From Patescibacteria group bacterium (GTDB taxonomy: Bacteria > Patescibacteriota > Minisyncoccia > Portnoybacterales > GWB1-42-6): a DNA stretch of 64,000 nucleotides. Positions 1 through 64,000 of the stretch are shown here, in pieces (position 1 is the first letter of the stretch; the number at the start of each line of letters is the position of its first letter). The notes under the pieces are model-generated. The model made no database searches. It saw only the letters and a program-made list of their open reading frames with translations, and was not told the DNA's origin. The DNA is taken from NCBI GenBank assembly GCA_022709865.1, contig JAKLIA010000001.1, positions 127,591-191,590 of the forward strand, given 5' to 3'. The translations under genes were made by a program, and so were the position numbers.

Positions 1-90
1 ATAAATGTTAGGAGAATGGTAAAATCTTTCAGAAAAGAGTTCGTGGCCAATTATTTGGCGGCTTTGAAAAATCAGGCAGCAACCGCGTAG
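1..90 (+). CDS. C-terminal fragment of an upstream gene (partial); product unknown
   Basis: Open frame from the window start to a TAG at 88-90; only about 29 codons are visible, so this is weak. Confidence 0.2.
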   Translation: MNVRRMVKSFRKEFVANYLAALKNQAATA

Positions 91-110
91 CATTTATTAA
101 GCAAATAAAT

Positions 111-136
111 CCCCACACCTATGCATAGGTGTGGGG
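111..136. repeat. 26-bp perfect palindrome CCCCACACCTATGCATAGGTGTGGGG between convergent genes; a second copy lies at 56233-56258
   Basis: Read directly: arms CCCCACACCTA and TAGGTGTGGGG are reverse complements; flanked by A/T runs; sits at the 3' end of the minus-strand flavodoxin gene, so it could be a hairpin terminator or REP-like element. Confidence 0.6.
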
Positions 137-180
137 ATAAAAACTCCGTTAAAAAAGGCGGGGTTTTCTTTTTTTGTAGA

Positions 181-648
181 TTATTTTATCTTAGCTAAAA
201 ACTCGTTTATCTTTTCTTCGGTTTTATCAGCTACAACCTCTTTAGTTAGCAGAGTGAGCGTTGAAGCGGGGGCTTGTCCGGAAATCTTTTCCATTTCAGC
301 AAAAGCATTTTTATCGCCCGAACCGCCCATAACACAAAAAAAAGCGGTCTTTTTAAAATTGTTTTTATTTTGTTCCAAATAAGCTCGCACGGGGCTGGCC
401 ACATTAAAAGACCAAATTGGCGTGCCTATAATTACTAAGTCGTAGCCAGCGGGGTTTTTAGCGGCCGGTTCGATCTTAGCCGATATTTTTTTCATCGCTT
501 CTCGGCCGGCTTTTAAATAGCCGATAGGGCCGGAATAATTTTTTATGCCTTTAATTTCTTCCGTTTCTCCGTTTAATTTTTGAGCGAAAGTCTGGGCTAC
601 TTTTTTAGTCGTGTTGGTGCGGGAAAAGAAAACAATAAGGGTTTTCAT
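181..648 (-). CDS. flavodoxin-like FMN-binding protein
   Basis: 155 aa; N-terminal MKTLIVFFSRTNTTKK matches the flavodoxin phosphate-binding loop (S/T-x-T-x-T); size and alternating beta-alpha pattern fit. Confidence 0.6.
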   Translation of the reverse strand: MKTLIVFFSRTNTTKKVAQTFAQKLNGETEEIKGIKNYSGPIGYLKAGREAMKKISAKIEPAAKNPAGYDLVIIGTPIWSFNVASPVRAYLEQNKNNFKKTAFFCVMGGSGDKNAFAEMEKISGQAPASTLTLLTKEVVADKTEEKINEFLAKIK

Positions 649-676
649 AAAAGTTAAAGTTAAATAATGTTATCAG

Positions 677-747
677 TCGGGCCAGGGAGAATTGAACTCC
701 CGCTATACCCACCCCAAGGGTACGGACTACCACTATCCGATGGCCCG
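677..747 (-). tRNA. tRNA-Pro (anticodon GGG)
   Basis: Minus-strand sequence folds as a cloverleaf: acceptor CGGGCCA/TGGCCCG, D stem CGGA/TCCG, anticodon stem TACCC/GGGTA with loop TTGGGGT (U33, G37), T stem GGGAG/CTCCC with loop TTCAATT; CCA is not encoded. Confidence 0.65.
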
Positions 748-754
748 AAAAGAA

Positions 755-785
755 AAAATCCGTCGCCGGGGCAACGGATTTTTGT
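755..785. terminator. bidirectional intrinsic terminator hairpin (AAAAAATCCGTCGCCGGGGCAACGGATTTTT)
   Basis: GC-rich stem of about 9 bp flanked by an A-run on one side and a T-run on the other, between tRNA-Pro and rpmB. Confidence 0.55.
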
Positions 786-862
786 GGCCGTTGGGAGCGA
801 CCGGAAAAATAGAACGGAAATCCTTTGTCTCGCCGTGGCGGGACTCAGGATAACGCTACGCG

Positions 863-1048
863 TTACTTTTTGTTAAGCGCTTTAATGCATTGGGCACAGG
901 CCTTTACTCTTTTTCCCGACGGCAACTTAGCCCATTGGATATTGGGGTATTTCCTGATCTTGCAAGTCGGATTGAATTTGCCGCGCAGCTTAACAAGTTT
1001 GGTAGACATCTGCGAGCCTTTGCCGCAGATAGTGCAGGTTCTTGGCAT
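863..1048 (-). CDS. rpmB: 50S ribosomal protein L28 (Cys-rich, possibly zinc-binding variant)
   Basis: 61 aa; MPRTCTICGK start and a PNIQ-like motif resemble L28 (MSRVCQVTGK...FLPNL); extra Cys pairs suggest a zinc ribbon. Confidence 0.55.
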   Translation of the reverse strand: MPRTCTICGKGSQMSTKLVKLRGKFNPTCKIRKYPNIQWAKLPSGKRVKACAQCIKALNKK

Positions 1049-1119
1049 AATTATTTAGTCAGTTACTTTTAATCTGTCTTAAAGTATGATACATTAAAAA
1101 TAATAATTTTGCAACTTTT

Positions 1120-1719
1120 ATGAATCTCCAAGCGCTTTTATTTCTCTACATTATCATTATTTTATCTTCCATAATTCATGAATACGCCCATGCTTGGGCG
1201 GCTTTTAGGCAAGGGGACACCACTGCCAAATATGCCGGTCGCTTAACTTTAAATCCTATGGCGCATATGGATTGGTGGGGCACGGTTTTAATGCCCTTGG
1301 CTTTGCTTTATTTTTTTGGCATATTTTTTGGTTATGCCAAACCGGTGCCGATAAACCCGTATAATTTCCGCGACCAGCGGCGGGGAATGATAGAGGTGAG
1401 CTTGGCGGGCGTGGCGGCTAATTTTTTAGTAGCGATAGTTTTGGGGTTGTTTGTCCGCTTTATGCCGGGATTTTCTTTGAACCAATTTTTGCTCTTTGTG
1501 GTGGAAGTGAATATTTGGCTTGGGCTTTTCAATCTTTTGCCTTTCCCGCCGCTGGACGGTTCAAAACTATTAATTGCCTTAGCGGACATAAATATTAACC
1601 GATTTTCCAAGGTAATCAATTTTTTAAGCCAACCCCTGGGGATAGTCGTGGCAATTTTTGTGGCGATGTCTTTTTTGCCATATGTGAGCAATTGGTTGCT
1701 AAAGTTAATTGTGGGATAG
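1120..1719 (+). CDS. site-2 protease family (peptidase M50) integral membrane zinc metalloprotease
   Basis: 199 aa polytopic membrane protein with a HEYAHAW (HExxH) motif in the first TM and a later LDG motif. Confidence 0.65.
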   Translation: MNLQALLFLYIIIILSSIIHEYAHAWAAFRQGDTTAKYAGRLTLNPMAHMDWWGTVLMPLALLYFFGIFFGYAKPVPINPYNFRDQRRGMIEVSLAGVAANFLVAIVLGLFVRFMPGFSLNQFLLFVVEVNIWLGLFNLLPFPPLDGSKLLIALADININRFSKVINFLSQPLGIVVAIFVAMSFLPYVSNWLLKLIVG

Positions 1720-1736
1720 GGGCCTTTTATTTTGCC

Positions 1737-1764
1737 TTGACAAAACTTTTTGGTGTGATAATAT
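1737..1764 (+). promoter_or_regulatory. sigma70-like promoter for the str operon (TTGACA, 16-17 nt spacer, TGn-TAATAT)
   Basis: TTGACA at 1737-1742 and TAATAT at 1759-1764 preceded by TGTGA; about 160 nt upstream of rpsL; the leader carries a CCCCGG...CGGGGG hairpin. Confidence 0.5.
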
Positions 1765-1926
1765 CTAAATACACTTGTTAGAAAATCTAATTTCCCCGGG
1801 TTGCTGCGGGGGTAAAAATGGCTATAAACCGCTGTTTTTTTATTGCCTTGAGCGTTTTAATATTTTAGCATTTGAGCCTAAGATCCTTGTTTAAATGTTG
1901 TAATATTTAAATGTTTAAATGAAATT

Positions 1927-2337
1927 ATGCCAACTATTCACCAACTAATTAAGAGACCAAGAACTCAGTCAGTTCGCAAGCCTAAAGCGCCGGCGCTTTG
2001 GCGCGGTTTTAATGTTCTGAAAAATAAGCCGGCCCAATACCCGTCGCCTTTTAAGCGAGGGGTTTGCTTAAAGGTCACGACTACCACTCCTAAAAAGCCA
2101 AACTCAGCTTTGCGTAAAATCGCCAGAGTTCGCTTAACTAATGGTATGGAGGTCACCGCTTATATTCCGGGCGAGGGGCACAATTTGCAAGAGCACTCTG
2201 TAGTGGTGTTGCGCGGCGGGCGCGTGAAAGACTTGCCGGGCGTTCGCTATCATATTGTCCGTGGCGTCTTGGATACTTCCGGTGTTGAAGGCCGAAAGAA
2301 AGAGCGCAGCAAATACGGGGCTAAGCGGCCTAAATAA
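1927..2337 (+). CDS. rpsL: 30S ribosomal protein S12
   Basis: 136 aa; [11 protein letters not shown] start, KKPNSALRK and [13 protein letters not shown] motifs. Confidence 0.97.
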
Positions 2338-2355
2338 TATTATAAATAGAAGACT

Positions 2356-2820
2356 ATGCGAAGAAAACGAAATTACAAAAGAGACATTTTGCCTGATCCA
2401 AAGTTCCAGAATGTGGCGGTGGCAAAGTTCATTAATCGCTTAATGACCCGAGGCAAAAAATCAACTGCCCAGAGGGTTCTTTACGATGCTTTCGACATTA
2501 TTGCCAAACAACAGAAGGACCCGATGCAGATATTTGATGAAGCGATCAAAAATATTTCTCCGGCCTTGGAAGTTAAGTCCAAGCGCGTGGGCGGCGCCAA
2601 CTATCAGGTGCCTCGGGAAGTTCGAGGCGAGCGAAAGCTAACTTTAGCTTTTCGCTGGATAATTGAAGGTTCTCGGGCTAAGAAAGGCAAGCCGATGGCC
2701 GCTAAATTAGCTGAGGAGTTTCTAGCCGCAGCTAAGAACGAAGGCACAGCTATTAAGAAGAAACAAGATATGAATAGAATGGCCGAAGCTAACAAAGCCT
2801 TTGCCCATTTTAGCTGGTAA
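2356..2820 (+). CDS. rpsG: 30S ribosomal protein S7
   Basis: 154 aa; LPDPKF, VGGANYQVP and the KLAEE motifs typical of S7; follows rpsL. Confidence 0.95.
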   Translation: MRRKRNYKRDILPDPKFQNVAVAKFINRLMTRGKKSTAQRVLYDAFDIIAKQQKDPMQIFDEAIKNISPALEVKSKRVGGANYQVPREVRGERKLTLAFRWIIEGSRAKKGKPMAAKLAEEFLAAAKNEGTAIKKKQDMNRMAEANKAFAHFSW

Positions 2821-2865
2821 GCAATAGTTTCGTAATAAAGTTTGAATTAAAAAAATAAAACAAAA

Positions 2866-4956
2866 ATGCCAAGACAATATCCAATCGAAAAAATTCGCAA
2901 CCTCGGTATCATCGCTCATATTGATGCCGGCAAAACCACGGTTTCCGAGCGCGTGCTTTTTTATACAGGCAAAAAACATAAGGTCGGCGAGGTGCACGAA
3001 GGCGAAGCGGAAATGGATTGGATGGAACAAGAACGGGAGCGCGGCATTACAATTACTTCGGCGGCGACCACTTGTTTTTGGCGCGATTGCCAATTGAATC
3101 TAATTGATACTCCGGGCCATATTGACTTTACAGTTGAAGTGCAGCGGTCTTTGCGCGTGCTTGATGGCGCGGTAGTAGTTTTTGACGGCGTGGCAGGAGT
3201 GGAACCGCAATCTGAAACTGTGTGGCGGCAGGCAGACAAATATAATGTGCCGCGGATGTGCTTTATTAATAAAATGGACCGAACGGGCGCTGATTGGGAT
3301 AAAGACCTAAAATCTATCCATGAGCGCTTAACTCCCAGCGCCTTGCCGATAAACTTGCCGATCGGTGCGGAAGAGAACTTTTTGGGCGTGATAGACTTAT
3401 TTAAAATGAAGGCGATTAAGTTTGAAGGCGAACGGGGCGAAAAAATCGTGGAAGAGGAGATAGCCGCTGATAAATTAGAATGGGCAAAAAAATGGCGCCA
3501 AACTTTGGTGGAAAAGATCGTGGAGCAAGATGATGCGTTGATGCAAAAATATTTAGACGGCCAGGAAATCCCAGTGGCCGACTTAAAGAAGGCTTTGCGC
3601 CAAGCAACAATGGCAATTAAGATCATTCCGGTATTTTGCGGCACCGCCTTAAAAAATAAGGGCGTGCAATTGATGCTGGATGGCGTTTGCGACTTTTTGC
3701 CTTCGCCTTTGGATGTGCCTCCGACCGAGGGTTTTGATGCTAACGATGAAACAAAAAAAGTTACGCGCGAGACAAAAGACGACGCACCTTTTGCCGCCTT
3801 GGCTTTTAAAGTGGCCACCGATCCTTTCGTGGGCCAGCTGACTTTCTTTAGAATATATTCTGGCACCTTGAAAGCCGGCACTTATGTTTTGAATACAACT
3901 TCGGGGAACCAAGAGAGGATTAGCCGGATATTGCGCATGCATGCCAATCACCGCGAAGAAGTGAAAGAAATGTATGCGGGTGAAATTGCCGCGACCGTGG
4001 GCTTGAAAAGCACTGGCACCGGCGATACTCTTTGCGATGCTGACAACCCGATAATTTTGGAAAAAATGGAGTTCCCGGAGCCCGTTATTTCGGTGGCGAT
4101 CGAGCCAAAAACTAAAGCGGACCAGGAAAAAATGGGCGTGGCCTTGCATCGTTTGGCGGAAGAAGACCCAACTTTTAGAATTGAAGGCGACCAGAATACC
4201 GGCCAAACCATTATTCGAGGCATGGGTGAATTGCACTTGGAAATAATTGTGGACCGCATGATGCGGGAGTTTAAAGTTGACGCTAATGTTGGCCGCCCTC
4301 AAGTGGCTTATAAAGAAACCATCAAAGGCCAGGCGGAAGCGGAAGGGAAATATGTTAGGCAATCAGGCGGCAAAGGCCAATACGGCCATGTTTGGCTGCG
4401 GGTTGAGCCAAAAGAAAAAGGCACCGGTTTTGAGTTTGAAAACGATATTAAAGGCGGATTGATTCCTCAAGAGTTTATTCCAGCGATAGAAAAAGGCGTT
4501 AAAGAGGCGATTGATAAAGGTGTTTTAGCAGGGTATCCTTTGGTGGATGTAAAGGCGACTTTATACGATGGCTCATACCACGATGTTGACTCTTCGGAAA
4601 TTGCTTTTAAAATTGCTGGCGCTATGGCTTTGCAAGAAGCCTGCCGGCGCGCTAAATTGATCTTGCTTGAACCAATGATGAAATTGCAAACGATCACTCC
4701 GGAGCAATTCATGGGAGACGTAATTGGCGATATTAATTCCAAGCGCGGCCGGATAGACAACATGAGCGAGCGGGGTGAAGGAGTGGCGCGCGTAAAAGTG
4801 ATCGATGCCAAAGTGCCGTTGTCGGAAATGTTTGGTTATGCCACTTCCTTGCGCTCTATGACTCAGGGCCGGGCAAACTTTACCATGGAATTTGACCATT
4901 ACGAAGAAGTGCCCAACAATATTACTCAGCAAGTAGTGGAAGGAAGAAAGAAATAA
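2866..4956 (+). CDS. fusA: elongation factor G
   Basis: 696 aa; [10 protein letters not shown]1 motif, DTPGHIDF and NKMDR, full five-domain length. Confidence 0.97.
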
Positions 4957-4971
4957 AATCAGCGCATATTT

Positions 4972-5280
4972 ATGATGTGGGAAACGATAAAAAAAATATT
5001 GAAAAAAAATCACGGGACTTGTATTATTGTAGAAGATGGACAACCGGTTTTTGTGATCACGGAGTTTGATGAATACCAGAAAGATCTGGAAAAAGAGCCG
5101 GCTGATAAATTGCTCCAATCTAGATTTAAAGAATCGGCTGGAGAAACGGAATTAATAGAAAAGATCAATCAGGAAATTGTTGATTGGAAGGCCAAACAGG
5201 CGGAAAGTTCCCCGGAAGTGCCGTTAGTGGATATTCAGGATAGCGACGAAGTTAGGGTTGAGAATCTCCCTTTGGTTTAA
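4972..5280 (+). CDS. small protein with a Phd/YefM antitoxin-like N-terminal domain and acidic C-terminus; function unknown
   Basis: 102 aa; ETIKKILKKNHGTCIIVEDGQPVFVITEFDEYQK resembles the Phd/YefM fold (helix, then beta-strand with GxPVaVlxxxxeYe); inserted between fusA and tuf; no toxin partner seen. Confidence 0.4.
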   Translation: MMWETIKKILKKNHGTCIIVEDGQPVFVITEFDEYQKDLEKEPADKLLQSRFKESAGETELIEKINQEIVDWKAKQAESSPEVPLVDIQDSDEVRVENLPLV

Positions 5281-5318
5281 AGCTAAGAACAATGGGCTTG
5301 ATTGGAGGGGATTTTAGG

Positions 5319-5356
5319 TTGACGGGGTTGACTTTTCTGAATAATTACGATAAACT
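5319..5356 (+). promoter_or_regulatory. candidate promoter(s) for tuf (TTGACG/TTGACT with -10-like TAATTA/TAAACT)
   Basis: Two overlapping -35-like hexamers, each 17 nt from a plausible -10; about 120 nt upstream of tuf; the leader also holds an imperfect long inverted repeat (TAGCTAATCGCC...GCGATTAGGC). Confidence 0.35.
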
Positions 5357-5476
5357 ATAAGAGTTATATTTTTAATAAAAAATAATTTAATTCGTAGGTT
5401 TTTGCTAGCTAATCGCCAATAATTCTTAATTAAAAAGAATATTAGCGATTAGGCGGCAAATAAATTTGCGATCAAA

Positions 5477-6670
5477 ATGGCAGATAAATTTGAACGCACA
5501 AAACCACACGTTAATGTGGGAACCATCGGTCACGTTGACCATGGAAAGACGACTTTAACAGCCGCCATGTTGAATGTTTTTGGCTTGGCTGGAATGAAGG
5601 CTTCTCAGAAGGGCGTTGACCAGATCGACGCAGCTCCTGAAGAAAAAGCTCGTGGTATTACCATCGCGACTTGCCATGTGGAATACGAGAGCGAAAAGCG
5701 GCACTATGCCCATATCGATTGCCCAGGGCATGCCGACTATATTAAGAACATGATCACCGGCGCAGCTCAAATGGACGGCGCAATTTTGGTCGTGGCGGCT
5801 ACTGACGGCCCGATGCCTCAGACCAGAGAACACATCCTTTTGGCTTACCAGGTTGGCGTGCCTAAGATCGTGGTCTTTTTGAATAAAACCGACCAGGTTG
5901 ACGACCCGGAAATGATCGATCTAGTGGAACAGGAAATCCGGGAACTTTTGACCAAATATAATTATCCGGGCAATGAAACCCCGATAATTCGCGGTTCAGC
6001 TTTGAAAGCTTTGGAAGCGAAATCAAAAGATGATGAAGCGGCTAAGCCGATCTTGGAGCTTTTGAAAGCTTTGGATGAATATATTCCTGAGCCGGCTCGC
6101 GATATTTCTAAGCCTTTCTTGATGCCGATCGAAGACGTCTTCTCAATTGAAGGCCGCGGCACTGTCGTTACCGGCAGAATTGAGCGGGGCGAAGTTAATG
6201 TTAACGACGAAGTGGAAATTATCGGTATTCGGCCGACTCAAAAGACGGTGGTGACCGGTATTGAAATGTTCAATAAACCTTTGGATAAAGGTATGGCTGG
6301 CGATAATGCCGGCGTGTTGTTGCGCGGTTTAAAGAAAGAAGATGTGGAGCGCGGCCAAGTGTTGGTAAAGCCGGGCACCGTAACCCCGCATACCGAGTTT
6401 GATGCGGAAGTTTTGATATTAACCAAAGAAGAAGGCGGCCGGCATACCCCGTTTTTCAAAGGGTATAAGCCCCAATTCTATATTAAGACCACTGATATTA
6501 CCGGTGAGGTTATTTTACCAGAAGGCACAGAAATGGTTATGCCGGGCGATACAGTTAATTTGAAGATAGTTTTGATCACTCCGGTTGCTTTGGAAGAGAA
6601 ACAGAAGTTCGCTATCCGTGAAGGCGGTCATACCGTTGGCGCGGGTGTCGTGACGAAAATTACAAAATAA
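5477..6670 (+). CDS. tuf: elongation factor Tu
   Basis: 397 aa; [18 protein letters not shown] and NKTD motifs. Confidence 0.97.
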
Positions 6671-6699
6671 TAATTGTTTAATGGTTCTTTAAGATCTAT

Positions 6700-7044
6700 A
6701 TGTCAGCAGCTAAGAAAGAAAAAACTGAAAAAGAAGAAATAAAGCAGCGAATCAGGATTAAGATTCGGGCCTACGACCACAAGTTGATTGACCAATCGGC
6801 CAAACAAATAGTGGAAACGGCTCAACGGTATGGAGCGGAAGTTTCGGGTCCCGTACCTCTGCCGACAGAAACGCATAAATACACCGTTAACAGCGCTAGT
6901 TTCAAATACAAGGATGCGCGTGAACAATTTGAAATGCGAGTGCATAAGCGCCTGATCGATATTTTAAATCCGGGAACTAAGGTTATTGATTCATTATCGG
7001 ATTTGAACTTGCCGGCTGGCGTGGACATCGAAATAAAGATGTAG
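6700..7044 (+). CDS. rpsJ: 30S ribosomal protein S10
   Basis: 114 aa; [24 protein letters not shown] matches the S10 consensus. Confidence 0.95.
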
Positions 7045-7141
7045 TTTTGCAGTTTTGCATAGAATAATTAAAATTCATAAATAAAATATGGGTTTTATAA
7101 AAAACCGATAAATTATTTACTGTTAGATCATTACTTGCCCA

Positions 7142-7172
7142 CAAAACGCCGGGTCAGTACCCGGTGTTTTGT
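7142..7172 (+). promoter_or_regulatory. GC-rich hairpin followed by a U-run between rpsJ and rplC (attenuator or terminator-like)
   Basis: CAAAACGCCGGGT-CAGT-ACCCGGTGTTTTG forms a 13-bp stem with one mismatch, followed by TTTTGTT; lies 10 nt upstream of the rplC start. Confidence 0.45.
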
Positions 7173-7181
7173 TAGAAAAAT

Positions 7182-7799
7182 ATGAAGTTTATTCTGGGAA
7201 AAAAATTACAAATGACGCAATTGTTCGACGAACAGAGCCGGGTTATACCGGTAACTTTGATTCAGGCCGGACCTTGTTTTGTGACCCAGAAAAAAACTGT
7301 AGCCAAAGATGGGTATGGCGCGCTGCAGATCGGTTTTGGCGAAGCTAAAGAGAAGCGGATGAGCAAGGCAGAAAAAGGGCACTTAGCCAAGAGCGGCCAG
7401 AAGAATCTGAAGTTCTTGCGGGAAGTCAGAGTTGATAATTCCGAGCTGGAAGTTGGCGCGGAGATTAAAGCGGATATTTTCAAAGAGGGCGATTCGATCA
7501 GAGTGGTCGGAACGAGCAAGGGCAAGGGTTTTGCCGGCGTGGTCAAGCGGCATCATTTTGGCGGGGGTCCAGCGACCCACGGCCAAAAGCATAGTTTGCG
7601 CGCGCCAGGTTCTATTGGCGCAACTTTTCCGGAGCGCGTGCCAAAAGGACGGCGCATGGGTGGTCGCATGGGCGGAGAGCGCTCGACAGTAGAGGGATTA
7701 AAAATTGTAAAAATTGACGTTGCCAATAATACCATTGCGGTTTTAGGGGCAGTGCCGGGAATAAAAGGCAGTTTATTGGAAATAATCTCCCAAGAATAA
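7182..7799 (+). CDS. rplC: 50S ribosomal protein L3
   Basis: 205 aa; GKKLQMTQLFDE start, FKEGD and GTSKGKGFAG motifs. Confidence 0.95.
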   Translation: MKFILGKKLQMTQLFDEQSRVIPVTLIQAGPCFVTQKKTVAKDGYGALQIGFGEAKEKRMSKAEKGHLAKSGQKNLKFLREVRVDNSELEVGAEIKADIFKEGDSIRVVGTSKGKGFAGVVKRHHFGGGPATHGQKHSLRAPGSIGATFPERVPKGRRMGGRMGGERSTVEGLKIVKIDVANNTIAVLGAVPGIKGSLLEIISQE

Positions 7800-7807
7800 A
7801 CATCGAT

Positions 7808-8548
7808 ATGACAGCCATTAAATCTACAACTAAAGAAGCGGCGGTAAAAAAGACTGTAAAGGCTAAAGCGCCGGTTGAATCCGTAAAAAGCGGATCGGTT
7901 TTGGATTTGGCGGTTTTTGACCAAGCAGGAAAAGAAGTCTCTAAAATCAGTTTGCCAAAGGAAGTTTTTGGCTTGAAAGTTAACGCGGATCTGGTATCGC
8001 AAACCGTTACGGCCCAGATGGCTAATTCCAGGGAATCGATCGCCCATTCAAAAGATAGAAGCGAAGTGCGCGGCGGCGGCAAAAAACCTTGGAAACAAAA
8101 AGGCACAGGTCGCGCTCGTCACGCTTCGATCCGTTCTCCATTGTGGGCTGGCGGCGGAGCAACTTTTGGTCCGCGCAAAGAACGCAATTTTTCTTTGTCT
8201 ATAAACAAGAAAATGAAGCGTCAAGCCTTGAAGATGGTTTTATCCGGCAAGGCCAGCGACGGAGAAATTATAATTTTGGAAAGCTTAAAATTGGCACAGC
8301 CAAAGACCAGAGAAATGGCGGTTATTATAAATAAATTGGCCAGTGGCGCGAAAAAGGAATTAAATCGCGGCGTGATGATAATTTTGTCGCAAAAGGATGA
8401 AGCGGTTTTGCGCGCGGCCCGCAATTTGCCTAAAGTGGCAATGATTGGCGTTGGCAGTTTGAATGTGGTGGATCTGTTATCGACAAAATATTTGGTTATT
8501 TCTAGCGAAGCGGTAGAAAAAATAAAAGCAATGTATCAAGCAAAATAA
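7808..8548 (+). CDS. rplD: 50S ribosomal protein L4 (with a Lys/Ala-rich N-terminal extension)
   Basis: 246 aa; core RGGGKKPWKQKGTGRAR motif; position after rplC. Confidence 0.93.
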   Translation: MTAIKSTTKEAAVKKTVKAKAPVESVKSGSVLDLAVFDQAGKEVSKISLPKEVFGLKVNADLVSQTVTAQMANSRESIAHSKDRSEVRGGGKKPWKQKGTGRARHASIRSPLWAGGGATFGPRKERNFSLSINKKMKRQALKMVLSGKASDGEIIILESLKLAQPKTREMAVIINKLASGAKKELNRGVMIILSQKDEAVLRAARNLPKVAMIGVGSLNVVDLLSTKYLVISSEAVEKIKAMYQAK

Positions 8549-8549
8549 T

Positions 8550-8954
8550 ATGGGAATCTTCAGCACGGAAAAAACTGAACAAAAAAAGACCGCGGTTAAA
8601 AAAGAACCGAGAGTTAAGGCTGCGAAGAAAACGGCTAATTTTAGCAATAAAGCGGTTAAAAAAGAGTTTTCGGAAGCTTACAGGATTTTGCGCCGGCCGC
8701 TGGTAACGGAAAAGTCTTTTAATTTGAATGCTAATCAGAACCAATATCTTTTTGAAGTAGCGCCAGAGGCGACCAAGAAAGAAGTGGAAAAAACGATCCA
8801 GAACCTATATGGCGTGAAAGTTTTGCGGATAAATATTTTAAATACTCAGGGTAAGAAAAGGCGCCGGGGAAGATATGAGGGATTTAAAGCCGGCTTTAAA
8901 AAAGCGATAGTCTTTTTAGCGGAAGGAGAAAAAATAGAAATTATTTCAAGATAA
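8550..8954 (+). CDS. rplW: 50S ribosomal protein L23 (with an N-terminal Lys-rich extension)
   Basis: 134 aa; [11 protein letters not shown] and the YxFxV core; operon position. Confidence 0.9.
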
Positions 8955-8958
8955 GAAT

Positions 8959-9780
8959 ATGTTGAAAAAATCTAAACCAACCAGTCCCGGCGTTCGCCAG
9001 CTGATTCGAATCAAGGCGGCGTTAAGTAAAAATAGGCCAGAAAAAAAGCTGGTGGGTTTTTCGTTTAGGTCAAATGGCCGCAGTGGCGGCGAGATCACCA
9101 CACGGCATAAGGGCGGCGGGCATAAAAAGCTTTATCGCCAGATAGATTTTAAGCGGGATAAGGTTGGCATTCCGGCTAAAGTTGTTTCTATTGAATACGA
9201 TCCAAACCGCAATTGTTTTATTAGCTTATTGAACTATCAAGACGGCGAAAAGCGCTATATCATTGCGCCGGAAGGCATTAAAGTTGGCGATCAGATAATC
9301 AGCAGCGAACAAGCGGAAATCAAGATCGGCAATCGTTTGCCTTTGAGCAAGATCCCGGTTGGTACCCAGATCCATGATGTTGAATTGCGGCCGGGCAGCG
9401 GCGGGATTTTAGTCCGCTCAGCCGGCTCCAGCGCCCAAGTCTTGTCGACAGAAGGAAAATATGCTCAATTAAAGATGCCTTCGGGTGAAGTGCGCATGGT
9501 TATTATTGGAAGTTTGGCCACTATCGGGCAAGTTAGCAATTCTGAATTTGGCAATAAAGTTTTAAGCAAAGCCGGTCGTTCTCGGTGGATGGGAATCAGG
9601 CCAACGGTGCGCGGTTCAGCTATGAATCCGTGCGACCATCCTCATGGCGGCGGTGAAGGCCGGGCGCCAATTGGTTTGCGCCGCGGTCCTAAGACCCCTT
9701 GGGGCAAGCAGGCTTTGGGTGTGAAAACCAGGCTGAAAAAGAAGCCGAGCCGCCGATTTATTTTAACGAGAAGGAAATAA
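8959..9780 (+). CDS. rplB: 50S ribosomal protein L2
   Basis: 273 aa; [18 protein letters not shown] and [13 protein letters not shown] motifs. Confidence 0.97.
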
Positions 9781-9812
9781 TTTAAAAAAGATTTTTGTAA
9801 GATTATAATTTT

Positions 9813-10142
9813 ATGTCAAGAAGTTTAAAAAAAGGTCCATTTGTTGATCCTAGGTTATTGAAAAAAATAGCTAATTTAAAGCCGGGCGATAAGGCGGTTA
9901 TTAAGACTTGGTTTCGTTCTTGCGCGATCTCTCCGGAAATGGTCGGCTTTACTTTTGGCGTGCATAACGGCCGCGAACATATACCGGTTTTTATTACGGA
10001 AGAAATGGTGGGACACAAATTGGGTGAGTTTTCTTCAACCAGAAAGTTCGTTAAGCATGGTGGTCGGATGCAGCGAGAAATAGAGCAGCAAAAAGCAATG
10101 GCAGCGGCCGCTGCTCCAGCTCCGGCTCCGGAAAAGAAATAA
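9813..10142 (+). CDS. rpsS: 30S ribosomal protein S19 (with an Ala/Pro-rich C-terminal tail)
   Basis: 109 aa; [16 protein letters not shown]; the C-terminal [13 protein letters not shown] tail is not part of the S19 core. Confidence 0.95.
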
Positions 10143-10154
10143 TAAATTATTTTT

Positions 10155-10721
10155 ATGGAAGTTAAGGCAACATTAAGCGATATAAGAATGGCGCCAAGAA
10201 AAGTGAGATTGGCGGCTAACCTAATTAAAGGTATGAGTGCTACGCGCGCTCAGGCCCAGTTAGCGTTTCTGGTTAGAAAGCCGGCTACTTTCATCTTGAA
10301 GCTGGTTAGATCGGCCGTGGCTAACGCCAAGCAAAACTTTGATATTGCGGAAGATAACCTTTTTGTAAAAAGCATCGTGGTTGAAGGGGGAGCAACATTA
10401 AAACGTTGGATGCCTCGCGCTATGGGGCGGGCCAGCGCTATTCGGAAAAGGACTTGTTCAGTGAAATTAATTTTGGAAGAGATAAAGCCGGGTTCGGGCA
10501 AGAAAAAATCGTCTCCAAAAGTTGAGGTGCTAAAAGCTGACGAAGTTTTGCCGGAAAAACAAGAAAAAGGGAAGAAATTAGATGAGCAAGCTAAAGAAAG
10601 CAAGCCAAAAGGTGTGGCGCCGGAGAAACCGCATAATGCTTCCAGCGAGTCCAAACAGAAAAACTTTTCGCGGCAAACAATTGGTAATATTAAAAAAGTA
10701 TTTAGAAGGAAATCTATTTAA
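10155..10721 (+). CDS. rplV: 50S ribosomal protein L22 (with a Lys-rich C-terminal extension of about 70 aa)
   Basis: 188 aa; the N-terminal 115 aa match L22 (RMAPRKVRLAANLIKG...); the remainder is K/E-rich and low complexity. Confidence 0.93.
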   Translation: MEVKATLSDIRMAPRKVRLAANLIKGMSATRAQAQLAFLVRKPATFILKLVRSAVANAKQNFDIAEDNLFVKSIVVEGGATLKRWMPRAMGRASAIRKRTCSVKLILEEIKPGSGKKKSSPKVEVLKADEVLPEKQEKGKKLDEQAKESKPKGVAPEKPHNASSESKQKNFSRQTIGNIKKVFRRKSI

Positions 10722-10726
10722 AAAAT

Positions 10727-11404
10727 ATGGGACAAAAAGTTAATCCAGTCGCTTTCCGATTGGGAGGCACCCAAAATTGGCGATCGCGCTGGTTCACCAC
10801 AAAACGATATCAGGAGTTTTTGAAAGAGGATTATTTTATCCGGAACTTTTTGGCGACCAAGTTGATTAAAGCTGGCGTGGATAAAATTGAAATTGAACGC
10901 TCCAATAACTCTTTAGATGTTATAATCCAGGCGGCTCGGCCGGGCTTGATCATTGGCCGCGGGGGATCTGGCGTTGAGGACCTGAAAAAAGAAGTTAAAT
11001 CGCTTTTGGCCAAGAAATTAAAGAAGTCCATTAAAATGGACCTGCGTTTATCGGTTGAAGAAGTGAAAGACGCGGAAATCAGGGCAGCGGTCATTGGCCA
11101 AGGCATGGCTGAACAAATTGAAAAAAGAATGCCTTTTAGGCGCGTTTTAAAGCAAACTATTGAACGAGTATCTCAATCGCGGGATGTCCAGGGAGTTAAA
11201 ATAATGCTGGGTGGGCGGCTTGACGGCAACGAAATTGCCCGGAGAGAATGGTTGAAAAAAGGCAGCATTCCTTCCCAAACAATGAGAGCGGATATTGATT
11301 ATGCCCAGACCACGGCTTTCACCACTTACGGAACGATTGGCATTAAAGTTTGGGTTTTCAAAAAAGAAGATTTGAATAAGAAAAAAGAAGATAAAAAGAA
11401 CTAG
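10727..11404 (+). CDS. rpsC: 30S ribosomal protein S3
   Basis: 225 aa; [12 protein letters not shown] start with KH domain and IGRGG motif. Confidence 0.96.
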
Positions 11405-11406
11405 TT

Positions 11407-11811
11407 ATGAATCCGAAAAAAGTAAAACATCGAAAATGGCAAAAAGGAAACTCTAGCGGCTTGTCCAAAGCTGGCAACGAGGTATCTTTTGGCGCCTTTG
11501 GCTTAAAGGCGATGGAAACCTGTTGGATGACCGGACGACAGATAGAAGCGGCCAGGCGAGCCATGACTAGATTTATTAAGCGCGGCGGAAAAGTTTGGTT
11601 GCGCATTTTCCCTGATAAACCGGTGACCAAAAAGGGTGCTGAAACTCCGATGGGCGGCGGAAAAGGCGCGGTGGAATATTACGTGACCGTGGTTAAGCCG
11701 GGCCGGATCTTATTTGAAATGGACGGCGTGAGCGAAGCGGATGCACGGGAAGCTTTTCGGTTGGCGGCGCATAAATTGCCGATCAAAACGAAGTTTATAG
11801 TGAAAAATTAA
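11407..11811 (+). CDS. rplP: 50S ribosomal protein L16
   Basis: 134 aa; [10 protein letters not shown] start and RMGGGKG motif. Confidence 0.96.
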
Positions 11812-11824
11812 TCAGGAATATTTT

Positions 11825-12004
11825 ATGAAAGCCAAAGAATTAAAACAAAAGACCAACGGGGAGCTAGAATTGATGCTTAAAGAGAACCGGGAAAAACTCC
11901 GTTCTTTGCGCTTTGATCTGGCCAGCAAAAAATTAAAGAAAACGGATGAGCTGTCAAAGGTTAAAAGAGAAATTGCCAGGGTCTTAACGGTTTTAAAAAA
12001 ATAA
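11825..12004 (+). CDS. rpmC: 50S ribosomal protein L29
   Basis: 59-aa ORF MKAKELKQKTNGELELMLKENREKLRSLRFDLAS... It is missing from the ORF track because it is under 60 aa; its sequence and its position between rplP and rpsQ identify it. Confidence 0.9.
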   Translation: MKAKELKQKTNGELELMLKENREKLRSLRFDLASKKLKKTDELSKVKREIARVLTVLKK

Positions 12005-12019
12005 GTTTCCAGAAATTAA

Positions 12020-12262
12020 TTGAAAAATATGCCAAATAAACAATTAAAAGGAGTTGTCGTTTCCAATAAGATGCAAAAAACAGTGATCGTCGCAGTGACG
12101 CGTCTTAAAGAGCACAGCTTATATAAGAAAAAATATAAAGTCACGACTCGCTACAGCGCGCACGATGAAAAGAATGAATATCAGATAGGCGATAAAGTGA
12201 TAATTTCCGAAACCAGCCCGATTTCCAAGAATAAAAAATGGATAGTTACGCAAAAAGCATAA
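12020..12262 (+). CDS. rpsQ: 30S ribosomal protein S17 (the true start may be the internal Met at 12029)
   Basis: 80 aa; LKGVVVSNKMQKTVIVAV matches the S17 N-terminus. Confidence 0.93.
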   Translation: MKNMPNKQLKGVVVSNKMQKTVIVAVTRLKEHSLYKKKYKVTTRYSAHDEKNEYQIGDKVIISETSPISKNKKWIVTQKA

Positions 12263-12283
12263 ATTGATTTAATAAAAGAAGCT

Positions 12284-12649
12284 ATGATTCAACCACGTTC
12301 TATTTTAAAAGTAGCAGACAATAGCGGCGCTAAAATCGTTCGGTGTTTTAAGGTTTTAGGCGGAACCCGCCGGCGCTGGGCGCAGTTGGGCGATGTTGTT
12401 GTTTGTTCCGTTCAGACGGCTGAACCTCGCAAAGCGGTGAAAAAAGGGGATGTGGTCAAAGCGGTAATCATTAGGCAGCGGAATCCTTTTAGGCGGCACG
12501 ACGGTTCTTACATTAGGTTTGACGATAACGCGGTTGTTCTGGTTGATGGCTTGGAGCCAAAGGGTGGCCGGATCTTTGGGCCGGTAGCGCGCGAGTTAAG
12601 AAATAAAGGCTATACAACGATAATTTCATTAGCGCCGGAAGTAGTCTAA
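12284..12649 (+). CDS. rplN: 50S ribosomal protein L14
   Basis: 121 aa; [17 protein letters not shown] start. Confidence 0.97.
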
Positions 12650-12685
12650 ACAAGAAACTATTAAGATCCGCAAGAATACAATTTT

Positions 12686-12991
12686 ATGAAAATCAGAAAA
12701 AATGACCAAGTTTTAATAATCTCAGGCAAAGATAAGGGCAAAAAAGGAAAAGTGCTCCAGGTTTTAAAGTTGGCCGAAAAGCTGGTCGTGGAGAATATTA
12801 ATATGGCTAAAAAATCGCGCAAACCCCGCAAGCAAGGGGAGAAAGGGCAGATAATCCAGGTTCCCCGACCTTTACATGTTTCCAATGTTAAGTTAATCTG
12901 TCCAAAGTGCGGTGAAGCTTCCCGATTGGGCTATAAAGCGACTGAGGCGGGGAAGTTTCGCATTTGCAAGAAATGCCAGCAGGAAATATAA
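12686..12991 (+). CDS. rplX: 50S ribosomal protein L24 with a C-terminal C4 zinc-ribbon extension
   Basis: 101 aa; KOW region (KIRKNDQVLIISGKDKGKKGKV) followed by CPKCGE...CKKCQ. Confidence 0.9.
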   Translation: MKIRKNDQVLIISGKDKGKKGKVLQVLKLAEKLVVENINMAKKSRKPRKQGEKGQIIQVPRPLHVSNVKLICPKCGEASRLGYKATEAGKFRICKKCQQEI

Positions 12992-13011
12992 ATTGGAGTT
13001 ATTGATCAGAT

Positions 13012-13596
13012 ATGAAAACAAACCGATTAAAAGAAAAATATTTGAAAGAAGCGGTTCCCGCGTTGCGGGCTAAGTTTGGTTTTAAAAATGATATGTCTGT
13101 GCCAAAGATAGTGAAAGTGACCATAAACTCTGGCGTGGGCAAGTTCAAACAGGACCAAAAACTGATCGATGAAGTGGCCAAGGATATAACTCAGATCGCG
13201 GGCCAAAAAGCGGTTTTCACTCAAGCCAAAAAAGCGATTGCGTCTTTTAAAACTCGCCAAGGGCAGATAGTAGGAGTTAAAGTTACTTTGCGCGGCAAAC
13301 GGATGTATGATTTTTTAGACCGGTTGATCAGTTTGGCCTTGCCGCGGACACGCGATTTTCGGGGCATTTCGCTCAGCGCAGTTGATAGCAATGGCAATTT
13401 GAACCTAGGCTTAAAAGAGCAAATAATTTTTCCTGAGATCTCCCATGACCAAGTGCAAATGATCTTTGGCCTGGAAATCTGCGTTACCACCACTGCTGCC
13501 AACGCTGCCGAAGGTTTGGAATTATTTAAATTATTGGGTTTTCCGATCAGCGCGGAGAAAAAAGAAAAAGAAATAAAAAAATCAAGTAAAAAATAA
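13012..13596 (+). CDS. rplE: 50S ribosomal protein L5
   Basis: 194 aa; L5 consensus (NRLKEKY..., [12 protein letters not shown]). Confidence 0.96.
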
Positions 13597-13601
13597 TAAA
13601 T

Positions 13602-13787
13602 ATGGCTACTGAAGCTCAAATCGCAAAATCAAAAAAGAAACCGAAGTTCTCCAGCCGAAAAACCAGGCGTTGCTTTCGCTGTGGCCGCAAGCGTGGTTAT
13701 ATGAGAGCTTTTGATCTTTGCCGTATTTGCTTCAGGGAGATGGCTAACCGGGGAGAGATTCCGGGTATTAAAAAATCAAGTTGGTAA
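13602..13787 (+). CDS. rpsN: 30S ribosomal protein S14 type Z (zinc-binding)
   Basis: 61 aa with CFRCGRKRG...CRICFRE (CxxC...CxxC). Confidence 0.95.
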
Positions 13788-13796
13788 AATAAAATT

Positions 13797-14183
13797 ATGG
13801 ACCCAATAGCAGATTTGTTAATTAGAATAAAGAATGCGCAAGATGCTGGCCATGAAATGGCGGAAGCGCCTTTTTCGGGCATCAAATTATCGATAGCTAA
13901 GATCTTGGAAAAAGAAGGCTTTATTGGCGGAGCGGAGAAAAAAGGCATAAAAAACAAAGAAAAGCTGGAAATAAAATTAAAATATAACCAAGGCGTGGGC
14001 GCGATATCCGGCATTAAAAGAGTTAGTCGCCTCGGGCAAAGAGTTTATTCCCCAGCTTTAAAATTAAAACCGATCAAGCAGGGTTATGGGTTATCGATAG
14101 TTTCTACTTCCCAGGGATTAATGAGCGGCAAAGAAGCTAAAAAGAAAGGCATTGGCGGAGAAGTGCTTTGCGAACTTTGGTAA
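13797..14183 (+). CDS. rpsH: 30S ribosomal protein S8
   Basis: 128 aa; DPIADLLIRIKNA start. Confidence 0.96.
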   Translation: MDPIADLLIRIKNAQDAGHEMAEAPFSGIKLSIAKILEKEGFIGGAEKKGIKNKEKLEIKLKYNQGVGAISGIKRVSRLGQRVYSPALKLKPIKQGYGLSIVSTSQGLMSGKEAKKKGIGGEVLCELW

Positions 14184-14219
14184 AAAATAGGCTGAAAGGA
14201 AAATAAAGACAATAATTTT

Positions 14220-14765
14220 ATGAGTAAAATAGGAAAACAACCAATTGCAATACCAGAAGGCGTGACTGTCTCTATAGACGGCGATTTGGTCGTGGTTAAA
14301 GGGCCAAAAGGCGAATTGAAACGGCAATTAACTCGAGAGATAAAAGTGGAAGTAAAAGATAAAGAAGCTTTGGTTAATATTGCTAAGCAAACCAAGCGCA
14401 GCGCTGCTTTGTGGGGATTGAGCCGAATGCTGGTTTTTAATATGATTGAAGGCGTAAAAAATGGTTTTGAGAAAAAACTGGAGATCGAAGGCGTTGGTTA
14501 TAAAGTGGCCTTAAAAGGCAATGATTTAATTTTGAACCTGGGTTTTTCCCATCCGGTAGAGTTCAAAGCCGTGCCGGGCGTAGTTTTTAAAGTAGAAAAA
14601 AATATTATTTCAATTTCTGGTATCGATAAAGAGATAGTTGGGCAGACAGCGGCCAATATCAGAAAGATTAGAAAGCCAGAGCCTTATAAAGGCAAGGGTA
14701 TCCATTATTTGGGAGAAGTGATCAGAAGAAAGGCCGGAAAAAAAGCAGTTAAAAGCGGATTCTAA
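14220..14765 (+). CDS. rplF: 50S ribosomal protein L6
   Basis: 181 aa; SKIGKQPIAIPEGV start and duplicated L6 domains. Confidence 0.96.
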   Translation: MSKIGKQPIAIPEGVTVSIDGDLVVVKGPKGELKRQLTREIKVEVKDKEALVNIAKQTKRSAALWGLSRMLVFNMIEGVKNGFEKKLEIEGVGYKVALKGNDLILNLGFSHPVEFKAVPGVVFKVEKNIISISGIDKEIVGQTAANIRKIRKPEPYKGKGIHYLGEVIRRKAGKKAVKSGF

Positions 14766-14784
14766 TTTTGTTTAAATAAAAAGC

Positions 14785-15147
14785 ATGAAACAGGCAATTA
14801 AAATTAAAAGAACAAAAAAACAATTTCGGGCTAAGCGCATTCGGGCTAAGATTTCTGGCACCAGCGAGCGCCCGAGGCTTTGCGTTTTTCGCAGCAACAA
14901 ACATATCTACGGGCAGCTGATCAATGATGCCAAAAGCCAGACTCTGGCCAGCGCTAGCGATTTGGATCTGTCAAAAACCGGCAAGAAAACAAAAACAGAT
15001 CTGGCAAAAATGGTTGGCCAGGCTTTAGCTAAAAAAGCAGGAGAATTAAAGATCGAAAAAGCCATTTTTGATAAAGGGTCTTATAAATATCATGGAATCG
15101 TGAAATCTTTGGCCGATGGCGCCAGAGAAGGGGGATTAAAATTTTAA
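14785..15147 (+). CDS. rplR: 50S ribosomal protein L18
   Basis: 120 aa; [20 protein letters not shown] motif. Confidence 0.95.
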
Positions 15148-15161
15148 TTTAAATTATAAAT

Positions 15162-15644
15162 ATGCCAAAACCAATGGGTGGAAGACAAAGAGGCGGGCGA
15201 AGAAATGAGAAAGAAAAATCTGAGTTTGATCAGAAGGTTTTAGATATGGCGCGTGTGACGCGTGTGGTGGCGGGCGGCCGACGCTTCAGCTTCCGGGCGA
15301 CGGTGGGGCTGGGCAACAAAAAAGGCAAAATTGGCGTTGGCGTAGGCAAGGGATTAGATGTTTCTCAGGCTGTCGATAAGGCAGTGGCTGATGCCAAAAA
15401 GAATATGATAGTGGTAGCCTTGAAAGAAGCTTCGATCCCTCATCAGGTAGAAGCAAAATATGCCTCCGCCAGAGTTTTTTTGAAACCAGCGCCTAAAGGC
15501 AAGGGATTGGTGGCAGGCGGCGCAGTTAGAATAATTTGCGGCTTGGCTGGCATTGAAAACATTTGTGCCAAGATCATTAGCAAATCAACCAATAAATTAA
15601 ATAACGCGCGAGCTACGCTGGAAGCGCTGAAAAAATTAAAGTAA
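15162..15644 (+). CDS. rpsE: 30S ribosomal protein S5 (L30 is absent downstream)
   Basis: 160 aa; RVTRVVAGGRRFSFRATVGLGNKKGKIGVGVGK motif; the next gene is rplO with no rpmD between them. Confidence 0.96.
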   Translation: MPKPMGGRQRGGRRNEKEKSEFDQKVLDMARVTRVVAGGRRFSFRATVGLGNKKGKIGVGVGKGLDVSQAVDKAVADAKKNMIVVALKEASIPHQVEAKYASARVFLKPAPKGKGLVAGGAVRIICGLAGIENICAKIISKSTNKLNNARATLEALKKLK

Positions 15645-15660
15645 TCAGTTTTATACTTAT

Positions 15661-16092
15661 ATGCAGTTGCATCAAATTACTAAAAACAAATTTAATAAAG
15701 AGGCTAAACGTGTGGGCCGCGGCGGCAAGCGGGGCACTTTTTCCGGTCGGGGCGTGAAAGGACAAAAATCCCGATCCGGCCGAAAGCTGCGTCCGGAGTG
15801 GCGGGATGCGCTGAAAAGCTTGCCTAAGAAAAGAGGTTATAAGTTTAAGAGCATTCAAAATAAGCCCGTGATCTTGGATCTTCAAACTCTGGGCGCCGCT
15901 TTTAAGAGCGGAGAAATGGTAACAGTTGATATTTTATTGAAGAAAGGCTTGATTCCCAAGTCTAGCGGCCAGTGGCCGAAAGTAAAAATACTAGGCAAGG
16001 GCCCGGTAGCTAAAAAGCTGAACTTTAAAGGCTTCTCTTTTTCAGCTGGCGCCAAGGATGTTATTATTAAAGCGGGCGGAACAATAAAATAA
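15661..16092 (+). CDS. rplO: 50S ribosomal protein L15
   Basis: 143 aa; Gly/Arg-rich N-terminus RVGRGGKRGTFSGRG. Confidence 0.95.
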   Translation: MQLHQITKNKFNKEAKRVGRGGKRGTFSGRGVKGQKSRSGRKLRPEWRDALKSLPKKRGYKFKSIQNKPVILDLQTLGAAFKSGEMVTVDILLKKGLIPKSSGQWPKVKILGKGPVAKKLNFKGFSFSAGAKDVIIKAGGTIK

Positions 16093-16096
16093 ATAG

Positions 16097-17404
16097 TTGT
16101 TTTGCCTGTTAGCAAAAACCAATATGGGCTTTTGGCAAAAATTTCTTCAGATTTTCAAAGTAAAAGAACTCCGCAACAAAGTGTTATTTGTTCTGGCGGT
16201 TTTCGTTGTCTTCAGGCTAGTGGCTAATATTCCGGTGCCGGGAATCGATGCAGAAAGATTGAAATCTTTTTTTGACAGCAACCAGCTTTTTGGCTTGCTT
16301 AATATGTTCACCGGCGGCGCCATGAGCAATCTTTCGATCGCAATGCTAGGCATGGGGCCCTATATCACGGCGGTCATCATCATGCAGCTTTTAACCATGA
16401 TATTTCCGCGGCTAGAAGCTATCTATAAGGAAGAGGGCGAGGCTGGCCGGCAAAAGTTCAACCAATATGGCCGGCTATTAACCGTGCCGCTGGCTGCTTT
16501 GCAGGGCTACAGCATGATCATGCTGCTTCGCGCCCAGCAAGTTATTGGTGATCTAAGCGTATATCAATTAACGACAACTATTTTAGTGATTACGGCTGGC
16601 ACGATTTTTTTGATGTGGCTGGGAGAGTTGATATCGGAAAAAGGCATAGGCAATGGCGTTTCTCTCTTGATCTTTGCCGGCATTGTGGCGGCTTTTCCGA
16701 CTAGTTTGCGGCAGATGCTGCTTAATTGGGATCCGGCAAATATTCCTTCCTATGTCGCTTTCTTAGTGATTGCCCTAGTAGTCATTGTTGGTGTGGTGAT
16801 TATCACAGAGGGCCGGCGCAATATCCCGGTTTCTTATGCCAAGCGGGTGCGCGGCAATCGGGTGTATGGGGGCGTTTCAACTTATTTGCCGATGAATGTT
16901 AACCCGGCGGGCGTGATGCCGATCATCTTTGCTTTATCTTTTTTGCTGTTGCCGGGAATGATCGGGAGCTTTTTGGCTAACGTTCAAACAGCTTGGATCG
17001 CCACCGCGGCTAAGTTTATGCGCGATGTATTCCAAAGCGGCGAGCTTCTTTATACCGTGCTTTATTTTCTGTTGGTGGTGGTCTTTACCTATTTTTATAC
17101 GGCAATCACTTTTGACCCTAAGAACATTTCCACTAATTTGCAAAAAATGGGCGGGTTTATCCCTGGCATTAGGCCGGGCAAACCGACAACTGATTTTTTG
17201 AACTTTATTTTAAACCGCGTTTTGCTGGTGGGTGCAGTATTCTTGGGCATTATCGCCATTGCGCCAAGCATTGTTCAGGCGGGTACGGGCATTAGCGCTT
17301 TTCAAATTGGCGGCACTTCTATCTTGATTATGGTTTCGGTGGTGCTGGAAACTATTCGCCAAATCGAATCCCAATTAGTCATGAGGGACTACGAAGGTTT
17401 CTAG
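16097..17404 (+). CDS. secY: preprotein translocase SecY (the likely true start is the internal Met at 16124)
   Basis: 435 aa, ten TM segments; conserved NIPVPGID motif; position after rplO. Confidence 0.95.
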   Translation: MFCLLAKTNMGFWQKFLQIFKVKELRNKVLFVLAVFVVFRLVANIPVPGIDAERLKSFFDSNQLFGLLNMFTGGAMSNLSIAMLGMGPYITAVIIMQLLTMIFPRLEAIYKEEGEAGRQKFNQYGRLLTVPLAALQGYSMIMLLRAQQVIGDLSVYQLTTTILVITAGTIFLMWLGELISEKGIGNGVSLLIFAGIVAAFPTSLRQMLLNWDPANIPSYVAFLVIALVVIVGVVIITEGRRNIPVSYAKRVRGNRVYGGVSTYLPMNVNPAGVMPIIFALSFLLLPGMIGSFLANVQTAWIATAAKFMRDVFQSGELLYTVLYFLLVVVFTYFYTAITFDPKNISTNLQKMGGFIPGIRPGKPTTDFLNFILNRVLLVGAVFLGIIAIAPSIVQAGTGISAFQIGGTSILIMVSVVLETIRQIESQLVMRDYEGF

Positions 17405-17438
17405 AAATATTTTAATAGTAATATAAACTCGGAAACAT

Positions 17439-18104
17439 ATGGAACCGAAAGTTTATACACTACTCGGCCGCGCCGGATGCGGCAAAGGAACTCAGGCCAA
17501 ACTTTTAACAGATAAGTTTGGCTTAACTTATATTGGCAGCGGAGAGATATTAAGGGCGCTTAGCGGTCAGGAAAACTTTAACGGCAAAAAAATAAAAGAA
17601 GTCATTAGCCGCGGCCAGTTAGCGCCGACTTTTTTGATATTTCAGCAATGGGTGAATCGCTTGGGGGAATTGAAATTAGCTAGCAATAAAGATTTGGCCG
17701 GCATTTTATTTGATGGCAGCCCGCGAAAATTAGTTGAAGCGCAAATGATGGAAGAAGCGATTTTATGGTATGAATGGGATAAAAACTTTAAAGCGATCCT
17801 GGTTGATATCTCACGGGAGGAGGCCTTTAACCGCTTAACCAAGCGGCGGCAGTGCGTCAAATGCGGGCAATTGATTCCGTATGTTGGCGAATACAAAAAC
17901 TTAAAAGTTTGCGATAAATGCGGCGGGGAGCTGGTCACGCGCCAAGACGATACGCCCGAAGCTATCAATTTGCGGCTGGATCTTTTTGACCAAGAAGTTT
18001 TGCCGGTGATCAATTTTTTTGAAGCTAACGGCCGTTTATTAAGGATCAACGGTGAGCAGCCGATCGATAAAGTTTTTGAAGAGATTTTGAGCAAATTACA
18101 ATGA
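17439..18104 (+). CDS. adk: adenylate kinase with a zinc-binding LID (CxxC...CxxC)
   Basis: 221 aa; GRAGCGKGTQA P-loop; CVKCGQ...CDKCGG LID. Confidence 0.93.
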   Translation: MEPKVYTLLGRAGCGKGTQAKLLTDKFGLTYIGSGEILRALSGQENFNGKKIKEVISRGQLAPTFLIFQQWVNRLGELKLASNKDLAGILFDGSPRKLVEAQMMEEAILWYEWDKNFKAILVDISREEAFNRLTKRRQCVKCGQLIPYVGEYKNLKVCDKCGGELVTRQDDTPEAINLRLDLFDQEVLPVINFFEANGRLLRINGEQPIDKVFEEILSKLQ

Positions 18105-18901
18105 TAAAGATAAAAAACGAAATTGAAATAGAATTGATGCGCCAAGGTGGAAAAATCTTGGCGTCTGTTTTATTTGAGCTGTCAAAAAAAATAAAACCCG
18201 GCCTGACCACCAAAGAACTAGATGAATTAGCAGAAGAGCTTATTTATCAAAATGGCGCTTTGCCGGCCTTTAAAGGTTTTGATGGCTACCCAAACGCGCT
18301 TTGCACTTCGGTTAACAATGAAATAGTCCATGCCTTGCCTTCAAGCCGCAAGCTAAAAGAGGGCGATATTATCGGTTTGGACCTAGGCGTGCTTTGGCCG
18401 CCAGAGCATTGCGCTTCTTGCGCGATGGCTGGAGGCTGTGGCGGGCAGAAAGGCCTATACACGGATGCGGCTCTTACCGTAGCGGTGGGTAAAATTAGCC
18501 CGGAAGCAAAAAAATTAATGGAAGCAACTCGCGGTGCCTTGCAGGCGGGCCTAGACAAGATCAAGCCCGGCCGGAAACTCTTTGAGGTTTCAGCGGCAAT
18601 TGAAAAATATGCTAAGGGACAAGGCTTTGCCATTGTGCGCGAACTGATAGGGCACGGCGTAGGTTATGATCTGCACGAAGAGCCAGAAATCCCTAATTTT
18701 GTCAGCGCTTATTTTAAAGACATAACCTTAAAAGAAGGCATGACCTTGGCAGTTGAGCCGATGTTGTCGGCCGGCAGTTATAAAATAAAAAAATCAAAAG
18801 ACGGCTACGGCTACGAGACGGAAGACGGCTCTCTTTCGGCGCATTTTGAGCACACGGTAACGGTGACTAAAGGCGGGTATGAAATCTTGACGAAAAATTA
18901 A
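18101..18901 (+). CDS. map: methionine aminopeptidase type I with a Cys-rich insertion
   Basis: 266 aa; pita-bread fold motifs (GHGVG, metal-ligand D/H/E positions); extra segment LWPPEHCASCAMAGGCGGQKGLY inserted near the first metal-binding Asp loop; 4-nt overlap with adk. Confidence 0.9.
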   Translation: MIKIKNEIEIELMRQGGKILASVLFELSKKIKPGLTTKELDELAEELIYQNGALPAFKGFDGYPNALCTSVNNEIVHALPSSRKLKEGDIIGLDLGVLWPPEHCASCAMAGGCGGQKGLYTDAALTVAVGKISPEAKKLMEATRGALQAGLDKIKPGRKLFEVSAAIEKYAKGQGFAIVRELIGHGVGYDLHEEPEIPNFVSAYFKDITLKEGMTLAVEPMLSAGSYKIKKSKDGYGYETEDGSLSAHFEHTVTVTKGGYEILTKN

Positions 18902-18925
18902 AAAAGGAAAATTAAGGCTGCTTTG

Positions 18926-18950
18926 GCTCCCAAAAGAGCCTTTTTATTTT
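18926..18950 (+). terminator. weak intrinsic terminator after map (GGCTCC-CAAAA-GAGCC plus T-run)
   Basis: Short 5-bp GC stem followed by TTTTTATTTT. Confidence 0.35.
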
Positions 18951-18955
18951 GGCGC

Positions 18956-18966
18956 GGTTTTATGAT
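18956..18966 (+). promoter_or_regulatory. extended -10 element (TGATATAAT) upstream of the GT2 gene
   Basis: TGnTATAAT consensus read directly; no convincing -35. Confidence 0.35.
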
Positions 18967-19010
18967 ATAATCTAAGCACTTGGGAGGTTAATTATTTAAC
19001 GTTATTCTTT

Positions 19011-19781
19011 ATGGAAAATCAGCCGTATTTATCAGTAATTATTCCTGCTTATAATGAGGAAAAGCGTATTAGTAAAACTTTATTATCAGTTGATGCTTAT
19101 TTGTTAAAACAGTCTTTTGATTACGAAATCTTAGTGGTTTCGGACGGTTCAAGCGATAAAACCGCGGAAATTGTAAATAATTTCCAGAAAAGCATAAAAA
19201 ACTTAAAGCTGATAGATAATCAGGCAAACCATGGCAAAGGCTGGGTAACCCGCCAAGGGATGCTGACAGCCCTGGGCCAAGTCCGGCTTTTTATGGACGC
19301 GGACAACGCCACAACTCTGGACCATTTTGATAAAATGAAACAGTATTTTGATAACGGTTCCCAATTGGTTATTGGCTCTCGCGATCCAAAGGATGCTAAG
19401 GGCGCTAAACAAGCGGTATCGCAGCCGGGATTTAAACGCTTGTTAGGGAATATGGGAAATATTTTGATCCAAATATTTGCTGTTTGGGGAGTTTGGGATA
19501 CGCAGTGTGGCTTTAAGGCTTTTTCGGCTGAGGCTGCCAAAGCGGTTTTTTCTAAATCAAAAATTGACCGTTGGGGATTTGATATCGAAGCTTTGGCTTT
19601 GGCGCGGAAATTAAAATATAAAATAGATGTCGTCCCGGTTTATTGGATAAACGATCCAAACAGCAAAGTGAGTCTGAAAGGGTATCTGATGACTTTCAAG
19701 GAATTGTTTCAGGTCTGGTGGTGGCTAATTACCGATGCTTACGGGATCAGAAAAGCGAAAACTTTAAAATCTGAATTATAA
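19011..19781 (+). CDS. family 2 glycosyltransferase (dolichyl-phosphate sugar synthase-like)
   Basis: 256 aa; LSVIIPAYNEE N-terminus, VVSDGSSD (DxD-type) and GT-A fold motifs. Confidence 0.8.
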   Translation: MENQPYLSVIIPAYNEEKRISKTLLSVDAYLLKQSFDYEILVVSDGSSDKTAEIVNNFQKSIKNLKLIDNQANHGKGWVTRQGMLTALGQVRLFMDADNATTLDHFDKMKQYFDNGSQLVIGSRDPKDAKGAKQAVSQPGFKRLLGNMGNILIQIFAVWGVWDTQCGFKAFSAEAAKAVFSKSKIDRWGFDIEALALARKLKYKIDVVPVYWINDPNSKVSLKGYLMTFKELFQVWWWLITDAYGIRKAKTLKSEL

Positions 19782-19785
19782 TTTT

Positions 19786-20790
19786 ATGGAAGAGCCAGCA
19801 AAAAAATCTGCTTCGGAATTGCGATTTGATCTAGTCAGTAAAGACTGGGTGGTTATCGCGACTGGCCGCGCCAAGCGCCCTGAAACTTTTGCCAAGCAAG
19901 AGCGGCAAAAAATAGAAGTGGAAGAAAAAGATTGCCCTTTTTGCGATTTGCAGGGGCAGGAGAAGCCGGTGCTCGAATATAAAAAAGACAGCGGTGATTG
20001 GGCGGTGGCGGTTGTGCCAAATAAGTTTCCGGCTTTTTCCCGCGCCGAAAGCTTGCGTGAGCGCGCCGAGGGCCCTTATTCGGTTATGGATGGCGTAGGC
20101 TTCCATGAAGTGGTGATAACCAGAGACCACAAAAAATCGTTAGCGGAAATGACGGTGGGCGAAGTAAAAAAAGTCATTGATGCTTATCAGGAAAGATATT
20201 TGGATCTGGCCAATGAAAAATTAGTCAATTATATCGCGATTTTCCACAATCATGGCAAGGAAGCCGGAGCGTCTGTTGCCCACCCCCATTCTCAAATTAT
20301 TGCTATGCCTCTGATTGATCCGGATCTGCAGCAAAGCCTGAACGGCTCAAAAATCTTTTTTGAAACGCGGGGGGAATGCGTGCATTGCAAAATGATGGCC
20401 TGGGACAAGGAAGATAAGCGGCGAATCGTTTTTGAAAATAAAGGATTTCTGGTAGTCGCGCCATTTGCTTCGCGGGTCGCCTTTGAATTAAGGATCATAC
20501 CCAAAGAGCATCATGCGTATTTTGAAAGAATAAAAGAAGAGGATAAGGAACTTCTAGCGGAAGCGTTGCAGGTTGCTTTGAATAAACTTTTTAAGGGCAT
20601 GAACGACCCAGCTTATAATTTCTTTTTGCATACGGCGCCGGTGGATGGAAAAGATTATAATCATTATCATTGGCATTTTGAGATTTTGCCGAAAACTTCG
20701 ACTTGGGCGGGGTTTGAGCTGGGCACGGGCATAGAGATCTCTACGGTAGAGCCGGAAGCGGCAGCGGAATACTTAAGGAAAATAGAATAA
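19786..20790 (+). CDS. galT: galactose-1-phosphate uridylyltransferase (HIT superfamily)
   Basis: 334 aa; CPFCDL zinc motif, AHPHSQI (HxHxQ) active site and a second half-domain with HWHFEILPK. Confidence 0.75.
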   Translation: MEEPAKKSASELRFDLVSKDWVVIATGRAKRPETFAKQERQKIEVEEKDCPFCDLQGQEKPVLEYKKDSGDWAVAVVPNKFPAFSRAESLRERAEGPYSVMDGVGFHEVVITRDHKKSLAEMTVGEVKKVIDAYQERYLDLANEKLVNYIAIFHNHGKEAGASVAHPHSQIIAMPLIDPDLQQSLNGSKIFFETRGECVHCKMMAWDKEDKRRIVFENKGFLVVAPFASRVAFELRIIPKEHHAYFERIKEEDKELLAEALQVALNKLFKGMNDPAYNFFLHTAPVDGKDYNHYHWHFEILPKTSTWAGFELGTGIEISTVEPEAAAEYLRKIE

Positions 20791-20804
20791 TTTAATTTTT
20801 ATAA

Positions 20805-21434
20805 ATGATATCGTCCGTTCTAGCTTGGTTGTCATCAATAATTATTTCGATTATTTCAACCACAGGATACTTGGGCATTTTTGGCTTGATGGCTTTGGAA
20901 AGCGCTTGTATTCCGGTGCCGTCGGAGGTAATTATGCCTTTTTCCGGATTTTTAGTTTGGGAGGGGCGGTTTGAATTATGGCAGGTGGCGCTTTGGGGAG
21001 GATTAGGGAACCTGCTAGGGTCCATTATTGCTTATTGGGTTGGCGCTTGGGGCGGCCGCCGTTTAGTAGAAAAATACGGAAAATATTTGCTGATCTCATC
21101 CCACGACTTAACCTTAGCGGATAATTGGTTTAGCAAATACGGCCAATTAACAGTTTTTTTCAGCCGATTGCTGCCGGTGGTTAGGACTTTTATTTCTTTG
21201 CCGGCCGGTATTGCGCGGATGCCTTTTAAAAAGTTTTGCCTTTATACTCTTCTTGGCTGCTTGCCCTGGTCTTTTGTTTTGGCTTATGCGGGCTTGATCG
21301 CTGGGGAAAATTGGGAAGGGCTTAAAGTCTATTTCCATAAGTTTGACCTAGTGATTGGTGTGGTAATTTTGGTTTTGGTTATTTGGTGGGTTAGGAGGCA
21401 TTTTAATCAAAAAGCAGTAATTAGTAATAGTTAA
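20805..21434 (+). CDS. DedA/VTT-domain family membrane protein
   Basis: 209 aa; DedA signature GYLGIFGLMALESACIPVPSEVIMPFSGFL and RLLPVVRTFISLPAGIARM. Confidence 0.8.
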   Translation: MISSVLAWLSSIIISIISTTGYLGIFGLMALESACIPVPSEVIMPFSGFLVWEGRFELWQVALWGGLGNLLGSIIAYWVGAWGGRRLVEKYGKYLLISSHDLTLADNWFSKYGQLTVFFSRLLPVVRTFISLPAGIARMPFKKFCLYTLLGCLPWSFVLAYAGLIAGENWEGLKVYFHKFDLVIGVVILVLVIWWVRRHFNQKAVISNS

Positions 21435-21441
21435 TAAAAAT

Positions 21442-22176
21442 ATGAAGAAACTCATTGTTGCCAATTGGAAAATGAACCCTAAGGCCGCCAAAGAGGCATT
21501 AGCTTTGCTAGAAGAGGTAAAAAAAGAAATCCGCGGCATTAAAGAGGCGGAAATAATTATTTGTCCGCCGGCAATTTGGCTTCAAAACCTGAAGCCTAGC
21601 GCGGCAATAAAAATGGGAGCGCAAAATTGCCATTGGGAAGTGAGCGGCGCCTTTACCGGAGAAATATCTGCGGCTATGGCTGCCGGGGCGGGAGCTGAGT
21701 ACGTTATTTTAGGGCACTCGGAGCGCCGGCAATTTATGGGCGAAACCGATGAGATAGTTAATTTAAAGATCAAGGCCGCTTTAAAGGCTAAGCTGAAAAT
21801 AATTTTGTGCGTGGGAGAAAAAATAGGGGAAGAAATGAGCGCGGTGGTAGAAAGCCAAATGTCTGCGTCTTTGGCGGGCCTAAGCGTTAACCAGATGAAG
21901 GAAGTAGTGATCGCTTATGAGCCGGTTTGGGCGATTGGCACGGGCAAGGCTTGTTCGCCAGACGATGCCTTAAGCGTTGGCTTATTTATCCGCAAAACTT
22001 TAACTAAACTTTATAGCCGCTTTTTGGCTGAAAAGACGCCGGTGCTTTATGGTGGCAGCGTTAACGGCCAAAATTGCGAAGCTTATATTTCTCAATCCAG
22101 GCTAGACGGTTTGCTGGTTGGCGGAGCGAGTTTAGATGCCAAAGAGTTTGGCCAGATCGCTAAGAAGATAAGTTAA
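21442..22176 (+). CDS. tpiA: triosephosphate isomerase
   Basis: 244 aa; VANWKMN, GHSERR and AYEPVWAIGTG motifs. Confidence 0.95.
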   Translation: MKKLIVANWKMNPKAAKEALALLEEVKKEIRGIKEAEIIICPPAIWLQNLKPSAAIKMGAQNCHWEVSGAFTGEISAAMAAGAGAEYVILGHSERRQFMGETDEIVNLKIKAALKAKLKIILCVGEKIGEEMSAVVESQMSASLAGLSVNQMKEVVIAYEPVWAIGTGKACSPDDALSVGLFIRKTLTKLYSRFLAEKTPVLYGGSVNGQNCEAYISQSRLDGLLVGGASLDAKEFGQIAKKIS

Positions 22177-22187
22177 TATTTTATAAT

Positions 22188-23354
22188 ATGGAGTTTTTAA
22201 AAAACATTAATGTGGCGCAAAAACGCGTTTTGGTGCGCGTTGATTTTAATGTTGATGTGGACGAAAAAAGCGGCCAGGTGGTCGACGATTTTAAAATCAG
22301 GCGGACTTTGCCAACTTTGAAATATCTGCTGCAAAATAACGCCAGAATTATTTTGATGTCCCATTTAGGGGAGCCAAAAAATAAAGAGGAGAACCTGAGC
22401 TTAAAGTGGGTAGCCAAAAAGACGGCGGAATTGTTGGGTAAAGAGATAATCTTTATTGATGATTGCGCGGGGGAAGAAGCCAAGCAGGCGGCCAGCAAAT
22501 TAAAAGATGGCCAGATAATTTTATTGGAAAATCTGCGTTTTTATAAAGAAGAAAAAGCTAACGATGAGATCTTTGCCAAAAACTTGGCGGCGCTGGGTGA
22601 GATATATGTTAATGACGCTTTTGGTGTTTCTCACCGCTCTCACGCTTCGGTCAGCGCCATAACGAGGTTTTTGCCAAGTTATGCGGGGCTGTTAATGGAA
22701 GAAGAGATAATTAATTTAACTAAAGCGCGCGATGCTAAAGATAGTTCTCTTTGCGTGATAATTGGCGGCGCCAAGATCTCAACAAAAATAAAATTAATAA
22801 AAAGTTTTTTAGACAAAGCGCAGGATATAATTTTAGGCGGAGCTTTGGCTAACACGGTTTTGCATGCCCGGGGAATCGAAGTGGGCAAATCGTTAATTGA
22901 GGCAAAAATGATCGATGAAGTTAAAGGGTTGGTGGCTAACGCAAAGATTCATTTGCCGACAGACGCGGTTTTTTGCACCAATAACGATGGGACAGGAGTT
23001 TGCCGAACCGGCTTAATAGAAAAAACGGGAGAAAACGAGTCAATTTTTGATATCGGGCCGGAATCGGAAAAACTTTTTTGCGGCATTATCCAGCGCGCCC
23101 AAATAATTCTTTGGAACGGGCCAATGGGTTTTTTTGAAAATGAAGCTTTTGGCCACGGCACGCGCGCCATTGCCGAGGCGATTGCCGGCTCGGGTGCTTT
23201 TTCCATTACCGGCGGCGGCGAGACGGTTTCTTATTTGGATAAGCTGAAATTAACCGATAAGTTTTCTTTTGTTTCCACCGGCGGTGGCGCGATGCTGGAG
23301 TTTTTGGCGGGGGAGCCAATGCCGGGAATTGAGGCTCTAGAACAAAAATTATAA
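22188..23354 (+). CDS. pgk: phosphoglycerate kinase
   Basis: 388 aa; RVDFNVP-type N-terminus, MSHLGRP-like motif (MSHLGEP), C-terminal GGGA/GGG nucleotide-binding motifs. Confidence 0.95.
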   Translation: MEFLKNINVAQKRVLVRVDFNVDVDEKSGQVVDDFKIRRTLPTLKYLLQNNARIILMSHLGEPKNKEENLSLKWVAKKTAELLGKEIIFIDDCAGEEAKQAASKLKDGQIILLENLRFYKEEKANDEIFAKNLAALGEIYVNDAFGVSHRSHASVSAITRFLPSYAGLLMEEEIINLTKARDAKDSSLCVIIGGAKISTKIKLIKSFLDKAQDIILGGALANTVLHARGIEVGKSLIEAKMIDEVKGLVANAKIHLPTDAVFCTNNDGTGVCRTGLIEKTGENESIFDIGPESEKLFCGIIQRAQIILWNGPMGFFENEAFGHGTRAIAEAIAGSGAFSITGGGETVSYLDKLKLTDKFSFVSTGGGAMLEFLAGEPMPGIEALEQKL

Positions 23355-23377
23355 TTTGTTATTTATAATCTTATTTA

Positions 23378-25129
23378 ATGATTTGGCAATTAAAACCAAG
23401 CGCGCCAAAAGAGTTTATCGCGCAATTTCCTGAGTATAATCCTGTGGTGCTGGAACTTTTATCGCGGCGGGGAATAAACACTCAAGAAAAAATAGACGAA
23501 TTTTTTAATCCGGATTATGAAGGGGATCTGCATGATCCTTTTTTGATGTTGGGCATGGCTGAAGCGGTGAAACGCATAACCAAGGCTATAGAAAATAAAG
23601 AAAAAATAGCGATTTTTGGCGATTATGATGCCGATGGAGTTTGCGGTTCGGTTCTATTGCAAGCCACGCTGGCCGAGCTTGGCGCGGATATTTCCGGCGG
23701 TATTTATGTTCCCGACAGAGTAAAAGATGGCTATGGTTTAAACCAAGAAGCGATAAAAAAAATGAAAAAGGAGGGCGTGGGTTTGATGCTCACAGTAGAT
23801 TGCGGGATTTCTGAAAAAGCGGATATTGATTTTGCCAATTCTCTGGGATTGGAAGTTGTGGTGACAGACCATCACCAGCCGGGAAAATCTTTGCCTAAAG
23901 CCGAGGCCATTGTTAATCCTTGGCAAAAAAAAGACAAATATCCTTTTAAGGAGTTGGCTGGAGTTGGCGTGGCCTTTAAATTAGCGCAGGCATTAATCGG
24001 CTCGAGCAAAAAAACCAAGCCAGGCTGGGAAAAGTGGCTCTTGGATCTGGTGGCGCTGGGAACCGTGGCTGATTGCATGCCGCTCTTGGGCGAAAATCGG
24101 ACGCTGGTAAGATACGGCTTAATAGTTTTAGCCCAAACTCAGCGGATGGGATTGCAGGAATTAATGAAGGTGGCGCGGCTTAATCCGATATATGAAATAG
24201 AAAAATTAAAAACAAATCTGGACACTTATTCTTTAGGTTTTGTGCTGGCGCCGCGTTTGAACGCGGCCGGGAGAATTGATCACGCGGATCTGGCGGTAGA
24301 CCTTTTATTGACCCAAGACCGGGGAGAAGCAGCGGCGATGGCTAAGAAAATTAACGACCATAATGGCCGGCGCCAAAAAATAACCGAAGATATTGTTAAA
24401 GAAATTGAGCGGCGGATAGCGGGAGATTTGAATAACGAAAAAAAACCAGTTCTTTTTGCTAGTGATCCTAATTGGTCTCCAGGCGTGATCGGTTTAGTTG
24501 CCGGAAAAATTGCCGATAGGCACAACCGGCCGGCTTTTATTTTTTCTTCCGCCAGCCAGGGCCAGCCAACTCATTTGCGGGGTTCGGCCCGCAGTGTGCC
24601 GGCTTTTAATCTGATAGAGGCGATAAGCGCTTGCGCTGAATTGCTGGCAGAATATGGCGGCCATATCGGCGCAGCGGGATTGGAATTGGAAGCCAAGAAT
24701 CTAGCGGCCTTTGAAGAAAAAATTAACCAAATTGCTTGCCAAAAATTAAAAGGAATTGACCTAACGCCGGTGTTGGAAGTTGATGCGGAACTTAAGCCGG
24801 CAGATATTGATTGGAAATTATTCGATAATTTGGAAAAATTTGAGCCGTTTGGCAAAAATAACGAACGGCCGCTCTGGCTCATCAAAAATCTGGAAGTGGC
24901 CGGTGTGCGCGTGGTAGGCAACGGCTCCAAGCATTTAAAGCTGGAACTTAAAAGTGAGCAATTGCCGAAGAAGACATTTAAAGCCATTGGTTTTGGTTTG
25001 GCTGGCAATGGGAACGCGGACTTGGCTTTTGGCGATAAAATTGATATAGTGTGTGAAATAATCGTGGACGAATGGAATGGCACTCGCAATCTGCAGCTTA
25101 AGATCGTGGATTTAAAACAATTAAAATAA
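23378..25129 (+). CDS. recJ: single-stranded-DNA-specific exonuclease RecJ (DHH/DHHA1)
   Basis: 583 aa; DYDADGV, DHH (TDHHQP) and a C-terminal DHHA1/OB region. Confidence 0.85.
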   Translation: MIWQLKPSAPKEFIAQFPEYNPVVLELLSRRGINTQEKIDEFFNPDYEGDLHDPFLMLGMAEAVKRITKAIENKEKIAIFGDYDADGVCGSVLLQATLAELGADISGGIYVPDRVKDGYGLNQEAIKKMKKEGVGLMLTVDCGISEKADIDFANSLGLEVVVTDHHQPGKSLPKAEAIVNPWQKKDKYPFKELAGVGVAFKLAQALIGSSKKTKPGWEKWLLDLVALGTVADCMPLLGENRTLVRYGLIVLAQTQRMGLQELMKVARLNPIYEIEKLKTNLDTYSLGFVLAPRLNAAGRIDHADLAVDLLLTQDRGEAAAMAKKINDHNGRRQKITEDIVKEIERRIAGDLNNEKKPVLFASDPNWSPGVIGLVAGKIADRHNRPAFIFSSASQGQPTHLRGSARSVPAFNLIEAISACAELLAEYGGHIGAAGLELEAKNLAAFEEKINQIACQKLKGIDLTPVLEVDAELKPADIDWKLFDNLEKFEPFGKNNERPLWLIKNLEVAGVRVVGNGSKHLKLELKSEQLPKKTFKAIGFGLAGNGNADLAFGDKIDIVCEIIVDEWNGTRNLQLKIVDLKQLK

Positions 25130-25133
25130 GCAT

Positions 25134-25565
25134 ATGAAATATATTTTATATACTGATGGCGGCAGCCGTGGCAATCCTGGGCCGGCAGGGATTGGAGTCG
25201 TTATTTGTGGTGCCAAAGGGGAAATCCTGAAAAGATATGGCGAAACTATCGGCGAGACGACCAATAATGAAGCCGAGTATCAGGCGTTGATCTTTGGCTT
25301 AAAAAAATTAAAACAAGTTTTTGGAAAAGAAGCGATGAAGAAGGCGGAGCTGGAAGTGAGAATGGATTCAGAGCTTATTGTTAAACAAATGAGCCACAAG
25401 TATAAAATAGAAGAGCCTAATTTGCAGCAGTTGTTCTTGTTGGTGTGGAACTTAATGCTTGATTTTGGCCAGATGAAATTCGTGGCCATTCCCCGGGAGC
25501 AGAATAAGGAAGCGGATGCTTTGGTGAATCAGGCGCTGGACGAGCGGCAAGGCAACTTACTTTAA
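25134..25565 (+). CDS. rnhA: ribonuclease H (type 1)
   Basis: 143 aa; YTDGGSRGNPGPAG start, NNEAEY and a C-terminal D residue pattern of RNase HI. Confidence 0.8.
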   Translation: MKYILYTDGGSRGNPGPAGIGVVICGAKGEILKRYGETIGETTNNEAEYQALIFGLKKLKQVFGKEAMKKAELEVRMDSELIVKQMSHKYKIEEPNLQQLFLLVWNLMLDFGQMKFVAIPREQNKEADALVNQALDERQGNLL

Positions 25566-25582
25566 TAGCGTTAAATAAAAAT

Positions 25583-26248
25583 ATGCCAAAATATATAAAA
25601 ACTATTTTAATAATTTCCGCCGCCTTTTTTATCGTGCCAATGATTGCTTTATCCCATCAGCCGCGGCTAGTCGATGGCGGAGCGGTGGTGGTGGTTGAAA
25701 ACCCCGAGATCTCACAAGCTTTTTACGGTGAATTAAAGGGGCTCGACCAAAGTTTTAGCCTGGCCGTTGATAAGCCGATGGTTCTTTTTGCTAATGTTTT
25801 GGTGCCTGATCTGCCGATGGCAAAAACTAATATGTCGCTAGAAATACTTAAATTAACCCCGGCCACTACCTCGATCGCTTTTTTTAGCGGCGATAATTTT
25901 ACCTGGACGAAGTTTTATGAACCGTTTGCCGGCGACGATTATTTAAAGGGCCCCGAGTTTAAACAGGCCGTAGAAGCGGGAAGTTATTTGGTCCGCGTGT
26001 CCAGCCCCAATTATAAGGGCAAATATTCTTTGGCTATCGGCGAGAAAGAATCTTTTCCAATAAACGAGATTTGGAACACCTTTAGGGTCTTGCCAACTTT
26101 AAAAAGTGATTTTTTCAACAAATCTCCTTGGATGATGTTTTTTAATTATATCGGGCTCTTTTTGCTAGCTGCCATTCTAGTCTTGGCGGCAATTATTTTT
26201 TTGGCCTGGCGGGCGATTAAAAAGCGCAAAAACAATAAAGCCTTTTAG
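25583..26248 (+). CDS. hypothetical secreted/membrane-anchored protein (N-terminal signal anchor, C-terminal TM plus basic tail)
   Basis: 221 aa; hydrophobic N-terminus and C-terminal LFLLAAILVLAAIIFLAWRAIKKRKNNKAF; no recognisable catalytic motif. Confidence 0.5.
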   Translation: MPKYIKTILIISAAFFIVPMIALSHQPRLVDGGAVVVVENPEISQAFYGELKGLDQSFSLAVDKPMVLFANVLVPDLPMAKTNMSLEILKLTPATTSIAFFSGDNFTWTKFYEPFAGDDYLKGPEFKQAVEAGSYLVRVSSPNYKGKYSLAIGEKESFPINEIWNTFRVLPTLKSDFFNKSPWMMFFNYIGLFLLAAILVLAAIIFLAWRAIKKRKNNKAF

Positions 26249-26279
26249 TTTTTTATTTTATCCTATAATCAATAAAAAT

Positions 26280-26882
26280 ATGGATATAAAAAAAATAGGG
26301 GATTATTTATTGGGTTATAAGTGGGTTTTTGTTTTCGCCGTTTTTGTTGCCATAGCGGCGGCTGGTTTTGCTTGGCAGGGCGACAAATACAGTGCCTCGC
26401 TGGCTTTGACCATAGGGCGCTCGGGCACCCAAAACGCCGTTGATTATAAATACGATAATTATTACGCTTTAAAGGCTTCCGATGAGTTTGGCAGCACGGT
26501 AGTGGGATGGTTCAAAACTCCGGAAATGGCGCAGGCTGTTTACAGGCGGGCGCAGATCGATCTGGGGCAGGCGAGTTTAGATAGTTTAAGCCGGCAATTT
26601 TTAGCGGCGAAGATCTCACCTAATACCGTTGAAGTCCGTTTTTCAGCCGACACTCCGGAAAAGATAGCTTTTTTAGGCCCGGCCATTGCTTCTGTGGTCG
26701 CGGAAAAAGCAAATAAGATCAGCGCATCTTCAGATCAAGGAGTAGATTTTTCTGTGACAGGCGGAGAGGTCGTGGTGGTGGACAATTCTTCTAATATTTA
26801 CCGGAACTTTTGGGCAGGATTGCTTGGGGGCTTTATATTGGGTTTTTTTATAAAGTCGGCCAAGGAATATTTTAAAGAATAG
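26280..26882 (+). CDS. putative polysaccharide co-polymerase (Wzz/chain-length determinant-like), two TM
   Basis: 200 aa; TM at the N-terminus and at the extreme C-terminus (GLLGGFILGFFI) flanking a soluble domain; placed directly before two GT4 genes; assignment is by topology and context only. Confidence 0.4.
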   Translation: MDIKKIGDYLLGYKWVFVFAVFVAIAAAGFAWQGDKYSASLALTIGRSGTQNAVDYKYDNYYALKASDEFGSTVVGWFKTPEMAQAVYRRAQIDLGQASLDSLSRQFLAAKISPNTVEVRFSADTPEKIAFLGPAIASVVAEKANKISASSDQGVDFSVTGGEVVVVDNSSNIYRNFWAGLLGGFILGFFIKSAKEYFKE

Positions 26883-26888
26883 AGCTTT

Positions 26889-28031
26889 ATGATTATCGGC
26901 ATTGACCTTAGAGTTTTAGCCAAAGGAACACGGAGCGGGATAGAAGAATATACCATAAATCTTCTGTCCCGTCTTTTGTCTTTGGATAAAAATATCAAGT
27001 TTAAATTATTCTACAATGCCTTTAACCAGGTTGAATTGGATTATGACTGGCTGAAACTGCCTAATGTTGAATTAAAAAAGTTCTATATCCCCAACCGTTT
27101 TATTTTTGACCCGCTGGCTAAGTTTTTTCGTTGGCCAAAGGTCGACCAGCTCTTGGGCGGCTGCGACGTTTTTTTTGCGCCGCATTTTTTATTAAGCCCG
27201 GTGAGCAAGGATTGCAAGAAAGTCATTACTTTTCATGACTTGTCATTTGAATATTTTCCAGAGTTTTTTTCTTGGCGCAAGCGTTTCTGGCATAGCTTTC
27301 TGGCGCCGCGCCAACGGGCCCTGGAAGCCGATAAAATTATTGCTGTTTCCGGTTCCACCAAAGAAGACTTAGCGGATATCTACGGCGCGGCGCTAGAAAA
27401 AATAAAAACTATTCATTCCGGCGTCGGAGAAGAGTTTCGGCCGATGGAACAGGAAGCTTGTTTTGCCGTATCGAAAAAATATGGTTTGCCGGCGAAGTTT
27501 ATCTTGTATTTTGGAACGCTGGAGCCTAGAAAAAACTTGGTTGGCCTGATAAAATCCTATGAGATTTTGCGCGAAAAAATACCCCAAGGCTCTCCGGCGC
27601 CGGCTTTGGTGCTGGCTGGCAGCGCTGGTTGGCTGGCTGATGAAATATTTAATGCGGCTAGAAAATCTCTTTTTGCGCCGGATATTAAGCTTATTGGATT
27701 TGTTGATCCGGAAGATAAGCCGCAGCTTTTTAATTTGGCGTCAGTGTTCGTTTATCCAAGTTTTTTTGAAGGATTTGGTTTCCCGCCGCTGGAGGCCATG
27801 GCTTGCGGCGTGCCGACCATCACTTCCCATACTTCGTCTTTCCCGGAGGTAGTGGGCGATAGCGCTTTAATGGTGGATCCGTATAATTTTGAAGAAATTG
27901 CCTGGGCGGTGAAAGAAGTTTGGCAAGATGATAATTTAAAGAAAGAGTTGATTATGGAGGGGCTTGAGCGCGTTAAAGATTTTTCCTGGGATAAATGCGC
28001 GCAGGAGACGCTGGATTTTTTAATCAAATAG
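26889..28031 (+). CDS. family 4 (GT-B) glycosyltransferase
   Basis: 380 aa; EGFGFPPLEAMACGVPTITS motif typical of GT4 retaining transferases. Confidence 0.85.
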   Translation: MIIGIDLRVLAKGTRSGIEEYTINLLSRLLSLDKNIKFKLFYNAFNQVELDYDWLKLPNVELKKFYIPNRFIFDPLAKFFRWPKVDQLLGGCDVFFAPHFLLSPVSKDCKKVITFHDLSFEYFPEFFSWRKRFWHSFLAPRQRALEADKIIAVSGSTKEDLADIYGAALEKIKTIHSGVGEEFRPMEQEACFAVSKKYGLPAKFILYFGTLEPRKNLVGLIKSYEILREKIPQGSPAPALVLAGSAGWLADEIFNAARKSLFAPDIKLIGFVDPEDKPQLFNLASVFVYPSFFEGFGFPPLEAMACGVPTITSHTSSFPEVVGDSALMVDPYNFEEIAWAVKEVWQDDNLKKELIMEGLERVKDFSWDKCAQETLDFLIK

Positions 28032-28035
28032 GTTT

Positions 28036-29169
28036 ATGAAAATAGGCATTGATGCTAGGTTTTTTGGCCCTAAAGCCAAAGGCCTTGGCCGGTATACGCA
28101 AAAGTTAATAGAGGAACTTGAAAAAAATGATGATCAAAATGATTATTTGATTTTTTTGCGGCAAGAGAACTTTAATGAATACCAGCCCCAGAGTCCTCGT
28201 TTTAAAAAGATCTTGGCGCCTTGGCGTTGGTATTCTTTGGGCGAGCAAATATTTTTTCCGTGCCAGCTGTATGGCCATAAAATCGATTTGATGCACTTTA
28301 CGCACTTTAACGCGCCGGCGCTTTATGTTAGGCCCTTTGTTATCACTATTCATGACCTTATCTTGCAGCGTTTTCCGACCGCCAAAGACACTTTTTTTGG
28401 GCGAATAAAATATTGGTTCAAAAATATTGGCTATAAAATAGTGATCCGCTTGGCGGCGGCTAAGGCCAAAAAGATCATTACAGTTTCGCAGTTTGTCAAA
28501 AACGATATTATTAAATATTTTGGCGCGGCCGAAGAAAAAATAACCGTTATCTATGAAGGCTCGCCCAAGGTTGCTAATCGCCAAGAACCAAATAGCAATC
28601 GTGAAATACTAGAAAAATACAAAATAAAAAAACCTTATCTGCTTTATGTCGGCAACGCTTATCCGCATAAGAACCTACCTAATCTGGCGAAGGCTTTTCA
28701 GCTTTTGCGCGATGGCCGGTATCAAGAATTGCAATTGGTTTTAGTGGGCGGGGAGGATTATTTTTATCAAAAGCTAAAAAAAGCTAATTGCAATAGCGCC
28801 GGAGTCTGTTTTGGCGGAGGGGTGGTTTTTACCGGTTTTGTGCCAGATAACGAGCTGCAAAGCCTGTATGAAGAGGCGGAAGCGTATGTTTTCCCTTCTT
28901 TGTGCGAGGGGTTTGGTTTGCCGCCGTTGGAAGCAATGAGCTATGCTTTGCCGGTGGCCAGCTCCAGCGCCACTTGTTTGCCCGAGATTTTAGGCGAAGC
29001 AGCTTTATATTTCGATGCTTTGGACGTAAAAGATATGGCAGAGAAAATAGGCCAAATAATATCTGATAAAAAATTAAGGCAAGGCATGATCGAAGCCGGC
29101 CTTAAGCAGATAGAAAAGTATTCTTGGCAGAAAATGGCCAAGGCAACCAGGGAAATATACTCGCGGTAG
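28036..29169 (+). CDS. family 4 (GT-B) glycosyltransferase
   Basis: 377 aa; EGFGLPPLEAMSYALPVASS motif. Confidence 0.85.
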   Translation: MKIGIDARFFGPKAKGLGRYTQKLIEELEKNDDQNDYLIFLRQENFNEYQPQSPRFKKILAPWRWYSLGEQIFFPCQLYGHKIDLMHFTHFNAPALYVRPFVITIHDLILQRFPTAKDTFFGRIKYWFKNIGYKIVIRLAAAKAKKIITVSQFVKNDIIKYFGAAEEKITVIYEGSPKVANRQEPNSNREILEKYKIKKPYLLYVGNAYPHKNLPNLAKAFQLLRDGRYQELQLVLVGGEDYFYQKLKKANCNSAGVCFGGGVVFTGFVPDNELQSLYEEAEAYVFPSLCEGFGLPPLEAMSYALPVASSSATCLPEILGEAALYFDALDVKDMAEKIGQIISDKKLRQGMIEAGLKQIEKYSWQKMAKATREIYSR

Positions 29170-29249
29170 AAAGATTGATTTTTTTGTCGGTTTGGAGTAG
29201 TCTTTTATATTGAAATTAAAAATACAAAATAATTTCTTAGGAGGGAGGC

Positions 29250-29672
29250 ATGCTCATTAAAAATCTGGAAGTTTGTATAATAGAGAAACAAGCGGTTGGG
29301 GCGAAATCAGATTTTAAGATTTTTTCTCCAAAAGAGTTAGCCAAAATAAAAGAGATCGGGCAAAAAATTGCCGGCGAGGAAGAAAGAGCGGTCTATACGC
29401 ATAATTTGATCGATGAATGGCCGGAAATACTTCTTTCGTCTGGCGTCTTTTTTTCTGAAGATGGTAAAAAAAGACTAGAAACAGATAAAGCGGTAATAGT
29501 GGCTATGCGGAAAAACGGATGCGTCCAATTTTTTGGCGGTAAAAAAGGAAGTGCCGGGGAAATAATTAAAAGTGTTTCCAAAGATCGGCAAAGAACGAAC
29601 AGTCTTGATCATAAACGTCAGCAGAACGGAGGGCAAAATGAGAAAAGAATATCCAGCAGATCTTCGTGGTAA
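29250..29672 (+). CDS. hypothetical protein (strong SD GGAGGGAGG upstream); the 3' region overlaps the next ORF
   Basis: 140 aa; no family recognised; the C-terminal 30 aa are low complexity and overlap the frame of the next gene, so the true 3' end may be earlier or a frameshift may be present. Confidence 0.45.
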   Translation: MLIKNLEVCIIEKQAVGAKSDFKIFSPKELAKIKEIGQKIAGEEERAVYTHNLIDEWPEILLSSGVFFSEDGKKRLETDKAVIVAMRKNGCVQFFGGKKGSAGEIIKSVSKDRQRTNSLDHKRQQNGGQNEKRISSRSSW

Positions 29673-29979
29673 AGGCGAGAGTCTAGTTGATTGGGAAGCG
29701 GTTTTTAGAAGCGGCCAAGCTGCTTTTATGAACTTTGGCGATGATATGAGGGCAGTTCTAAAAGAAGATTTGGCGAAAGAGCTTCAAGACAAAAAAGTTC
29801 TTTCGTTATTAACATCTGGCAACCATGAAATAATCCAACCCCGAAGCAAAATCTCTTTAAATCCAATGTTCAACCACCAGACATTATATTTTACCGAAAA
29901 AGGCCAAGCCGGCGAATATATGGCGGCGCGGCTTTGGGGCTTCCCGTGCGAGGTAGAAATTATCACGCATGGCAATTGA
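29638..29979 (+). CDS. hypothetical protein (start chosen at the Met preceded by SD GGAGGG; the ORF track extends it to 29572)
   Basis: 113 aa from MRKEYPADL...; GGAGGG lies 7 nt upstream of the ATG at 29638; no family recognised. Confidence 0.45.
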   Translation: MRKEYPADLRGKGESLVDWEAVFRSGQAAFMNFGDDMRAVLKEDLAKELQDKKVLSLLTSGNHEIIQPRSKISLNPMFNHQTLYFTEKGQAGEYMAARLWGFPCEVEIITHGN

Positions 29980-29995
29980 CAGCTATCTTTATAAA

Positions 29996-30037
29996 AGGCG
30001 GCAAATGCTAAAAAATAATAGCAGCCGCCTTTTTTTA
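29996..30037 (+). terminator. intrinsic terminator (GGCGGC...GCCGCC stem plus TTTTTTT)
   Basis: GC stem read directly, followed by a 7-nt T-run after the stop at 29979. Confidence 0.5.
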
Positions 30038-30095
30038 TTTGTGGATTAAAAAAGAAGCGGCATTGTGATACAATAAGGCTACAATAAAATATTTT

Positions 30096-32882
30096 ATGGC
30101 TCATAAGGGGACCAACAGCCAGGGCGATTTTGGCGTGAAAAAAGGCCAGCATGATTTGGCTGATTTGGCGTTGTCAAAAAACAATAAAAAAGTTAATTTT
30201 TTTGGCCGGATAATTGACCTGAGCAAGATAAAGCCGGGTGTTTTTTTGGCGGACAATAAGCCGGCGGGAAAAAAGAGAGGACGAAAAAAAAGCCTGGACT
30301 TAAAGGAAAAAAATATTATCGAACAGAAAATCGAAGCGTTGCGAAAGCCTATAGAAATTGCCCAGCCTAAATGCGATGACCTGATAGCGATATTGGCAGA
30401 AATTGAAGCCATAGATGAATCTTTGAAAAATCAGATCTGGCGCCTGGAAACCAATAATTTAGATGAGCCGATTTTAATTATTGAGCGAGCCAAACAAGAA
30501 CTATTGGACGCGGAAGATCTGGTGGAGGGCGATTTGGAAGAACTCTTGTGGCTTAAGGAAAAAGAAGCTTCTTTATTGGCCGAGCGCGATGTTTTAGAAA
30601 CTTTGCTGAGCGAATTGGCGGTTGATGATTTTTATGAAGAACAAAGAGCGGAAGTTTTGCCTTTTCGAGCAGAAGAAGAGACAAAATTGGAAAACGATTT
30701 TCCGGAAGAAGCCGTTTTGGTGCCTTCTGCTGAAGAAGAAGGCTTAGAAGCTCTGGATGAAAAAATAACTTTTGAGCAATCAGAGTTTTTATCTCGATGG
30801 CGGCAAAGCGTTAGCCAACCTAAAACCGCTTCGTTAATTCCATTTAGCCGGAAAACTTTAGGAACAAAAAGACCAGAAGAAAGACACGGGTTTTGGAGCT
30901 TTTTTTGGCGCGACCACGTAAAACCGCTTACTCGGCGCAGCGCCGGTTTTTTAACTGCCGGCAGCTTGATATTCTTGGTGATTTTCGGCATGTCTTTGGC
31001 CGGCCAGGGGCTTTTGGCCAAAGAGAATATTTTAAGCTCGGCGTTGCAAGCATATAAATCCATTTTGGCAGCTAAAGATTCGGCTTCCAACCTAAACTTT
31101 TCTGCCGCCAGCGTTAATTTTGAAACAGCATATCAAAACTTTTTATCAGCCGACCAGGAATTGAATAAAATGGGGCGGGGGATAATTTATATTTTAGAAA
31201 AACTGCCCGGCGGTTCGGTGGTGGGTTCGGGCGCTGCGCTGGTTGATGCCGGCGAGAACTTTGCTAAGGCCGGCCAAAGCTTTGCGCAAATTGCCAATAT
31301 TTTCTTGGTGGAAAAGTTTGGCGAATATTTCTCTGACAGCGGCCCGTCGTTTACCCAAAAAATCGTGGAAGCGCAAAACGAGATCGGCCAGGCGCAAAAT
31401 GCCCTGGCGGCGGCTGGCAAAAGTTTAAGCGAAGTGAACGCTAGCGATTTGCCGGCGGACTTAGCGCCGCAAGTAGCCTCGCTTCAAGAAAAAATGGCGC
31501 CGCTACTTGAAGCCGCCGGACAGCTGCAAAATTGGAGCAATATCTTTTTGGAAGTGTTGGGGCATGAACGCGCAAAAAAATATTTATTAGTTTTTCAAAA
31601 TAATTCCGAAGCTCGGCCTACCGGAGGTTTTATTGGCACTTACGGTTTAGTGGACCTGGATGAGGGCCGGCTGAAGAACTTGTTTATTGATGGGATATTT
31701 AATTTGGACGGGCAGCTTTATGAAAAAATTACTCCGCCTAAGCCCATTCAAAAGATCTCCACTGCTTGGTCAACCCATGACGCCAATTGGTTCGCGGACT
31801 TCCCAACTTCGGCTAGGAAAATAATGAGTTTTTATGAAAAAGCCGGCGGGCAAACGGTTGATGGAGTCATCTCTTTAACGCCGACTGTGGTAGAGCGGCT
31901 CCTGGCCTTAACCGGCCCGATCGACTTGCCACAATACGGAGTTTCTTTAAACAAGGATAATTTTTTGGACCTGACCCAATACAAAGTTGAGGTTGATTAC
32001 GATAAAGAATTAAACCAGCCTAAAAAGATCTTGGCGGATTTTGCGCCGCTATTTTTAGATAGACTTTGGCAGGTTTGGCCGCAACAGGGGAAAGAAATTA
32101 TCGGAGTTTTGGCGGATTCTTTAGCGGAAAAACATGTTTTGTTCTATTTTAGCAGCGAATCTTTGGAAAAAACTTTTGTTGAACAAGGCTGGGCCGGAGA
32201 GATCATGGCCACAGAAAAAGATTATTTTAGCGTTATTAATACCAATATTAATGGTTTTAAAACCGACAAAGTGCTAGAGCAGAAGATTTATCACTCCGCT
32301 AATGTCCAGGCAGACGGCTCGGTGATCGATACGGTTCGCATTGTGCGCACGCATAACGGCGGGCAAAGCCAATATGATTGGTATAACAAGGTTAACTCAA
32401 ATTACCTGCGGGTTTATGTGCCGTTGGGTTCAAAATTACTTTCAGCGCAAGGGCAAACTTTGGAAGCTTATAGCGCGCCGATAGATTATCAGGCGCAAGG
32501 ATTCAAGGCCGACCCGGAAGTGGCGGCGCAAGAGCAGGGGACAACAATTGACCAGGGCTCGGGCACGCAGATCTTCCAAGAATCGGGCAAAACGGTTTTT
32601 GGCAATTGGGTTTTTGTCAGCCCGGGCGAGAGCGTGGAGATAACATATAAATATTTATTGCCATTCAAGATAGACTTTAGCCGCGATTCGGAAAGTTATA
32701 GTTTGTTGGCGCAAAAGCAATCTGGCAGCGCGGGCAGCGATTTTGAAAGCGTTTTGCATTTGCCCCAGCAAGCTAAAATTACTTGGCAATATCCGGCTAG
32801 TTTAACTAACGACGGAGGACAGATAAAGTTCAGCGATAATTTGAAAACCGATAAGTTTTACGGATTGGTATTTGGAAAATAA
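30096..32882 (+). CDS. large membrane protein: acidic coiled-coil cytoplasmic N-terminus, one TM, large extracytoplasmic domain (DUF4012-like)
   Basis: 928 aa; E/L/K-rich N-terminal 250 aa; TM FLTAGSLIFLVIFGMSLAG; the extracellular region with the ARPTGGFIGTYG motif resembles the DUF4012 family common in CPR and Actinobacteria (recalled, not searched); its stop overlaps the murJ start (TAATG). Confidence 0.6.
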   Translation: MAHKGTNSQGDFGVKKGQHDLADLALSKNNKKVNFFGRIIDLSKIKPGVFLADNKPAGKKRGRKKSLDLKEKNIIEQKIEALRKPIEIAQPKCDDLIAILAEIEAIDESLKNQIWRLETNNLDEPILIIERAKQELLDAEDLVEGDLEELLWLKEKEASLLAERDVLETLLSELAVDDFYEEQRAEVLPFRAEEETKLENDFPEEAVLVPSAEEEGLEALDEKITFEQSEFLSRWRQSVSQPKTASLIPFSRKTLGTKRPEERHGFWSFFWRDHVKPLTRRSAGFLTAGSLIFLVIFGMSLAGQGLLAKENILSSALQAYKSILAAKDSASNLNFSAASVNFETAYQNFLSADQELNKMGRGIIYILEKLPGGSVVGSGAALVDAGENFAKAGQSFAQIANIFLVEKFGEYFSDSGPSFTQKIVEAQNEIGQAQNALAAAGKSLSEVNASDLPADLAPQVASLQEKMAPLLEAAGQLQNWSNIFLEVLGHERAKKYLLVFQNNSEARPTGGFIGTYGLVDLDEGRLKNLFIDGIFNLDGQLYEKITPPKPIQKISTAWSTHDANWFADFPTSARKIMSFYEKAGGQTVDGVISLTPTVVERLLALTGPIDLPQYGVSLNKDNFLDLTQYKVEVDYDKELNQPKKILADFAPLFLDRLWQVWPQQGKEIIGVLADSLAEKHVLFYFSSESLEKTFVEQGWAGEIMATEKDYFSVINTNINGFKTDKVLEQKIYHSANVQADGSVIDTVRIVRTHNGGQSQYDWYNKVNSNYLRVYVPLGSKLLSAQGQTLEAYSAPIDYQAQGFKADPEVAAQEQGTTIDQGSGTQIFQESGKTVFGNWVFVSPGESVEITYKYLLPFKIDFSRDSESYSLLAQKQSGSAGSDFESVLHLPQQAKITWQYPASLTNDGGQIKFSDNLKTDKFYGLVFGK

Positions 32883-34507
32883 TGTGGAAAATCTTTAGCG
32901 CAAAAATCTTAAATGGGCAGTCCCAAACTATTACCAGCGCGGCTTTGGTTTTAGCCCTGGCTTCTTTGGTTAGCCGACTGCTGGGTTTAGTGCGCGATAG
33001 AATGCTAGCCGGGCAGTTTGGCGCTGGCGACACGCTGGATATATATTATGCGGCTTTTCGCGCGCCGGATATGGTTTACAATTTGTTGATCATGGGAGCT
33101 CTTTCGGCCGGATTTATTCCGGTTTTTGTGAGCCTCTGGCGCGAGTCTCAAGACAATAGCGAAGCTTGGCATTTTTTTAACAGCCTTTTGAACCTTTTAT
33201 TGATCGGGCTCTTGGTTGTTGGCGCCTTGCTTTTTATTTTCACTCCGCAATTAATGCGCTTGATAACGCCAGGTTTCTCCGGTGAAAAACTTGATTTGAC
33301 CATAGCCTTAACGCGGATAATGTTTTTAAGCCCGCTGCTTTTGGGCTTAAGTTCTCTTTGGGGCGGAGTGCTGCAGAGTTTGAAAAGATTTTTAGTTTTT
33401 TCACTGACTCCGATCTTCTATAACCTGGGAATTATTTTTGGCATTGTATTTTTAGTGCCGAGGCTTGGCATTTATGGTTTGGCTTGGGGCGTAGTGCTGG
33501 GAGCAGCGGCGCACATGGCAATTCAATTGCCAACGTTATTTTCTTTAGGCTTTAGATATCAGCCAATTTTAGATTGGCGCAATAAAGGAGTGGCCAGGTT
33601 GGCGCGCTTAATGGTGCCTCGCACTCTAACTTTAGCCGTCTCGCAGCTTAATTTTATGGCTATCACGGTGCTGGCTTCATTTTTGGCGGCAGGGAGCTTG
33701 GCAGTTTTTAATTTAGCTTATAATATTTGGACTTTCCCGCTGGGAATCTTAGCGGCTTCTTTGGCGACAGCGGCTTTTCCGGTTCTGGCAAAAAGCGCAG
33801 CGGATAAAGATGACGCCGGTTTTACGAAAACTTTTTCCGCTACTTTTCGCCAGATATTATTTTTAATGGTGCCGGCCAGCGTTTTGCTGGTGGTTTTGCG
33901 GGCGCAGATAGTGCGCGTGATATTAGGGGTGGGAAACTTTGATTGGAATGACACGATCTTAACGATTAACTCATTACAATATTTAACCGTTGGCCTTTTT
34001 GCTGAAGGGCTTATCTTGCTTCTGGTCCGCGGATTTTTTGCTTTTGAAGATACCAGGACGCCTTTCTGGCTGGGGCTGGTTAGCTCGATCTTCAGGGTCG
34101 CCGGCGCCTGGTTTTTTGCTCTCTATATGGGGGTGGCGGGGTTGGCGCTGGGATATGCAGCTGGCAGCTTAGTTAATTTGATGCTGCTGTGGATATTTTT
34201 GGAAAAAAAGACCGGAGACCTAAACTTCGGGGAAGTTTTTAAAAGCGCGGTGAAGATATTTGCCGCTTCTTTTTTAGCGGGTATTGGCGCTTATTGGGCG
34301 CTGCGCTTGCTCGATAATTGGCTAAACACGGAGGTGGCTTTAGGGCTTTTTGCCCAAGGCCTGCTGGCTGGGATTGCGGGCTTGCTCATTTATTTTTTGA
34401 TCGCTTTTATCCTTCGTTTGCCGGAGATGGAAGCTTTTTGCCGGTCGATAAAGGATCGCTTGCCGTTCAAATCAGTGGCGCCGGATAAAGAAATTATCCA
34501 AGATTAA
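32882..34507 (+). CDS. murJ: lipid II flippase MurJ (MOP superfamily)
   Basis: 541 aa, about 14 TM segments; N-terminal LVSRLLGLVRDRMLAGQFGAGDTLDIYYAAFRAPD is the MurJ/MviN signature. Confidence 0.88.
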   Translation: MWKIFSAKILNGQSQTITSAALVLALASLVSRLLGLVRDRMLAGQFGAGDTLDIYYAAFRAPDMVYNLLIMGALSAGFIPVFVSLWRESQDNSEAWHFFNSLLNLLLIGLLVVGALLFIFTPQLMRLITPGFSGEKLDLTIALTRIMFLSPLLLGLSSLWGGVLQSLKRFLVFSLTPIFYNLGIIFGIVFLVPRLGIYGLAWGVVLGAAAHMAIQLPTLFSLGFRYQPILDWRNKGVARLARLMVPRTLTLAVSQLNFMAITVLASFLAAGSLAVFNLAYNIWTFPLGILAASLATAAFPVLAKSAADKDDAGFTKTFSATFRQILFLMVPASVLLVVLRAQIVRVILGVGNFDWNDTILTINSLQYLTVGLFAEGLILLLVRGFFAFEDTRTPFWLGLVSSIFRVAGAWFFALYMGVAGLALGYAAGSLVNLMLLWIFLEKKTGDLNFGEVFKSAVKIFAASFLAGIGAYWALRLLDNWLNTEVALGLFAQGLLAGIAGLLIYFLIAFILRLPEMEAFCRSIKDRLPFKSVAPDKEIIQD

Positions 34508-34510
34508 TTT

Positions 34511-35134
34511 ATGGCTTCTCCGGTCACTCATATTGTTTTAACCGATAAAGTTTTTAATAAATATTTTCCGGGGCATGACCGGAAAAAGTTTTTTATTGGC
34601 ACGAGTTTCCCCGATATCCGCTATTACGATAATATGGACCGGGAAGAAACGCATCCGGACGGCAAAACTTTGGCGGCCATAATTAAAGAAGATTCTTTTT
34701 CGGCTGGTTTGCACTTCCATGCTTTATTGGATAAAAAATGGGGAGCTTTTTATTATCAACAGAGGAGCCAGCCGGCTTTTATTTCGTCTTGGCATGTTTT
34801 TGGCACGGCTTTAAAGTTTTTTCAGGACGAATTATTTTATGAACGTTTTGGCGGCTGGGCAAGCGTGAGTTCTTTTTTTGACGATATTTTAGAGGAAGAA
34901 AAAAGTTTTGATCCAGATTTGAGCGAAGAAGATATTCGCGGCTGGCACGGGCGTTTGCAAAAATATTTTGCCCAAAAACCTAATGAAGAGACGCGTCGTT
35001 TTAGCCTGGTCGATAATGAAGCGACCGGGGACTTTTTAAAGCAGGTTAACGTGTTCATTGAGCAAATGCGGGCCAATAAGGAAATCACTGAAAGCTTAAA
35101 TGATTTTTACGATAAGTTTGAAAGCTTGTTTTAG
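34511..35134 (+). CDS. hypothetical protein (possible zinc-dependent phospholipase C / P1-nuclease-like fold)
   Basis: 207 aa; N-terminal VTHIVLTDK and later HFHALLD histidine motifs loosely resemble Zn-dependent PLC; weak. Confidence 0.3.
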   Translation: MASPVTHIVLTDKVFNKYFPGHDRKKFFIGTSFPDIRYYDNMDREETHPDGKTLAAIIKEDSFSAGLHFHALLDKKWGAFYYQQRSQPAFISSWHVFGTALKFFQDELFYERFGGWASVSSFFDDILEEEKSFDPDLSEEDIRGWHGRLQKYFAQKPNEETRRFSLVDNEATGDFLKQVNVFIEQMRANKEITESLNDFYDKFESLF

Positions 35135-35177
35135 GCTTTTTTGGCTTCAACGGCGGGGTTGAAAAAAGAGCTGATTT

Positions 35178-37016
35178 ATGGCAGAATTAAGTCGTCTAAA
35201 AGGCGATTTTTTATTTATGGAGAATATTAGGAACTTTTGCATAGTAGCGCATATCGACCATGGCAAATCCACTTTGGCGGACCGGCTTTTAGAATTGACC
35301 GGCGCAATCGAAAAACGAAAAATGAAAGACCAGCTTTTGGATACGATGGACCTGGAGCGCGAGCGGGGCATCACTATAAAATTGCAGCCCGTGAGAATGA
35401 ATTATTGCTTGGCGGGGCAGGACTATATGTTGAATCTGATCGATACTCCCGGGCATGTGGATTTCTCTTACGAGGTTTCGCGGTCTCTAGCGGCAGTGGA
35501 AGGCGCAATCTTGTTGGTGGATGCCACCAAGGGCGTGCAAGCGCAAACTTTGGCGAATCTCTATTTGGCGCAGCAGCAAGGCTTAACGATCGTGCCGGCA
35601 ATAAATAAAATTGACCTGCCGGGCGCGCAAGTGGAAATGGTGGAGGGCGAAATTAAAGAATTGCTCGGCCAGGAAACAGAGATCTATAAGATTTCCGGCA
35701 AAGAAGGAACCGGGGTTGAGGAATTGTTGCAAGCGGTTATAACTAAGGTTCCGTCGCCAAAGATGGATAAAGCCAAGCCTTTTCGTTCTTTGGTTTTTGA
35801 TTCCAACTACGATTCTTATAAAGGTGTTCTGGCTTATGTGCGGGTTTTTGATGGGCAAATCAAACGAGGGGATAAAATAACTTTTATGGCTTCGGGCGCC
35901 CGGGTGGAAGTGATCGAAGCGGGGATTTTTACGCCAGCTTTAAAATCAACTGATAAATTATCAGCTGGAGAAATTGGCTATATTGCTACCGGCCTTAAAG
36001 AAGTGGCGCTTTGCCGGGTAGGCGATACGATAGTCCATTGGCCGGCGGCGGCGGGTTTGGCATCTTTGCCCGGATATAAAGAGCCCAAGCCCATGGTTTT
36101 TGCCAGCTTTTATCCGGCGGTGCTGGAAAAGCAGGAGGCGCAGGATTATAACTTGTTGCGCGATGCGTTGGGCAAATTAAAGTTAAGCGATGCAGCGCTG
36201 GTTTTTGAGCCGGAAAGCTCCGATGCTTTGGGCCGCGGATTTAAATGCGGGTTTTTAGGCATGTTGCACTTGGAAATAGTTTCCGAGCGGCTACGCCGGG
36301 AATATAATTTGGAATTGATCGTGACCACGCCCAGCGTTGTTTACCAGATAAGAAAAAGGAATGGCGAAGAATTAACGATCTATTCTCCCCAGCAACTGCC
36401 CGATCCCAGCCATATAGATGAAGTGCGCGAGCCTTGGGTGAAGTTGGAGGTTATTTCTCCCAGCGAATATTTGGGAGTAGTGATGAAACTGTTGCAATCA
36501 GTCGGAGGGGCTTATTTGGATACGCAGTATCTTGGCACGCAGCGCGTAGTTATATCTTATGAAGCGCCTTTGCGGGAAATTATCGTGGACTTTTACGATA
36601 AATTAAAAAGCGCGACTTCCGGCTATGCTTCAATGGGCTATGAGCTTATCGGGTGGCGGGAAGATGATCTGGTGAGGCTGGATATTTTGGTGGCGCAAGA
36701 GCCGGTGGAGGCTTTTGCTAGAATTATTCCTCGGCATAAAGCGGCAGGCGAGGGCCGGATGGTGGTGGAAAAATTAAAAGAACTTTTGCCTCCGCAGATG
36801 TTTGCGGTAGCGATCCAAGCGGCTGTTGGCGGAAAGATCGTGGCGCGGGAAGACTTGGCGGCGCGGCGCAAGGACGTGACAGCAAAATTATACGGCGGAG
36901 ACGTGACGCGCAAAAATAAGCTTCTTGATAAGCAGCGCAAAGGAAAAAAGAAAATGCGGGACCGGGGGAGCGTTAATATTCCGCAAGAGGTGTTTTTGAA
37001 GGTTTTAAAGAAGTAA
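35178..37016 (+). CDS. lepA: elongation factor 4 (LepA); the likely true start is the Met at 35217 (MENIRNF...)
   Basis: 612 aa; NFCIVAHIDHGKST, DTPGHVDF and the LepA-specific C-terminal domain. Confidence 0.93.
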   Translation: MAELSRLKGDFLFMENIRNFCIVAHIDHGKSTLADRLLELTGAIEKRKMKDQLLDTMDLERERGITIKLQPVRMNYCLAGQDYMLNLIDTPGHVDFSYEVSRSLAAVEGAILLVDATKGVQAQTLANLYLAQQQGLTIVPAINKIDLPGAQVEMVEGEIKELLGQETEIYKISGKEGTGVEELLQAVITKVPSPKMDKAKPFRSLVFDSNYDSYKGVLAYVRVFDGQIKRGDKITFMASGARVEVIEAGIFTPALKSTDKLSAGEIGYIATGLKEVALCRVGDTIVHWPAAAGLASLPGYKEPKPMVFASFYPAVLEKQEAQDYNLLRDALGKLKLSDAALVFEPESSDALGRGFKCGFLGMLHLEIVSERLRREYNLELIVTTPSVVYQIRKRNGEELTIYSPQQLPDPSHIDEVREPWVKLEVISPSEYLGVVMKLLQSVGGAYLDTQYLGTQRVVISYEAPLREIIVDFYDKLKSATSGYASMGYELIGWREDDLVRLDILVAQEPVEAFARIIPRHKAAGEGRMVVEKLKELLPPQMFAVAIQAAVGGKIVAREDLAARRKDVTAKLYGGDVTRKNKLLDKQRKGKKKMRDRGSVNIPQEVFLKVLKK

Positions 37017-37191
37017 AAAGCCGCTAAAAATAGCGGCAATTGAAAAAAAGACTGATTCTGTTATTATCAAAACATCGGAGCGAAAAGGAAGGCTAGCATG
37101 CTAAAAACCACGACTGAAGCCGTGACTATCCAAAAGATGCGCAAGGTTTTGCTTTTTCTAGTAAAATCCATATAGCTATTTTAGCAAATCG

Positions 37192-37602
37192 ATGGAAGAA
37201 AACAAGTTTAAAAAATTTTTTAGCTCCCGAGTCGTCCTTTTTTTGCTGCTCTTGGCGTTTGTTTGGTTGAGTTTGGTGCTGGCCAAGGCCTTTTATAAAA
37301 AACGCCAAATGGACCAGGAAATCTCTTCACTGAAAACGGAAATAGAAAAAATGGATAAAAAAGGGCAAGAGTTAAACCAGCTGTTAAGTTATTTTAATAG
37401 TCAGTCGTATTTGGAAAAAGAGGCCAAAGATAAATTAAATCTGAAAAAAGAAGGGGAGAGCGTAGTGATGGTGCAAGGGGTGAGCTCGGAAGAATTGGCG
37501 GCTAGTGAAAATGTTGGTAATTTATCTATTGAGGCGGCGGTTAGCGAGCAGGTCGAAGATAATAATTTAGTAAAGTGGTGGAAGTTTTTCTTTAAGCGTT
37601 AG
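37192..37602 (+). CDS. septum formation initiator family protein (FtsB/DivIC-like)
   Basis: 136 aa; single N-terminal TM followed by a heptad coiled coil (QEISSLKTEIEKMDKKGQELNQ) and a short C-terminal domain. Confidence 0.6.
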   Translation: MEENKFKKFFSSRVVLFLLLLAFVWLSLVLAKAFYKKRQMDQEISSLKTEIEKMDKKGQELNQLLSYFNSQSYLEKEAKDKLNLKKEGESVVMVQGVSSEELAASENVGNLSIEAAVSEQVEDNNLVKWWKFFFKR

Positions 37603-37669
37603 ATGATTTTATTTTAGCTTTTGCGGTTTTAGCGGGCTTGCCCGCCGAAGCTCGCAATAGCGAGCATAG

Positions 37670-37740
37670 GCGGGTATGGTTCAGTGGTAGAACGCGACCT
37701 TCCCAAGGTTGAGATGCGGGTCCGATTCCCGCTACCCGCT
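37670..37740 (+). tRNA. tRNA-Gly (anticodon CCC)
   Basis: Cloverleaf: acceptor GCGGGTA/TACCCGC, D stem GTTC/GAAC, anticodon stem CGACC/GGTTG with loop TTCCCAA, T stem GCGGG/CCCGC with loop TCCGATT; discriminator U; CCA not encoded. Confidence 0.8.
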
Positions 37741-37747
37741 CAGAGTT

Positions 37748-37871
37748 AGGGACGCAAGCCAACTGCTTGGCTTGCGTTGGGAATCGGACGCCGGAGCGTT
37801 GTTGCGCCAGCAGGCGCAACCGCGAGGCGGTGGCTAGCCCAAGGAGCGCGACGGCGCGACGAGAGGCGAAG
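37748..37871 (+). repeat. GC-rich structured repeat element, copy A (about 124 nt) between tRNA-Gly and tRNA-Thr; homologous to 40865-40997
   Basis: Shares about 80% identity over about 125 nt with copy B; contains a perfect 10-bp hairpin CGCAAGCCAA-CTGC-TTGGCTTGCG and conserved blocks CGCCGGAGCGTTG, CCAGCAGGCG, CGCGAGGCGGTGG, GGAGCGCG-CGGCGCGACGAGAG. Confidence 0.8.
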
Positions 37872-37897
37872 CCGATTCCCGCTACCCGCTCAGAGTT
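37872..37897 (+). repeat. 26-nt direct repeat duplicating the tRNA-Gly 3' end (T-loop to 7 nt past the 3' end); partner at 37722-37747
   Basis: CCGATTCCCGCTACCCGCTCAGAGTT occurs identically at 37722-37747 and 37872-37897, flanking repeat copy A like attL/attR. Confidence 0.85.
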
Positions 37898-37901
37898 TTA
37901 T

Positions 37902-37976
37902 GCCGAAGTAGCTCAGTGGTAGAGCAATCGCTTCGTAAGCGATAGGTCGTGAGTTCAATCCTCACCTTCGGCTCCA
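37902..37976 (+). tRNA. tRNA-Thr (anticodon CGU), CCA encoded
   Basis: Acceptor GCCGAAG/CTTCGGC, D stem GCTC/GAGC, anticodon stem ATCGC/GCGAT with loop TTCGTAA, T stem GTGAG/CTCAC with loop TTCAATC, then U and CCA. Confidence 0.8.
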
Positions 37977-37982
37977 TATTTT

Positions 37983-39090
37983 ATGGAAAATATTAATTTT
38001 AAAAAAGAACTAGAAGCTTTAACTGACCGGATCCAAAAGATTCAGGACCGTCTTTGACTTGGCTCGCGACGCCAAAAGGATAACAGAGATCGAAGAGCTA
38101 ATGAAAGACGGCGAGTTCTGGCAAGACCATGAACGCGCCGGAAAATTGAGCCAAGAAGTGGCGGAGCTGAAAGAAACGCGCGAGAAATGGGAAGAAATTG
38201 CGCTAGCTGTGGAAATACTAAAAACCGATTTGGCGCAATACGAAATTGGCGCAAATGAGGAGCAGGATAAAAAAATAGCTAAAGAGTTCGGCACTTTAGA
38301 AAAAACTGTGGCTGGCGAGGAACGCAAAACTTTTTTTGCTTTTCCCTACGCTAAAAACAACGCTATTCTTTCTGTCTATTCGGGCGCCGGAGGAACGGAA
38401 GCCCAGGATTGGGCACAAATGCTTCTGCGCATGTACCAGCGCTATGGAGAGCGAGCGGGCTTTGGAGTAAAAGTTTTGCATACCCATGAAGGCCAGGAAG
38501 CGGGAATAAAAAATGCTACTTTGGAAATTAGTGGCGCGTATGCCTACGGCAATTTAAAGAACGAAAGCGGCGTGCATCGCTTGGTGCGCTTGTCTCCTTT
38601 TAACGCCAATAATTTGCGCCACACTTCTTTTGCTTTGGTGGAAGTGATGCCGGAAATGGAAGAAGCCGGAGACATTAAGATAAAACCGGAAGAATTGCGG
38701 ATAGACCTGTTTCGTTCTTCGGGCCCGGGCGGGCAAAACGTCAATAAAGTGGAAACCGCTGTGCGCATCACGCATTTGCCAACAGGCATTGCTGTGGCGG
38801 CGCAAAGCGAGCGCTCCCAAAGCGCCAATCGCGAACAGGCGATGAAAATATTAGTGAGCAAGCTCTCCCAAATAGAACGGCAAAAGAAGGATAAAGAAGT
38901 GGCGGGGCTTCGGGCGGATATCCAAACAGGCGAGGGCACGGCCGAATGGGGCGGGCAGATCAGGAATTACGTCCTTCATCCTTATAAACTTGTTAAAGAC
39001 CTCAGATCTGGGGTAGAATCAAAAGAGCCGGACGAAATACTAGGCGGAAAGCTTGATGAGTTTATTGAGGCGGAAATCAGGCTGAAATAA
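37983..39090 (+). CDS. prfB: peptide chain release factor 2 with a programmed +1 frameshift at CTT TGA C (38052-38058)
   Basis: Frame 0 from the ATG at 37983 encodes MENINFKKELEALTDRIQKIQDRL and then TGA; the +1 frame continues as DLARDAKRITEIEELMKDGEFW... and carries the SPF and GGQ motifs; this is the classic CUU-UGA-C RF2 autoregulatory site. Confidence 0.9.
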
Positions 39091-39104
39091 ACCTTAAAAA
39101 TTTT

Positions 39105-39782
39105 ATGATAGTTTTTCAAAAAGTTTCTAAAATATACGATGGTTGCACAGCTTTAAATAACTTGGATCTAACCATAAAGGCGAAGGAATTCGTTTCTTTA
39201 GCCGGCCCTTCCGGCGCTGGAAAATCCACTTTGCTTAAACTGTTGATCGGCGAAGAAAAGCCCACGCGCGGCAAGCTGTTTTTGGACAAGCAGAATATCC
39301 ATTTGATAAAAGAAAAAGATATGCCCAAGCTTCGGCGGAAGATTGGCATGGTTTTTCAGGACTTCCGTTTGCTGTCCGACCGCACCGCTTATGAAAACGT
39401 GGCTTTTGCCATGGAAGTGGCGGGCGCCACGGATAAAGAAATCAAACAAGATGTGCCCCAACTTTTGGAATTAGTGGGCTTGATTGATAAGTTAAACCAA
39501 TTTCCGCACCAGCTATCTGGCGGCGAAAAACAGCGCGTAGCGATTGCCCGGGCCTTAATTCATCGGCCATCGGTTATTTTAGCGGACGAGCCGACCGGAA
39601 ACTTGGACCTGCTTAACTCTTGGGATATTGTCCGTTTACTTTTAAAGATTAACGAACTTGGCACAACCATAATCTTGGCCACGCACGATAGGGAAATCAT
39701 CAACAACTTGGGCCGGCGGGTGATAACTTTAGATAAAGGGCGGGTAATCCGCGACGAAGAAAACGGGAGATATATCTTATAA
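39105..39782 (+). CDS. ftsE: cell division ABC transporter ATP-binding protein FtsE
   Basis: 225 aa; Walker A GPSGAGKST, LSGGEKQR signature and Walker B ILADEPTG; followed by ftsX. Confidence 0.88.
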   Translation: MIVFQKVSKIYDGCTALNNLDLTIKAKEFVSLAGPSGAGKSTLLKLLIGEEKPTRGKLFLDKQNIHLIKEKDMPKLRRKIGMVFQDFRLLSDRTAYENVAFAMEVAGATDKEIKQDVPQLLELVGLIDKLNQFPHQLSGGEKQRVAIARALIHRPSVILADEPTGNLDLLNSWDIVRLLLKINELGTTIILATHDREIINNLGRRVITLDKGRVIRDEENGRYIL

Positions 39783-39793
39783 ATAAAAAAATT

Positions 39794-40705
39794 ATGTTAA
39801 AAACCGCTATTTGGCGAATATTAAAATCAGGTTGGCAAAGCTTTATCCGCAACTATTGGCTATCAACCGCTACCGTGGCGGTGATGATTTTAGCATTGTT
39901 TGTGATCGGGGGGCTGGCGCTTTTTAACGTGATGACCCAGGCAATCGTGGAAAATCTTGAGGGCCGGGTGGACGTGAGCGTGTATTTTAATAAAGACACG
40001 GAAGAGGCCAAAGTTTTGTCGGTGCGGCAGGAATTGGTAGAATTGCCGGAAGTTAAAAGCGTGGACTATATTTCGCAAGATGAAGCTTTAAAAAACTTTC
40101 AGGAGCGCCATAAAGATAACGAGGTTTTGCTGCAAAGTTTGCAGGAATTGGACCAAAATCCGCTGGAGCCAAGCTTAAACATAAAAGCCAACGAAGCTTC
40201 GCAATACGAATCAATTTCCAATTATCTGGCGCAGGACAGATTTCAAGGGATAATAGATAAAATCAACTATAAGCAAAATCAGGATATCATTAACCGCTTA
40301 ACTCGCTTAACCGGTAATATCCAAATGGGCGGGTTATTGATCTCTCTATTTTTGGGATTGCTGGCGGTGTTGGTTTCTTTTAACACGGTTCGCTTGACTA
40401 TGTATACCTGGCGCGATGAGATTTCGGTGATGCGGTTCGTGGGCGCAAGCAATTGGTTTATCCGCGGCCCGTTTATGGTGGAAGGCGCGCTTTACGGGAT
40501 AATTTCTGCTATCACCACAATTATTTTAATTTTCCCGATACTTTATTTGATTTCGCCAAAAATCACCAACTTTTTGCCCGAAGTCGACTTGCTTTATTTC
40601 TATCAGGTCAATTTCTGGCAATTCTTGATTTTAATGTTCGGGGTTGGTATCTTAATTGGAGGCGTTTCCAGTCTCATCGCGATTCGCCGATACCTAAGAG
40701 AATAA
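39794..40705 (+). CDS. ftsX: cell division permease FtsX
   Basis: 303 aa; N-terminal TM, periplasmic domain and three C-terminal TM segments; position after ftsE. Confidence 0.85.
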   Translation: MLKTAIWRILKSGWQSFIRNYWLSTATVAVMILALFVIGGLALFNVMTQAIVENLEGRVDVSVYFNKDTEEAKVLSVRQELVELPEVKSVDYISQDEALKNFQERHKDNEVLLQSLQELDQNPLEPSLNIKANEASQYESISNYLAQDRFQGIIDKINYKQNQDIINRLTRLTGNIQMGGLLISLFLGLLAVLVSFNTVRLTMYTWRDEISVMRFVGASNWFIRGPFMVEGALYGIISAITTIILIFPILYLISPKITNFLPEVDLLYFYQVNFWQFLILMFGVGILIGGVSSLIAIRRYLRE

Positions 40706-40724
40706 TTCTTTTCGTTAATTATCG

Positions 40725-40758
40725 GCGACTAGCGATTAGTCGCTAGTCGCTATTTTAT
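40725..40758 (+). terminator. intrinsic terminator (perfect 11-bp palindrome GCGACTAGCGA-TTAG-TCGCTAGTCGC plus TATTTTATT)
   Basis: Read directly after the ftsX stop; the U-rich tract abuts the tRNA-Gln 5' end. Confidence 0.6.
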
Positions 40759-40829
40759 TGGGGAGTAGCCAAGTGGTAAGGCAACGGACTCTGAATCCGT
40801 CATCGGGGGTTCGAATCCCTCCTCCCCAA
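40759..40829 (+). tRNA. tRNA-Gln (anticodon CUG)
   Basis: Acceptor TGGGGAG/CTCCCCA, D stem GCCA/TGGT-like, anticodon stem ACGGA/TCCGT with loop CTCTGAA, T loop TTCGAAT; CCA not encoded. Confidence 0.75.
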
Positions 40830-40864
40830 CAAACGACCCCGCATTTGCGGGGGAGGCAGTTGGG

Positions 40865-40997
40865 GAGAGCGAGCCAACTGCTTGGCTCGCGTGAGGGATG
40901 AGAACGCCGGAGCGTTGCCGAGCCAGCAGGCGAGGCCGCGAGGCGGTGGTTAGGCCGAGGAGCGCGGCGGCGCGACGAGAGCCGAAACCGAATCCCG
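40865..40997 (+). repeat. GC-rich structured repeat element, copy B, immediately downstream of tRNA-Gln; homologous to 37748-37871
   Basis: Same conserved blocks as copy A; the hairpin GCGAGCCAA-CTGC-TTGGCTCGC carries a compensatory A:T to G:C pair change relative to copy A; preceded by an extra hairpin CCCCGCATTTGCGGGG at 40837-40853. Confidence 0.8.
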
Positions 40998-41002
40998 ACT
41001 TT

Positions 41003-41263
41003 ATGGCTTATTATACTTATATCCTCGAATGCGCCGATAAATCTCTGTATGTCGGCTGCACTAATAATTTAGAGAAAAGAGTAAAGGAGCATAACAATTC
41101 CAAGTGCGGTGCGCATTATACAAAAATCCGCCGACCGATTATTTTAAAATATTCGGAAAAATATAAAACATTACTTAAGGCGCGCCGGCGCGAAGCGGAA
41201 ATTAAAAGTTGGAGACGGGATAAAAAAATACATCTAATTAAATTTGGTAAACTTAAAACTTAG
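41003..41263 (+). CDS. small GIY-YIG domain nuclease (YhbQ/UPF0213-like)
   Basis: 86 aa from MAYYTYILECADKSLYVGCTNNLEKRVKEHN... with the GIY-YIG pattern (YtYIL, YvGcT, R, E, N); the ORF-track N-terminal extension back to 40898 reads through the repeat and is rejected. Confidence 0.7.
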   Translation: MAYYTYILECADKSLYVGCTNNLEKRVKEHNNSKCGAHYTKIRRPIILKYSEKYKTLLKARRREAEIKSWRRDKKIHLIKFGKLKT

Positions 41264-41300
41264 CCAGAACTAGCTCCTTCTATATTTTATTTGAACTGGT

Positions 41301-41858
41301 ATGATTATTGTAATTTTAATTTTTATATTATCTTTAACCTCTGGAATAATAGGGGCATATTTTATTTTTAAAGATAAAAGTCGACTTTTGGGCATATTAC
41401 TAATTTGTATAGCGATTGCTATTGCTTTTTTGGGTTTTTTATCGGATTTTATTTCAAGGCAACAAATTAACAGAATAGAAAAATATTCTAATATAGCGAA
41501 AATGATGCCTTGTGGTTCGGATACATGTATGGGAAAAGGACTTCATTTTACTGGTGGTCTAGGTGGTGATTTGGAGGGCACTTATATAATGACCGAAGAT
41601 AAGTTTACCTATAAATGCGACAAAGAATCGATAGATAAAATGATAAAAGTTACCAAAAATTATCCGGATTTTCCTTTTAGTTATTATAGTATAGCAACAT
41701 GTAAAAAAGATCGCGGAGAGGAAGGATGGAAAGAGTATGCTGAAAGAGCTATAGATATATTTGAAGAAACCACACAAATAAAAGATCATAATTCGGCACA
41801 CGATGAAGGACTAGAAGATTTAAAAAATGACTTGGACCCATTCGGTGGTCTCTTTTAA
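41301..41858 (+). CDS. hypothetical membrane protein (two N-terminal TM, Cys-containing soluble domain) in a strongly AT-rich segment
   Basis: 185 aa; the DNA here is far more AT-rich than neighbouring genes; CGSDTC and two further Cys; no family recognised. Confidence 0.5.
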   Translation: MIIVILIFILSLTSGIIGAYFIFKDKSRLLGILLICIAIAIAFLGFLSDFISRQQINRIEKYSNIAKMMPCGSDTCMGKGLHFTGGLGGDLEGTYIMTEDKFTYKCDKESIDKMIKVTKNYPDFPFSYYSIATCKKDRGEEGWKEYAERAIDIFEETTQIKDHNSAHDEGLEDLKNDLDPFGGLF

Positions 41859-41865
41859 GCTAATT

Positions 41866-42903
41866 ATGATTAGTCGGACTAATTTTATTTGGGGCATTAG
41901 CGCCGGAGTGGCGATAATAATTTTGGCAATAATTTCAGTATTTGCGATTTGGTCATTTCTTTTAAATGGAACGACTTTTTTTGGTTGGTGGAAAAATGAG
42001 GCGGTAATAATTAACTCGTCATCTATTCCATCACCTAGCGTAAGTCCTGAGGTGCAAGATGTTAAGCTTTTATTTTTTGGAGACCTAATGTTTGACCGGA
42101 ATATTCGGCAAGTTGCCGCAAAAAATGGCAATGATTTTATTTTTGCCCAAATTGCGCCTTGGCTGGCGGAAAATGATTTAGTGGTGGCAAACTTAGAAGG
42201 CCCCATAACAGAAAATAAATCCGTGAGTTTGGGTAGTGAGCCAGGGAGCACTAATAATTTTATTTTTACTTTTGACTCAAGCTTGGCGGGAGCTTTATTT
42301 AACAATAATATTCGGCTGGTGAACTTGGGCAATAACCATATTTTAAACTTTGGGCAGGCAGGGCTGGAATCGACCAAGCAATATTTAAATAGTGCGGGTG
42401 TTGGCTATTTTGGCGAGCCGGCTGGGCCAAGTTCAATTTCGCCAAACATTAAGAGTGTTGTAAAGAATATAAAAGGCGTAAAAATCGCTTTTATAAATTA
42501 TAATCAGTTCATCGGAAACGCGTCGACTGAACAAATAACAACCATTGAAGAAATAAAAAATATTAAAGCGCAGGCAGATATAGTGATCTTGTATGCGCAT
42601 TGGGGGATTGAATATGACAGCGCGCCAAATAGCGCGATTAAAAACTTAGCGCATAGCTTTGTGGAGGCTGGCGCGGATTTAGTTATCGGCTCGCACCCCC
42701 ATGTTGTCCAGCCGTCAGAAGAATATCTGGGCAAGAAAATATATTATTCCCTTGGCAATTTTGTTTTTGACCAATATTTCAGCCAGGCGGTCAAACAGGG
42801 GCTAGGAGTTATTGTAAAAATAAACAGCGCCACCAAACGCCTTGAGTTTGAAGAAAAAAAGCTGCTTTTGCAGGCTAACGGGCAGACGAGTTTATCAGAA
42901 TAA
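41866..42903 (+). CDS. CapA/PGA_cap family metallophosphatase-like protein (poly-gamma-glutamate capsule biosynthesis CapA homolog); start uncertain (the ORF track begins at 41827)
   Basis: N-terminal signal anchor, FFGDLMFDR, HWGIEY and GSHPHVVQP motifs typical of the CapA family calcineurin-like fold. Confidence 0.65.
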   Translation: MISRTNFIWGISAGVAIIILAIISVFAIWSFLLNGTTFFGWWKNEAVIINSSSIPSPSVSPEVQDVKLLFFGDLMFDRNIRQVAAKNGNDFIFAQIAPWLAENDLVVANLEGPITENKSVSLGSEPGSTNNFIFTFDSSLAGALFNNNIRLVNLGNNHILNFGQAGLESTKQYLNSAGVGYFGEPAGPSSISPNIKSVVKNIKGVKIAFINYNQFIGNASTEQITTIEEIKNIKAQADIVILYAHWGIEYDSAPNSAIKNLAHSFVEAGADLVIGSHPHVVQPSEEYLGKKIYYSLGNFVFDQYFSQAVKQGLGVIVKINSATKRLEFEEKKLLLQANGQTSLSE

Positions 42904-42924
42904 ATAATGGTATAATAAAAACAT

Positions 42925-44145
42925 ATGGAGATAAACTTTCCTTTAGGGTTTTTATGGGGCGCGGCAACTTCTTCCCATCAGGTTGAAGGCGGCAATATCA
43001 ATGATTGGAGCCAGTGGGAAAAAAATAACGCTGAGCGCTTAGCTAGCGAAGCAAAGAATAAGTGGCAATCTTGGCAGCAGGAAAAGTTTCCGGCTATGTT
43101 TGAGTTGCAAAATTATATTTCCAGCCAGGCTTGCGACCATTATAACCGCTGGCAGGAAGATTTTGATATGGCCAAGTCCTTAGGCCATAACGCGCACCGT
43201 TTTTCTTTGGAGTGGAGCCGCATTGAACCAAAGAAGGGCGAGTTTGACCAGGCGGCAATCGACCATTACAGCCAAATGATAAGCGGCTTGGGCAAACGGG
43301 GCATGGAGCCTTTTGTCACCATCAATCATTTTTCCTTGCCCCAATGGTTTGCCAATATGGGCGGCTGGGAAAGCCAGGAAGCGGTGCTTTGTTTTGGCAA
43401 GTTTGTTGACCACTTGGCTAAAACTTTGGGCCATCAAATAACCTTTTGGCTAACCCTAAACGAGCCCTGGATATATATTGTTAATTCTTATTGGCGGGGA
43501 GTTTGGCCGCCGCAAAAAAGGAGCTGGTGGCGATGCTTGCGGGTGTATAAGAACTTATTTAACGCCCATAAAACCGCCTATAACATTATTAAGAGTTATC
43601 ATCCTGAAGCTCAGGTGGGGCTGGCCGAGAACAATGTTTATTTTGAGGGCTGGCTAAGCGGACCGGCGCATTGGCTTGTTAATCGGCAATTTTTAAGCCT
43701 GTCGGGCCAGCGGCTGGATTTTATCGGCGTTAATTATTATTTTCATAATAAGATTAAGGGCTTTAATTTTAGAAAAAATGATAACCACCAGGTTTCCGAT
43801 CTTGGCTGGGAACTTTATCCAAAAGGGCTTTTTTATGTTCTGCGCCGCCTGAAAAAATACCGAAAACCTATTTATATCACAGAAGGCGGCTTAGCCGATG
43901 CCAGAGACTTGCAAAGGGCTAATTTTATTAAGAGCCAATTATTTTATATTTCCGAAGCCTTGGCGGAGGGGGTGGATGTGCGGGGGTATTTTTATTGGTC
44001 GCTGCTGGATAATTTTGAATGGGATAAAGGTTTTTGGCCGCGATTTGGGCTAGCCGAGATTGATTATAAAACGCAAGAGCGCAAGATCAGGTCGAGCGCC
44101 TGGGAATACGCTAAGATCTGTAAAGAAAATAAATTAATTATATGA
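42925..44145 (+). CDS. glycoside hydrolase family 1 (beta-glucosidase-like); nucleophile motif reads ITEGG rather than ITENG
   Basis: 406 aa; N-terminal FPLGFLWGAATSSHQVEGG, acid/base LTLNEPW, nucleophile region YITEGGLAD. Confidence 0.75.
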   Translation: MEINFPLGFLWGAATSSHQVEGGNINDWSQWEKNNAERLASEAKNKWQSWQQEKFPAMFELQNYISSQACDHYNRWQEDFDMAKSLGHNAHRFSLEWSRIEPKKGEFDQAAIDHYSQMISGLGKRGMEPFVTINHFSLPQWFANMGGWESQEAVLCFGKFVDHLAKTLGHQITFWLTLNEPWIYIVNSYWRGVWPPQKRSWWRCLRVYKNLFNAHKTAYNIIKSYHPEAQVGLAENNVYFEGWLSGPAHWLVNRQFLSLSGQRLDFIGVNYYFHNKIKGFNFRKNDNHQVSDLGWELYPKGLFYVLRRLKKYRKPIYITEGGLADARDLQRANFIKSQLFYISEALAEGVDVRGYFYWSLLDNFEWDKGFWPRFGLAEIDYKTQERKIRSSAWEYAKICKENKLII

Positions 44146-45041
44146 GCTGGCTATATTTTGCCCTGATAGGTTATTTTTTATACGCGGCAGTTACTATCGG
44201 CAATAAGTATTTATTGCGCCAAAGGGCCACCACCCGGCCCGTGGTTTTTACTTTTTGGGTTGGCTTGATGAGCGCGTTTACTTTTGTTCTGGCGCCTTTT
44301 GGCTTGCACTGGCCGGGCTGGAGTTGGGTGGCATTTGATATTTTGACTGGTGTTATATATTTCGTGGCGTTATTAGCTTATTACCGGGCGCTGGATATCA
44401 ATGAAGCTTCGCGCGCCGCCAGTGTGGTGGGCGGGCTGACGCCGGTCTTTGTGTTGCTGTTTGCCAATTTTTTTATCGGCGAAGCTTTGGGCTGGCAGCA
44501 ACTGGCCGCTTTTGGCTTTTTGGTCGTTGGCGGATTTTTAATCTCTCTGGAAAAAAAGCAGGGTGAAGTCCGCGAGGGGATTAAAGGATTAAAATCGGTG
44601 ATTGCCACGATAATTCTGGGTGCGATATATTTTGTGATGTTGAAATATCTTTTTAACCAGCAAGATTTTATTACGGGTTTTGTTTGGTCGCGCCTGGGGT
44701 TGGTGCTGGCGGCTTTGGCGGCGCTGCTTTATCCGCTTTGGCGTCGGGAAATAAAGCTTTCTTGGAGCTCGGCGACCAAAAGCCTTGGTGCGTTGATGGT
44801 TGGTATTAAAACTTTAGCCGGCTTTGGTTCGCTGTTTGTTAGCCTGGCGGTGGCGGCCGGTTCGGCTTCTTTGGTTAATGCTTTGCAGGGCGCGCAATTT
44901 GCCTTTTTATTTTTATTCACTCTTTTGCTTTCCCGGTTTTGGCCGGGAGTTTGCCGGGAAAAAACAAACAGCGCGATATTTTTGCAAAAAAGCCTGGCGA
45001 TTATTTTAATTTGCGTGGGCTTGGTTTTTGTGGCGATATAA
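44142..45041 (+). CDS. EamA/DMT-superfamily membrane transporter
   Basis: 299 aa, about 10 TM segments in two repeated halves; 4-nt overlap with the upstream gene. Confidence 0.6.
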   Translation: MSWLYFALIGYFLYAAVTIGNKYLLRQRATTRPVVFTFWVGLMSAFTFVLAPFGLHWPGWSWVAFDILTGVIYFVALLAYYRALDINEASRAASVVGGLTPVFVLLFANFFIGEALGWQQLAAFGFLVVGGFLISLEKKQGEVREGIKGLKSVIATIILGAIYFVMLKYLFNQQDFITGFVWSRLGLVLAALAALLYPLWRREIKLSWSSATKSLGALMVGIKTLAGFGSLFVSLAVAAGSASLVNALQGAQFAFLFLFTLLLSRFWPGVCREKTNSAIFLQKSLAIILICVGLVFVAI

Positions 45042-45052
45042 AACCTTAACCG

Positions 45053-46021
45053 ATGAAAAAGCGTTATATTTTTTTGATCATAGTTTTGGCGTTGGCCTGG
45101 GGGATTTGGTTCTTGGGCCGCCAAACGGCAGACCAAGAGCGTCCAATTGTTTGGGGCGCGACTTTCGAAAAAGATTTTGCCCAAAAGCTTGGCGTGAATT
45201 GGCCGGAAGCCTACTTGGCTCTTTTTGACGAGCTGGGAATTAAAAATATCAGATTGGCGGCGCGCTGGAACGTGGTTGAACCAAAGGACAACGAATACAA
45301 TTTTAAGGATTTAGATTGGCAGATAGAACAAGCGGCTAAGCGGGAAGTAAAAATTATTTTGGCAATAGGGCAAAAATTGCCACGTTGGCCCGAATGCCAT
45401 ATTCCAAGCTGGGCCGCTGGCAATCAGGAATCGCTCTTGGAATATATTGAAACGACAGTTAACCGTTATAAGGATAATCCGGCCATCAGCGCTTGGCAGG
45501 TGGAAAACGAGCCGTTTTTAACATTTGGCGAGTGCCCGAGTTTAGATGTTAAGTTGTTGGACGCGGAAATCGCTCTGGTAAAAAAATTGGATAGCCGGCC
45601 GGTTATTATTACCGATAGCGGTGAATTAAGTCTTTGGGTGGCGGCCGCTAAGCGCGCCGATATTTTTGGCACGACGCTTTACCGCTGGGTTTGGAATGAG
45701 TATTTGGGTTCGTATAAATACCCGATCCCGCCAAGCTTTTTTAGGATAAAAGAAAACATAGTGCGCTGGTTTGTGGGGCAAGAAAAGACTTTTATCGTGA
45801 TCGAGCTTCAAGGCGAGCCTTGGACCCATAAGCAGATCTATGAAATATCTCCGGCCGAGCAGATGGCATTGCTGCCAATAGCTGATTTTTCAGACACGAT
45901 AGAATATGCCAAACAAGCCGGTTTTGATGAATACTATCTCTGGGGGGCGGAGTGGTGGTATTATTTAAAAGAGCAGGGGCAAACACAATATTGGGATAGA
46001 ATTAAAGAATTGCTCAAATAA
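45053..46021 (+). CDS. secreted glycoside hydrolase, clan GH-A (GH5-like; ENEP acid/base motif)
   Basis: 322 aa; signal anchor; AWQVENEP motif and a later IELQGEPW candidate nucleophile region. Confidence 0.5.
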   Translation: MKKRYIFLIIVLALAWGIWFLGRQTADQERPIVWGATFEKDFAQKLGVNWPEAYLALFDELGIKNIRLAARWNVVEPKDNEYNFKDLDWQIEQAAKREVKIILAIGQKLPRWPECHIPSWAAGNQESLLEYIETTVNRYKDNPAISAWQVENEPFLTFGECPSLDVKLLDAEIALVKKLDSRPVIITDSGELSLWVAAAKRADIFGTTLYRWVWNEYLGSYKYPIPPSFFRIKENIVRWFVGQEKTFIVIELQGEPWTHKQIYEISPAEQMALLPIADFSDTIEYAKQAGFDEYYLWGAEWWYYLKEQGQTQYWDRIKELLK

Positions 46022-46036
46022 TTTAAAAGTTATTTT

Positions 46037-46894
46037 ATGCATTATTTAGGTTTTGACATCGGCGCTTCCAGCATTAAAGCGGTGCTGGTAAAAGATAGGG
46101 AAGTCGTTAAAAGCCGCGTTCAGGAACTGCCGGCTAATTTAGAAAGTTTTTTATTGGCGCTGGTAAAGCTTTATGCTGAGCTTATATCGGGCATCGGCCA
46201 CGAAGAATTGGGCGGTGCTGGTTTTTCCTTGGCTGGCGTGATGGACCGGGAGCGCCAGAGGATGCTTAAAAGCCCGAATATCAGTTATTTAAATAATCAG
46301 CCGATTCGGGAATTATTGGCCAGCCGGTTTCGGGGACTGCCGATAAAGATCGAGCATGACGCGCATTGTTTTTTGCTGGCGGAAAAAAATATCGGGCTAG
46401 CCCAAAACTTTAAAGATGTTTTTTATTTGACGCTGGGTTCGGATATCGGCGGCGCTTTAATGTTGAACGGAAAATTATATTACGGCGCGCATGGCGCGGC
46501 GGCTGAGGCGACTCATATGATAGTGGACATGACCAACGATTTGGAATGGGGAGAGCTGGGCGCCAATAAGTTTATTAAAAAAGTTTTAGGTGTGAACTCT
46601 CTTGAGGCGGAGAAAAAATGGCGCCAGGGAGATAAAAAAGCCGAAGAAACTTTTAAATATCTGGGCCAAAACTTAGGTGTGGGAATTGCTAATCTTATTA
46701 ATCTTCTTGATCCGGAAGCGATAATTCTAAGCGGAGGATTAAGCCCGGTCGCTGGGCTATTATGGCCCGGAATCAAGGCTGGTGTGGCTAAGCTGGTCAT
46801 TTCTCCGGTTGCGGCTAAAGAGACGCAGATATTATTTAGCACTTTGGGAAGGTTTGGTGGCGCGTTGGGCGCAGCCATGATGTTTGAAAAGTAA
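46037..46894 (+). CDS. ROK family sugar kinase (glucokinase-like)
   Basis: 285 aa; N-terminal LGFDIGASSIKAVLV ATPase fold, GxDxGG (LGSDIGGA) motif. Confidence 0.7.
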   Translation: MHYLGFDIGASSIKAVLVKDREVVKSRVQELPANLESFLLALVKLYAELISGIGHEELGGAGFSLAGVMDRERQRMLKSPNISYLNNQPIRELLASRFRGLPIKIEHDAHCFLLAEKNIGLAQNFKDVFYLTLGSDIGGALMLNGKLYYGAHGAAAEATHMIVDMTNDLEWGELGANKFIKKVLGVNSLEAEKKWRQGDKKAEETFKYLGQNLGVGIANLINLLDPEAIILSGGLSPVAGLLWPGIKAGVAKLVISPVAAKETQILFSTLGRFGGALGAAMMFEK

Positions 46895-46905
46895 AAAAGA
46901 AAAGT

Positions 46906-47625
46906 ATGTTTATAGAAGTTTTAATTTCAGGGGCACTAGCGGGCTTAGCCACAGTGGTGGGGGCTTATTTATTTCGGTTTTTTGACGAAAAGATAAAAAC
47001 TCGCACGGTCTATGTGATTAGTTTTGCCGCCGGGCTGCTTTTGGCTAATGCCTTTTTGCATTTATTGCCGGAAAGTTTTGGGTTAAATAGCTATTGGCCG
47101 TTTTTTGTTTTGGGTGCTATCGCCGTTTTTTATTTTTTGGAACAGACGATAATTATCCATTCTTGCCAGGAAGAGCATTGCGAGGTCCACGCGATGGGCA
47201 CGATGAGCTTGCTGGGATTAGGCTTTCATTCATTGGTTGATGGCTTGGCGATTGGCGTGTCTTTTGAAGTTAATTTTGCGGTGGGTTTAATTGCCACTTC
47301 GGCTATTATTTTCCATAAGTTTGCCGAGGGCGGCTGCACTTATTCTCTTTTAGTCTGCGACAAGGCTTTGGGCAAAAAAGCTTTGTTTTATTCTTGGCTG
47401 GTGGCTTTAGCCACTCCCATAGGGGCGATATTGGCATTTATATTTTTGCGCCAAGCGCCAGATAATTTTTTGGGCGCCTTGCTGGCGATGGCGGCCGGAA
47501 CTTTTATTTATATTGCCTCCTCAGACCTTTTGCCAGCCACACATAAAAAATCCAATTGGCTGAATATCCTGCTTTTCTTTGCGGGTATGGTTTTTGTTGC
47601 CTTGCTGGGGCAATTTGGGAAATAA
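46906..47625 (+). CDS. ZIP family divalent metal transporter (ZupT-like)
   Basis: 239 aa; His-rich TM motifs HSLVDGLAIG and HKFAEG characteristic of ZIP permeases. Confidence 0.75.
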   Translation: MFIEVLISGALAGLATVVGAYLFRFFDEKIKTRTVYVISFAAGLLLANAFLHLLPESFGLNSYWPFFVLGAIAVFYFLEQTIIIHSCQEEHCEVHAMGTMSLLGLGFHSLVDGLAIGVSFEVNFAVGLIATSAIIFHKFAEGGCTYSLLVCDKALGKKALFYSWLVALATPIGAILAFIFLRQAPDNFLGALLAMAAGTFIYIASSDLLPATHKKSNWLNILLFFAGMVFVALLGQFGK

Positions 47626-47694
47626 AAGTTTGATTGATCGATTGACCGAGGGCTATTTTTGCGTTAAAATAGAGAGTGTTTTAGAGATAATTTT

Positions 47695-48924
47695 ATGAGC
47701 AAAAAAGCGTATTTTGACTATGGCGCAACTTCTCCGGTTGACCCGGCGGTTTTTGAGGCGATGAAGCCTTATTTTTGCGATAAGTTCGGCAATGCTTCTT
47801 CGCTCCATCAATTCGGCCAAGACGCGCAGCTGGGCGTGGTTTTGGCGCGCGAACAAGTAGCTAGGATCCTAGGTTGCCAGCAAAGCGAAGTGCTTTTTAA
47901 TAGCGGCGCAACAGAGGGCAATAACACCGTGATAAAGGGCTTTGGTTTCGATAAAAAATTGGCAGCGGCCGTTGGCGGCAAAGCCCATATTATTACCAGC
48001 GCCATTGAACACGAATGCGTTCTGGAATCGGTGAAGTTTTTAGACAAAGAGGGCTTTATCGAGGCGACTTTTTTGCCGGTTAACCGCGAGGGATTAGTGG
48101 AAGTGGCAGAAGTGGAAAAAGCAATTAAGCCCAATACGGTTTTAGTCTCCATTATGTATGCCAATAATGAAATCGGCACAGTCCAGCCAATCGCCCAGAT
48201 AGGGGAAATGCTTAAAAAAATAAATGCTTCTCGCGAGCAAAAAATATATTTTCATACTGATGCGGCCCAAGCCATAAATTATTTGCCTTGCGATGTTAAT
48301 GCTTTGGGCGTTGATTATCTAACCTTGTCTGCCCATAAGTTTTACGGGCCAAAAGGAATGGGCGCATTATTTGTCAGGTCTGGCGCGCTTTTTAATAAAC
48401 TTTTTCACGGTGGTGAGCAGGAGTTTAAAAAGCGGGCTGGCACTCATAATACTCCGGGCATTGTGGGGCTAGGCAAGGCAATTGAAATGGTTGGCCAAAA
48501 AACCAAAGATAATGAGCGGATCCAAAAACTGCGGGATAAATTAATAGACGGTGTGCTAAAAAATATTAAAGGCTCGGCCCTGAACGGCTCTCGGGAAAAC
48601 CGTTTGGCCAATAACGCTAATTTTCGTTTTGAAGGGGCAGAGGGAGAAGCAATTTTAATTGCTTTGGATTTGGAAGGCATTGCGGTTTCCACCGGTTCGG
48701 CTTGCGCTTCAAAGTCCCTGGAGCCCTCCCATGTTCTTTTAGCTTTGGGACTTGAACCGCTGGAAGCCCATAGCGCAATTCGCTTTTCCCTTGGCCGCTT
48801 CACCGAAGAAAAAGAAATTGATAGGGTTTTGGAAGTTTTGCCGGGCATTATCGAAAGGCTGCGCAGCATTACCGGCGGAACAGTTAATCGGAAAGATAAG
48901 TTATTAAAAGATCTGGGCTGCTAA
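47695..48924 (+). CDS. iscS: cysteine desulfurase (IscS/NifS, class V aminotransferase)
   Basis: 409 aa; PLP-lysine motif SAHKFYGPKGMGALFV and the C-terminal catalytic-Cys loop STGSACAS. Confidence 0.9.
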   Translation: MSKKAYFDYGATSPVDPAVFEAMKPYFCDKFGNASSLHQFGQDAQLGVVLAREQVARILGCQQSEVLFNSGATEGNNTVIKGFGFDKKLAAAVGGKAHIITSAIEHECVLESVKFLDKEGFIEATFLPVNREGLVEVAEVEKAIKPNTVLVSIMYANNEIGTVQPIAQIGEMLKKINASREQKIYFHTDAAQAINYLPCDVNALGVDYLTLSAHKFYGPKGMGALFVRSGALFNKLFHGGEQEFKKRAGTHNTPGIVGLGKAIEMVGQKTKDNERIQKLRDKLIDGVLKNIKGSALNGSRENRLANNANFRFEGAEGEAILIALDLEGIAVSTGSACASKSLEPSHVLLALGLEPLEAHSAIRFSLGRFTEEKEIDRVLEVLPGIIERLRSITGGTVNRKDKLLKDLGC

Positions 48925-48948
48925 GGATTTAAACTTTAAATTATCAAT

Positions 48949-49329
48949 ATGCTTTATTCAAAAGAAGTAATCAAACATTTTCAAAAGCCCGCCAATATGG
49001 GCAAAATGCCAAGCCCCGACGGCACGGGTGAAGTTGGCAACCCGGTTTGCGGCGACTTGATGAATATTTATATAAAAGTGGCTAAAGATAAAAAAGGGCA
49101 AGAAGTAATCAAAGATATCAAGTTTGAAACTTTGGGTTGTGTGGCGGCCATTGCCACTTCTTCCATGATAACCGAGATGGCTAAGGGCAAAACTTTAGAA
49201 GAAGCTTTAAAGATTAAATATGCCGACGTGGCCGAGGCTTTAGGCTCTTTGCCGCCGGTTAAAACTCACTGCGCGGACCTGGCGGTGCGGGCCTTGAAAG
49301 CGGCAATAGAAGACTATAGGAAAAAATAA
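48949..49329 (+). CDS. iscU: Fe-S cluster assembly scaffold (NifU/IscU N-terminal domain)
   Basis: 126 aa; [18 protein letters not shown] and HCADLA cysteine motifs. Confidence 0.88.
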
Positions 49330-49337
49330 AAAAATAC

Positions 49338-51947
49338 ATGCAGATAGACAAGTTTACAATCAAAGCCCAGGAAGCTTTGCGCGAAGCGCATAATTTTGCG
49401 GCTGAGCGCGGGCAGACCCAAATTGATATTTTACATTTGGCGCTGGCTTTAGTTTTGCAGGAAAGCGGGATAGTAAAAACTTTGCTGGAAAAAATGGAAG
49501 TTAATGTGCCGTTTTTGGAAACTGAGCTGGAAAAAGAGATCACGCGTTTGCCCCGGATCCTGGGCGAGGTGCCTTTTGGGCAGGTGGTATTGAGCCCGGA
49601 ACTTGGCCGCTTAATAAATAACGCCAGCCGCGAAGCGCAAAAATTGGGGGATGAGTTTGTTTCGGTTGAGCATCTGTTGCTATCGATTTTGGAAGCGCCC
49701 GGCCGCGCTAAAGAGATATTTAAGAGCTTTGGCGTGGAAAAAGGGAATATAATGACTATCTTGGATACGGTGCGCGGCGGGCAGAAAGTCACGGATATGG
49801 AACCGGAAAGTAAATACCAGGTATTGGAAAAATACGCCCGCAATTTAACGGAATTAGCGCGCAAAGAAAAATTGGATCCGGTGATCGGCCGCGACGAGGA
49901 AATCAGGCGGGTGATGCAGGTCCTATCGCGCCGAACCAAAAATAATCCGGTATTGATCGGGGAGGCGGGCGTGGGCAAAACTGCCATCGTGGAGGGTTTA
50001 GCGCAGCGAATCGTGAGCAGGGACGTGCCGGAAAGCTTAAAAAACAAAGAACTGATCGCGATGGACCTAGGCGCGCTGGTGGCAGGCACGAAGTTTCGCG
50101 GCGAGTTTGAAGACCGCATCAAGGCGGTGCTCAAAGAAGTTGACCGTTCGGCCGGCAAATATATTTTATTTATTGATGAATTGCATACTTTAGTTGGCGC
50201 TGGCGCAGCCGAAGGCGCAATCGATGCTTCTAATCTTTTAAAGCCCGCCCTGGCGCGTGGCGAGCTTCGGGCGATTGGCGCCACAACTCTCAAAGAATAT
50301 CAAAAGCACATTGAAAAAGACCCGGCGCTGGCGCGGAGATTTCAGCAGGTTTATGTGCAAGAGCCCACCATTGAAGACACGGTGGCAATTTTGCGCGGGC
50401 TAAAAGAAAAATATGAAGTGCACCATGGCGTTCGCATCACGGACGGCGCGATCGTGGCAGCCGCTAATTTGAGCTCCCGTTATATTTCCGACCGCTTTTT
50501 GCCGGATAAAGCAGTGGATTTGATAGATGAAGCGGCGGCGGCGTTGCGGCTGGAAATTGACAGCATGCCGGTTGAGCTAGACCAGCAAAAGCGGAAAATT
50601 ATACAGCTGGAAATCGAAAAGCAGGCGTTAAAAAAAGAAACCAGCAAAGACGGTCGTTTGCAACTCCGGCAAGTAGAAAAACAGCTGGCTGACCTGAAAG
50701 AAAAATCCAAAGAAGCCGAGCTGCGCTGGAAAGGGGAACATGATTTGATCGTAAAGATAAGCGAGGCCAAGAAAAAAATCGACACCTTAAAACAAGAAGC
50801 GGATATTGCTTCGCGTGAGAGTAATTTGGCTAAGGTGGCCGAAATTAGATACGGCAAAATACCGGACCAGGAAAAAGAAATGAAATCTTGCCAGAAAAAG
50901 TTGGTGGATTTCCAAAAAAACCGACCCTTGCTCAAAGAAGAGATCGGCGAGCCGGAAATTGCCAAAGTTGTGGCGCGCTGGACAGGTGTGCCGGTGCAAA
51001 AGATGCTGGAAGGGGAAATGCAAAAATTAACGCGCATGGAAGAAGAGCTGCATAAGCGCGTTATCGACCAGGAAGAAGCGATCGGCGCGATTGCCAATGC
51101 GGTGCGCCGCGCCCGGGCAGGAGTATCGGAAGAAAAGCGGCCGATCGGCTCTTTCATCTTTTTAGGGCCAACGGGCGTGGGTAAAACGGAATTAGCCAAA
51201 GCGTTGGCCGAGTTTATGTTCAACGACGAAAATGCGATCGTGCGGCTGGATATGTCCGAGTATATGGAAAAGCATGCGGCTTCCCGCATGGTGGGCTCTC
51301 CGCCAGGCTACGTGGGCTTTGAGGAGGGTGGACAACTAACCGAAGCCATTCGACGCCGGCCCTACAGCGTGGTGCTGTTTGACGAAATAGAAAAAGCGCA
51401 TCCGGAAGTTTTTAATATGATGCTGCAGATCTTGGATGATGGCCGCTTGACCGACAGCAAGGGCCGAGCGGTGAACTTCAAAAATACTATTATTATTATG
51501 ACCTCTAATGTTGGCAACGAGGTTGTTAAAAACTTCACGCTGGGTTTTGCCGATGAGGAACCAAAAAAGCAGGAACAGCAAGCGATGAAAACCAAGGTGT
51601 TGGAATCGTTGCGCCAAAACTTCAAGCCGGAGTTTTTGAACCGGGTGGATGAAATCATTGTCTTTGATAGCTTAACGCGTGAAAACTTAGCGCAGATCGT
51701 TGATTTGCAATTAACTTTGGTGCAAAAGCGCTTGGCGGCCAAGAAAATTAAGATCAAAGTTTCGGTTAAGGCGAAAAAATATTTGGCGGACAAGGGCTAT
51801 GACCCAAGCTATGGCGCCCGTCCTTTGAAGCGGCTTATTCAGCAGTCGATCCTGGACGCTATCGCCAAAAAAATATTAGCCGGAGAAGTCAAAGAAGGCA
51901 GTTCGCTGGCCATTGATGCAGACGATAAAAATATTATTATAAAATAA
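49338..51947 (+). CDS. clpB: ATP-dependent chaperone ClpB
   Basis: 869 aa; two AAA+ modules (GEAGVGKT and GPTGVGKT Walker A), long middle coiled coil, N-domain repeats. Confidence 0.95.
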
Positions 51948-51950
51948 AAT

Positions 51951-52694
51951 ATGTTCAAGAAGAAGGATTATAAAAGAATAATCGGTTTTTGGGTGATAGT
52001 CTTTTTAGTCGCTGGATTTTCCGGCGTATTTTTCAGCCGCACATTCCTGCCTTGGCTGACCAGCTTTGAGCCTTTTAATAAAGTGGAATGGCTTTGCAAT
52101 GTGAAAGATAACACCACTATCATTAATAAGACCGAAAAGCTTTATATTTCAGAAGGCACGGCGTATCAGGAAGCGATAAGCCGGGTGGGCAATACCGTGG
52201 TGGCTGTTCGTGTTGAACGGGCAGGAAGAGTATCGTTAGAGCATTCGGGCTTTATTTTGACCAATGACGGCTTGATTGCCACGGCCAATTTTTCTTTGCC
52301 TAAGGGCGCCAAGATCTTAGTGTCGCGCGATGGACAGGAATACGAAGCGCAATTAATAAAGCAAGACGCAACAGGCGATCTGGCCTTGGTAAAAATAGAA
52401 GCTAATAATTTGCCGGTGGCGGATTTTAGCGATAATAGCAATTTGAGCTTGGGCGAGCGAGTGGTGCTGGTTGGCGCGGCTAAAACCGGCGAATCTTTTG
52501 CCAAGTTTGTTGATCTGGGCATTGTCAAAACCTTATTGCCGAAATTATCATTCTCTTTCAGCGAAACATTTTTAGCTGATGGCGCGCCAATAGCCAATAT
52601 CGAAGGCAGAGTTTTGGGCTTGGCCTTAACCGAGAAAGATGGGAGCGTTAATTTGGTGGGCCAGGAAAAAATTAAAGAATTAATGAATAAATAA
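51951..52694 (+). CDS. membrane-anchored HtrA/DegP-like trypsin-fold protein lacking the catalytic His and Ser (predicted pseudoprotease)
   Basis: 247 aa; aligns by eye to the HtrA protease domain: GFILTNDGLIATANFSL (His of TNNHVV replaced), DLALVKIE (Asp retained), APIANIEGRVL (GNSGG Ser replaced); N-terminal TM. Confidence 0.55.
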   Translation: MFKKKDYKRIIGFWVIVFLVAGFSGVFFSRTFLPWLTSFEPFNKVEWLCNVKDNTTIINKTEKLYISEGTAYQEAISRVGNTVVAVRVERAGRVSLEHSGFILTNDGLIATANFSLPKGAKILVSRDGQEYEAQLIKQDATGDLALVKIEANNLPVADFSDNSNLSLGERVVLVGAAKTGESFAKFVDLGIVKTLLPKLSFSFSETFLADGAPIANIEGRVLGLALTEKDGSVNLVGQEKIKELMNK

Positions 52695-52698
52695 AAAA

Positions 52699-53151
52699 AT
52701 GATCGAAGGCGTTATAATAAAAAAACTAAAAAAGAACGAAGATAATCGCGGGTGGCTGGCAGAGATTTGGCGCGACGATGAGATCAATTTTAAATCGCAA
52801 ATGGGCTATGTTAGTTTGACCAAGCCGGGAATTATCCGCGGTCCGCACGAACATCAAAAGCAATCAGATTGTTTTATCTTTTTGGGGCCGGGTAATTTTA
52901 CTCTTCATTTATGGGATAGGCGGCCAGGTAGCGCTACGGAAGGGGAGTATTTTAAAGAATCCTTTGGCGAAGACAATCCTGCTTTAGTGATCGTGCCGCC
53001 GGGCGTGGTGCACGGTTATAAAAATGATTTTGATAAGGATGCTTGGTGCATTAATTTGCCCGATAGGCTATATAAAGGGAAGGATAAGCAAGAAGAGATA
53101 GACGAGATCCGGTGGGAAGAAAAAACTGATTCGCCTTATAAGATCGAATAA
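52699..53151 (+). CDS. rfbC: dTDP-4-dehydrorhamnose 3,5-epimerase-like cupin (RmlC family, short form)
   Basis: 150 aa; NEDNRGW, RGPHEHQ and GVVHGY motifs parallel the RmlC RGxHxQ / GxAHGF pattern. Confidence 0.6.
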   Translation: MIEGVIIKKLKKNEDNRGWLAEIWRDDEINFKSQMGYVSLTKPGIIRGPHEHQKQSDCFIFLGPGNFTLHLWDRRPGSATEGEYFKESFGEDNPALVIVPPGVVHGYKNDFDKDAWCINLPDRLYKGKDKQEEIDEIRWEEKTDSPYKIE

Positions 53152-53220
53152 TTAAAATAAAAAAGGCCCAAACAGATTGGAGCTTTTTTTATTTTTTGGC
53201 GCACGAACAGAGAGGCTCTC

Positions 53221-53249
53221 TTGACATTTTTCGTGTTTATATATATTAT
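53221..53249 (+). promoter_or_regulatory. near-consensus sigma70 promoter (TTGACA, 17 nt spacer, TATTAT)
   Basis: Read directly; preceded by the GAGAGGCTCTC palindrome; drives the gene at 53347, which has a strong SD AGGAGGGG. Confidence 0.6.
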
Positions 53250-53346
53250 ATTAATAAGTTCTTTTTAATAAAAAATTGCTTGAGCGGAGCAGTTTTTTTG
53301 TTTTTTATAATAGCAATGTGCCAAAGGGCAGAAGGAGGGGTGAAAG

Positions 53347-53799
53347 ATGAAGATCCAAGAAGAGCAGGTTAATGTTTATGTCCAGGCGGTTTGCCAGGGC
53401 GTGCCGGAAACATACGAAAGATATTTGGCTTCAAACAGCATAAGCGAAACCAACATTTTAAGATTTGTTAGTTTGGCTTATTGGTTGAGCCAAATAAAGA
53501 AAGAAGAAGACAGAAAAGAAGGTTTTGAGAAGTTCTTGTCAGCCTTGGCAAAAGACATTGAAGATGAAATTGAGCACGACGGGCCGGAGGTAATGAATCT
53601 TTGCGGTTTGGCCGGCGCTATTAAAGAAAACGAGCTTTTGATAATGGAATTATCAAAAGAGATCCCGGAAAGGCTGGAAAAAGGTAAAAAAGCCATCTCG
53701 GAAATCATAGGGCGTTTTCGGCACTATACGCCGGACATGCTTTTTGAAAAGATCGTTGGTTTTCACCCGGCAGCCGTTAATATTTTTCTTAAGCATTAA
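53347..53799 (+). CDS. hypothetical all-helical protein, flanked by its own promoter and terminator
   Basis: 150 aa; no family recognised; strong SD; consensus promoter upstream and a strong terminator downstream. Confidence 0.5.
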   Translation: MKIQEEQVNVYVQAVCQGVPETYERYLASNSISETNILRFVSLAYWLSQIKKEEDRKEGFEKFLSALAKDIEDEIEHDGPEVMNLCGLAGAIKENELLIMELSKEIPERLEKGKKAISEIIGRFRHYTPDMLFEKIVGFHPAAVNIFLKH

Positions 53800-53805
53800 T
53801 ACTTA

Positions 53806-53840
53806 CCCCGAAGAGCCGCTCTCTTCGGGGTTTTTTATTG
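53806..53840 (+). terminator. strong intrinsic terminator (CCCCGAAGAG-CCGCT-CTCTTCGGGG plus TTTTTT)
   Basis: 10-bp GC-rich stem and U-tract read directly. Confidence 0.8.
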
Positions 53841-53844
53841 TTTT

Positions 53845-53873
53845 TTGACTTCGATATTTGTTTAGGTTAATCT
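53845..53873 (+). promoter_or_regulatory. candidate promoter for rfbB (TTGACT, 17 nt spacer, TAATCT)
   Basis: Hexamers read directly, about 40 nt upstream of the ATG. Confidence 0.4.
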
Positions 53874-53909
53874 TTAAGGTAGGGAATCATTTTTATATTT
53901 TTTAATTTT

Positions 53910-54908
53910 ATGAAAATATTAATAACCGGCGGAGCTGGTTTTATGGGCTCTAATTTCATTAAATATATAATGGCCAAACACTCAGATTGGCAAGTGGTTA
54001 ATTTGGATAAATTAACTTATGCCGGGAACCTGGAAAACCTAGCGGAAGTTTCACAAAATAAAAATTACGCTTTTATAAAAGGGGATATAGCCAATAAGGA
54101 AGACGTGGCCAGAGCCATTGGCGAGGGCGTGGATAAAATTATCAATTACGCGGCTGAAACTCATGTGGACCGTTCGATTTTGGAGCCGGACGCTTTCATC
54201 AAAACCGATGTTTTTGGCACCTATACGCTGCTCGAAGCAGCGCGTAAGTATAATGTCGCACAATATATACAGATCTCAACTGACGAAGTCTTTGGCTCGA
54301 TAAAAGAAGGTTCTTTTGATGAACAAAGTCCGTTTGAGCCCAATAGCCCTTATTCGGCTTCCAAAGCCGGCGCTGACCACCTCTGCCGGGCTTATTTTAA
54401 AACTTATAATTTGCCGGTCATCATTACACATTCTTGCAATTTTTATGGGCCAAACCAATATCCGGAAAAATTAATTCCGCTTTTTGTAACTAATTTATTG
54501 GAAGGCAAAAAAGTTCCGGTCTATGGCCAAGGCCAGCAGATGCGGGAATGGATATTTACCCAGGACCACTGCAAAGCAGTGGAAGCAATAATGGAAAAAG
54601 GGCAGTTAGGGGAAGTTTATAATATTGGCACAGGCTATGAAAAAACTAATATGGAAATTACCAAGTTCATTTTGCAGGAGCTGGGCTGTGGCGAAGAGAT
54701 GATAGAATATGTAAAAGATCGGCCGGGACACGACTGGCGTTATGCTATAAACTCAAAAAAGTTGAGGGGATTGGGTTGGCAACCGGAATCTTCTTGGGAA
54801 GAAGGATTGCGTCGCACAATAAATTGGTATAAGGAAAATGAGGCTTGGTGGAAAAAAATAAAATCCGGCGAGTATCTGGAGTATTATAAAAAACAATACG
54901 GGAAATAA
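53910..54908 (+). CDS. rfbB: dTDP-glucose 4,6-dehydratase
   Basis: 332 aa; TGGAGFIGSN-like Rossmann motif (TGGAGFMGSN), YSASK catalytic motif, extended SDR. Confidence 0.88.
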   Translation: MKILITGGAGFMGSNFIKYIMAKHSDWQVVNLDKLTYAGNLENLAEVSQNKNYAFIKGDIANKEDVARAIGEGVDKIINYAAETHVDRSILEPDAFIKTDVFGTYTLLEAARKYNVAQYIQISTDEVFGSIKEGSFDEQSPFEPNSPYSASKAGADHLCRAYFKTYNLPVIITHSCNFYGPNQYPEKLIPLFVTNLLEGKKVPVYGQGQQMREWIFTQDHCKAVEAIMEKGQLGEVYNIGTGYEKTNMEITKFILQELGCGEEMIEYVKDRPGHDWRYAINSKKLRGLGWQPESSWEEGLRRTINWYKENEAWWKKIKSGEYLEYYKKQYGK

Positions 54909-54927
54909 TATTTTAAAAAATAAAAGC

Positions 54928-54952
54928 ATCTCGCCTCTTGCGAGGTGTTTTT
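54928..54952 (+). terminator. intrinsic terminator (ATCTCGC-CTCTT-GCGAGGT plus GTTTTT)
   Basis: Hairpin and U-tract read directly after the rfbB stop. Confidence 0.6.
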
Positions 54953-54969
54953 AAGTAAAAAGACAGGTT

Positions 54970-54998
54970 TTGACATTTTTATTTTTTGAAGTTAAGTT
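54970..54998 (+). promoter_or_regulatory. candidate promoter for rfbD (TTGACATTTTT, 17 nt, TAAGTT); the transcript may be near-leaderless
   Basis: The -35 box TTGACATTTTT is identical to the one at 53221; the -10 sits about 6 nt before the ATG. Confidence 0.4.
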
Positions 54999-55004
54999 TT
55001 AGGT

Positions 55005-55892
55005 ATGCAAAAAGTCTTAATTATCGGCGCTAAGGGAATGTTGGGCCAGGAATTGGTTAAGGTTTTTTCTGTGCCTTCCGCCCAAGATGAAAAAAAATAC
55101 GAAGTGGTGGCGTGGGACAAGGAAGAGATAAATATTACTGATGAAGCGCAGGTAAAAAATAAAATTAGAGAGCTGGCGCCGCAGATCATTATTAATGCGG
55201 CTGCTTATAACTCAGCCGATAAATGCGAGGAGCCGGAGTATTTTGAGGTAGCCAAAAAAATAAACGGCTTGGCTCCGGGATATTTAGCCCAGGTGGCTAA
55301 GAGTCTGGGCGCGATTTTTACGCATTATAGCACTGATTATATTTTTGACGGTAAAAATAAAGATGGATATAACGAAAGCGCATTTCCTTCCCCTATTTCC
55401 AAATACGGCGAGTCAAAATTATTAGGCGAAAAACAAGTGGCGGCTGTTGGTGGCCAATATTATATTATTCGTTTACAGCGGCTTTTTGGTTCGCCAGCCA
55501 AGTCAATTGAGGCTAAAAAAAGTTTTTTTGATGTGATGCTTAAGCTGTCGCAAGAAAAAAAAGAATTAGGGGCTGTTGATGAAGAGCTGGCTAATTTTAC
55601 TTACGCGCCGGACTTAGCTCTACAGACTAAATATTTAATAGAAAAAAAATTGCCAACTGGAATATATCATATAACCAATGAGGGTTCGCCGGCTACTTGG
55701 TTTGGCGCGGCCGAAGCTTTGTTCAAAGTGGCGGGTGTTGGCGGCGTAAAATTGATTCCGTTGGCTTCAAGCCTTTTTCCCCGGCCAGCCAAACGGCCAA
55801 AATACTCCGTTTTGTTGAACACCAAATTGCCGCCTTTGCGGCCTTGGAACGAAGCGTTGAAAGAGTTTTTGTCGGAAAATAAGCGGTCTTGA
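55005..55892 (+). CDS. rfbD: dTDP-4-dehydrorhamnose reductase
   Basis: 295 aa; N-terminal IIGAKGMLGQEL Rossmann motif, YSTDYIFDG and YGESK motifs of RmlD. Confidence 0.75.
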   Translation: MQKVLIIGAKGMLGQELVKVFSVPSAQDEKKYEVVAWDKEEINITDEAQVKNKIRELAPQIIINAAAYNSADKCEEPEYFEVAKKINGLAPGYLAQVAKSLGAIFTHYSTDYIFDGKNKDGYNESAFPSPISKYGESKLLGEKQVAAVGGQYYIIRLQRLFGSPAKSIEAKKSFFDVMLKLSQEKKELGAVDEELANFTYAPDLALQTKYLIEKKLPTGIYHITNEGSPATWFGAAEALFKVAGVGGVKLIPLASSLFPRPAKRPKYSVLLNTKLPPLRPWNEALKEFLSENKRS

Positions 55893-55958
55893 TTGACTAA
55901 TTTTTAAATAGGGCTTATTTTTAATTTAATGTTTTTTAACAATAAAAGGGGGGTAAAA

Positions 55959-56192
55959 ATGGAATTAATATCAATAACCGCTCAAGCAACCCAGATTGTT
56001 AGGCAGTCGAGAGTAGATATTATTGTTGCTTACGGCAGCAATAATGAGACCACTCGGACGCTTTCGGTTTCGCCTATGGTTGGGAGGCTAGCAGAAAATC
56101 CAGGGAATAAAATTATTGTAGAAAAGGCGTTTATCGAGTCCTTGCCAAGCGAGATTGACGGCAAGGGGAAACTCATTGACATTTGGATCTAG
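55959..56192 (+). CDS. small hypothetical protein (77 aa from MELISI...; the ORF track starts at 55929)
   Basis: SD AAAGGGGGG lies 6 nt upstream of the ATG at 55959; followed by a terminator; no family recognised. Confidence 0.4.
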   Translation: MELISITAQATQIVRQSRVDIIVAYGSNNETTRTLSVSPMVGRLAENPGNKIIVEKAFIESLPSEIDGKGKLIDIWI

Positions 56193-56197
56193 GCAAT

Positions 56198-56230
56198 GGA
56201 CCTCGTTTAAAAAAACGAGGTCTTTTTTTT
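56198..56230 (+). terminator. intrinsic terminator (GGACCTCGTTT-AAAAAAA-CGAGGTC plus TTTTTTTT)
   Basis: Read directly. Confidence 0.75.
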
Positions 56231-56232
56231 AT

Positions 56233-56258
56233 CCCTACACCTAGGCATAGGTGTAGGG
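56233..56258. repeat. 26-bp perfect palindrome CCCTACACCTAGGCATAGGTGTAGGG (second copy of the element at 111-136), abutting a TTGACC -35 box
   Basis: Arms CCCTACACCTA and TAGGTGTAGGG are reverse complements; relative to copy 1 the arm differences are compensatory; TTGACC at 56264-56269 is 18 nt from TATCAT. Confidence 0.6.
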
Positions 56259-56318
56259 ATTTGTTGACCGAAAGGTGCTAGTAGGTTTATCATTATAAGC
56301 AATAGAATAAATTGTTTT

Positions 56319-56909
56319 ATGAATAAGAGCCTTGATTTTTCACGGAGGGCTCTGAATTTAAGTTTGGCTATTTATCGGATAACAACCAAGTTCCCAAATG
56401 GCGAAGCGCTATCTGGGCAAATGCGGAAAATAGGCAATGAGGTAGCGGGCGATTTAGCAGCCAATAATTTTTCTGGCATCGAAAAAAAGATTGATCGCTT
56501 AAAAATATATTTTGCCATTGCCAAAGCGCAAAACTGGGTTAAGCCGATAAATTGGTCAATTCTGGAAAAAGAATATTGCAAATTAAAAATGGAGGTTGAT
56601 TTTGAGTTGAGAGCGGGCGAGACAGAAGAAAGCGAAGAAGCTATAATAGTGTCGCACAATATTAAGGAGGTAAAAAAACGGAATCGCCTGAAATCTGCTA
56701 TTCCGGCCCAAGAAAGGTTAAATTACCGCCAATCAAAGATCCTGACTGCCTTGGATAAGAAAAGCGGCTTAAAGATGTCCGAATTGGTTCCCCTTTTTAA
56801 TGACGAGATATCAGAACGCACTTTGCGCAATGAACTTCAAGACATGGTTCGGGGTGGTTTGATAAAAAAGAACGGGACAAAAAAATACACAGAATATTTG
56901 AAAGGGTAA
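56319..56909 (+). CDS. putative transcriptional regulator: N-terminal four-helix-bundle domain plus C-terminal winged-helix DNA-binding domain
   Basis: 196 aa; N-terminal RRALNLSLAIYRITTKFPNGEALSGQMRKIGNEVAGDLA resembles the four-helix-bundle proteins found in rRNA intervening sequences; the C-terminal SKILTALDKKSGLKMSELVPLFNDEISERTLRNELQDMVRGGLIKK looks wHTH-like. Confidence 0.45.
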   Translation: MNKSLDFSRRALNLSLAIYRITTKFPNGEALSGQMRKIGNEVAGDLAANNFSGIEKKIDRLKIYFAIAKAQNWVKPINWSILEKEYCKLKMEVDFELRAGETEESEEAIIVSHNIKEVKKRNRLKSAIPAQERLNYRQSKILTALDKKSGLKMSELVPLFNDEISERTLRNELQDMVRGGLIKKNGTKKYTEYLKG

Positions 56910-56910
56910 T

Positions 56911-56970
56911 TTCTATCGGCAATCTATCGGCAACTTGTTGCCGATAGATTGCCGATAGATTGCCGATAGA
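56911..56970. repeat. hairpin built from tandem 11-bp repeats: CTATCGGCAAT x2, a GTTG spacer, then ATTGCCGATAG x3
   Basis: Read directly; about 24 bp of perfect inverted symmetry with a repeat-copy imbalance of 2 versus 3; fills the whole intergenic gap before rfbA. Confidence 0.7.
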
Positions 56971-56973
56971 AAT

Positions 56974-57777
56974 ATGGTAAAAAAAGGCATAATTTTGGCC
57001 GGCGGAACAGCCACTCGCTTGTTTCCGCTAACTGCCACCACTTCCAAGCAGCTTCTCCCGGTTTATGACCGGCAGATGATTTTTTATCCGTTGAACACCC
57101 TCATCAAAGCGGGTATCCGCGATATTTTAGTGATCGTTTCTCCTGAGCATAGCGGTCAATTTTTGAACCTGCTAGGTTCGATCTTTAAAAGCTATGGCGT
57201 GCACCTTTATTTTGAGGTGCAAAAAGTGCCGCGGGGCCTGGCGGAAGCCTTTATTTTAGGCGAAAACTTTATTGATAATAATAGCGTGGCTTTAATATTG
57301 GGCGATAATATTTTTGAAGATGATTTTGCCAAAGCGGTTAAAAGCTTTAAGTCTGGTGGCCAGATATTTGCCAAGAAAGTGGCCGACCCGGAAAGATTAG
57401 GCGTGGTGAAGTTCGATAGCCAAAAAAGAGCAGTTCAAATAGTGGAAAAACCTAAAGAATGGATCAGTGATTATGCGGTGCCTGGCTTTTATATTTATGA
57501 TAAAAATGTGGTAGCCATTGCCAAGAAAATTAAGCCATCGGATAGAGGAGAAATAGAGATAACGGCGGTGAATAATGAGTATCTAAAAAACGGCAAATTA
57601 AAAGTTGGTTTGATAAAAGGCGAATGGCTGGATGCCGGAACTTTTGATTCTTTGCTGGAAGCCGGCTATATCGTTAAAACAAAGAAATTGTATAAAAACT
57701 TCCATCCTTTGGTTGATAAGGCGATTGCGGATTTTAACGAAGAATTGAAGGGGATTTGCAAGAAAAAATTATTTTAA
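56974..57777 (+). CDS. rfbA: glucose-1-phosphate thymidylyltransferase
   Basis: 267 aa; GIILAGGTATRLFPLT...KQLLPVYD N-terminal nucleotidyltransferase motif. Confidence 0.8.
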   Translation: MVKKGIILAGGTATRLFPLTATTSKQLLPVYDRQMIFYPLNTLIKAGIRDILVIVSPEHSGQFLNLLGSIFKSYGVHLYFEVQKVPRGLAEAFILGENFIDNNSVALILGDNIFEDDFAKAVKSFKSGGQIFAKKVADPERLGVVKFDSQKRAVQIVEKPKEWISDYAVPGFYIYDKNVVAIAKKIKPSDRGEIEITAVNNEYLKNGKLKVGLIKGEWLDAGTFDSLLEAGYIVKTKKLYKNFHPLVDKAIADFNEELKGICKKKLF

Positions 57778-57805
57778 AAAATCTTTATTTTATTAAGCTA
57801 AAAAC

Positions 57806-58672
57806 ATGACTAAACAAATCAAAAAAGCGATCGTGGCGGTAGCGGGTTCGGGCACGCGCCTTTTGCCAGCTACCAAGGCTATGCCTAAAGAGATGCTGCC
57901 TATCGTGGATAAGCCAATTATCCAGCTAATTGTTGAAGAATTGGTTGCGGCCGGGATAGAAGATATTATCTTGGTGACCAAGTGGGATAAAAAGCCGCTG
58001 GAAGACCATTTTGACCACAATTGGGCCTTGGGAAACGACCTTAAAAATGCCGGCAAGGAAGAGCTTTGGAACCAGATAAAGAATATCTCTGAAATGGCTA
58101 ATTTTATTTATGTCCGCCAGAAGGGCCCTTATGGCAATGGCACACCGGTTTTATGCGCGGCCAATCTAGTTGATGATGAACCATTCATGTTCGTTTGGGG
58201 TGATGATCTGGTTAAATCAAAAGTGCCTTTTGCCAAGCAAATGGTTGACGATTTTGCCAAGCATGGTTTGCCGATGATCGGGGTCCAGGAAGTATCCAAA
58301 GAAGATGTTTCAAAATACGGCATTGTGAAGCTTAAAGAAGGCTCTATGGAGATAGAAGATATTATAGAAAAGCCGGCAGCGGAAAAAGCGCCGTCTTGCT
58401 TTGCGGATTTTGGCCGGATGATACTGAACCAGGAAATAGTGGAAATATTAAAAGAAACCGCTTTAGGCAAGGGCAATGAATTGTGGATGGTGGATGCTAT
58501 CCGAACTTATGTGAAGAAGGGCAATAAGTTTTTGGCTAAAAAAGTTGAAGGCGGGGAATGGCTGACAACAGGCGACCCGATAAATTATTTGAAGGCTATT
58601 TTAAAATACGCTGCCGATAGGGAGGATATTAAAAAAGAGTTGGCTGAGTTCATAAAAAAGAACTTCTGCTAA
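57806..58672 (+). CDS. galU: UTP--glucose-1-phosphate uridylyltransferase
   Basis: 288 aa; [30 protein letters not shown] signature. Confidence 0.8.
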   Translation: [288 protein letters not shown]

Positions 58673-58681
58673 TGACCGTTT

Positions 58682-59191
58682 GTGGCTAAAATTACCGAAC
58701 AACAATTTTTGGAGTTTTACGATAAAAATGTCGGCAAGATCTACCGCTACATCTATTTTCGGGTTGGCGCCCAAGAACTGGCCCAAGACTTAACCAGCGA
58801 AGTTTTTCTTAAGTCTTGGCAAAGGCTGAACCAAGAAGGCGCCAAAATAGTGGATAATCCCCGCGCTTTTTTTTACCAAGTAGCGCGCAATTTAATCGTC
58901 GATTTCTATCGGCAAAAAGATAAGGCGCCTTTGTCATTGGAAGAAATTGCCGATAGAACTATTGCCGATAGAAATGACGGCCCCAGCGAGACTGCTTCAG
59001 TGGCTTTAGATATGCAATCGGTAAAAAAGGCTTTAATGCACTTGAACGAAGACTACCGCGAAATTATAATTTGGCGGTATCTAGACGAATTAGAAATCAA
59101 GGAAATCGCCGAAATCTTGAATAAGAGAGAGGGGGCGGTCAGAACCCTTCTTTCTCGCGCTTTAGCTGATTTAAAGGGGATTTTAAAGTAG
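58682..59191 (+). CDS. RNA polymerase sigma factor, ECF (sigma-70 regions 2 and 4), GTG start
   Basis: 169 aa; region 2 (IYRYIYFRV...DLTSEVFLKSW) and region 4 HTH (IIIWRYLDELEIKEIAEILNKREGAVRTLLSRA). Confidence 0.8.
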   Translation: MAKITEQQFLEFYDKNVGKIYRYIYFRVGAQELAQDLTSEVFLKSWQRLNQEGAKIVDNPRAFFYQVARNLIVDFYRQKDKAPLSLEEIADRTIADRNDGPSETASVALDMQSVKKALMHLNEDYREIIIWRYLDELEIKEIAEILNKREGAVRTLLSRALADLKGILK

Positions 59192-59249
59192 CTTTTTGTT
59201 ATTCTGGTTTTTAGTGTAATAAAAAAGTGATTTTTGCGTCATATTTAGT

Positions 59250-60314
59250 ATGGAAGATAAAGAACTCATAACTAAGATCCAAGTGCTTAAAGAAATTAAA
59301 CCCAGTGAGGACTGGGTTTTGTCTTGCCGTGGCAAGCTGGCTTTTCGCTTAGAAATGGGGCGGAAACAGGACCTTCTGAAAAAAGATACCTCAACTTTAA
59401 AGGAACTTTTCGCCTTTTTGGGCAATACCAACCGGCAGCCGTCTTTTAACTTAGCTTATAGCCTTTTTATTGCTGCTCTAGTGGTTCTGGGCGGCGGTGG
59501 GGCAACTGTTTGGGCAGCAGCGCAAAGTTTGCCTGGCAGCCCGTTGTATCCTGTAAAATTGGTGATGGAAAAAGCCCGGGTGCAAATGTCTCTATCGGCA
59601 GAAAGCCGGCTTCAACTGCAAACACAGATTGCCGATACCAGATTGCAGGAATTGGAGTTTGTGGTTAATGGGCAGGATTCCGATGCTTTGAAGGTGGAAA
59701 AGATATTCCAGGTGGCCGAAGGCATGCAAGACCAATTGACTATTGCCAATGATGAGCTTCCTAAGGTTGGCGATAAGGCTGAGCCGCAGAAATCATTAGC
59801 GGTGGCTAAAATGGTCAGCGATAAGGCTAGCCAAGCCAGCAAAGCCATAATAGCGGCTAAAGAGAGCTTATCAAGTGATATGAAGTCGGATTTGACCGCT
59901 AAGCTGTCCGATGCGGTTAAAGCAGCGGAAAAAACAGGGCTGGCAGCTTTGGAAGCGATGATAATGAGCCAAGATATTTCTAGTACCACTAAGGCTGAAA
60001 TAGCGGTTAAGCTGCAAGAGGAAATCAAAAATACCGAAGAGCAGGTTTTAGTTAAAGAGCAGAAAATTGCCCAAGCCAACTCTTTTGCCGATAAATTGCC
60101 GATAAGGGCGGTTTTGATCAATCAATTCGAACAAATACACGATTTGCTAGATAAGGCTGCAGAAAGCTTGAATAAGGGAGATTTTAGCGGAACCCTGGAA
60201 ATGCTTAAAGCGGCTAAGGCGATAGATGATGGAACAGATAAAGTGACGGAAAACGCGGTTATGCCGGAAGTTAAGGGGGCGGCCAGCTCTACTGTGGATA
60301 ATCTGGGGAAATAA
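59250..60314 (+). CDS. putative anti-sigma factor / DUF5667-like single-pass membrane protein
   Basis: 354 aa; short cytoplasmic N-terminus, TM (FNLAYSLFIAALVVLGGGGATVWAAA), long helical extracytoplasmic domain; sits immediately downstream of the ECF sigma; the role is inferred from context. Confidence 0.45.
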   Translation: MEDKELITKIQVLKEIKPSEDWVLSCRGKLAFRLEMGRKQDLLKKDTSTLKELFAFLGNTNRQPSFNLAYSLFIAALVVLGGGGATVWAAAQSLPGSPLYPVKLVMEKARVQMSLSAESRLQLQTQIADTRLQELEFVVNGQDSDALKVEKIFQVAEGMQDQLTIANDELPKVGDKAEPQKSLAVAKMVSDKASQASKAIIAAKESLSSDMKSDLTAKLSDAVKAAEKTGLAALEAMIMSQDISSTTKAEIAVKLQEEIKNTEEQVLVKEQKIAQANSFADKLPIRAVLINQFEQIHDLLDKAAESLNKGDFSGTLEMLKAAKAIDDGTDKVTENAVMPEVKGAASSTVDNLGK

Positions 60315-60353
60315 GGGTGTTTAAGGCAAAAGCCGCTATATTTTAATAATTGG

Positions 60354-60382
60354 TTGACTATCGGATAGTTATTTTATATACT
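60354..60382 (+). promoter_or_regulatory. near-consensus sigma70 promoter (TTGACT, 17 nt spacer, TATACT) about 460 nt upstream of the giant surface-protein gene
   Basis: Read directly; the -35 overlaps the palindrome CTATCGGATAG; there is no other gene between it and 60844. Confidence 0.6.
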
Positions 60383-60843
60383 TATTTTATAGAAAAAAAC
60401 CCATTTTCTGCCTTAATTAAGGGCTTTGTCCTTATCTGGGCACGGAAAGGAACTGAAGGTCGTCAAGGCATTTGAGGTTGAAATCCCTCATGTGTTTTGA
60501 GTTGTCGTTTCCGAATGGATTTTTGAAACAAAAAAATAATAAAAAAATAAAAAATCAATTCAGGGATTATTTTTACTTGGCCCCCATTGCGCATCTGTTT
60601 CTTATTGGAACACAGCGGAATGAAAAAAAGGGGGGTGGCAGATTAAACCTCGAGGACACCTCGCTAATATCTTTCGTTATTCGATAAGATAGAAAGCGTA
60701 AATCTCGTTTTAACGAGACCAGGGGGTAAAATTCTGCGGCGCAAGCCCAACAGGATTCTCGCAGGAAGAAATGAGCTTATGAATTGATATTAATTCTGAC
60801 AATTAAAGAAATTTAATTGCAGGATAAAAACAACAAATTAACA

Positions 60844-63800
60844 ATGAGTAAAACATTTAAAAAAGTCGTTTCCGTTACTACCAGCGTGACCACAATTTTG
60901 TGGTTGTCTGGCGTTGCGGCTTTGGCTCCTATGGCTGCTTTTGCTGCCACCATCAATGAAGGTGACACCATCAAGACTGCCACAAGCCCGGATGTTTATA
61001 TTGCTAAATATGTTGGCGCGAAGAAATTCAAGAGACTTATCTTGAACCCTTCCGTCTTCAATAGCTATAAGCATTTGAGCTGGAGCGCTATCAAAACCGT
61101 GACTCAAGCGGAAATGGACGCTTTTACAACTTCTGATTTAGTGAGAGCTTTGGGTGATGCACCGGTTTATAAATTGGTTCCGAACGGTGATGAAGGTACA
61201 AAACAATGGGTCAACATGACTGCCGAGGCGTTTACCGCCGCCGGTTATGATTGGGATTCCATTTATGTAATCAACAACACTGATCGCGACAACTATACGA
61301 CTGGCGCTGCTATCACTGGCGGCACTTCTGTTTCTCCTTCAACCACTGTTACCCCGGGTGTGGCCGGAACCTTAACGGTTTCTTTGGCTTCTGACACTCC
61401 GGCGGCTGGCATTGCGCCTTTGAAGGCGGCCCGAGTTCCGTTTACTAAGTTTGCTTTGACAGCTGGCGCGACTGATGTCACTATCACCGCGATCACTGCT
61501 CAGCGAACCGGTTTAGCGGCTGACACTGCTTTGTCTTCCGTTGCCTTAATTGACAACGCGACAAACTTGCAGGTTGGTTTGAACCAGACCTTGAACTCTG
61601 TTCACCAAGTCACGATTCGCGAAACTATCACCATTCCGGCTAATACCACCAAGTATTATACTTTGGCGGCTAACATGCCTTCATCCTCAGCCAGTGCTTC
61701 TGGCCAGGTTGCTTCTTTGGCTTTGACGGCTATTGAAACTACTTCAACAGTTTCCGGCTCTTTGCCGATAACTGGTAATGGCCAGACAATCAATGAAACT
61801 TTGGCTATCGGCACTTATTCCGGTGCGGCCGGTTCATTGAACGTATCAACTTCTACTAAAGAAGTTGGCGTAACCAATTTCAGTTTCTCTGGCGTCAAAT
61901 TGACTGCCGGCTCAGCTGAAGACGTGACTGTTTATTCCATCAGGTTTAACCAGTCCGGTTCAGCGGCTGCTTCCGATTTGTCCAATGTCATAGTGACTGA
62001 TGGAACAACTAACTATGCCACGACCATCTCTTCCGATGGTAAATACTACACCGCTTCTTTTGGTGCCGCTGGCTTATTGATCGCCAAGGGGCTAAACAAA
62101 GAGTTTACGGTGAAAGGTAATATCGTTAGCGGTTCAGCTCGGACTATCAAGTTCGATATTTATCGCTCAACCGATATCGTGGTAAAGGGTAATGTCTATG
62201 GTTATTATTTGACCATTGATGCCAATACCTCAAATCCGTTCAATACCACCACTAACCCAGTTTTTATGGGTAGCACAATTACTGTGAGTGCTGGCACTTT
62301 GCGGGTTGACAAGAGCGCGACTGGTGCTCCGGCTGCCAATATTACTATTGGCGCGACCAATCAAATTTTGGGCGCTTTTGATTTCGTAGCTGCTGGTGAA
62401 TCTGTTAACGTGGCGAGCATGGTTTTTACCATCACCACTACGACTGTCACCAATAACGGCAAATTGACCAACATTACTTTGTCTAAAGCTGACGGAACAA
62501 TCTTGGCTGGTCCGGTTGACCCGACCTATTCTTCAAGCGGTGTCAATTTGGCGACCTTTACCGGTACTGTTACTTTCCCGGTTGGCACAACCCAGGTTAT
62601 CGTTAAAGGTAATTTGGATAACAACTGGACTGCTAACGACACGATTATCGTGAGTTTGAGCACTCCGGCGACTAAAGTCACCAGTATTACTGGCGTTACA
62701 ACCGGCAATACTATCACTGCCACCCCATCCTCAGCGGTTTCGGCTAACACCATGACCGTGAAGGCTGGCTCTTTGGTTGTGTCAGTTTCTGGTACTCCGG
62801 TTGCCCAGACCGTTATTATGGGTGTAACTGGCTATACTTTTGCCAATTATATCTTTGACGCTTCTGCTTCCGGCGAAGATGTTAAAGTCACTACGATTGA
62901 TTTGCAAGATATCAACGTGACTTCAGCGGAAAGCGAACTTTCCTCAATGCAATTATGGGATGGTTCAACCGCTTTGAACACCGGCAGCAATGTGCCAAAC
63001 TTGACCGATGCGGCTGGCACTAATACCCAGACCTTTACTCTGGACAGCGGTTTGATAATTCCGAAAGGAACTTCAAAGACCATTGCCTTGAAGGGTAATA
63101 TTTCTGGTTCTGCCACCGCCGGCGGCAAGTTCCAGTGGGGCTTGGCAAGCGGCGCGGCTGTGACTGCGACCGGTATGTCAACCACTCTTAACGTTGCCGA
63201 GACCGTTAATGCTGCTGATGGCTCAATAATGACTATCGCGGCGTCCGGTCAATATAGCGTGGCTTTGGATTCTTCAACTCCGACCGGTAAATTGATTGCC
63301 GCGAACACCACGGGCAATACTATGACCGTGTTGAAGTTCTACGCTACCTCTGAACAGATCAACGTCACCAAGGTTCGCTTGTCCTTGAACAATGCCAGCT
63401 CTTCTGGCAATGATTTGAGCCAAGTTTACATCTATGATGGCTCGACTCTGTTGGGCCAGGGTGTCTTGGGTATCGGTAACGCGACTGGTAAGACTAACAA
63501 TGCCAGCTCAACCTTTACTTTGACCACCCCGTTGCAGATTCCGGCCAATACCGACAAGATCGTTACGATCAAAGCCGATATTGCCCCGATCTACACTGCC
63601 AATACCGTTGCGACTGCTGGCCATATGATCGCTATTGATTTCTATGGTTCAACCAGCTCCAGCGAAAACGTTGGTAATGGTGCGTCATCCGGCGTTGAAG
63701 TTCTAAACTACAGCGTAACTACTGCCCAGACTCCGGCTTATATCTTTAAGTCTGTGCCGACAGTGGCTGCTGTGGCTTTGCCTACTTCTTCCTTGACCAA

Positions 63801-64000
63801 TGGCACTAAAGTCATTAGCAAGTTCAGCGTCACGGCTGATGCCAAGGGCGATATTGATCTTTACAAGTTTACCTTTAAGATCTCTACCGACTCTCCGACC
63901 ACCGGCGGTCCGTTGGCTATGCAGAACTTGACTTTAGTTGACGTAACTAGTAGCGCTGAAGCGACTTTATATGCTTCAACTACCCCGCATTACGCCGACT
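60844..64000 (+). CDS. giant secreted repetitive cell-surface protein (S-layer/adhesin-like), 5' partial; it runs off the window end
   Basis: Open frame of more than 1050 codons from the ATG at 60844 with no stop to 64000 (frame checked at several points); Sec signal peptide MSKTFKKVVSVTTSVTTILWLSGVAALAPMAAFA; at least 6 tandem Thr/Ser/Ala/Val-rich beta-type domains of about 130 aa; absent from the ORF track because no stop codon lies in the window. Confidence 0.8.
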   Translation, partial: MSKTFKKVVSVTTSVTTILWLSGVAALAPMAAFAATINEGDTIKTATSPDVYIAKYVGAKKFKRLILNPSVFNSYKHLSWSAIKTVTQAEMDAFTTSDLVRALGDAPVYKLVPNGDEGTKQWVNMTAEAFTAAGYDWDSIYVINNTDRDNYTTGAAITGGTSVSPSTTVTPGVAGTLTVSLASDTPAAGIAPLKAARVPFTKFALTAGATDVTITAITAQRTGLAADTALSSVALIDNATNLQVGLNQTLNSVHQVTIRETITIPANTTKYYTLAANMPSSSASASGQVASLALTAIETTSTVSGSLPITGNGQTINETLAIGTYSGAAGSLNVSTSTKEVGVTNFSFSGVKLTAGSAEDVTVYSIRFNQSGSAAASDLSNVIVTDGTTNYATTISSDGKYYTASFGAAGLLIAKGLNKEFTVKGNIVSGSARTIKFDIYRSTDIVVKGNVYGYYLTIDANTSNPFNTTTNPVFMGSTITVSAGTLRVDKSATGAPAANITIGATNQILGAFDFVAAGESVNVASMVFTITTTTVTNNGKLTNITLSKADGTILAGPVDPTYSSSGVNLATFTGTVTFPVGTTQVIVKGNLDNNWTANDTIIVSLSTPATKVTSITGVTTGNTITATPSSAVSANTMTVKAGSLVVSVSGTPVAQTVIMGVTGYTFANYIFDASASGEDVKVTTIDLQDINVTSAESELSSMQLWDGSTALNTGSNVPNLTDAAGTNTQTFTLDSGLIIPKGTSKTIALKGNISGSATAGGKFQWGLASGAAVTATGMSTTLNVAETVNAADGSIMTIAASGQYSVALDSSTPTGKLIAANTTGNTMTVLKFYATSEQINVTKVRLSLNNASSSGNDLSQVYIYDGSTLLGQGVLGIGNATGKTNNASSTFTLTTPLQIPANTDKIVTIKADIAPIYTANTVATAGHMIAIDFYGSTSSSENVGNGASSGVEVLNYSVTTAQTPAYIFKSVPTVAAVALPTSSLTNGTKVISKFSVTADAKGDIDLYKFTFKISTDSPTTGGPLAMQNLTLVDVTSSAEATLYASTTPHYAD

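Follow-up and report, generated by a model that had tools for sequence, protein, structure and literature searches.

The genomes of CPR bacteria are tiny and contain few mobile elements that can be recognised. UPF0213 proteins are widespread and single-copy, E. coli YhbQ being an example, a distribution that fits a housekeeping role and counts against the hot-spot reading that we favour below. Integration sites within tRNA genes, reportedly set out by Williams in 2002, include a T-loop sublocation, for which the repeat runs from the T-loop to the 3' end of the tRNA. The GIY-YIG domain examined here is related to that of the SLX1-type structure-specific nucleases (CDD cd10456). In the T4/T6 phages, SegB, a GIY-YIG homing endonuclease of the free-standing type, cleaves tRNA genes internally at the motif RAWTSGAAC (PMC13096335; Brok-Volchanskaya 2008, cited there), which we read as the complement of the T-loop consensus. 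Phage SegB occurs preferentially near tRNAs and brings about segmental amplification that depends on recombination, and its C-terminally truncated form was non-toxic (PMC13096335), the last point counting against the hot-spot reading.

We analyzed a window of 64,000 nucleotides from a Patescibacteria group bacterium (contig JAKLIA010000001.1), in which a GIY-YIG gene stands beside a tRNA-Gln gene at the left end of an AT-rich islet. The features of the locus, in window coordinates, are as follows.

37748-37897, + strand: GC-rich element, copy 1, between tRNA-Gly(ccc) and tRNA-Thr(cgt) (covariance model)
40759-40830, + strand: tRNA-Gln, anticodon CTG (ARAGORN; Rfam tRNA, 71 bits)
40861-40996, + strand: GC-rich tRNA-appended structured element, copy 2, 85% identical to copy 1 (covariance model)
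41003-41263, + strand: gene for an 86-aa UPF0213/YhbQ-type GIY-YIG nuclease-domain protein (Pfam PF01541; PDB 1YWL, 1ZG2)
41301-41858, + strand: orf185, gene for a 185-aa membrane-anchored protein (two-helix transmembrane hairpin and TPR-like domain)
41866-42903, + strand: capA / PGA_cap (Pfam PF09587, 1.4e-59), the right-hand, native neighbour

The preliminary description of this DNA, made from its letters, had assigned the small GIY-YIG protein to the YhbQ/UPF0213 type, and this assignment is borne out. Pfam PF01541 matches residues 3-75 (E 4.9e-16, 59 bits against a cut-off of 22.6), and homology to the UPF0213-type structures 1YWL (EF2693; E 7.4e-13) and 1ZG2 (BH0048; E 3.5e-11), which have the same size and domain, is clear and nearly full length. 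The residues Y6, Y16, R26, H30 and E64 of the catalytic site are invariant across 13 aligned sequences, and the 86-aa chain, a stand-alone domain, ends about 10 residues past the catalytic core. Translation starts at M41003; a longer ORF from 40898 overlaps the GC-rich element. More than 4200 homologues were found, the best of them 84% identical. Searches of Pfam, NCBIfam and PHROGs returned no second or DNA-binding domain.

The window protein and SegB share a GIY-YIG catalytic domain, a gene among or beside tRNA genes, and an association with the duplication and reshuffling, through recombination, of DNA next to tRNAs. The SegB cleavage motif also falls at the T-loop region, exactly where the tRNA repeats in the CPR loci described below begin (C56), and a motif search placed a RAWTSGAAC match in the T-loop of the window tRNA-Gln (minus strand, 40809-40817). 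The two differ in that SegB has a C-terminal DNA-binding part, whereas the window protein is the 86-aa catalytic domain alone; SegB and the other Seg and Tev enzymes need a DNA-binding domain, and its absence here counts against the hot-spot reading. Moreover, SegB is a phage protein without isotype preference, whereas the window subfamily is cellular, found in CPR bacteria, and tied to tRNA-Gln. Similarity to Seg proteins is limited to the generic GIY-YIG core (TIGR01453, E 2.6e-4, below cut-off), and viral contigs yielded five weak matches to the GIY-YIG protein, none of them near a tRNA.

The UPF0213-type GIY-YIG gene adjoins tRNA-Gln in 10 of 13 independent contexts, and judged from gene neighbourhoods this pairing recurs across Patescibacteria. 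The gene lies 80-205 nt 3' of a same-strand tRNA-Gln in the window and in L140, L145/146/149/150, L153, L158/159, L009 and L006. In L003 it lies a short way upstream of tRNA-Gln, and in L155 it lies 840 nt downstream, the intervening 186-aa ORF not being homologous to orf185; a 3' remnant of tRNA-Gln lies 5' of the gene in L012 and L047. Only the contexts L015, L141 and L144 are without tRNA-Gln. Within 743 kb of CPR loci, all six GIY-YIG genes are less than 200 nt from a tRNA. A literature search on UPF0213/YhbQ GIY-YIG proteins brought up no mention of a link to tRNA-Gln, of tRNA repeats at the flanks or of polymorphism between strains.

Some of these contexts have borders like those of a cassette. 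In L158, 14 nt of the tRNA-Gln 3' end are repeated without mismatch 3' of the GIY-YIG gene (the maximum in shuffled sequences was 9), and in L145/146 an 11/13 repeat of the tRNA-Gln 3' end coincides exactly with the point at which the strains diverge. L158 and L159 share 99.9% identity starting at the first tRNA-Gln base, with different genes upstream (NUDIX and FtsX, respectively), and L145 differs from L146 by an extra GIY-YIG gene together with tRNA-Gln 5' fragments. Close relatives thus differ in whether they carry the GIY-YIG gene, and the borders of the difference are sharp. Only two of about seven tRNA-Gln contexts showed flanking tRNA repeats, which counts against the hot-spot reading. 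A group I intron, or an intron homing endonuclease, within the tRNA was considered and rejected, the tRNA being intact and the published Patescibacteria tRNA introns lying at position 35/36.

The left border of the islet is formed by a GC-rich element of about 135 nt, of which the window contains two copies and metagenomes at least 76. The element always lies 3' of a tRNA and repeats the 3' part of that tRNA from the T-loop onward. Copy 2 contains a copy of the acceptor 5' strand (TGGGGAG, 40861-40867), a hairpin P1 (40869-40890) and a three-way-junction core from 40895, and it ends in CCGAATCCC (40988-40996), in which the T-loop and T-stem of tRNA-Gln are repeated in truncated form. The covariance model scored 108 bits for copy 2 (40895-41008, E 4e-26) and 119 bits for copy 1 (37779-37892). 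Copy 1, which bears on the islet because it defines the element family that forms its border, has at its end 26 nt (37872-37897) that exactly repeat the tRNA-Gly 3' end and 6 nt of trailer (37722-37747). This is a well-supported structured element absent from Rfam: across the window and 10 other loci only tRNA reached the Rfam threshold, and nothing consistent was found over the element at E up to 5-10. A tie between the element and the GIY-YIG gene was rejected, a GIY-YIG gene lying within about 1 kb of only 4 of 76 elements, and the covariance model did not detect the element in the GIY-YIG leaders of other genomes. As at T-loop integration sites, a direct repeat from the T-loop to the 3' end flanks the inserted DNA and the tRNA is left intact. 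The CPR elements differ from such sites in having no integrase and tiny inserts (135-440 nt), and in that one GC-rich core follows tRNAs of at least 17 isotypes, each with its own matching repeat, its 5' arm covarying with the tRNA T-loop.

A sharp drop in composition after this GC-rich repeat had been proposed at the outset, and GC measured along the window confirmed that composition is not uniform, the drop being well beyond chance. The lowest GC of the 64 1-kb bins is at 41001-42000 (0.331; window mean 0.442), and the tract 40831-41002, 5' of the islet, has a GC of 0.68. The maximal AT-rich segment of the whole 64-kb window is 41138-42144 (1007 nt, GC 0.328), with a score of 27.4, whereas none of 200 permutations scored above 14.4 and the segment ranked second reached 12.4; its end at about 42.1 kb falls short of the 42903 first given. 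Genes were compared against the 73 ORFs that are 80 aa or longer (mean GC 0.440, sd 0.035; mean GC3 0.463, sd 0.053). As the preliminary description had it, both islet genes are AT-rich and orf185 especially so: orf185 is extreme (GC 0.314, z -3.6; GC3 0.215, z -4.65, the window minimum) and looks foreign by composition, and the GIY-YIG gene is moderately low (GC 0.356, GC3 0.345, about -2.3 sd). The AT-richness may partly reflect amino-acid composition, with Lys/Ile/Phe-rich transmembrane and basic segments, an observation that counts against the hot-spot reading. capA was rightly described as below the local average (GC 0.405, GC3 0.402, about -1 sd), but its AT-richness is confined to the first ~280 nt, which encode a signal anchor and a Ser/Pro linker.

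Comparison with relatives indicates that the interval between tRNA-Gln and capA is variable, as had been suspected. The sister genome L002, whose FtsX is 84% identical to that of the window, is collinear with the window on both sides, with prfB-ftsE-ftsX-tRNA-Gln on the left and capA-GH1-EamA and beyond on the right. Between tRNA-Gln and capA, L002 carries 3.4 kb of pcm-like, MBL, ABC-F and cupin genes; the same interval in the window consists of the GC-rich element, the GIY-YIG gene and orf185; and the content following tRNA-Gln is different again in each other relative examined. capA is collinear with the sister capA from residue 35 (69% identical), which rules out a foreign 5' end, and on sequence comparison it is a native orthologue. 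The order in L047 is element, full tRNA-Gln remnant, spacer, GNAT, GIY-YIG and ABC-F, the ABC-F being orthologous to that of L002. Divergence of the window from L047 starts right after CCGAATCC(C), immediately 3' of CCGAATCCC. In L001 the same trailer is found directly 3' of tRNA-Gln, a site empty of the element. A GIY-YIG gene stands beside the ftsX-linked tRNA-Gln also in L006, L009, L003 and L047, and is thus no newcomer at this locus. Neither L002 nor L047 has orf185 here; because it occupies the place of the relatives' ABC-F and cupin genes, it is probably a recent acquisition.

These results bear on the initial suggestion of a horizontally acquired segment accompanied by a candidate att-like repeat, which stands in part. 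In its classical form, a site-specific recombinase would have inserted a foreign segment at the tRNA-Gln 3' end, the recombinase gene having since been lost. The compositional island abutting a tRNA, the variable interval and the foreign-looking orf185 are as expected of such an islet, as is the repeat at 40988-40996, since repeats from the T-loop to the 3' end are a known mark of integrase sites in tRNA genes. However, the segment is only about 1 kb in length, capA is native and the GIY-YIG gene is common to relatives at the locus. No integrase or recombinase gene was found between tRNA-Gln and capA, where the ORFs are those of GIY-YIG, orf185 and capA, without a match to any recombinase family. 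The att-like candidate does not bound the islet: the sole tRNA-Gln repeat, CGAATCCC at 40989, lies 5' of it and belongs to the separate GC-rich element, and about 5 kb searched downstream contained no repeat of the tRNA-Gln 3' end at >=19/30 or >=14/20. We consider an integrase-made islet very unlikely.

We favour, with evenly balanced confidence, the reading that the islet is a tRNA-Gln-linked, nuclease-marked recombination hot spot at which small independent modules are stacked. The first module would be the GC-rich tRNA-like element 3' of the tRNA, with its T-loop-to-3'-end repeat. The second would be the minimal UPF0213 GIY-YIG gene, a habitual companion of tRNA-Gln in Patescibacteria that may act as a homing-endonuclease cassette of the free-standing kind. 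On the model of phage SegB, we propose that the nuclease would nick or cut tRNA-gene DNA, and that in the repair of the break by recombination the cassette would be copied, tRNA 3' parts duplicated and the downstream DNA reshuffled, so that nuclease and rearrangement would be causally linked. The third module would reflect one event in the window lineage, in which new DNA was attached right at the end of the T-arm remnant CCGAATCCC (40996), and an AT-shifted GIY-YIG allele and orf185 took the place of the ancestral order spacer(-GNAT)-GIY-ABC-F-cupin. orf185 would probably be cargo out of an AT-rich gene pool, and transfer would have run from that source into the window lineage. What the data establish is the composition, the differences in synteny, the linkage to tRNA-Gln, the repeats at the flanks and the fold of the 185-aa protein; the mechanism is inferred. 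No donor for the AT-rich segment was found, which counts against the hot-spot reading. A broader proposal draws on the same analogy and seems to us unlikely. In Patescibacteria, the minimal UPF0213 GIY-YIG proteins would be the cellular equivalent of SegB, T-loop-directed nucleases carried beside tRNA genes, and their breaks in tRNA-gene DNA would promote the spread of their own cassette as well as of the GC-rich element, which had not been described before.

The main competitor holds that the UPF0213 gene is a vertically inherited gene for a repair or structure-specific nuclease, kept by tRNA-Gln since the Parcubacteria ancestor, perhaps through a shared promoter. The rearrangements would then be due to a fragility that tRNA flanks have in general, amino-acid composition and local drift would account for the low GC, and orf185 would be a native gene specific to the lineage. 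The order ftsX-tRNA-Gln-GIY is indeed found in distant relatives (FtsX 43% identical in L009, 73% in L006), the catalytic residues are strictly conserved, the kinship to SLX1-type nucleases fits, and the GIY-YIG protein is 82% identical to the sister's copy, similar to the 84% for FtsX. In 10 other genomes GC of the GIY-YIG gene tracks that of the host (difference -0.05 to +0.03), so that the gene is a long-term resident in most genomes, which also counts against the hot-spot reading. On the other hand, the window copy has a GC 0.086 below its host and is AT-shifted against both of its closest relatives (GC3 0.345 compared to 0.586 and 0.517), and the GIY-YIG copies that relatives carry at this locus show only 43-50% identity, against 72-84% for copies at other places in other lineages. 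The tRNA-Gln 3' repeats flanking the gene in L158 and L145, the strain-level insertions, the identical unit in different contexts and the absence of orf185 from L002 and L047 likewise argue against simple inheritance. We regard the inherited-companion model as a serious possibility that is nonetheless somewhat improbable; if it is right, what remains is a variable tRNA flank of the ordinary kind and a single gene that looks foreign.

The tight, repeated linkage to one tRNA gene provides a concrete lead on the UPF0213/YhbQ family, namely cutting of tRNA T-arm DNA, and the lead is strengthened by the repeat-flanked borders, the strain-level breakpoints and the SegB precedent. If the broader proposal of cellular SegB equivalents is true, it would give this family its first function and define a new class of tRNA-appended structured element, and the tRNA 3' flanks would be the main sites of gene gain in reduced Patescibacteria genomes. 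If tRNA flanks are nuclease-marked hot spots, they would explain the entry route of accessory genes such as that of the TPR membrane protein.

The 185-aa protein contains an N-terminal two-helix transmembrane hairpin (residues 2-24 and 28-66) and a C-terminal TPR-like domain of about 125 aa, assigned by its helix-turn-helix repeat fold and TPR-type profile matches. It had been described as having no recognisable family. This holds for curated libraries, with no match in Pfam at E <= 0.01 and none in PHROGs, NCBIfam, PADLOC or a phage tblastn, but an exhaustive profile search placed the C-terminal domain in a large unnamed family of at least 524 clusters. Members are annotated only as "hypothetical protein", and those retrieved carry no precomputed Pfam domain. 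The best match is 65% identical. The Cys motif CGSDTC, which had been singled out, is not conserved, two homologues having PTGSNIT in its place. Homologues are AT-rich in three other hosts, and one lies 18 nt 3' of a tRNA-Gln in another context; no tRNA-Gln 3'-end repeats were found around the homologue in L018/L019.

The two islet genes are adjacent, on the same strand, 37 nt apart and both AT-shifted, and might encode a nuclease and a membrane TPR protein that work jointly, for example as a toxin/immunity or defence pair. However, homologues of orf185 in L018 and L019 have no adjoining GIY-YIG gene called, none of the 10 other GIY-YIG contexts contains an orf185 homologue, and PADLOC gave no matches. 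Given this lack of co-occurrence elsewhere, a two-gene system is close to refuted and scarcely tenable. The nearest comparison for orf185 is with small bacterial TPR proteins (PDB 3ma5 and 2kcl, Salinibacter; HrpB1/HrpK, PF09613; the LpoP C-domain, 6w5q), from which it differs by its fusion to a two-helix membrane anchor and by its own conserved signature of FPFSYY, W143 and TTxIxGHxxxHD together with a beta hairpin.

The source of the window is a bacterium of the Candidate Phyla Radiation near Candidatus Portnoybacteria, with best FtsX matches 84-89% identical. The genes around tRNA-Gln are arranged as follows:

prfB, ftsE and ftsX (39794-40705), plus strand, left of tRNA-Gln
40759-40830, plus strand, tRNA-Gln(ctg), after ftsX
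GC-rich stretch of 170 nt, plus strand, between tRNA-Gln(ctg) and the GIY-YIG gene
41003-41263, plus strand, GIY-YIG gene
41301-41858, plus strand, ORF for a 185-aa protein (orf185)
41866-42903, plus strand, capA/PGA_cap gene
GH1 glycosidase gene, plus strand, right of capA

Measurement bore out the sharp drop in composition claimed in the preliminary description. The bin 41001-42000 had the minimum GC of the 64 one-kb bins (0.331; mean 0.442). In a maximal-segment scan, 41138-42144 (GC 0.328) was the top-scoring AT-rich tract of the window: it scored 27.4, permutations reached at most 14.4, and the second-best segment 12.4. Among 73 ORFs, orf185 was the extreme outlier (GC 0.314, z -3.6; GC3 0.215, z -4.65); the GIY-YIG gene was about 2.3 sd low and capA only 1 sd, its low GC being confined to the signal-anchor region. 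The next most AT-rich stretches, at 18878-19220 (GC 0.31) and 11781-12293 (GC 0.34), were both far weaker.

The sister contig L002 is collinear with the window on both flanks (prfB-ftsE-ftsX-tRNA-Gln to the left; capA-GH1-EamA and three further genes to the right). Between tRNA-Gln and capA it carries pcm-like, MBL-fold, ABC-F and cupin genes in place of GIY-YIG and orf185, and none of these four was found anywhere else in the window. The content 3' of tRNA-Gln differs in each of the other relatives examined, and the interval as a whole has no conserved orthologous arrangement. Judged by its sequence, capA is a native gene, because from residue 35 onward it aligns collinearly with its counterpart in the sister, at 69% identity. 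The islet had been proposed to be a horizontally acquired segment with a candidate att-like repeat; the variable interval and the foreign-looking composition stand, but no integrase gene was present between tRNA-Gln and capA and no tRNA-Gln 3'-end repeat was found in the ~5 kb searched beyond the islet, making a classical tRNA-integrated island highly unlikely.

The GC-rich stretch is an element separate from the islet. The element is ~135 nt long. One of the window's two copies follows tRNA-Gly(ccc) (37748-37897) and the other tRNA-Gln (40861-40996); they are about 85% identical, with compensatory changes. A metagenome scan with a 19-base core pattern gave at least 120 stretches, including at least 76 true copies among the matches listed; nearly all metagenome copies with upstream sequence lie just 3' of a same-strand tRNA gene, with at least 17 isotypes represented. 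At its 3' end the element carries a second copy of the terminal part of the tRNA, starting at T-loop position C56 and running through the tRNA end into 0 to >12 nt of trailer; this repeat has a median exact length of 20 nt and a constant left limit. Folding of the element as a three-way junction is strongly supported: in 49 non-redundant copies, 92.8% of cells were paired (78% after shuffling, 31-43% when partners were slid), both sides had changed in 17 of the 28 pairs, and the covariation score was 0.412 versus 0.144. In the closing helix a 5' arm pairs with tRNA positions 56-64, and this helix covaries with whichever tRNA precedes it. The tRNA 5' acceptor strand stands just before hairpin P1 (40869-40890 in the tRNA-Gln copy) in 13 of 47 copies, that at tRNA-Gln included, against 2.5-3.2 copies in controls (maximum 8). 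These two features indicate that the element has a tRNA-like frame. No Rfam 15 family matches it, and its covariance model has exactly two matches in the window (119 and 108 bits). We count this tRNA-appended structured element, absent from Rfam, among the most valuable outcomes. It is not generally tied to GIY-YIG, such a gene lying near only 4 of the 76 listed copies.

The history of the locus can be read from two relatives. L001 represents an empty site for the element, in which the trailer directly after tRNA-Gln equals the trailer that follows the distal tRNA remnant in L047. The order in L047 is element, complete tRNA-Gln remnant, spacer, GNAT ORF, GIY-YIG (78% aa identity) and ABC-F, the last an orthologue of the sister's ABC-F. 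Based on this order and the shared orthologue, the ancestral order was likely tRNA-Gln, (element), spacer, GIY-YIG, ABC-F, cupin, capA. The window departs from L047 directly after CCGAATCC(C) at 40996, within the T-arm remnant; it has no L047 spacer, and orf185 occupies the place expected for ABC-F and cupin. The GC of the GIY-YIG gene follows host GC in ten other genomes and is 0.086 below it in the window, where its GC3 is 0.345; the genes of the two closest relatives have 0.586 and 0.517. These data suggest that the stretch from GIY-YIG to orf185 was exchanged for DNA of AT-richer origin. The last 80 nt of the L047 element are 98.75% identical to the window's (L047 reverse complement 1-100, window 40916-40995), versus only 81% for the adjacent GIY-YIG genes, which suggests that the element is under strong constraint or was recently transferred.

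The GIY-YIG protein is a stand-alone catalytic domain of the UPF0213/YhbQ type (Pfam 4.9e-16; homologous to PDB 1YWL and 1ZG2), whose catalytic residues (Y, Y, R, H, E) do not vary among aligned homologues. There are >4200 homologues, the top matches being 72-84% identical over several Patescibacteria lineages, many on short contigs. Homologues place the true start at the M at 41003. The frame is open through the element (40898-41263), so that an Arg/Ala-rich N-terminal extension appears both on a database entry (P0005, 105 aa) and on the mechanically called ORF (121 aa).

The gene lies 80-205 nt 3' of a same-strand tRNA-Gln, of either anticodon, in the window and in L140, L145/146/149/150, L153, L158/159, L009 and L006. 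In L003 it is just upstream of tRNA-Gln, in L155 840 nt downstream, and in L012 and L047 a tRNA-Gln 3' remnant precedes it; only three of the contexts examined had no tRNA-Gln at all. Upstream genes vary (ftsX, dnaX-like, NUDIX, LOG-like). In 743 kb of CPR loci there were six GIY-YIG genes, each less than 200 nt from a tRNA. The borders are cassette-like. L158 and L159 share 99.9% identity starting at the first tRNA base, despite different upstream genes, and the GIY-YIG gene of L158 is followed by an exact 14-nt copy of the tRNA-Gln 3' end (shuffle maximum 9). L145 and L146 share the tRNA, leader, GIY-YIG gene and 46 nt before diverging, with an 11/13 tRNA-Gln 3'-end repeat exactly at the divergence point. 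L145 has an extra tandem GIY-YIG gene and tRNA-Gln 5'-half fragments (1473-1842); at that point L146 shows just a short duplication of the tRNA 5' part. We also count the tRNA-Gln/UPF0213 linkage, with its borders, among the most valuable outcomes. Of 132 distinct tRNA genes, 6 had the motif [AG]ACGAAG[GT] in the 60 nt that follow them, about 0.5 being expected (trailer loci L069, L077, L119, L145 and L153), and GIY-YIG leaders are full of similar purine-rich GACGAAGG/GTGAGGA strings.

A word-indexed search found only four homologues of orf185, and their 60-66% identity and 80 invariant columns establish it as a real gene. The Cys motif CGSDTC, singled out earlier, is not conserved among them. 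Nor is the protein an orphan: an exhaustive profile search recovered a large TPR-like family of 524 clusters at E <= 1e-3 (320 at E <= 1e-10), sharing the C-terminal ~125 residues, with variable TM or coiled-coil N-termini. Family proteins recovered by a follow-up search bear no Pfam annotation, and "hypothetical protein" is the only name that any source supplies. Members matched TPR-like PF09613 (31/45) and TPR_17 (16/45), the family profile matched OGT TPR repeats at 2e-7, and an AF2 model from 9 sequences had a pLDDT of 85.6, with the C-domain above 90. From these matches and the predicted model, the protein is a small TPR-like one with a membrane anchor, and its most plausible role is that of a protein-interaction module at the envelope; its reassignment also ranks with the most valuable outcomes. 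Three other hosts also have AT-rich homologues (GC3 0.25-0.30). In another setting, downstream of dnaX, a homologue lies 18 nt after tRNA-Gln(ttg). Adjacency might suggest that GIY-YIG and orf185 form a two-gene system, which we consider very improbable, since no orf185 homologue was found together with GIY-YIG elsewhere in the contexts examined.

As to mechanism, the closest published analogue is SegB, a phage homing endonuclease of the GIY-YIG type that cleaves within tRNA genes (enriched motif RAWTSGAAC), is significantly co-localised with tRNAs in phage genomes and drives recombination-dependent segmental amplification (PMC13096335). We read RAWTSGAAC as the complement of the T-loop consensus GTTCSAWTY; it is present in the window tRNA-Gln at 40809-40817. 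Every tRNA repeat in these loci starts at the T-loop, and the window's junction with foreign-looking DNA is in the T-arm remnant, adjacent to the T-loop. Taken together with the SegB motif, these positions lead us to propose that the putative mini-nuclease may mark a T-arm-directed recombination hot spot. The main objection to this proposal is that, unlike SegB, the mini-nuclease has no DNA-binding domain. The UPF0213-type family may also well be housekeeping, a reading that would count against the hot spot and that we hold to be possible, if rather unlikely.

In the window, as in most relatives, the ftsX-linked tRNA-Gln has the anticodon CTG. The sister tRNA-Gln (L002 10994-11065) has anticodon TTG and an unrelated body, and in that of another locus (L060 590-662) a TTG anticodon arm is set in a body otherwise resembling the window's; the distal remnant beyond the L060 element derives from yet another tRNA-Gln type. 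Between ftsX and tRNA-Gln is a terminator-like 12-bp hairpin with a T-run (40724-40751), and the next plus-strand terminator-like site occurs only beyond the capA start. GC skew is positive across the first 61 kb of the window and negative from about 61 kb (~61000-64000).

Follow-up and report, generated by a model that had tools for sequence, protein, structure and literature searches.

An HtrA-fold pseudoprotease encoded next to clpB and retained in Patescibacteria

Introduction

In the 64-kb stretch of patescibacterial DNA analysed here (64,000 nt, hereafter the window), the gene directly downstream of clpB encodes a protein with the fold of the HtrA serine proteases and a degenerate catalytic triad. 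What such a protein does, and why it is kept, is of particular interest in Patescibacteria, the genomes of which are among the smallest in bacteria; a protease retained there without catalysis points to an important non-enzymatic job in the envelope. A reading made from the sequence alone had described the protein as a catalytically dead, membrane-anchored relative of HtrA that could be a substrate-binding or chaperone module paired with ClpB. The explanation that, on balance, we favour is that it is a membrane-tethered pseudoprotease with an S1C fold that originated by HtrA duplication, participates non-catalytically in envelope quality control and is co-expressed with clpB. The functional part of this explanation is drawn from the fold, from the patterns of loss and from gene order.

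Results and Discussion

The pseudo-HtrA gene and its array

The gene lies within a compact set of genes that are transcribed in the same direction, with the following features in and around it.

47642-47670, promoter-like site ahead of the iscS-like gene
47695-48924, + strand, iscS-like gene (Pfam Aminotran_5), heading the array
48949-49329, + strand, nifU-like gene (Pfam NifU_N), second in the array
49338-51947, + strand, clpB (869 aa; TIGR03346 and Pfam domains)
51951-52694, + strand, short pseudo-HtrA gene (247 aa; intact ATG-to-TAA ORF)
52699-53151, + strand, gene for an RmlC-like cupin of the dTDP-4-dehydrorhamnose 3,5-epimerase family (Pfam dTDP_sugar_isom, E=6.6e-12)
53805-53831, + strand, terminator-like hairpin, an 11-bp stem followed by a T-run
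53910-54908, + strand, rmlB-like gene (Pfam)
55005-55892, + strand, rmlD-like gene (Pfam)

The upstream neighbour satisfies the equivalog criterion for ClpB (TIGR03346, 1277 bits versus a cutoff of 1232.1) and has the Pfam domains Clp_N, two AAA modules (AAA, AAA_2), AAA_lid_9 and ClpB_D2-small. The ORF is therefore where the sequence-only reading had placed it, directly after clpB, although the spacer is 3 nt (aat, 51948-51950) rather than the 4 nt given there. The gaps in the array iscS-nifU-clpB-pseudoHtrA-rmlC-like are 24, 8, 3 and 4 nt, the last of these separating the pseudo-HtrA stop codon from the RmlC-like start. The hairpin at 53805 is the first strong terminator-like sequence downstream of the array, and no strong terminator was found ahead of it within the array. 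The pseudo-HtrA gene is presumably co-transcribed with clpB as part of this array. A search of the 64-kb window for a CIRCE/HrcA operator (TTAGCACTC-N9-GAGTGCTAA, with up to 3 mismatches) found none, and so gave no direct support to heat-shock regulation. When the window was searched by tblastn for a canonical HtrA, a DUF5656 protein and a PrsA-like peptidyl-prolyl isomerase (PPIase), the pseudo-HtrA gene alone was matched.

Homology to the S1C proteases

Pfam Trypsin_2 matches residues 99-224 of the protein (E=2e-14, 55 bits versus a gathering score of 27.6). All of the NCBIfam HtrA models (HtrA/DegP/DegQ/DegS/MamO/MamE) score far under their cutoffs, the best being TIGR02037 for DegP/HtrA (E=3.6e-15, 55.8 bits versus an equivalog cutoff of 416). 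By pairwise HMMER, the DegP-like PDB entry 22kg is matched at E=1.2e-13, and solved DegP-like, HhoA, HtrA1 and DegS chains at E values from 1e-13 to 1e-5. Alignment by hhalign of the family profile with 17 canonical HtrAs extends over 215 columns (probability 99.9%, E=7e-36). An AlphaFold model, built from 43 sequences, has a mean pLDDT of 86.6 and its best Foldseek matches in the PDB are the protease domains of HtrA1, HtrA3, HhoA, Helicobacter pylori HtrA and DegS. These matches have E values of about 1e-14 (~1e-14 to 1e-12 for HtrA1, DegS and HhoA), TM-scores (target) of 0.75-0.83 and rmsd values of 2.4-3 Å, with the HtrA1 protease domain at E=1e-14, 0.79-0.83 and 2.4 Å. The similarity to HtrA proposed from the sequence is thus borne out both by profile comparison and by structure prediction, the two checks that had been recommended, and the conclusion that the protein has a two-barrel chymotrypsin-like domain homologous to the S1C HtrA proteases is solid.

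Membrane anchor, juxtamembrane segment and loss of loops

Three regions can be recognized in the protein.

51978-52040, + strand, N-terminal transmembrane (TM) anchor, residues ~10-30, with the glycine-rich sequence VAGFSGVFF (hydropathy, AlphaFold helix)
52113-52136, + strand, juxtamembrane motif TTIINKTE, residues 55-62 (alignments)
52197-52688, + strand, degenerate chymotrypsin-fold domain, residues 83-246 (DSSP of the model, Foldseek, gaps versus canonical HtrAs)

The Kyte-Doolittle mean peaks at 2.47 for residues 10-28, five of the first nine residues are K or R, and residues 7-36 form a helix in the AlphaFold model, all in agreement with the membrane anchor originally proposed. Based on the positive-inside rule, the K/R-rich tail (residues 1-9) would be on the inside, leaving ~9 residues in the cytoplasm and the HtrA-like domain outside the membrane. 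At least 83% of 135 family representatives have Gly at alignment positions 21, 24 and 25 and a proline at position 34 (P34); the window protein has A21, S24 and G25. P34 and TTIINKTE are the most conserved elements outside the core, and TTIINKTE is the most conserved stretch common to the short form and to the PDZ-bearing dead HtrAs introduced below. AlphaFold confidence is low (pLDDT<50) at residues 54-60, within the TTIINKTE region.

The domain itself is modelled as two β-barrels followed by a C-terminal helix. Using the established HtrA nomenclature for loops (LA, L1, L2, L3), the LA loop between β1 and β2 is deleted, with a gap of ~11-25 residues versus canonical CPR HtrAs, as is L3, with a gap of ~17 residues, and L1 and L2 are shortened. 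In HtrAs, LA and L3 carry inter-protomer and PDZ signals, and their deletion argues against an allostery of the classical HtrA type. The S1C HtrA proteases usually, but not always, have at least one C-terminal PDZ domain. No Pfam PDZ match at E<=10 was obtained for the window protein, which terminates one residue beyond the C-terminal helix of the protease domain.

Loss of the active site

The positions of the catalytic triad were placed by pairwise HMMER, by MAFFT alignments of 28 and of 82 sequences and by hhalign, and these four independent placements agree.

52290-52292, + strand, codon for F114 at the catalytic His position (ATANF(114)SL versus TNxH-VV)
52377-52379, + strand, codon for D143 at the catalytic Asp position (GD(143)LALVKI versus xD-IAxxKI)
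52578-52580, + strand, codon for D210 at the catalytic Ser position (LADGAP versus GNSGGP)

The His is therefore replaced by Phe, the Asp is retained and the Ser is replaced by Asp. The motifs TNxHV and GNSGGPL have become ATANFS and LADGAPI, with only G211 and P213 remaining from GNSGGPL, and in the oxyanion block LAD(210)GAPIANIEGRVLGL pairs with GNS-GGPLxNxxGxVVGI. Two of the three blocks matched in the sequence-only reading, ATANFSL with F114 in the His column and GDLALVKI with D143 as the Asp, were correct. The third was out of register by 8 residues; LADGAPIANIEGRVLGL aligns with GNSGGPLLxxxGxVVGI in the HMMER, both MAFFT and the hhalign alignments. The replacement of Ser is consequently D210 and not the Glu that had been named, as E218 (in 'NIEGRVL') is located in the strand past the oxyanion loop. 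An alignment with an intact triad, named at the outset as evidence that would count against a dead protease, did not arise in any of the four. Throughout the family, all the active-site positions that are at least 85% conserved in canonical HtrAs (TN.HVV, QTDAAIN.GNSGG) are lost. What the family and the canonical HtrAs conserve in common are structural glycines and core hydrophobic residues; the conserved family residues D106, G107, G168, G190, G211, G219 and G223 are structural and are also present in canonical HtrAs. To judge from these replacements, cleavage of peptides by the serine-protease mechanism is most likely precluded in the window protein.

A large family under purifying selection

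A word-seeded search identified ~33 related proteins, 218-251 aa in length, with Trypsin_2 as the only domain and 31-91% identity. They are from Patescibacteria, Parcubacteria and Portnoybacteria and have database names such as 'S1C family serine protease', 'Protease Do' and 'serine protease'. An exhaustive profile search across 1.84 billion representatives of 50%-identity clusters returned 195 clusters at the threshold of E<=1e-30, and 135 of the top 150 are proteins of 190-300 aa. P0131 and P0141, giants with multiple Trypsin_2 domains among the profile matches, look like multi-domain proteases and were left out of the family. Alignment columns were counted for the 135 short-form representatives plus the window protein, 136 sequences in all. 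His is not present in the His column in any of the 136, with S, D, E and N prevailing; the Asp column is occupied among the short forms mostly by Asn (78) or Gly (36), with Asp in 11, and the Ser column is scattered (24 Ser, 21 Asn, 15 Thr and others). The HDS combination does not occur in any of the 136 short-form sequences. The description of the protein as catalytically dead thus applies family-wide, with GNSGGPL gone as well as the triad, whereas retention of the Asp holds for D143 of the window protein but not for most of its relatives, which have Asn or Gly. The accompanying remark that bacteria seldom have HtrA pseudoproteases fails for Patescibacteria, given the 195 clusters at E<=1e-30.

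Comparison with a 91%-identical homologue (L090) gave a dN/dS of 0.11 at a dS of 0.42, and for the same pair the values were 0.10 for the rmlC-like gene and 0.005 for the ClpB C-terminus. This homologue was used after comparisons with L010-L013, L001 and L004 were discarded, as dS was saturated at 1.7-2.2. A dN/dS of 0.11 indicates a selected pseudoenzyme rather than a decaying gene. The window gene is under purifying selection and encodes a retained pseudoenzyme, one of a large family that is kept in the very small genomes of Patescibacteria (CPR) and in which over 130 short-form clusters are full-length and divergent.

PDZ-bearing dead relatives and a common origin

A scan of one genome per GTDB species, for which TTIINKTE was among the search patterns, recovered 80 loci that were classified by comparison with a canonical reference. 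There are 36 that encode HDS HtrAs and 44 with degenerate triads, 23 of them in short proteins and 21 in long ones that have 372-439 aa and a PDZ domain. The long forms have motifs such as ATYRxA, NLAFLK and xYVGGP. A few proteins, P0127 and P0160, are half-degenerate, having lost the His and retained the Ser. The PDZ-bearing dead HtrAs (for example P0034, P0040, L029 and L038) have, in common with the window protein, a Gly-rich TM helix, P34, TTIINKTE and a degenerate triad. They differ in having kept the PDZ domain and an insert of L3 length, both of which the window protein lacks, and in having a DUF5656 gene always directly before them (21 of 21 loci), a neighbour that is also lacking for the window protein.

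A neighbour-joining (NJ) tree of the protease domain unites all 45 dead forms to the exclusion of canonical members, with the 24 short forms as a subclade among them; such NJ grouping is crude and could be inflated by long-branch attraction. The tree suggests, tentatively, that the dead forms originated by an early duplication of an HtrA gene in Patescibacteria. TTIINKTE cannot serve as a clear-cut hallmark of the dead forms, as it was itself a search pattern and is subject to ascertainment bias also from the word-seeded search; in addition, a canonical HDS HtrA, P0188, has VVVNKTEQ. The segment is strongly conserved also in the unbiased profile search. With this motif bias and long-branch attraction as caveats, the window protein fits in the patescibacterial clade of dead HtrAs by its TM helix with P34, its TTIINKTE-like segment, its degenerate triad and its grouping.

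Genomic context of the relatives

The context was surveyed by a tblastn table at the 44 species loci that encode a degenerate-triad HtrA. The order iscS-nifU-clpB-pseudoHtrA is also present at L001, L004, L011, L012 and L015, and the relatives with the same gene order are 54-72% identical. ClpB is encoded directly upstream at 12 of 24 short-form loci, with ClpB identity down to 60%, and at 6 of these 12 an active HtrA is encoded just upstream of clpB. Five more loci have ClpB upstream with DUF5656 intervening, so that the clpB pairing, for which a check in CPR genomes had been advised, does recur, at 17 of the 44 species loci, without being universal. Eight short-form loci with adequate sequence (L016-L018, L020-L023, L028) lack clpB upstream; at one of them, L023, its place is taken by type IV pilus genes, namely pilC, a pilin gene and the prepilin peptidase gene. 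For L007, which encodes a 40% homologue, a ClpB C-terminus was ruled out within the 196 nt available upstream. A rml gene (rmlB, rmlC or rmlD) is located 2-800 nt downstream at 13-14 of 24 short-form loci, and so at least as frequently as clpB is upstream, and near only one long-form locus (L029, ~6 kb downstream).

An active HtrA is encoded on the same strand within ~4.1 kb upstream at 18 of the 44 species loci, and alongside in L009; there is none in the 64-kb window. Canonical HtrA, PrsA-like PPIase and DUF5656 were also not found within 10 kb on either side at L011 and L012, which are the closest of the species loci. Many clusters are headed by a gene for a PrsA-like PPIC-type PPIase, and the fullest cluster, with PPIase, HtrA, ClpB, DUF5656 and dead HtrA, is present at L038, L045 and L073. 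Adjacency in the compact genomes of CPR bacteria may simply be inherited synteny.

Proposed function and alternatives

The trimer is the basic oligomeric unit of HtrA/DegP proteases. The retained β-barrel core could provide a scaffold for binding or oligomerisation outside the membrane, through which the protein would help, without catalysis, to control the quality of exported and membrane proteins. The tie to ClpB would be co-expression within a proteostasis neighbourhood, or inherited synteny; physical contact with ClpB is not expected, as, by the predicted topology, the membrane separates the HtrA-like domain from ClpB.

The likeliest form of this role, which we propose tentatively and at somewhat less than even odds, is that the protein works with the active HtrA of the genome or modulates it, as MamO does with MamE. 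The duplication origin and the frequent co-location of an active HtrA favour this version, as do two precedents: MamO promotes proteolysis by MamE and does not need its own triad to do so (PMC4794232), and a degenerate protease domain of the plant protease DEG7 is specialised for trimerisation (PMC3194040). As active HtrA, PPIase and DUF5656 are absent from the window and from the surroundings of L011 and L012, a partner in this lineage is hypothetical.

A second version is a stand-alone extracytoplasmic holdase, in which the dead cleft would bind unfolded exported polypeptides and no partner is needed, by analogy with DegP S210A. The cleft-forming core is kept, with G211, P213, G219 and G223, the window has no active HtrA that could be a partner, and proteolytically inactive HtrA provides Bacillus subtilis with a fitness gain under secretion stress (PMC10715036). 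This version is nevertheless rather unlikely, as the elements by which HtrAs capture substrates (PDZ, L3, L2) are deleted or shortened, and the Ser position and the residues that line the cleft are highly variable, unlike the conserved peptide-binding site that would be expected. The losses of PDZ, LA and L3, together with no partner being visible in the window, weaken both the holdase version and that of a partner for active HtrA.

More speculatively, and with a somewhat lower probability still, the dead HtrAs could be the outward-facing part of an envelope-stress module specific to Patescibacteria. With DUF5656, in most lineages, they would capture or sense misfolded exports and then activate HtrA/PrsA or signal to ClpB, and the form encoded in the window would be a minimised adaptor.

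The rml genes downstream, in the window as at 13-14 of the 24 short-form loci, and the pilus genes upstream at L023 would be accommodated if the protein were an assembly factor for a rhamnose-containing wall polymer or for a pilus, with the fold serving as a structural or docking module. The long forms, however, adjoin DUF5656, PrsA-like PPIase, HtrA and ClpB genes, with rml near L029 only, no domain or motif ties the protein to glycan chemistry, and gene adjacency says little in compact, co-directional CPR arrays, so that a role in envelope assembly is improbable.

A physical partnership with ClpB, in which the protein would bind substrates or act as a chaperone, is favoured by the 3-nt gap and by the ClpB gene directly upstream at half of the short-form loci, down to 60% ClpB identity. 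ClpB is a cytosolic disaggregase. With a predicted N-in topology, the domain outside and only ~9 residues in the cytoplasm, with clpB not adjacent at one-third of the short-form loci and with DUF5656 intervening at long-form loci, such a partnership is topologically implausible and very unlikely; what survives of the pairing originally proposed is, at most, gene order and co-expression, at 17 of 44 loci.

The chance that the protein is still an active peptidase, with a non-canonical nucleophile or dyad, appears equally slight. Ser is at the nucleophile column in 24 of the 136 members and the window protein has H98, its sole His, adjoining S99, but 85% of the family have Gly in place of H98, His never occupies the general-base column, no alternative polar residue is conserved, and the conserved residues listed above, D106 and six glycines, are structural. 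A decaying pseudogene or annotation artefact, which might be suspected now that every catalytic motif and the PDZ domain are gone, is already refuted by the intact ORF, the dN/dS of 0.11, the short-form clusters, over 130 of them full-length and divergent, and the confidently predicted fold, and has next to no probability.

Significance and comparison with known systems

That HtrA pseudoproteases exist is established. What is new here is how large the family is, that minimal genomes retain it and that it is part of a conserved cluster with DUF5656, HtrA, PrsA and ClpB. A literature search, of incomplete coverage, found no report on the short pseudo-HtrA family, on DUF5656 or on loss of the HtrA catalytic site in Patescibacteria/CPR. 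Annotation of dead HtrAs as active proteases inflates the proteolytic capacity attributed to these organisms. The cluster of PrsA-like PPIase, HtrA, ClpB, DUF5656 and dead HtrA provides a testable entry to the folding of exported proteins in CPR bacteria, and a first functional context for the unstudied DUF5656.

The canonical HtrA, DegP and DegS proteases, including the membrane-anchored HtrA of monoderms, have the same fold as the window protein, an N-terminal anchor and an extracytoplasmic location, which is predicted here, and the relatives resemble them also in having neighbouring genes for protein folding (PrsA-like PPIase, ClpB). The window protein differs from them in lacking the His, the Ser, GNSGGPL, the PDZ domain, LA and ~17 residues of L3. 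It is like the canonical S1C proteases in fold, and outside them by its triad, oxyanion region, PDZ and loops.

Plant Deg paralogues with mutated triads have also been kept after duplication, some of them without a PDZ domain (PMC3473262). The degenerate second protease domain of DEG7, specialised for oligomerisation (PMC3194040), is a plausible analogue of the scaffold role proposed above. These inactive Degs are, however, eukaryotic and of independent origin. DEG7 also carries its dead domain in fusion with an active one; the bacterial protein described here, by contrast, is a separate membrane-anchored polypeptide.

MamO, a magnetosome protein of the HtrA family (PMC4794232), likewise has an HtrA fold with a degenerate triad. 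It arose beside an active paralogue, MamE, and was kept for non-catalytic roles, among them the promotion of proteolysis by MamE. An active HtrA is encoded in the same cluster in a part of the relatives of the window protein and is absent from the 64-kb window. Transition metals are bound by MamO at H148/H263, a di-histidine on its surface; the sole His of the window protein, H98, is not conserved, and MamO-like metal binding was ruled out on this basis. The match of the window protein to the NCBIfam MamO model is generic (E=3.7e-7, 28.9 bits versus a cutoff of 800), and the taxon of MamO and the process in which it participates, biomineralisation, are different. The dead HtrAs of Patescibacteria therefore provide a second large bacterial case, after MamO, of a repurposed HtrA scaffold.

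A DUF5656 gene pair and a proteostasis cluster

In all 21 species loci that encode the long form of dead HtrA, in which a PDZ domain is present, a gene for a DUF5656 multi-pass membrane protein is positioned directly 5′ to the dead HtrA gene, and across the species loci compared this arrangement is conserved more strictly than adjacency to clpB. One short-form (PDZ-less) dead HtrA gene, at L036, also has a DUF5656 gene directly 5′. A literature search, incomplete in its coverage, returned no mention of DUF5656. In Patescibacteria, the pair recurs within a same-strand proteostasis cluster.

DUF5656 gene directly 5′ to a dead HtrA gene: L008:291-911; L009:3159-3896; the 21 species loci (for example, L038, L045 and L073)
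PrsA-like PPIC-type PPIase, active HtrA, (ClpB), DUF5656 and dead HtrA, all on one strand: L038, L045, L073 and L009

Neighboring genes

The L004 locus (Parcubacteria GW2011_GWA2_43_9b, LCHB01000009.1) encodes a 508 aa NifU homologue with an intein, recognized by Intein_splicing and LAGLIDADG matches. The ClpB call there consists of a 359 aa ORF and a 492 aa ORF that overlap, a pattern suggestive of a frameshift or of a split gene. At L023, from one Portnoybacteria lineage, type IV pilus genes precede the short dead HtrA gene, with rmlB and rmlD located 3′.

L004:1737-3263 and L004:3361-5860: NifU homologue with intein; ClpB in two ORFs
L023:6903-9810: PilC-like T2SSF, pilin with N-methylation motif, prepilin peptidase A24

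In the window, the region between the rmlC-like and rmlB-like genes contains an ORF with no Pfam match; the terminator-like hairpin 3′ of it is the strongest in the region.

53221-53249: promoter-like site, near-consensus (11/12)
53347-53799, + strand: 150 aa ORF
53805-53831: terminator-like hairpin, 3′ of the ORF

Database records and possible intermediates in triad decay

Some family members, P0002 (L010:5721-6683), P0014 and P0026, are entered in databases at 281 to 320 aa owing to extra N-terminal sequence, which matches nothing in the alignments and extends back in the direction of clpB; their start codons were probably mis-called. Many loci with clearly Parcubacteria-type synteny (L011, L013-L015, L032 and L044 among others) carry the record title 'uncultured Candidatus Saccharibacteria' or 'uncultured Bdellovibrionales'. 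The loci so titled are from binchicken co-assembly MAGs; their taxon labels look unreliable and were left out of the analysis.

In two PDZ-bearing relatives identified by a profile search of cluster representatives, P0127 (397 aa) and P0160 (409 aa), the catalytic His is replaced by Gln or Glu. Both retain the NSGGP motif of the catalytic Ser despite the loss of the His and may be intermediates in triad decay.

What the first reader, a model, noticed from the sequence alone, without database searches (positions are those of the whole stretch)
56911..56970. Iteron-like hairpin of 11-bp ATTGCCGATAG repeats upstream of rfbA; the same 11-mer recurs twice inside the ECF sigma gene
The entire 64-nt intergenic region is built from CTATCGGCAAT x2, GTTG, then ATTGCCGATAG x3, giving an inverted repeat of about 24 bp with an unequal copy number. 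There is no downstream U-tract, so it is not an obvious intrinsic terminator. The identical 11-mer ATTGCCGATAG occurs twice in tandem inside the sigma-factor CDS at 58946-58971 (encoding IADRTIADR), with the inverse TCTATCGGCAA at 58904-58914. A related palindrome, CTATCGGATAG, overlaps the -35 box of the surface-protein promoter at 60354. Possibilities are a binding-site array for the adjacent regulator or sigma/anti-sigma pair, a slipped-strand (phase-variable) switch controlling rfbA, or a miniature repeat element.
Basis: seen in the sequence. Interest (0 to 1): 0.55.

Follow-up and report, generated by a model that had tools for sequence, protein, structure and literature searches.

The report
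Conserved regulator-binding array before sigma operon
The 64-base spacer is a conserved array of five 9-base boxes that is most likely the DNA docking site of the winged-helix regulator encoded just upstream, and matching boxes are written into the codons of the sigma and anti-sigma genes downstream, in an uncultured Candidatus Portnoybacteria genome where gene regulation is essentially unstudied.

Summary
The spacer at 56910-56973 is TCTATCGGCAA x2, CTTG, TTGCCGATAGA x3. The core TTGCCGATA occurs 15 times in the window against 0.8 expected, and 11 of these lie in this operon.

It is not tied to rfbA. In 14 related loci from Portnoybacteria and other Parcubacteria, 1-3 inverted plus 1-4 direct boxes start 0-11 nt after the stop codon of the upstream 196-aa gene (76 nt in one locus with an insertion). 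That gene encodes a four-helix bundle joined to a DeoR-type winged helix. The next gene downstream may be rfbA, another nucleotidyltransferase or the sigma gene itself. Same-orientation boxes are mostly spaced 11, 20-21 or 32 nt, in helical phase.

A distant relative with a changed recognition helix carries a different five-copy array (TAGGACA x3, TGTCCTA x2) at the same place.

Boxes inside the sigma and DUF5667 genes are fixed at synonymous sites (Fisher p=5e-8 and 1e-5). An outgroup encodes the same DFYRQK peptide with other codons.

Best reading: a multi-box operator for the adjacent regulator, with auxiliary intragenic operators. Binding itself is inferred, not shown.

I found no support for a terminator, a phase-variable switch or a mobile repeat. 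The CTATCGGATAG palindrome at 60358 is not conserved.

The parts
56319..56909 (+). Gene for the 196-aa candidate regulator. It has an N-terminal four-helix bundle (residues 3-104), a disordered linker (104-127) and a C-terminal DeoR-type winged helix-turn-helix (130-195; recognition helix SERTLRNEL).
   Evidence: Pfam HTH_DeoR and MCM_C wHTH match weakly, below the curated cut-off. AF2 gives pLDDT 79.6. Foldseek matches the N-domain to 2gsc/2rld (IVP-type bundle) and the C-domain to ArsR/CadC/BlaI/MarR-type wHTH. S165, R167, T168 and R170 are invariant, and E166, L169 and N171 are at least 90% conserved, in 52 homologues.
56912..56933 (-). Two inverted boxes (TCTATCGGCAA x2; core TATCGGCAA at 56914 and 56925). 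The first core starts 4 nt after the regulator gene's stop codon.
56938..56970 (+). Three direct boxes (TTGCCGATAGA x3; cores at 56938, 56949, 56960), period 11 nt. The last core ends 5 nt before the rfbA ATG.
56974..58672 (+). Two nucleotidyltransferase genes (rfbA/rmlA-like 56974-57777; second NTP_transferase 57806-58672) lying between the array and the sigma gene. They are absent from this position in L009, L011, L057 and L141.
   Evidence: Pfam; synteny
58682..59191 (+). ECF sigma factor gene (regions 2 and 4). It starts 9 nt after the preceding gene, so it is probably co-transcribed.
58904..58915 (-). Intragenic inverted box in the sigma CDS (TTC TAT CGG CAA = FYRQ).
   Evidence: TAT and CGG are codon-invariant in 11 of 11 lineages. 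Outgroup L143 encodes DFYRQK as TAC CGC CAG.
58946..58971 (+). Two intragenic direct boxes in the sigma 2-4 linker (ATT GCC GAT AGA ACT ATT GCC GAT AGA = IADRTIADR), 15 nt apart.
   Evidence: ATT, GCC and GAT are codon-invariant. The number of boxes in this linker ranges from 3 to 7 between lineages.
59250..60314 (+). DUF5667 membrane protein gene, a putative anti-sigma partner.
   Evidence: Pfam DUF5667; conserved position after the sigma gene in all loci
60085..60105 (+). Two intragenic direct boxes in the 3' part of the DUF5667 gene, read in two different frames (GCC GAT AAA | TTG CCG ATA = ADK LPI), period 11 nt.
   Evidence: GCC, GAT, CCG and ATA are codon-invariant in 11 of 11 lineages, against 3 of 127 other conserved columns. 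In L009 and L138 a 21-nt insert makes the spacing 32 nt.
56198..56293 (+). Likely start of the transcription unit: a canonical terminator (56198-56233), then a TTGACC-18-TATCAT promoter-like site (56264-56293) ahead of the regulator gene.
   Evidence: consensus scan only

Best explanation
The spacer is a multi-box operator. Five copies of the box TTGCCGATA (two inverted, three direct, 11-nt period) are the DNA docking sites of the regulator encoded immediately upstream. That protein has an oligomerising four-helix bundle tethered by a flexible linker to a DeoR-type winged helix.

The central inverted pair would take two winged helices head to head. The in-phase direct boxes would take further subunits of the same oligomer on one face of the DNA. 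The array lies inside or at the head of the transcription unit regulator - (nucleotidyltransferases) - ECF sigma - DUF5667 anti-sigma-like protein. Occupancy would therefore gate transcription running from the regulator gene into the sigma module, most simply as a roadblock or repressor.

Three further boxes in the sigma coding sequence and two in the DUF5667 coding sequence would act as auxiliary operators, for cooperative binding, looping or extra roadblocks.

What is shown: the anatomy; conservation of position and sequence; helical phasing; synonymous-site constraint on the intragenic boxes; and a change of motif in a lineage with a changed recognition helix.

What is inferred: that this particular protein is the binder; that binding is to DNA rather than RNA; the sign of regulation; and the oligomeric state.
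For: 1. Position. In 14 loci whose regulator is 41-82% identical, an array of 1-3 inverted plus 1-4 direct boxes begins 0-11 nt after the regulator's stop codon (76 nt in L136, which has an inserted element). This holds whatever gene follows.

2. Sequence rather than structure is conserved. The arms stay TT(G/t/a)CCGATA while the loop or spacer varies (CTTG, TGAA, TAAGA, AAGCG, AGGCT, TTATG). Variants such as TTTCCGATA opposite TATCGGCAA break pairing instead of compensating.

3. Phasing. Same-orientation spacings are 11 (x13), 12, 18, 19, 20 (x3), 21 (x5) and 32.

4. Co-variation. L141 has a regulator only 30% identical, with helix TKRTLRRDF instead of SERTLRNEL. At the same place it has TAGGACA x3 + TGTCCTA x2, and these are all five copies of that 7-mer in 12.5 kb.

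5. The recognition helix is almost unchanged in 52 homologues that go with the TTGCCGATA box: S165, R167, T168 and R170 invariant, E166, L169 and N171 at least 90%.

6. The fold is a bundle plus a wHTH of the kind found in DNA-binding repressors.

7. Intragenic boxes are under selection at the nucleotide level. In sigma, 7 of 8 box columns are codon-invariant against 3 of 95 others (p=4.7e-8). In DUF5667 it is 4 of 5 against 3 of 127 (p=1.4e-5). A non-box (I/L)AD peptide in the same gene varies freely. Outgroup L143 encodes DFYRQK with different codons. The DUF5667 boxes are read in two frames. Sigma linkers gain boxes that yield IADK/FADKLPI peptides.

8. Local concentration: 11 of 15 exact boxes in 64 kb lie in this operon.
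Against: - No binding data exist.
- In L141 the sigma factor has diverged as well (49% identity), so the change of motif could track another protein. That co-variation rests on a single lineage.
- I found no locus that has the sigma operon but lacks the regulator, so there is no clean negative control. L012, which I first took for one, simply starts inside rfbA.
- Every array can also fold as an RNA hairpin.
- The 11-nt spacings arise automatically from tandem duplication, so only the 20-21 and 32-nt cases are independent evidence for phasing.
- The boxes in the sigma CDS are 15 nt apart, which is out of phase.
- No promoter could be placed convincingly relative to the array, so the sign and mode of regulation are guesses.
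- A second conserved motif in the same cluster (GTCGCACAATA) has no assigned binder and could be this regulator's site instead.
Confidence: 0.6

Rival explanations
1. The boxes are a protein-binding array, but the binder is some other factor: the ECF sigma holoenzyme (an autoregulated promoter) or a regulator encoded elsewhere in the genome.
For: ECF sigma operons are typically autoregulated (established knowledge), and the array lies at the head of the sigma module. In L141 the sigma factor has diverged along with the motif. The second motif, GTCGCACAATA, could be the wHTH's real site.
Against: ECF promoters are bipartite, with different -35 and -10 elements and a single orientation. Here there are 2-8 copies of one box in both orientations. 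No -35/-10 arrangement with a workable spacer or start point fits: the last box ends 5 nt before the ATG in the window. The array stays glued to the wHTH stop codon (0-11 nt) while its distance to the next gene ranges from 5 to 292 nt.
Confidence: 0.17
2. The element works as RNA. The hairpin would terminate, pause or process the transcript after the regulator gene. In the alternative register (56909-33 / 56949-73) it would also hide the rfbA start codon, with translation of the upstream gene choosing between registers.
For: The fold is very stable (-45.4 kcal/mol, z -8.8). There are two perfect pairing registers. The array begins within the footprint of a ribosome stopping at the upstream stop codon and ends 5 nt before the ATG in the window, L137 and L005. 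All relatives keep at least one inverted pair.
Against: There is no U-tract, although this genome has canonical terminators. In most relatives the stem is only 9 bp, and several carry an uncompensated mismatch (L005, L011, L137). The sequence is conserved, not just the pairing. Extra direct boxes lie outside any stem yet are conserved and in phase. In L009, L057, L062, L136 and L007 the array is 60-292 nt from the next start codon. The two codon-fixed direct boxes in DUF5667 have no inverted partner nearby.
Confidence: 0.12
3. It is a slipped-strand (phase-variable) switch. Gain or loss of 11-nt units would turn expression of the downstream genes on and off within a population.
For: The units are perfect tandem repeats. 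Copy number differs between species: 2+3 here, 2+2 in L004, 1+2 elsewhere, and up to 3 inverted + 3 direct boxes by scan in L142, or about 4+4 if degenerate boxes are counted.
Against: Three assemblies of this genome from different samples carry the identical array and 0 mismatches over 8-12 kb. Only 2-3 units per run, which is short for a contingency locus. The same boxes are conserved as single non-tandem copies and inside coding sequences, which slippage does not explain.
Confidence: 0.04
4. It is a dispersed miniature repeat or REP-like element, or a chance or codon-driven oligomer.
For: These genomes do carry hairpin and TIR mini-elements in intergenic regions. The 8-mer GCCGATAG is mildly enriched outside the operon as well.
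Against: No second copy of the array exists in 64 kb. Its position is orthologous across species down to 41% regulator identity. The rest look like chance: all gap lengths occur equally and GC ranges 0.24-0.68. Chance is excluded by the shuffles.
Confidence: 0.02

Closest known systems
Multi-operator repressor systems with intragenic auxiliary operators (lac O1/O2/O3, gal OE/OI, E. coli deo O1/O2/OE); from general knowledge
   Same: There are several copies of one recognition sequence: a main site at the head of the operon and further sites inside downstream coding sequence. The regulator is oligomeric and its gene is adjacent. The HTH is of DeoR type.
   Different: The main site is an array of 2-8 short (9-nt) boxes in mixed orientation rather than one long palindrome. 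The regulator lacks the DeoR sugar-phosphate sensor domain and has its HTH at the C-terminus behind a four-helix bundle. The intragenic boxes lie in the genes of a sigma/anti-sigma pair and shape their peptide sequence.
Direct-repeat boxes of winged-helix response regulators (PhoB pho boxes, OmpR, WalR): half-sites repeated every 10-11 bp; from general knowledge
   Same: Short boxes repeated with a period of about 11 bp (one helical turn), bound side by side by winged-helix domains.
   Different: No receiver domain or histidine kinase is present. The wHTH is of the DeoR/ArsR-like type, not the OmpR type. An inverted pair is always present.
Plasmid iterons with inverted half-iterons in the rep promoter
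   Same: Tandem direct repeats plus an inverted pair next to the gene of the protein presumed to bind them.
   Different: The units are 11 nt, not 17-22 bp. There is no rep gene, origin, DnaA boxes or AT-rich unwinding region. The locus is chromosomal and syntenic within a cell-envelope gene cluster.
23S rRNA intervening-sequence protein / Avd four-helix-bundle family (PDB 2gsc, 2rld; DGR Avd)
   Same: The regulator's N-terminal domain has this fold (Foldseek TM 0.75-0.80 normalised to 2gsc; profile hit to 2gsc at E=0.004). Avd is a pentameric barrel (PMC6182149), and the window array has five boxes.
   Different: Known members are stand-alone proteins of about 115-130 aa with no DNA-binding domain. 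Here the bundle is fused to a wHTH. There is no reverse transcriptase or DGR nearby. Pentamer formation is not tested, and box numbers in relatives range from 2 to 8.

Membership tests
Transcription-factor operator array (local regulator plus its site) | Orthologous position and sequence conserved across species, beyond the flanking intergenic sequence | tested here: met
   14 loci; boxes are conserved while loops, spacers and flanks diverge
Transcription-factor operator array (local regulator plus its site) | Dyad and/or direct repeats spaced in helical phase | tested here: met
   Inverted pair with a 4-7 nt gap in 11 of 14 loci. Same-orientation spacings are 11, 20-21 or 32 nt in 22 of 25 cases. 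The 11-nt cases are not independent of tandem duplication.
Transcription-factor operator array (local regulator plus its site) | Adjacent gene encodes a DNA-binding domain whose specificity residues co-vary with the site | tested here: inconclusive
   wHTH predicted. Helix nearly unchanged where the box is invariant (S165, R167, T168, R170 invariant; E166, L169, N171 at least 90%). One divergent lineage (L141) has both a different helix and a different box. This is n=1, and the sigma factor also diverged there.
Transcription-factor operator array (local regulator plus its site) | Direct, sequence-specific binding and a regulatory effect | not testable with these tools
   Needs EMSA, DAP-seq or a reporter assay
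DeoR family regulator | N-terminal HTH_DeoR domain scoring above the Pfam threshold | tested here: not met
   17.2 bits against a cut-off of 21, and the domain is C-terminal (residues 137-184)
DeoR family regulator | C-terminal DeoR-type sugar-phosphate sensor domain | tested here: not met
   No such Pfam or NCBIfam hit. The other domain is a four-helix bundle.
Intrinsic (Rho-independent) terminator | GC-rich hairpin immediately followed by a U-tract | tested here: not met
   Hairpin yes, but the tail is ATTGCCGATAGAAAT. The scan does not call it, although it finds a canonical terminator at 56198-56233.
Plasmid/chromosomal iterons | 17-22 bp direct repeats at a replication origin next to a rep initiator gene | tested here: not met
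   11-nt units. The neighbours are rml genes, a wHTH gene and a sigma/anti-sigma pair. The GC skew has constant sign across the locus.
Phase-variable simple-sequence contingency locus | Repeat-number polymorphism within a population or strain set | tested here: inconclusive
   Identical in three consensus assemblies. Read-level data were not available.
MITE/REP-type dispersed repeat | Many copies in unrelated genomic contexts | tested here: not met
   Single array in 64 kb. The metagenome pattern hits of Portnoybacteria type are all at this one locus.
IVP/Avd four-helix-bundle family (regulator N-domain) | Four-helix bundle fold similar to solved members | tested here: met
   Foldseek to 2gsc: TM 0.75-0.80 (normalised to target), rmsd 1.5-2.4 A; also 2rld. 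Profile against the PDB hits 2gsc at E=0.004. Pfam PF05635 itself is not hit.
IVP/Avd four-helix-bundle family (regulator N-domain) | Pentameric assembly | not testable with these tools
   Avd is pentameric (PMC6182149). The oligomeric state of this protein is unknown.

The most novel reading that the evidence does not exclude
A previously undescribed class of regulator from the candidate phyla radiation, an Avd/IVP-like (possibly pentameric) four-helix bundle fused to a winged helix, wraps a five-box array. It also reads boxes that have been written into the coding sequences of an ECF sigma factor and its anti-sigma partner. The sigma 2-4 linker and the DUF5667 tail (IADK, FADKLPI repeats, 3-7 boxes) would then be protein sequence dictated by operator DNA, a clear case of dual-use codons in a regulatory feedback loop. 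A bolder variant is that the Avd-like domain recognises the boxes in the mRNA.
Probability: 0.35. Interest if true: 0.7.

Novelty: new variant of a known kind. Interest (0 to 1): 0.5.

Why it matters
Candidate phyla radiation bacteria cannot be grown alone, and I found no published regulator-operator pair for them in two literature searches.

This locus offers a concrete, testable pair: a 196-aa protein and a 64-bp DNA. It heads a conserved cell-envelope module of dTDP-sugar genes, an ECF sigma/anti-sigma pair and a ~1,200-aa surface protein, which probably governs the surface these episymbionts present to hosts.

The intragenic boxes are also a clean natural example of operator sequence constraining synonymous sites. 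They even generate peptide repeats in a sigma-factor linker. This matters for anyone interpreting codon conservation or low-complexity linkers in small genomes.

Tried and rejected
- Terminator: no T-tract, and the scan does not call it.
- Promoter inside the array: I tried to place -35/-10 pairs using box spacings of 11 and 21 nt in the window, L007, L011, L137 and L140. The spacers come out at 12 or 20-23 nt, and the implied start falls after the ATG. Rejected.
- Possible internal promoter in the regulator's 3' end (TTGAT(A/T)-N16/17-A-rich; TTG codon invariant in 11 of 11). The -10-like part is explained by conserved N-K codons, so this is left open as weak.
- Known RNA family: Rfam found nothing at the array or in the 56.1-61 kb region.
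- Phase variation: three assemblies are identical.
It returned mostly chance matches plus a few unrelated satellite-like arrays, so it could not measure dispersal within a genome.
- The genome-contig scan with the sigma alignment returned only 4 relatives. The viral-contig scan returned none.
- L012 as a 'no regulator, no array' control: retracted, because the contig starts inside rfbA.
- CTATCGGATAG at 60358 as a related operator: not conserved in relatives.
- A box-like copy at 59629 (QIADTR in DUF5667): its codons vary between lineages, so it is not a constrained box.
- Literature searches for DUF5667 and for regulation in Patescibacteria found nothing relevant.
- The afdb50 fold library was unavailable.

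Full report
**What is there.** The window comes from an uncultured Candidatus Portnoybacteria genome (Patescibacteria/CPR). The 196-aa product of ORF 56319-56909 is identical to an NCBI MAG protein of that name. The same DNA occurs with 0 mismatches over 8-12 kb in two assemblies from other samples, and in a third with 19 mismatches, none at the array.

The 64-nt spacer 56910-56973 lies between that ORF and an rfbA/rmlA-like nucleotidyltransferase gene (56974-57777). It consists of TCTATCGGCAA x2, CTTG, TTGCCGATAGA x3. It forms perfect inverted repeats in two registers (23 and 25 nt). As RNA it would fold at -45.4 kcal/mol (z -8.8).

There is no T-tract. The consensus scan does not call it a terminator, although it finds a textbook terminator 700 nt upstream at 56198-56233.

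The 9-nt core TTGCCGATA occurs 15 times in the window against 0.82 expected. Eleven of these lie between 56.9 and 60.1 kb: five in the spacer, three in the ECF sigma gene, and three in the DUF5667 gene, of which two prove to be constrained.

**Gene context.** The surrounding genes, all on the + strand, are as follows:
- rmlC-like, rmlB-like and rmlD genes, then a small ORF.
- A terminator followed by a promoter-like site (56198-56293).
- The 196-aa gene, then the array.
- Two nucleotidyltransferase genes.
- An ECF sigma factor gene (58682-59191), which starts 9 nt after the previous gene.
- A DUF5667 membrane protein gene, the likely anti-sigma partner.
- A long leader, then a gene for a protein of more than 1,050 aa with no Pfam hit.

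**The array belongs to the upstream gene, not to rfbA.** I fetched the loci of homologues of the 196-aa protein (41-82% identity) and of the sigma factor.

In all 14 loci of this clade, boxes start 0-11 nt after the stop codon of the 196-aa gene. The exception is L136 at 76 nt, where a hairpin element is inserted. Each array has 1-3 inverted boxes followed by 1-4 direct boxes.

The distance to the next gene ranges from 5 to 292 nt. In L009, L011 and L057 the next gene is the sigma gene itself, with no nucleotidyltransferase genes between.

Loops and spacers differ in every lineage, while the arms stay TT(G/t/a)CCGATA. Variants such as TTTCCGATA opposite TATCGGCAA (L005, L011) or opposite TATCGGTAA (L137) break base pairing rather than compensating. 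Conservation is therefore of sequence, not of an RNA stem.

Spacings between same-orientation boxes are 11 (x13), 12, 18, 19, 20 (x3), 21 (x5) and 32 nt. These are close to one, two or three helical turns. The 11-nt cases follow trivially from tandem duplication. The 20-21 and 32-nt cases, which have unrelated filler between the boxes, do not.

**The candidate binder.** AlphaFold2 with a 52-sequence alignment (mean pLDDT 79.6) predicts three parts:
- a four-helix bundle (residues 3-104);
- a disordered linker (104-127);
- a winged helix-turn-helix (130-195).

Foldseek matches the bundle to 2gsc and 2rld, of the 23S-rRNA-IVS-protein family. It matches the C-terminal domain to the wHTHs of ArsR/CadC, BlaI/MecI, MarR and AspA. 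A profile search of PDB sequences agrees weakly: 2gsc at E=0.004, and Csa3 and CggR wHTHs at E of about 0.3-0.9.

Pfam sees only a sub-threshold HTH_DeoR match. The protein is not a DeoR-family member, because it has no sensor domain and the HTH is at the wrong end.

The recognition helix SERTLRN(E/D)L is almost unchanged across the 52 homologues (S165, R167, T168, R170 invariant; E166, L169, N171 at least 90%). This fits an invariant box.

The bundle family includes Avd, a pentameric barrel (PMC6182149). Five boxes here, in L139, in L141 and (counting two degenerate inverted boxes) in L136 make a pentamer attractive. This is speculation, because other lineages have 2-8 boxes.

**Co-variation.** L141 is a distant relative: its sigma is 49% identical and its regulator 30% identical, with helix TKRTLRRDF. 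It has the same gene order, regulator then sigma then DUF5667 then giant protein.

In the spacer after its regulator gene, with the first copy overlapping the stop codon, it carries a different five-copy array. This is TAGGACA x3 (spacings 21 and 18 nt) followed by TGTCCTA x2, with a central palindrome TAGGACAAATGTCCTA. All five copies of that 7-mer in 12.5 kb lie there.

The same architecture with a different word and a different recognition helix is the strongest single argument that the array is this protein's site. There are two caveats: it is one lineage, and its sigma factor has diverged as well.

**Boxes inside genes.** In every lineage of the TTGCCGATA clade the sigma CDS carries an inverted box (TAT CGG CAA, within DFYRQK). 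After a 31-nt gap it carries two direct boxes 15 nt apart (ATT GCC GAT, within EEIADKxIADK). The DUF5667 CDS carries two adjacent direct boxes read in different frames (GCC GAT AAA | TTG CCG ATA, giving ADK-LPI).

I made codon alignments of 11 lineages. Conserved amino-acid columns have a mean pairwise codon identity of only about 0.5, so synonymous sites are essentially saturated. The box columns are different:

| Gene | Box columns codon-invariant | Other conserved columns codon-invariant | Fisher p |
|---|---|---|---|
| sigma | 7 of 8 | 3 of 95 | 4.7e-8 |
| DUF5667 | 4 of 5 | 3 of 127 | 1.4e-5 |

The fixed codons include the six-fold degenerate Arg (CGG 11/11) and the least-used Ile codon (ATA 11/11).

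There are three controls:
- A box-like (I/L)AD peptide elsewhere in DUF5667 uses varying codons.
- Outgroup L143, which lacks the system, encodes the same DFYRQK as GAT TTT TAC CGC CAG AAA.
- Where the amino acid changes (A to T or V), the change falls on the degenerate third or fourth box position.

Some sigma genes have gained boxes, giving linkers such as EEIADKSFADKLPINVADKFIADK (P0106/L142, seven boxes in total). In L009 and L138 a 21-nt insert separates the DUF5667 boxes by 32 nt. The DNA word, not the peptide, is therefore the unit under selection.

**Mechanism proposed.** The regulator would bind the array as an oligomer: a dyad plus in-phase direct boxes. The array lies downstream of the regulator's own promoter-like site and upstream of the rest of the unit. 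Occupancy would therefore limit transcription into the nucleotidyltransferase, sigma and anti-sigma genes. The intragenic boxes would serve as auxiliary operators, as lacO2 or galOI do.

Which steps are shown and which are inferred is set out in the best explanation. I could not place a credible promoter within the array: the spacers are wrong and the implied start falls beyond the ATG (and manual checks). Activation cannot be excluded.

**Rivals.**
- An RNA hairpin (terminator, processing site or translational coupling device) explains the tight juxtaposition to the stop and start codons in this genome. It does not explain the uncompensated mismatches, the conserved unpaired direct boxes, the variable distance to the next gene, or the direct-only boxes in DUF5667.
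- A sigma-dependent promoter, or a regulator encoded elsewhere, remains possible.
- Phase variation, a mobile repeat and chance are poorly supported or excluded.

**Comparison with what is known.** Functionally this looks like a local repressor with multiple operators, some of them intragenic, combined with a PhoB-like 11-bp box periodicity. It is not an iteron system, not a DeoR-family member and not an intrinsic terminator; in each case a defining feature was tested and not met. Two literature searches found no description of this regulator type, of DUF5667, or of operators in Patescibacteria.

**Verdict.** The feature is real and conserved, and it is very probably a protein-binding cis-regulatory array. 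It is most likely the operator of the adjacent bundle-wHTH regulator (confidence about 0.6), and it controls an ECF sigma/anti-sigma cell-envelope module. I class it as a new variant of a known kind. The regulator architecture and the codon-embedded boxes are the unusual parts. Interest 0.5.

Noticed in passing
window 54255-54265, 54811-54821, 56651-56661: A second conserved word, GTCGCACAATA(T/A), is always on the + strand and exact in every lineage. It sits at three orthologous places read in three frames: twice in the rmlB-like gene (NVAQY, RRTIN) and once in the hypervariable linker of the regulator gene (SHNI; codons TCG CAC AAT invariant 12/12). About 0.03 copies are expected per 64 kb and 3 are seen. 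L005 keeps a copy in an rmlB remnant. No binder or function is assigned; it could be another operator, an internal promoter or an RNA site.
   Followed up: partly
window 60353-60843 (leader before the >1,050-aa protein gene at 60844): A housekeeping-type promoter (TTGACT-17-TATACT) is followed by a ~450-nt leader. Long blocks of it are conserved in all relatives, for example GGCACGGAAGGGAACTGCAGGTCGTCAAGCATTTGAGGTTGAAATCCCTCATGTGTTTTGAGTTTCGTTTCCGAATGGCTTTTTGAAA and GGGGGGTGGCAGAT...AACCTCGAGGACACCTCGCT, with lineage-specific hairpin insertions between them. There is no Rfam match. RNAalifold on the first block gives 22 pairs, 6 with compensatory changes. It is a candidate unclassified structured leader RNA.
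   Followed up: partly
window 109-138 and 56231-56260; L136 5734-5885, 9670-9870; L007 5038-5230; L011 5780-5930: There is a family of perfect hairpins or terminal inverted repeats (ATCCCCACACCTATG/CATAGGTGTGGGGAT; ATCCCTACACCTA...TAGGTGTAGGGAT; ATCCCGCACCTTT...AAAGGTGCGGGAT). They occur alone or flank 60-190-nt inserts in intergenic regions of these genomes. In L136 one is inserted between the box array and rfbA. They look like miniature inverted-repeat elements.
   Followed up: no
L007 893-1182 (also L008; start of the same element in L004 1970-2001): Two small TIR elements (CCAGGTAGTGAAAATTCGGC...GCCGAATTTCTACTACCTGG and a CCGGGTAGTGAAAATTTGAC variant) are inserted exactly at the rfbA start codon, each preceded by a duplicated ATG. 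The real gene start is therefore displaced by ~290 nt.
   Followed up: no
window 56319-56909 (regulator gene): Further columns in this gene are codon-invariant across 10-12 lineages: Pro CCC 12/12 (the rarest Pro codon) in CCC-CTx-TTT, Leu TTG 11/11 in GLIKK, Tyr TAT 12/12 near the stop, and Arg CGG and Ala GCT near the N-terminus. In all, 14 of 67 conserved columns are invariant, more than in the sigma or DUF5667 genes. This hints at additional nucleotide-level constraints.
   Followed up: no
L143 5470-5874: In a more distant relative, the gene in front of the sigma/DUF5667 pair is a stand-alone 119-aa 23S_rRNA_IVP/bAvd four-helix bundle with no wHTH. The 45-nt spacer holds three GTTGT(A/G)AGTT direct repeats. 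This may be an ancestral or alternative form of the module.
   Followed up: no
L033, L048, L058, L093, L115, L132 (metagenome loci): These unrelated contigs carry long satellite-like arrays built on ATTGCCGATATCGGCAAT-type palindromes with ~30-nt periods. They were picked up only because they contain the searched palindrome, and they carry no homologue of the regulator or sigma.
   Followed up: no
window 1-64000: 63 of 65 long ORFs are on the + strand. GC skew is strongly positive (0.12-0.22) until about 60 kb, then falls to about 0 and turns slightly negative by 62-64 kb. This may mark a strand-bias boundary near the giant surface-protein gene.
   Followed up: no
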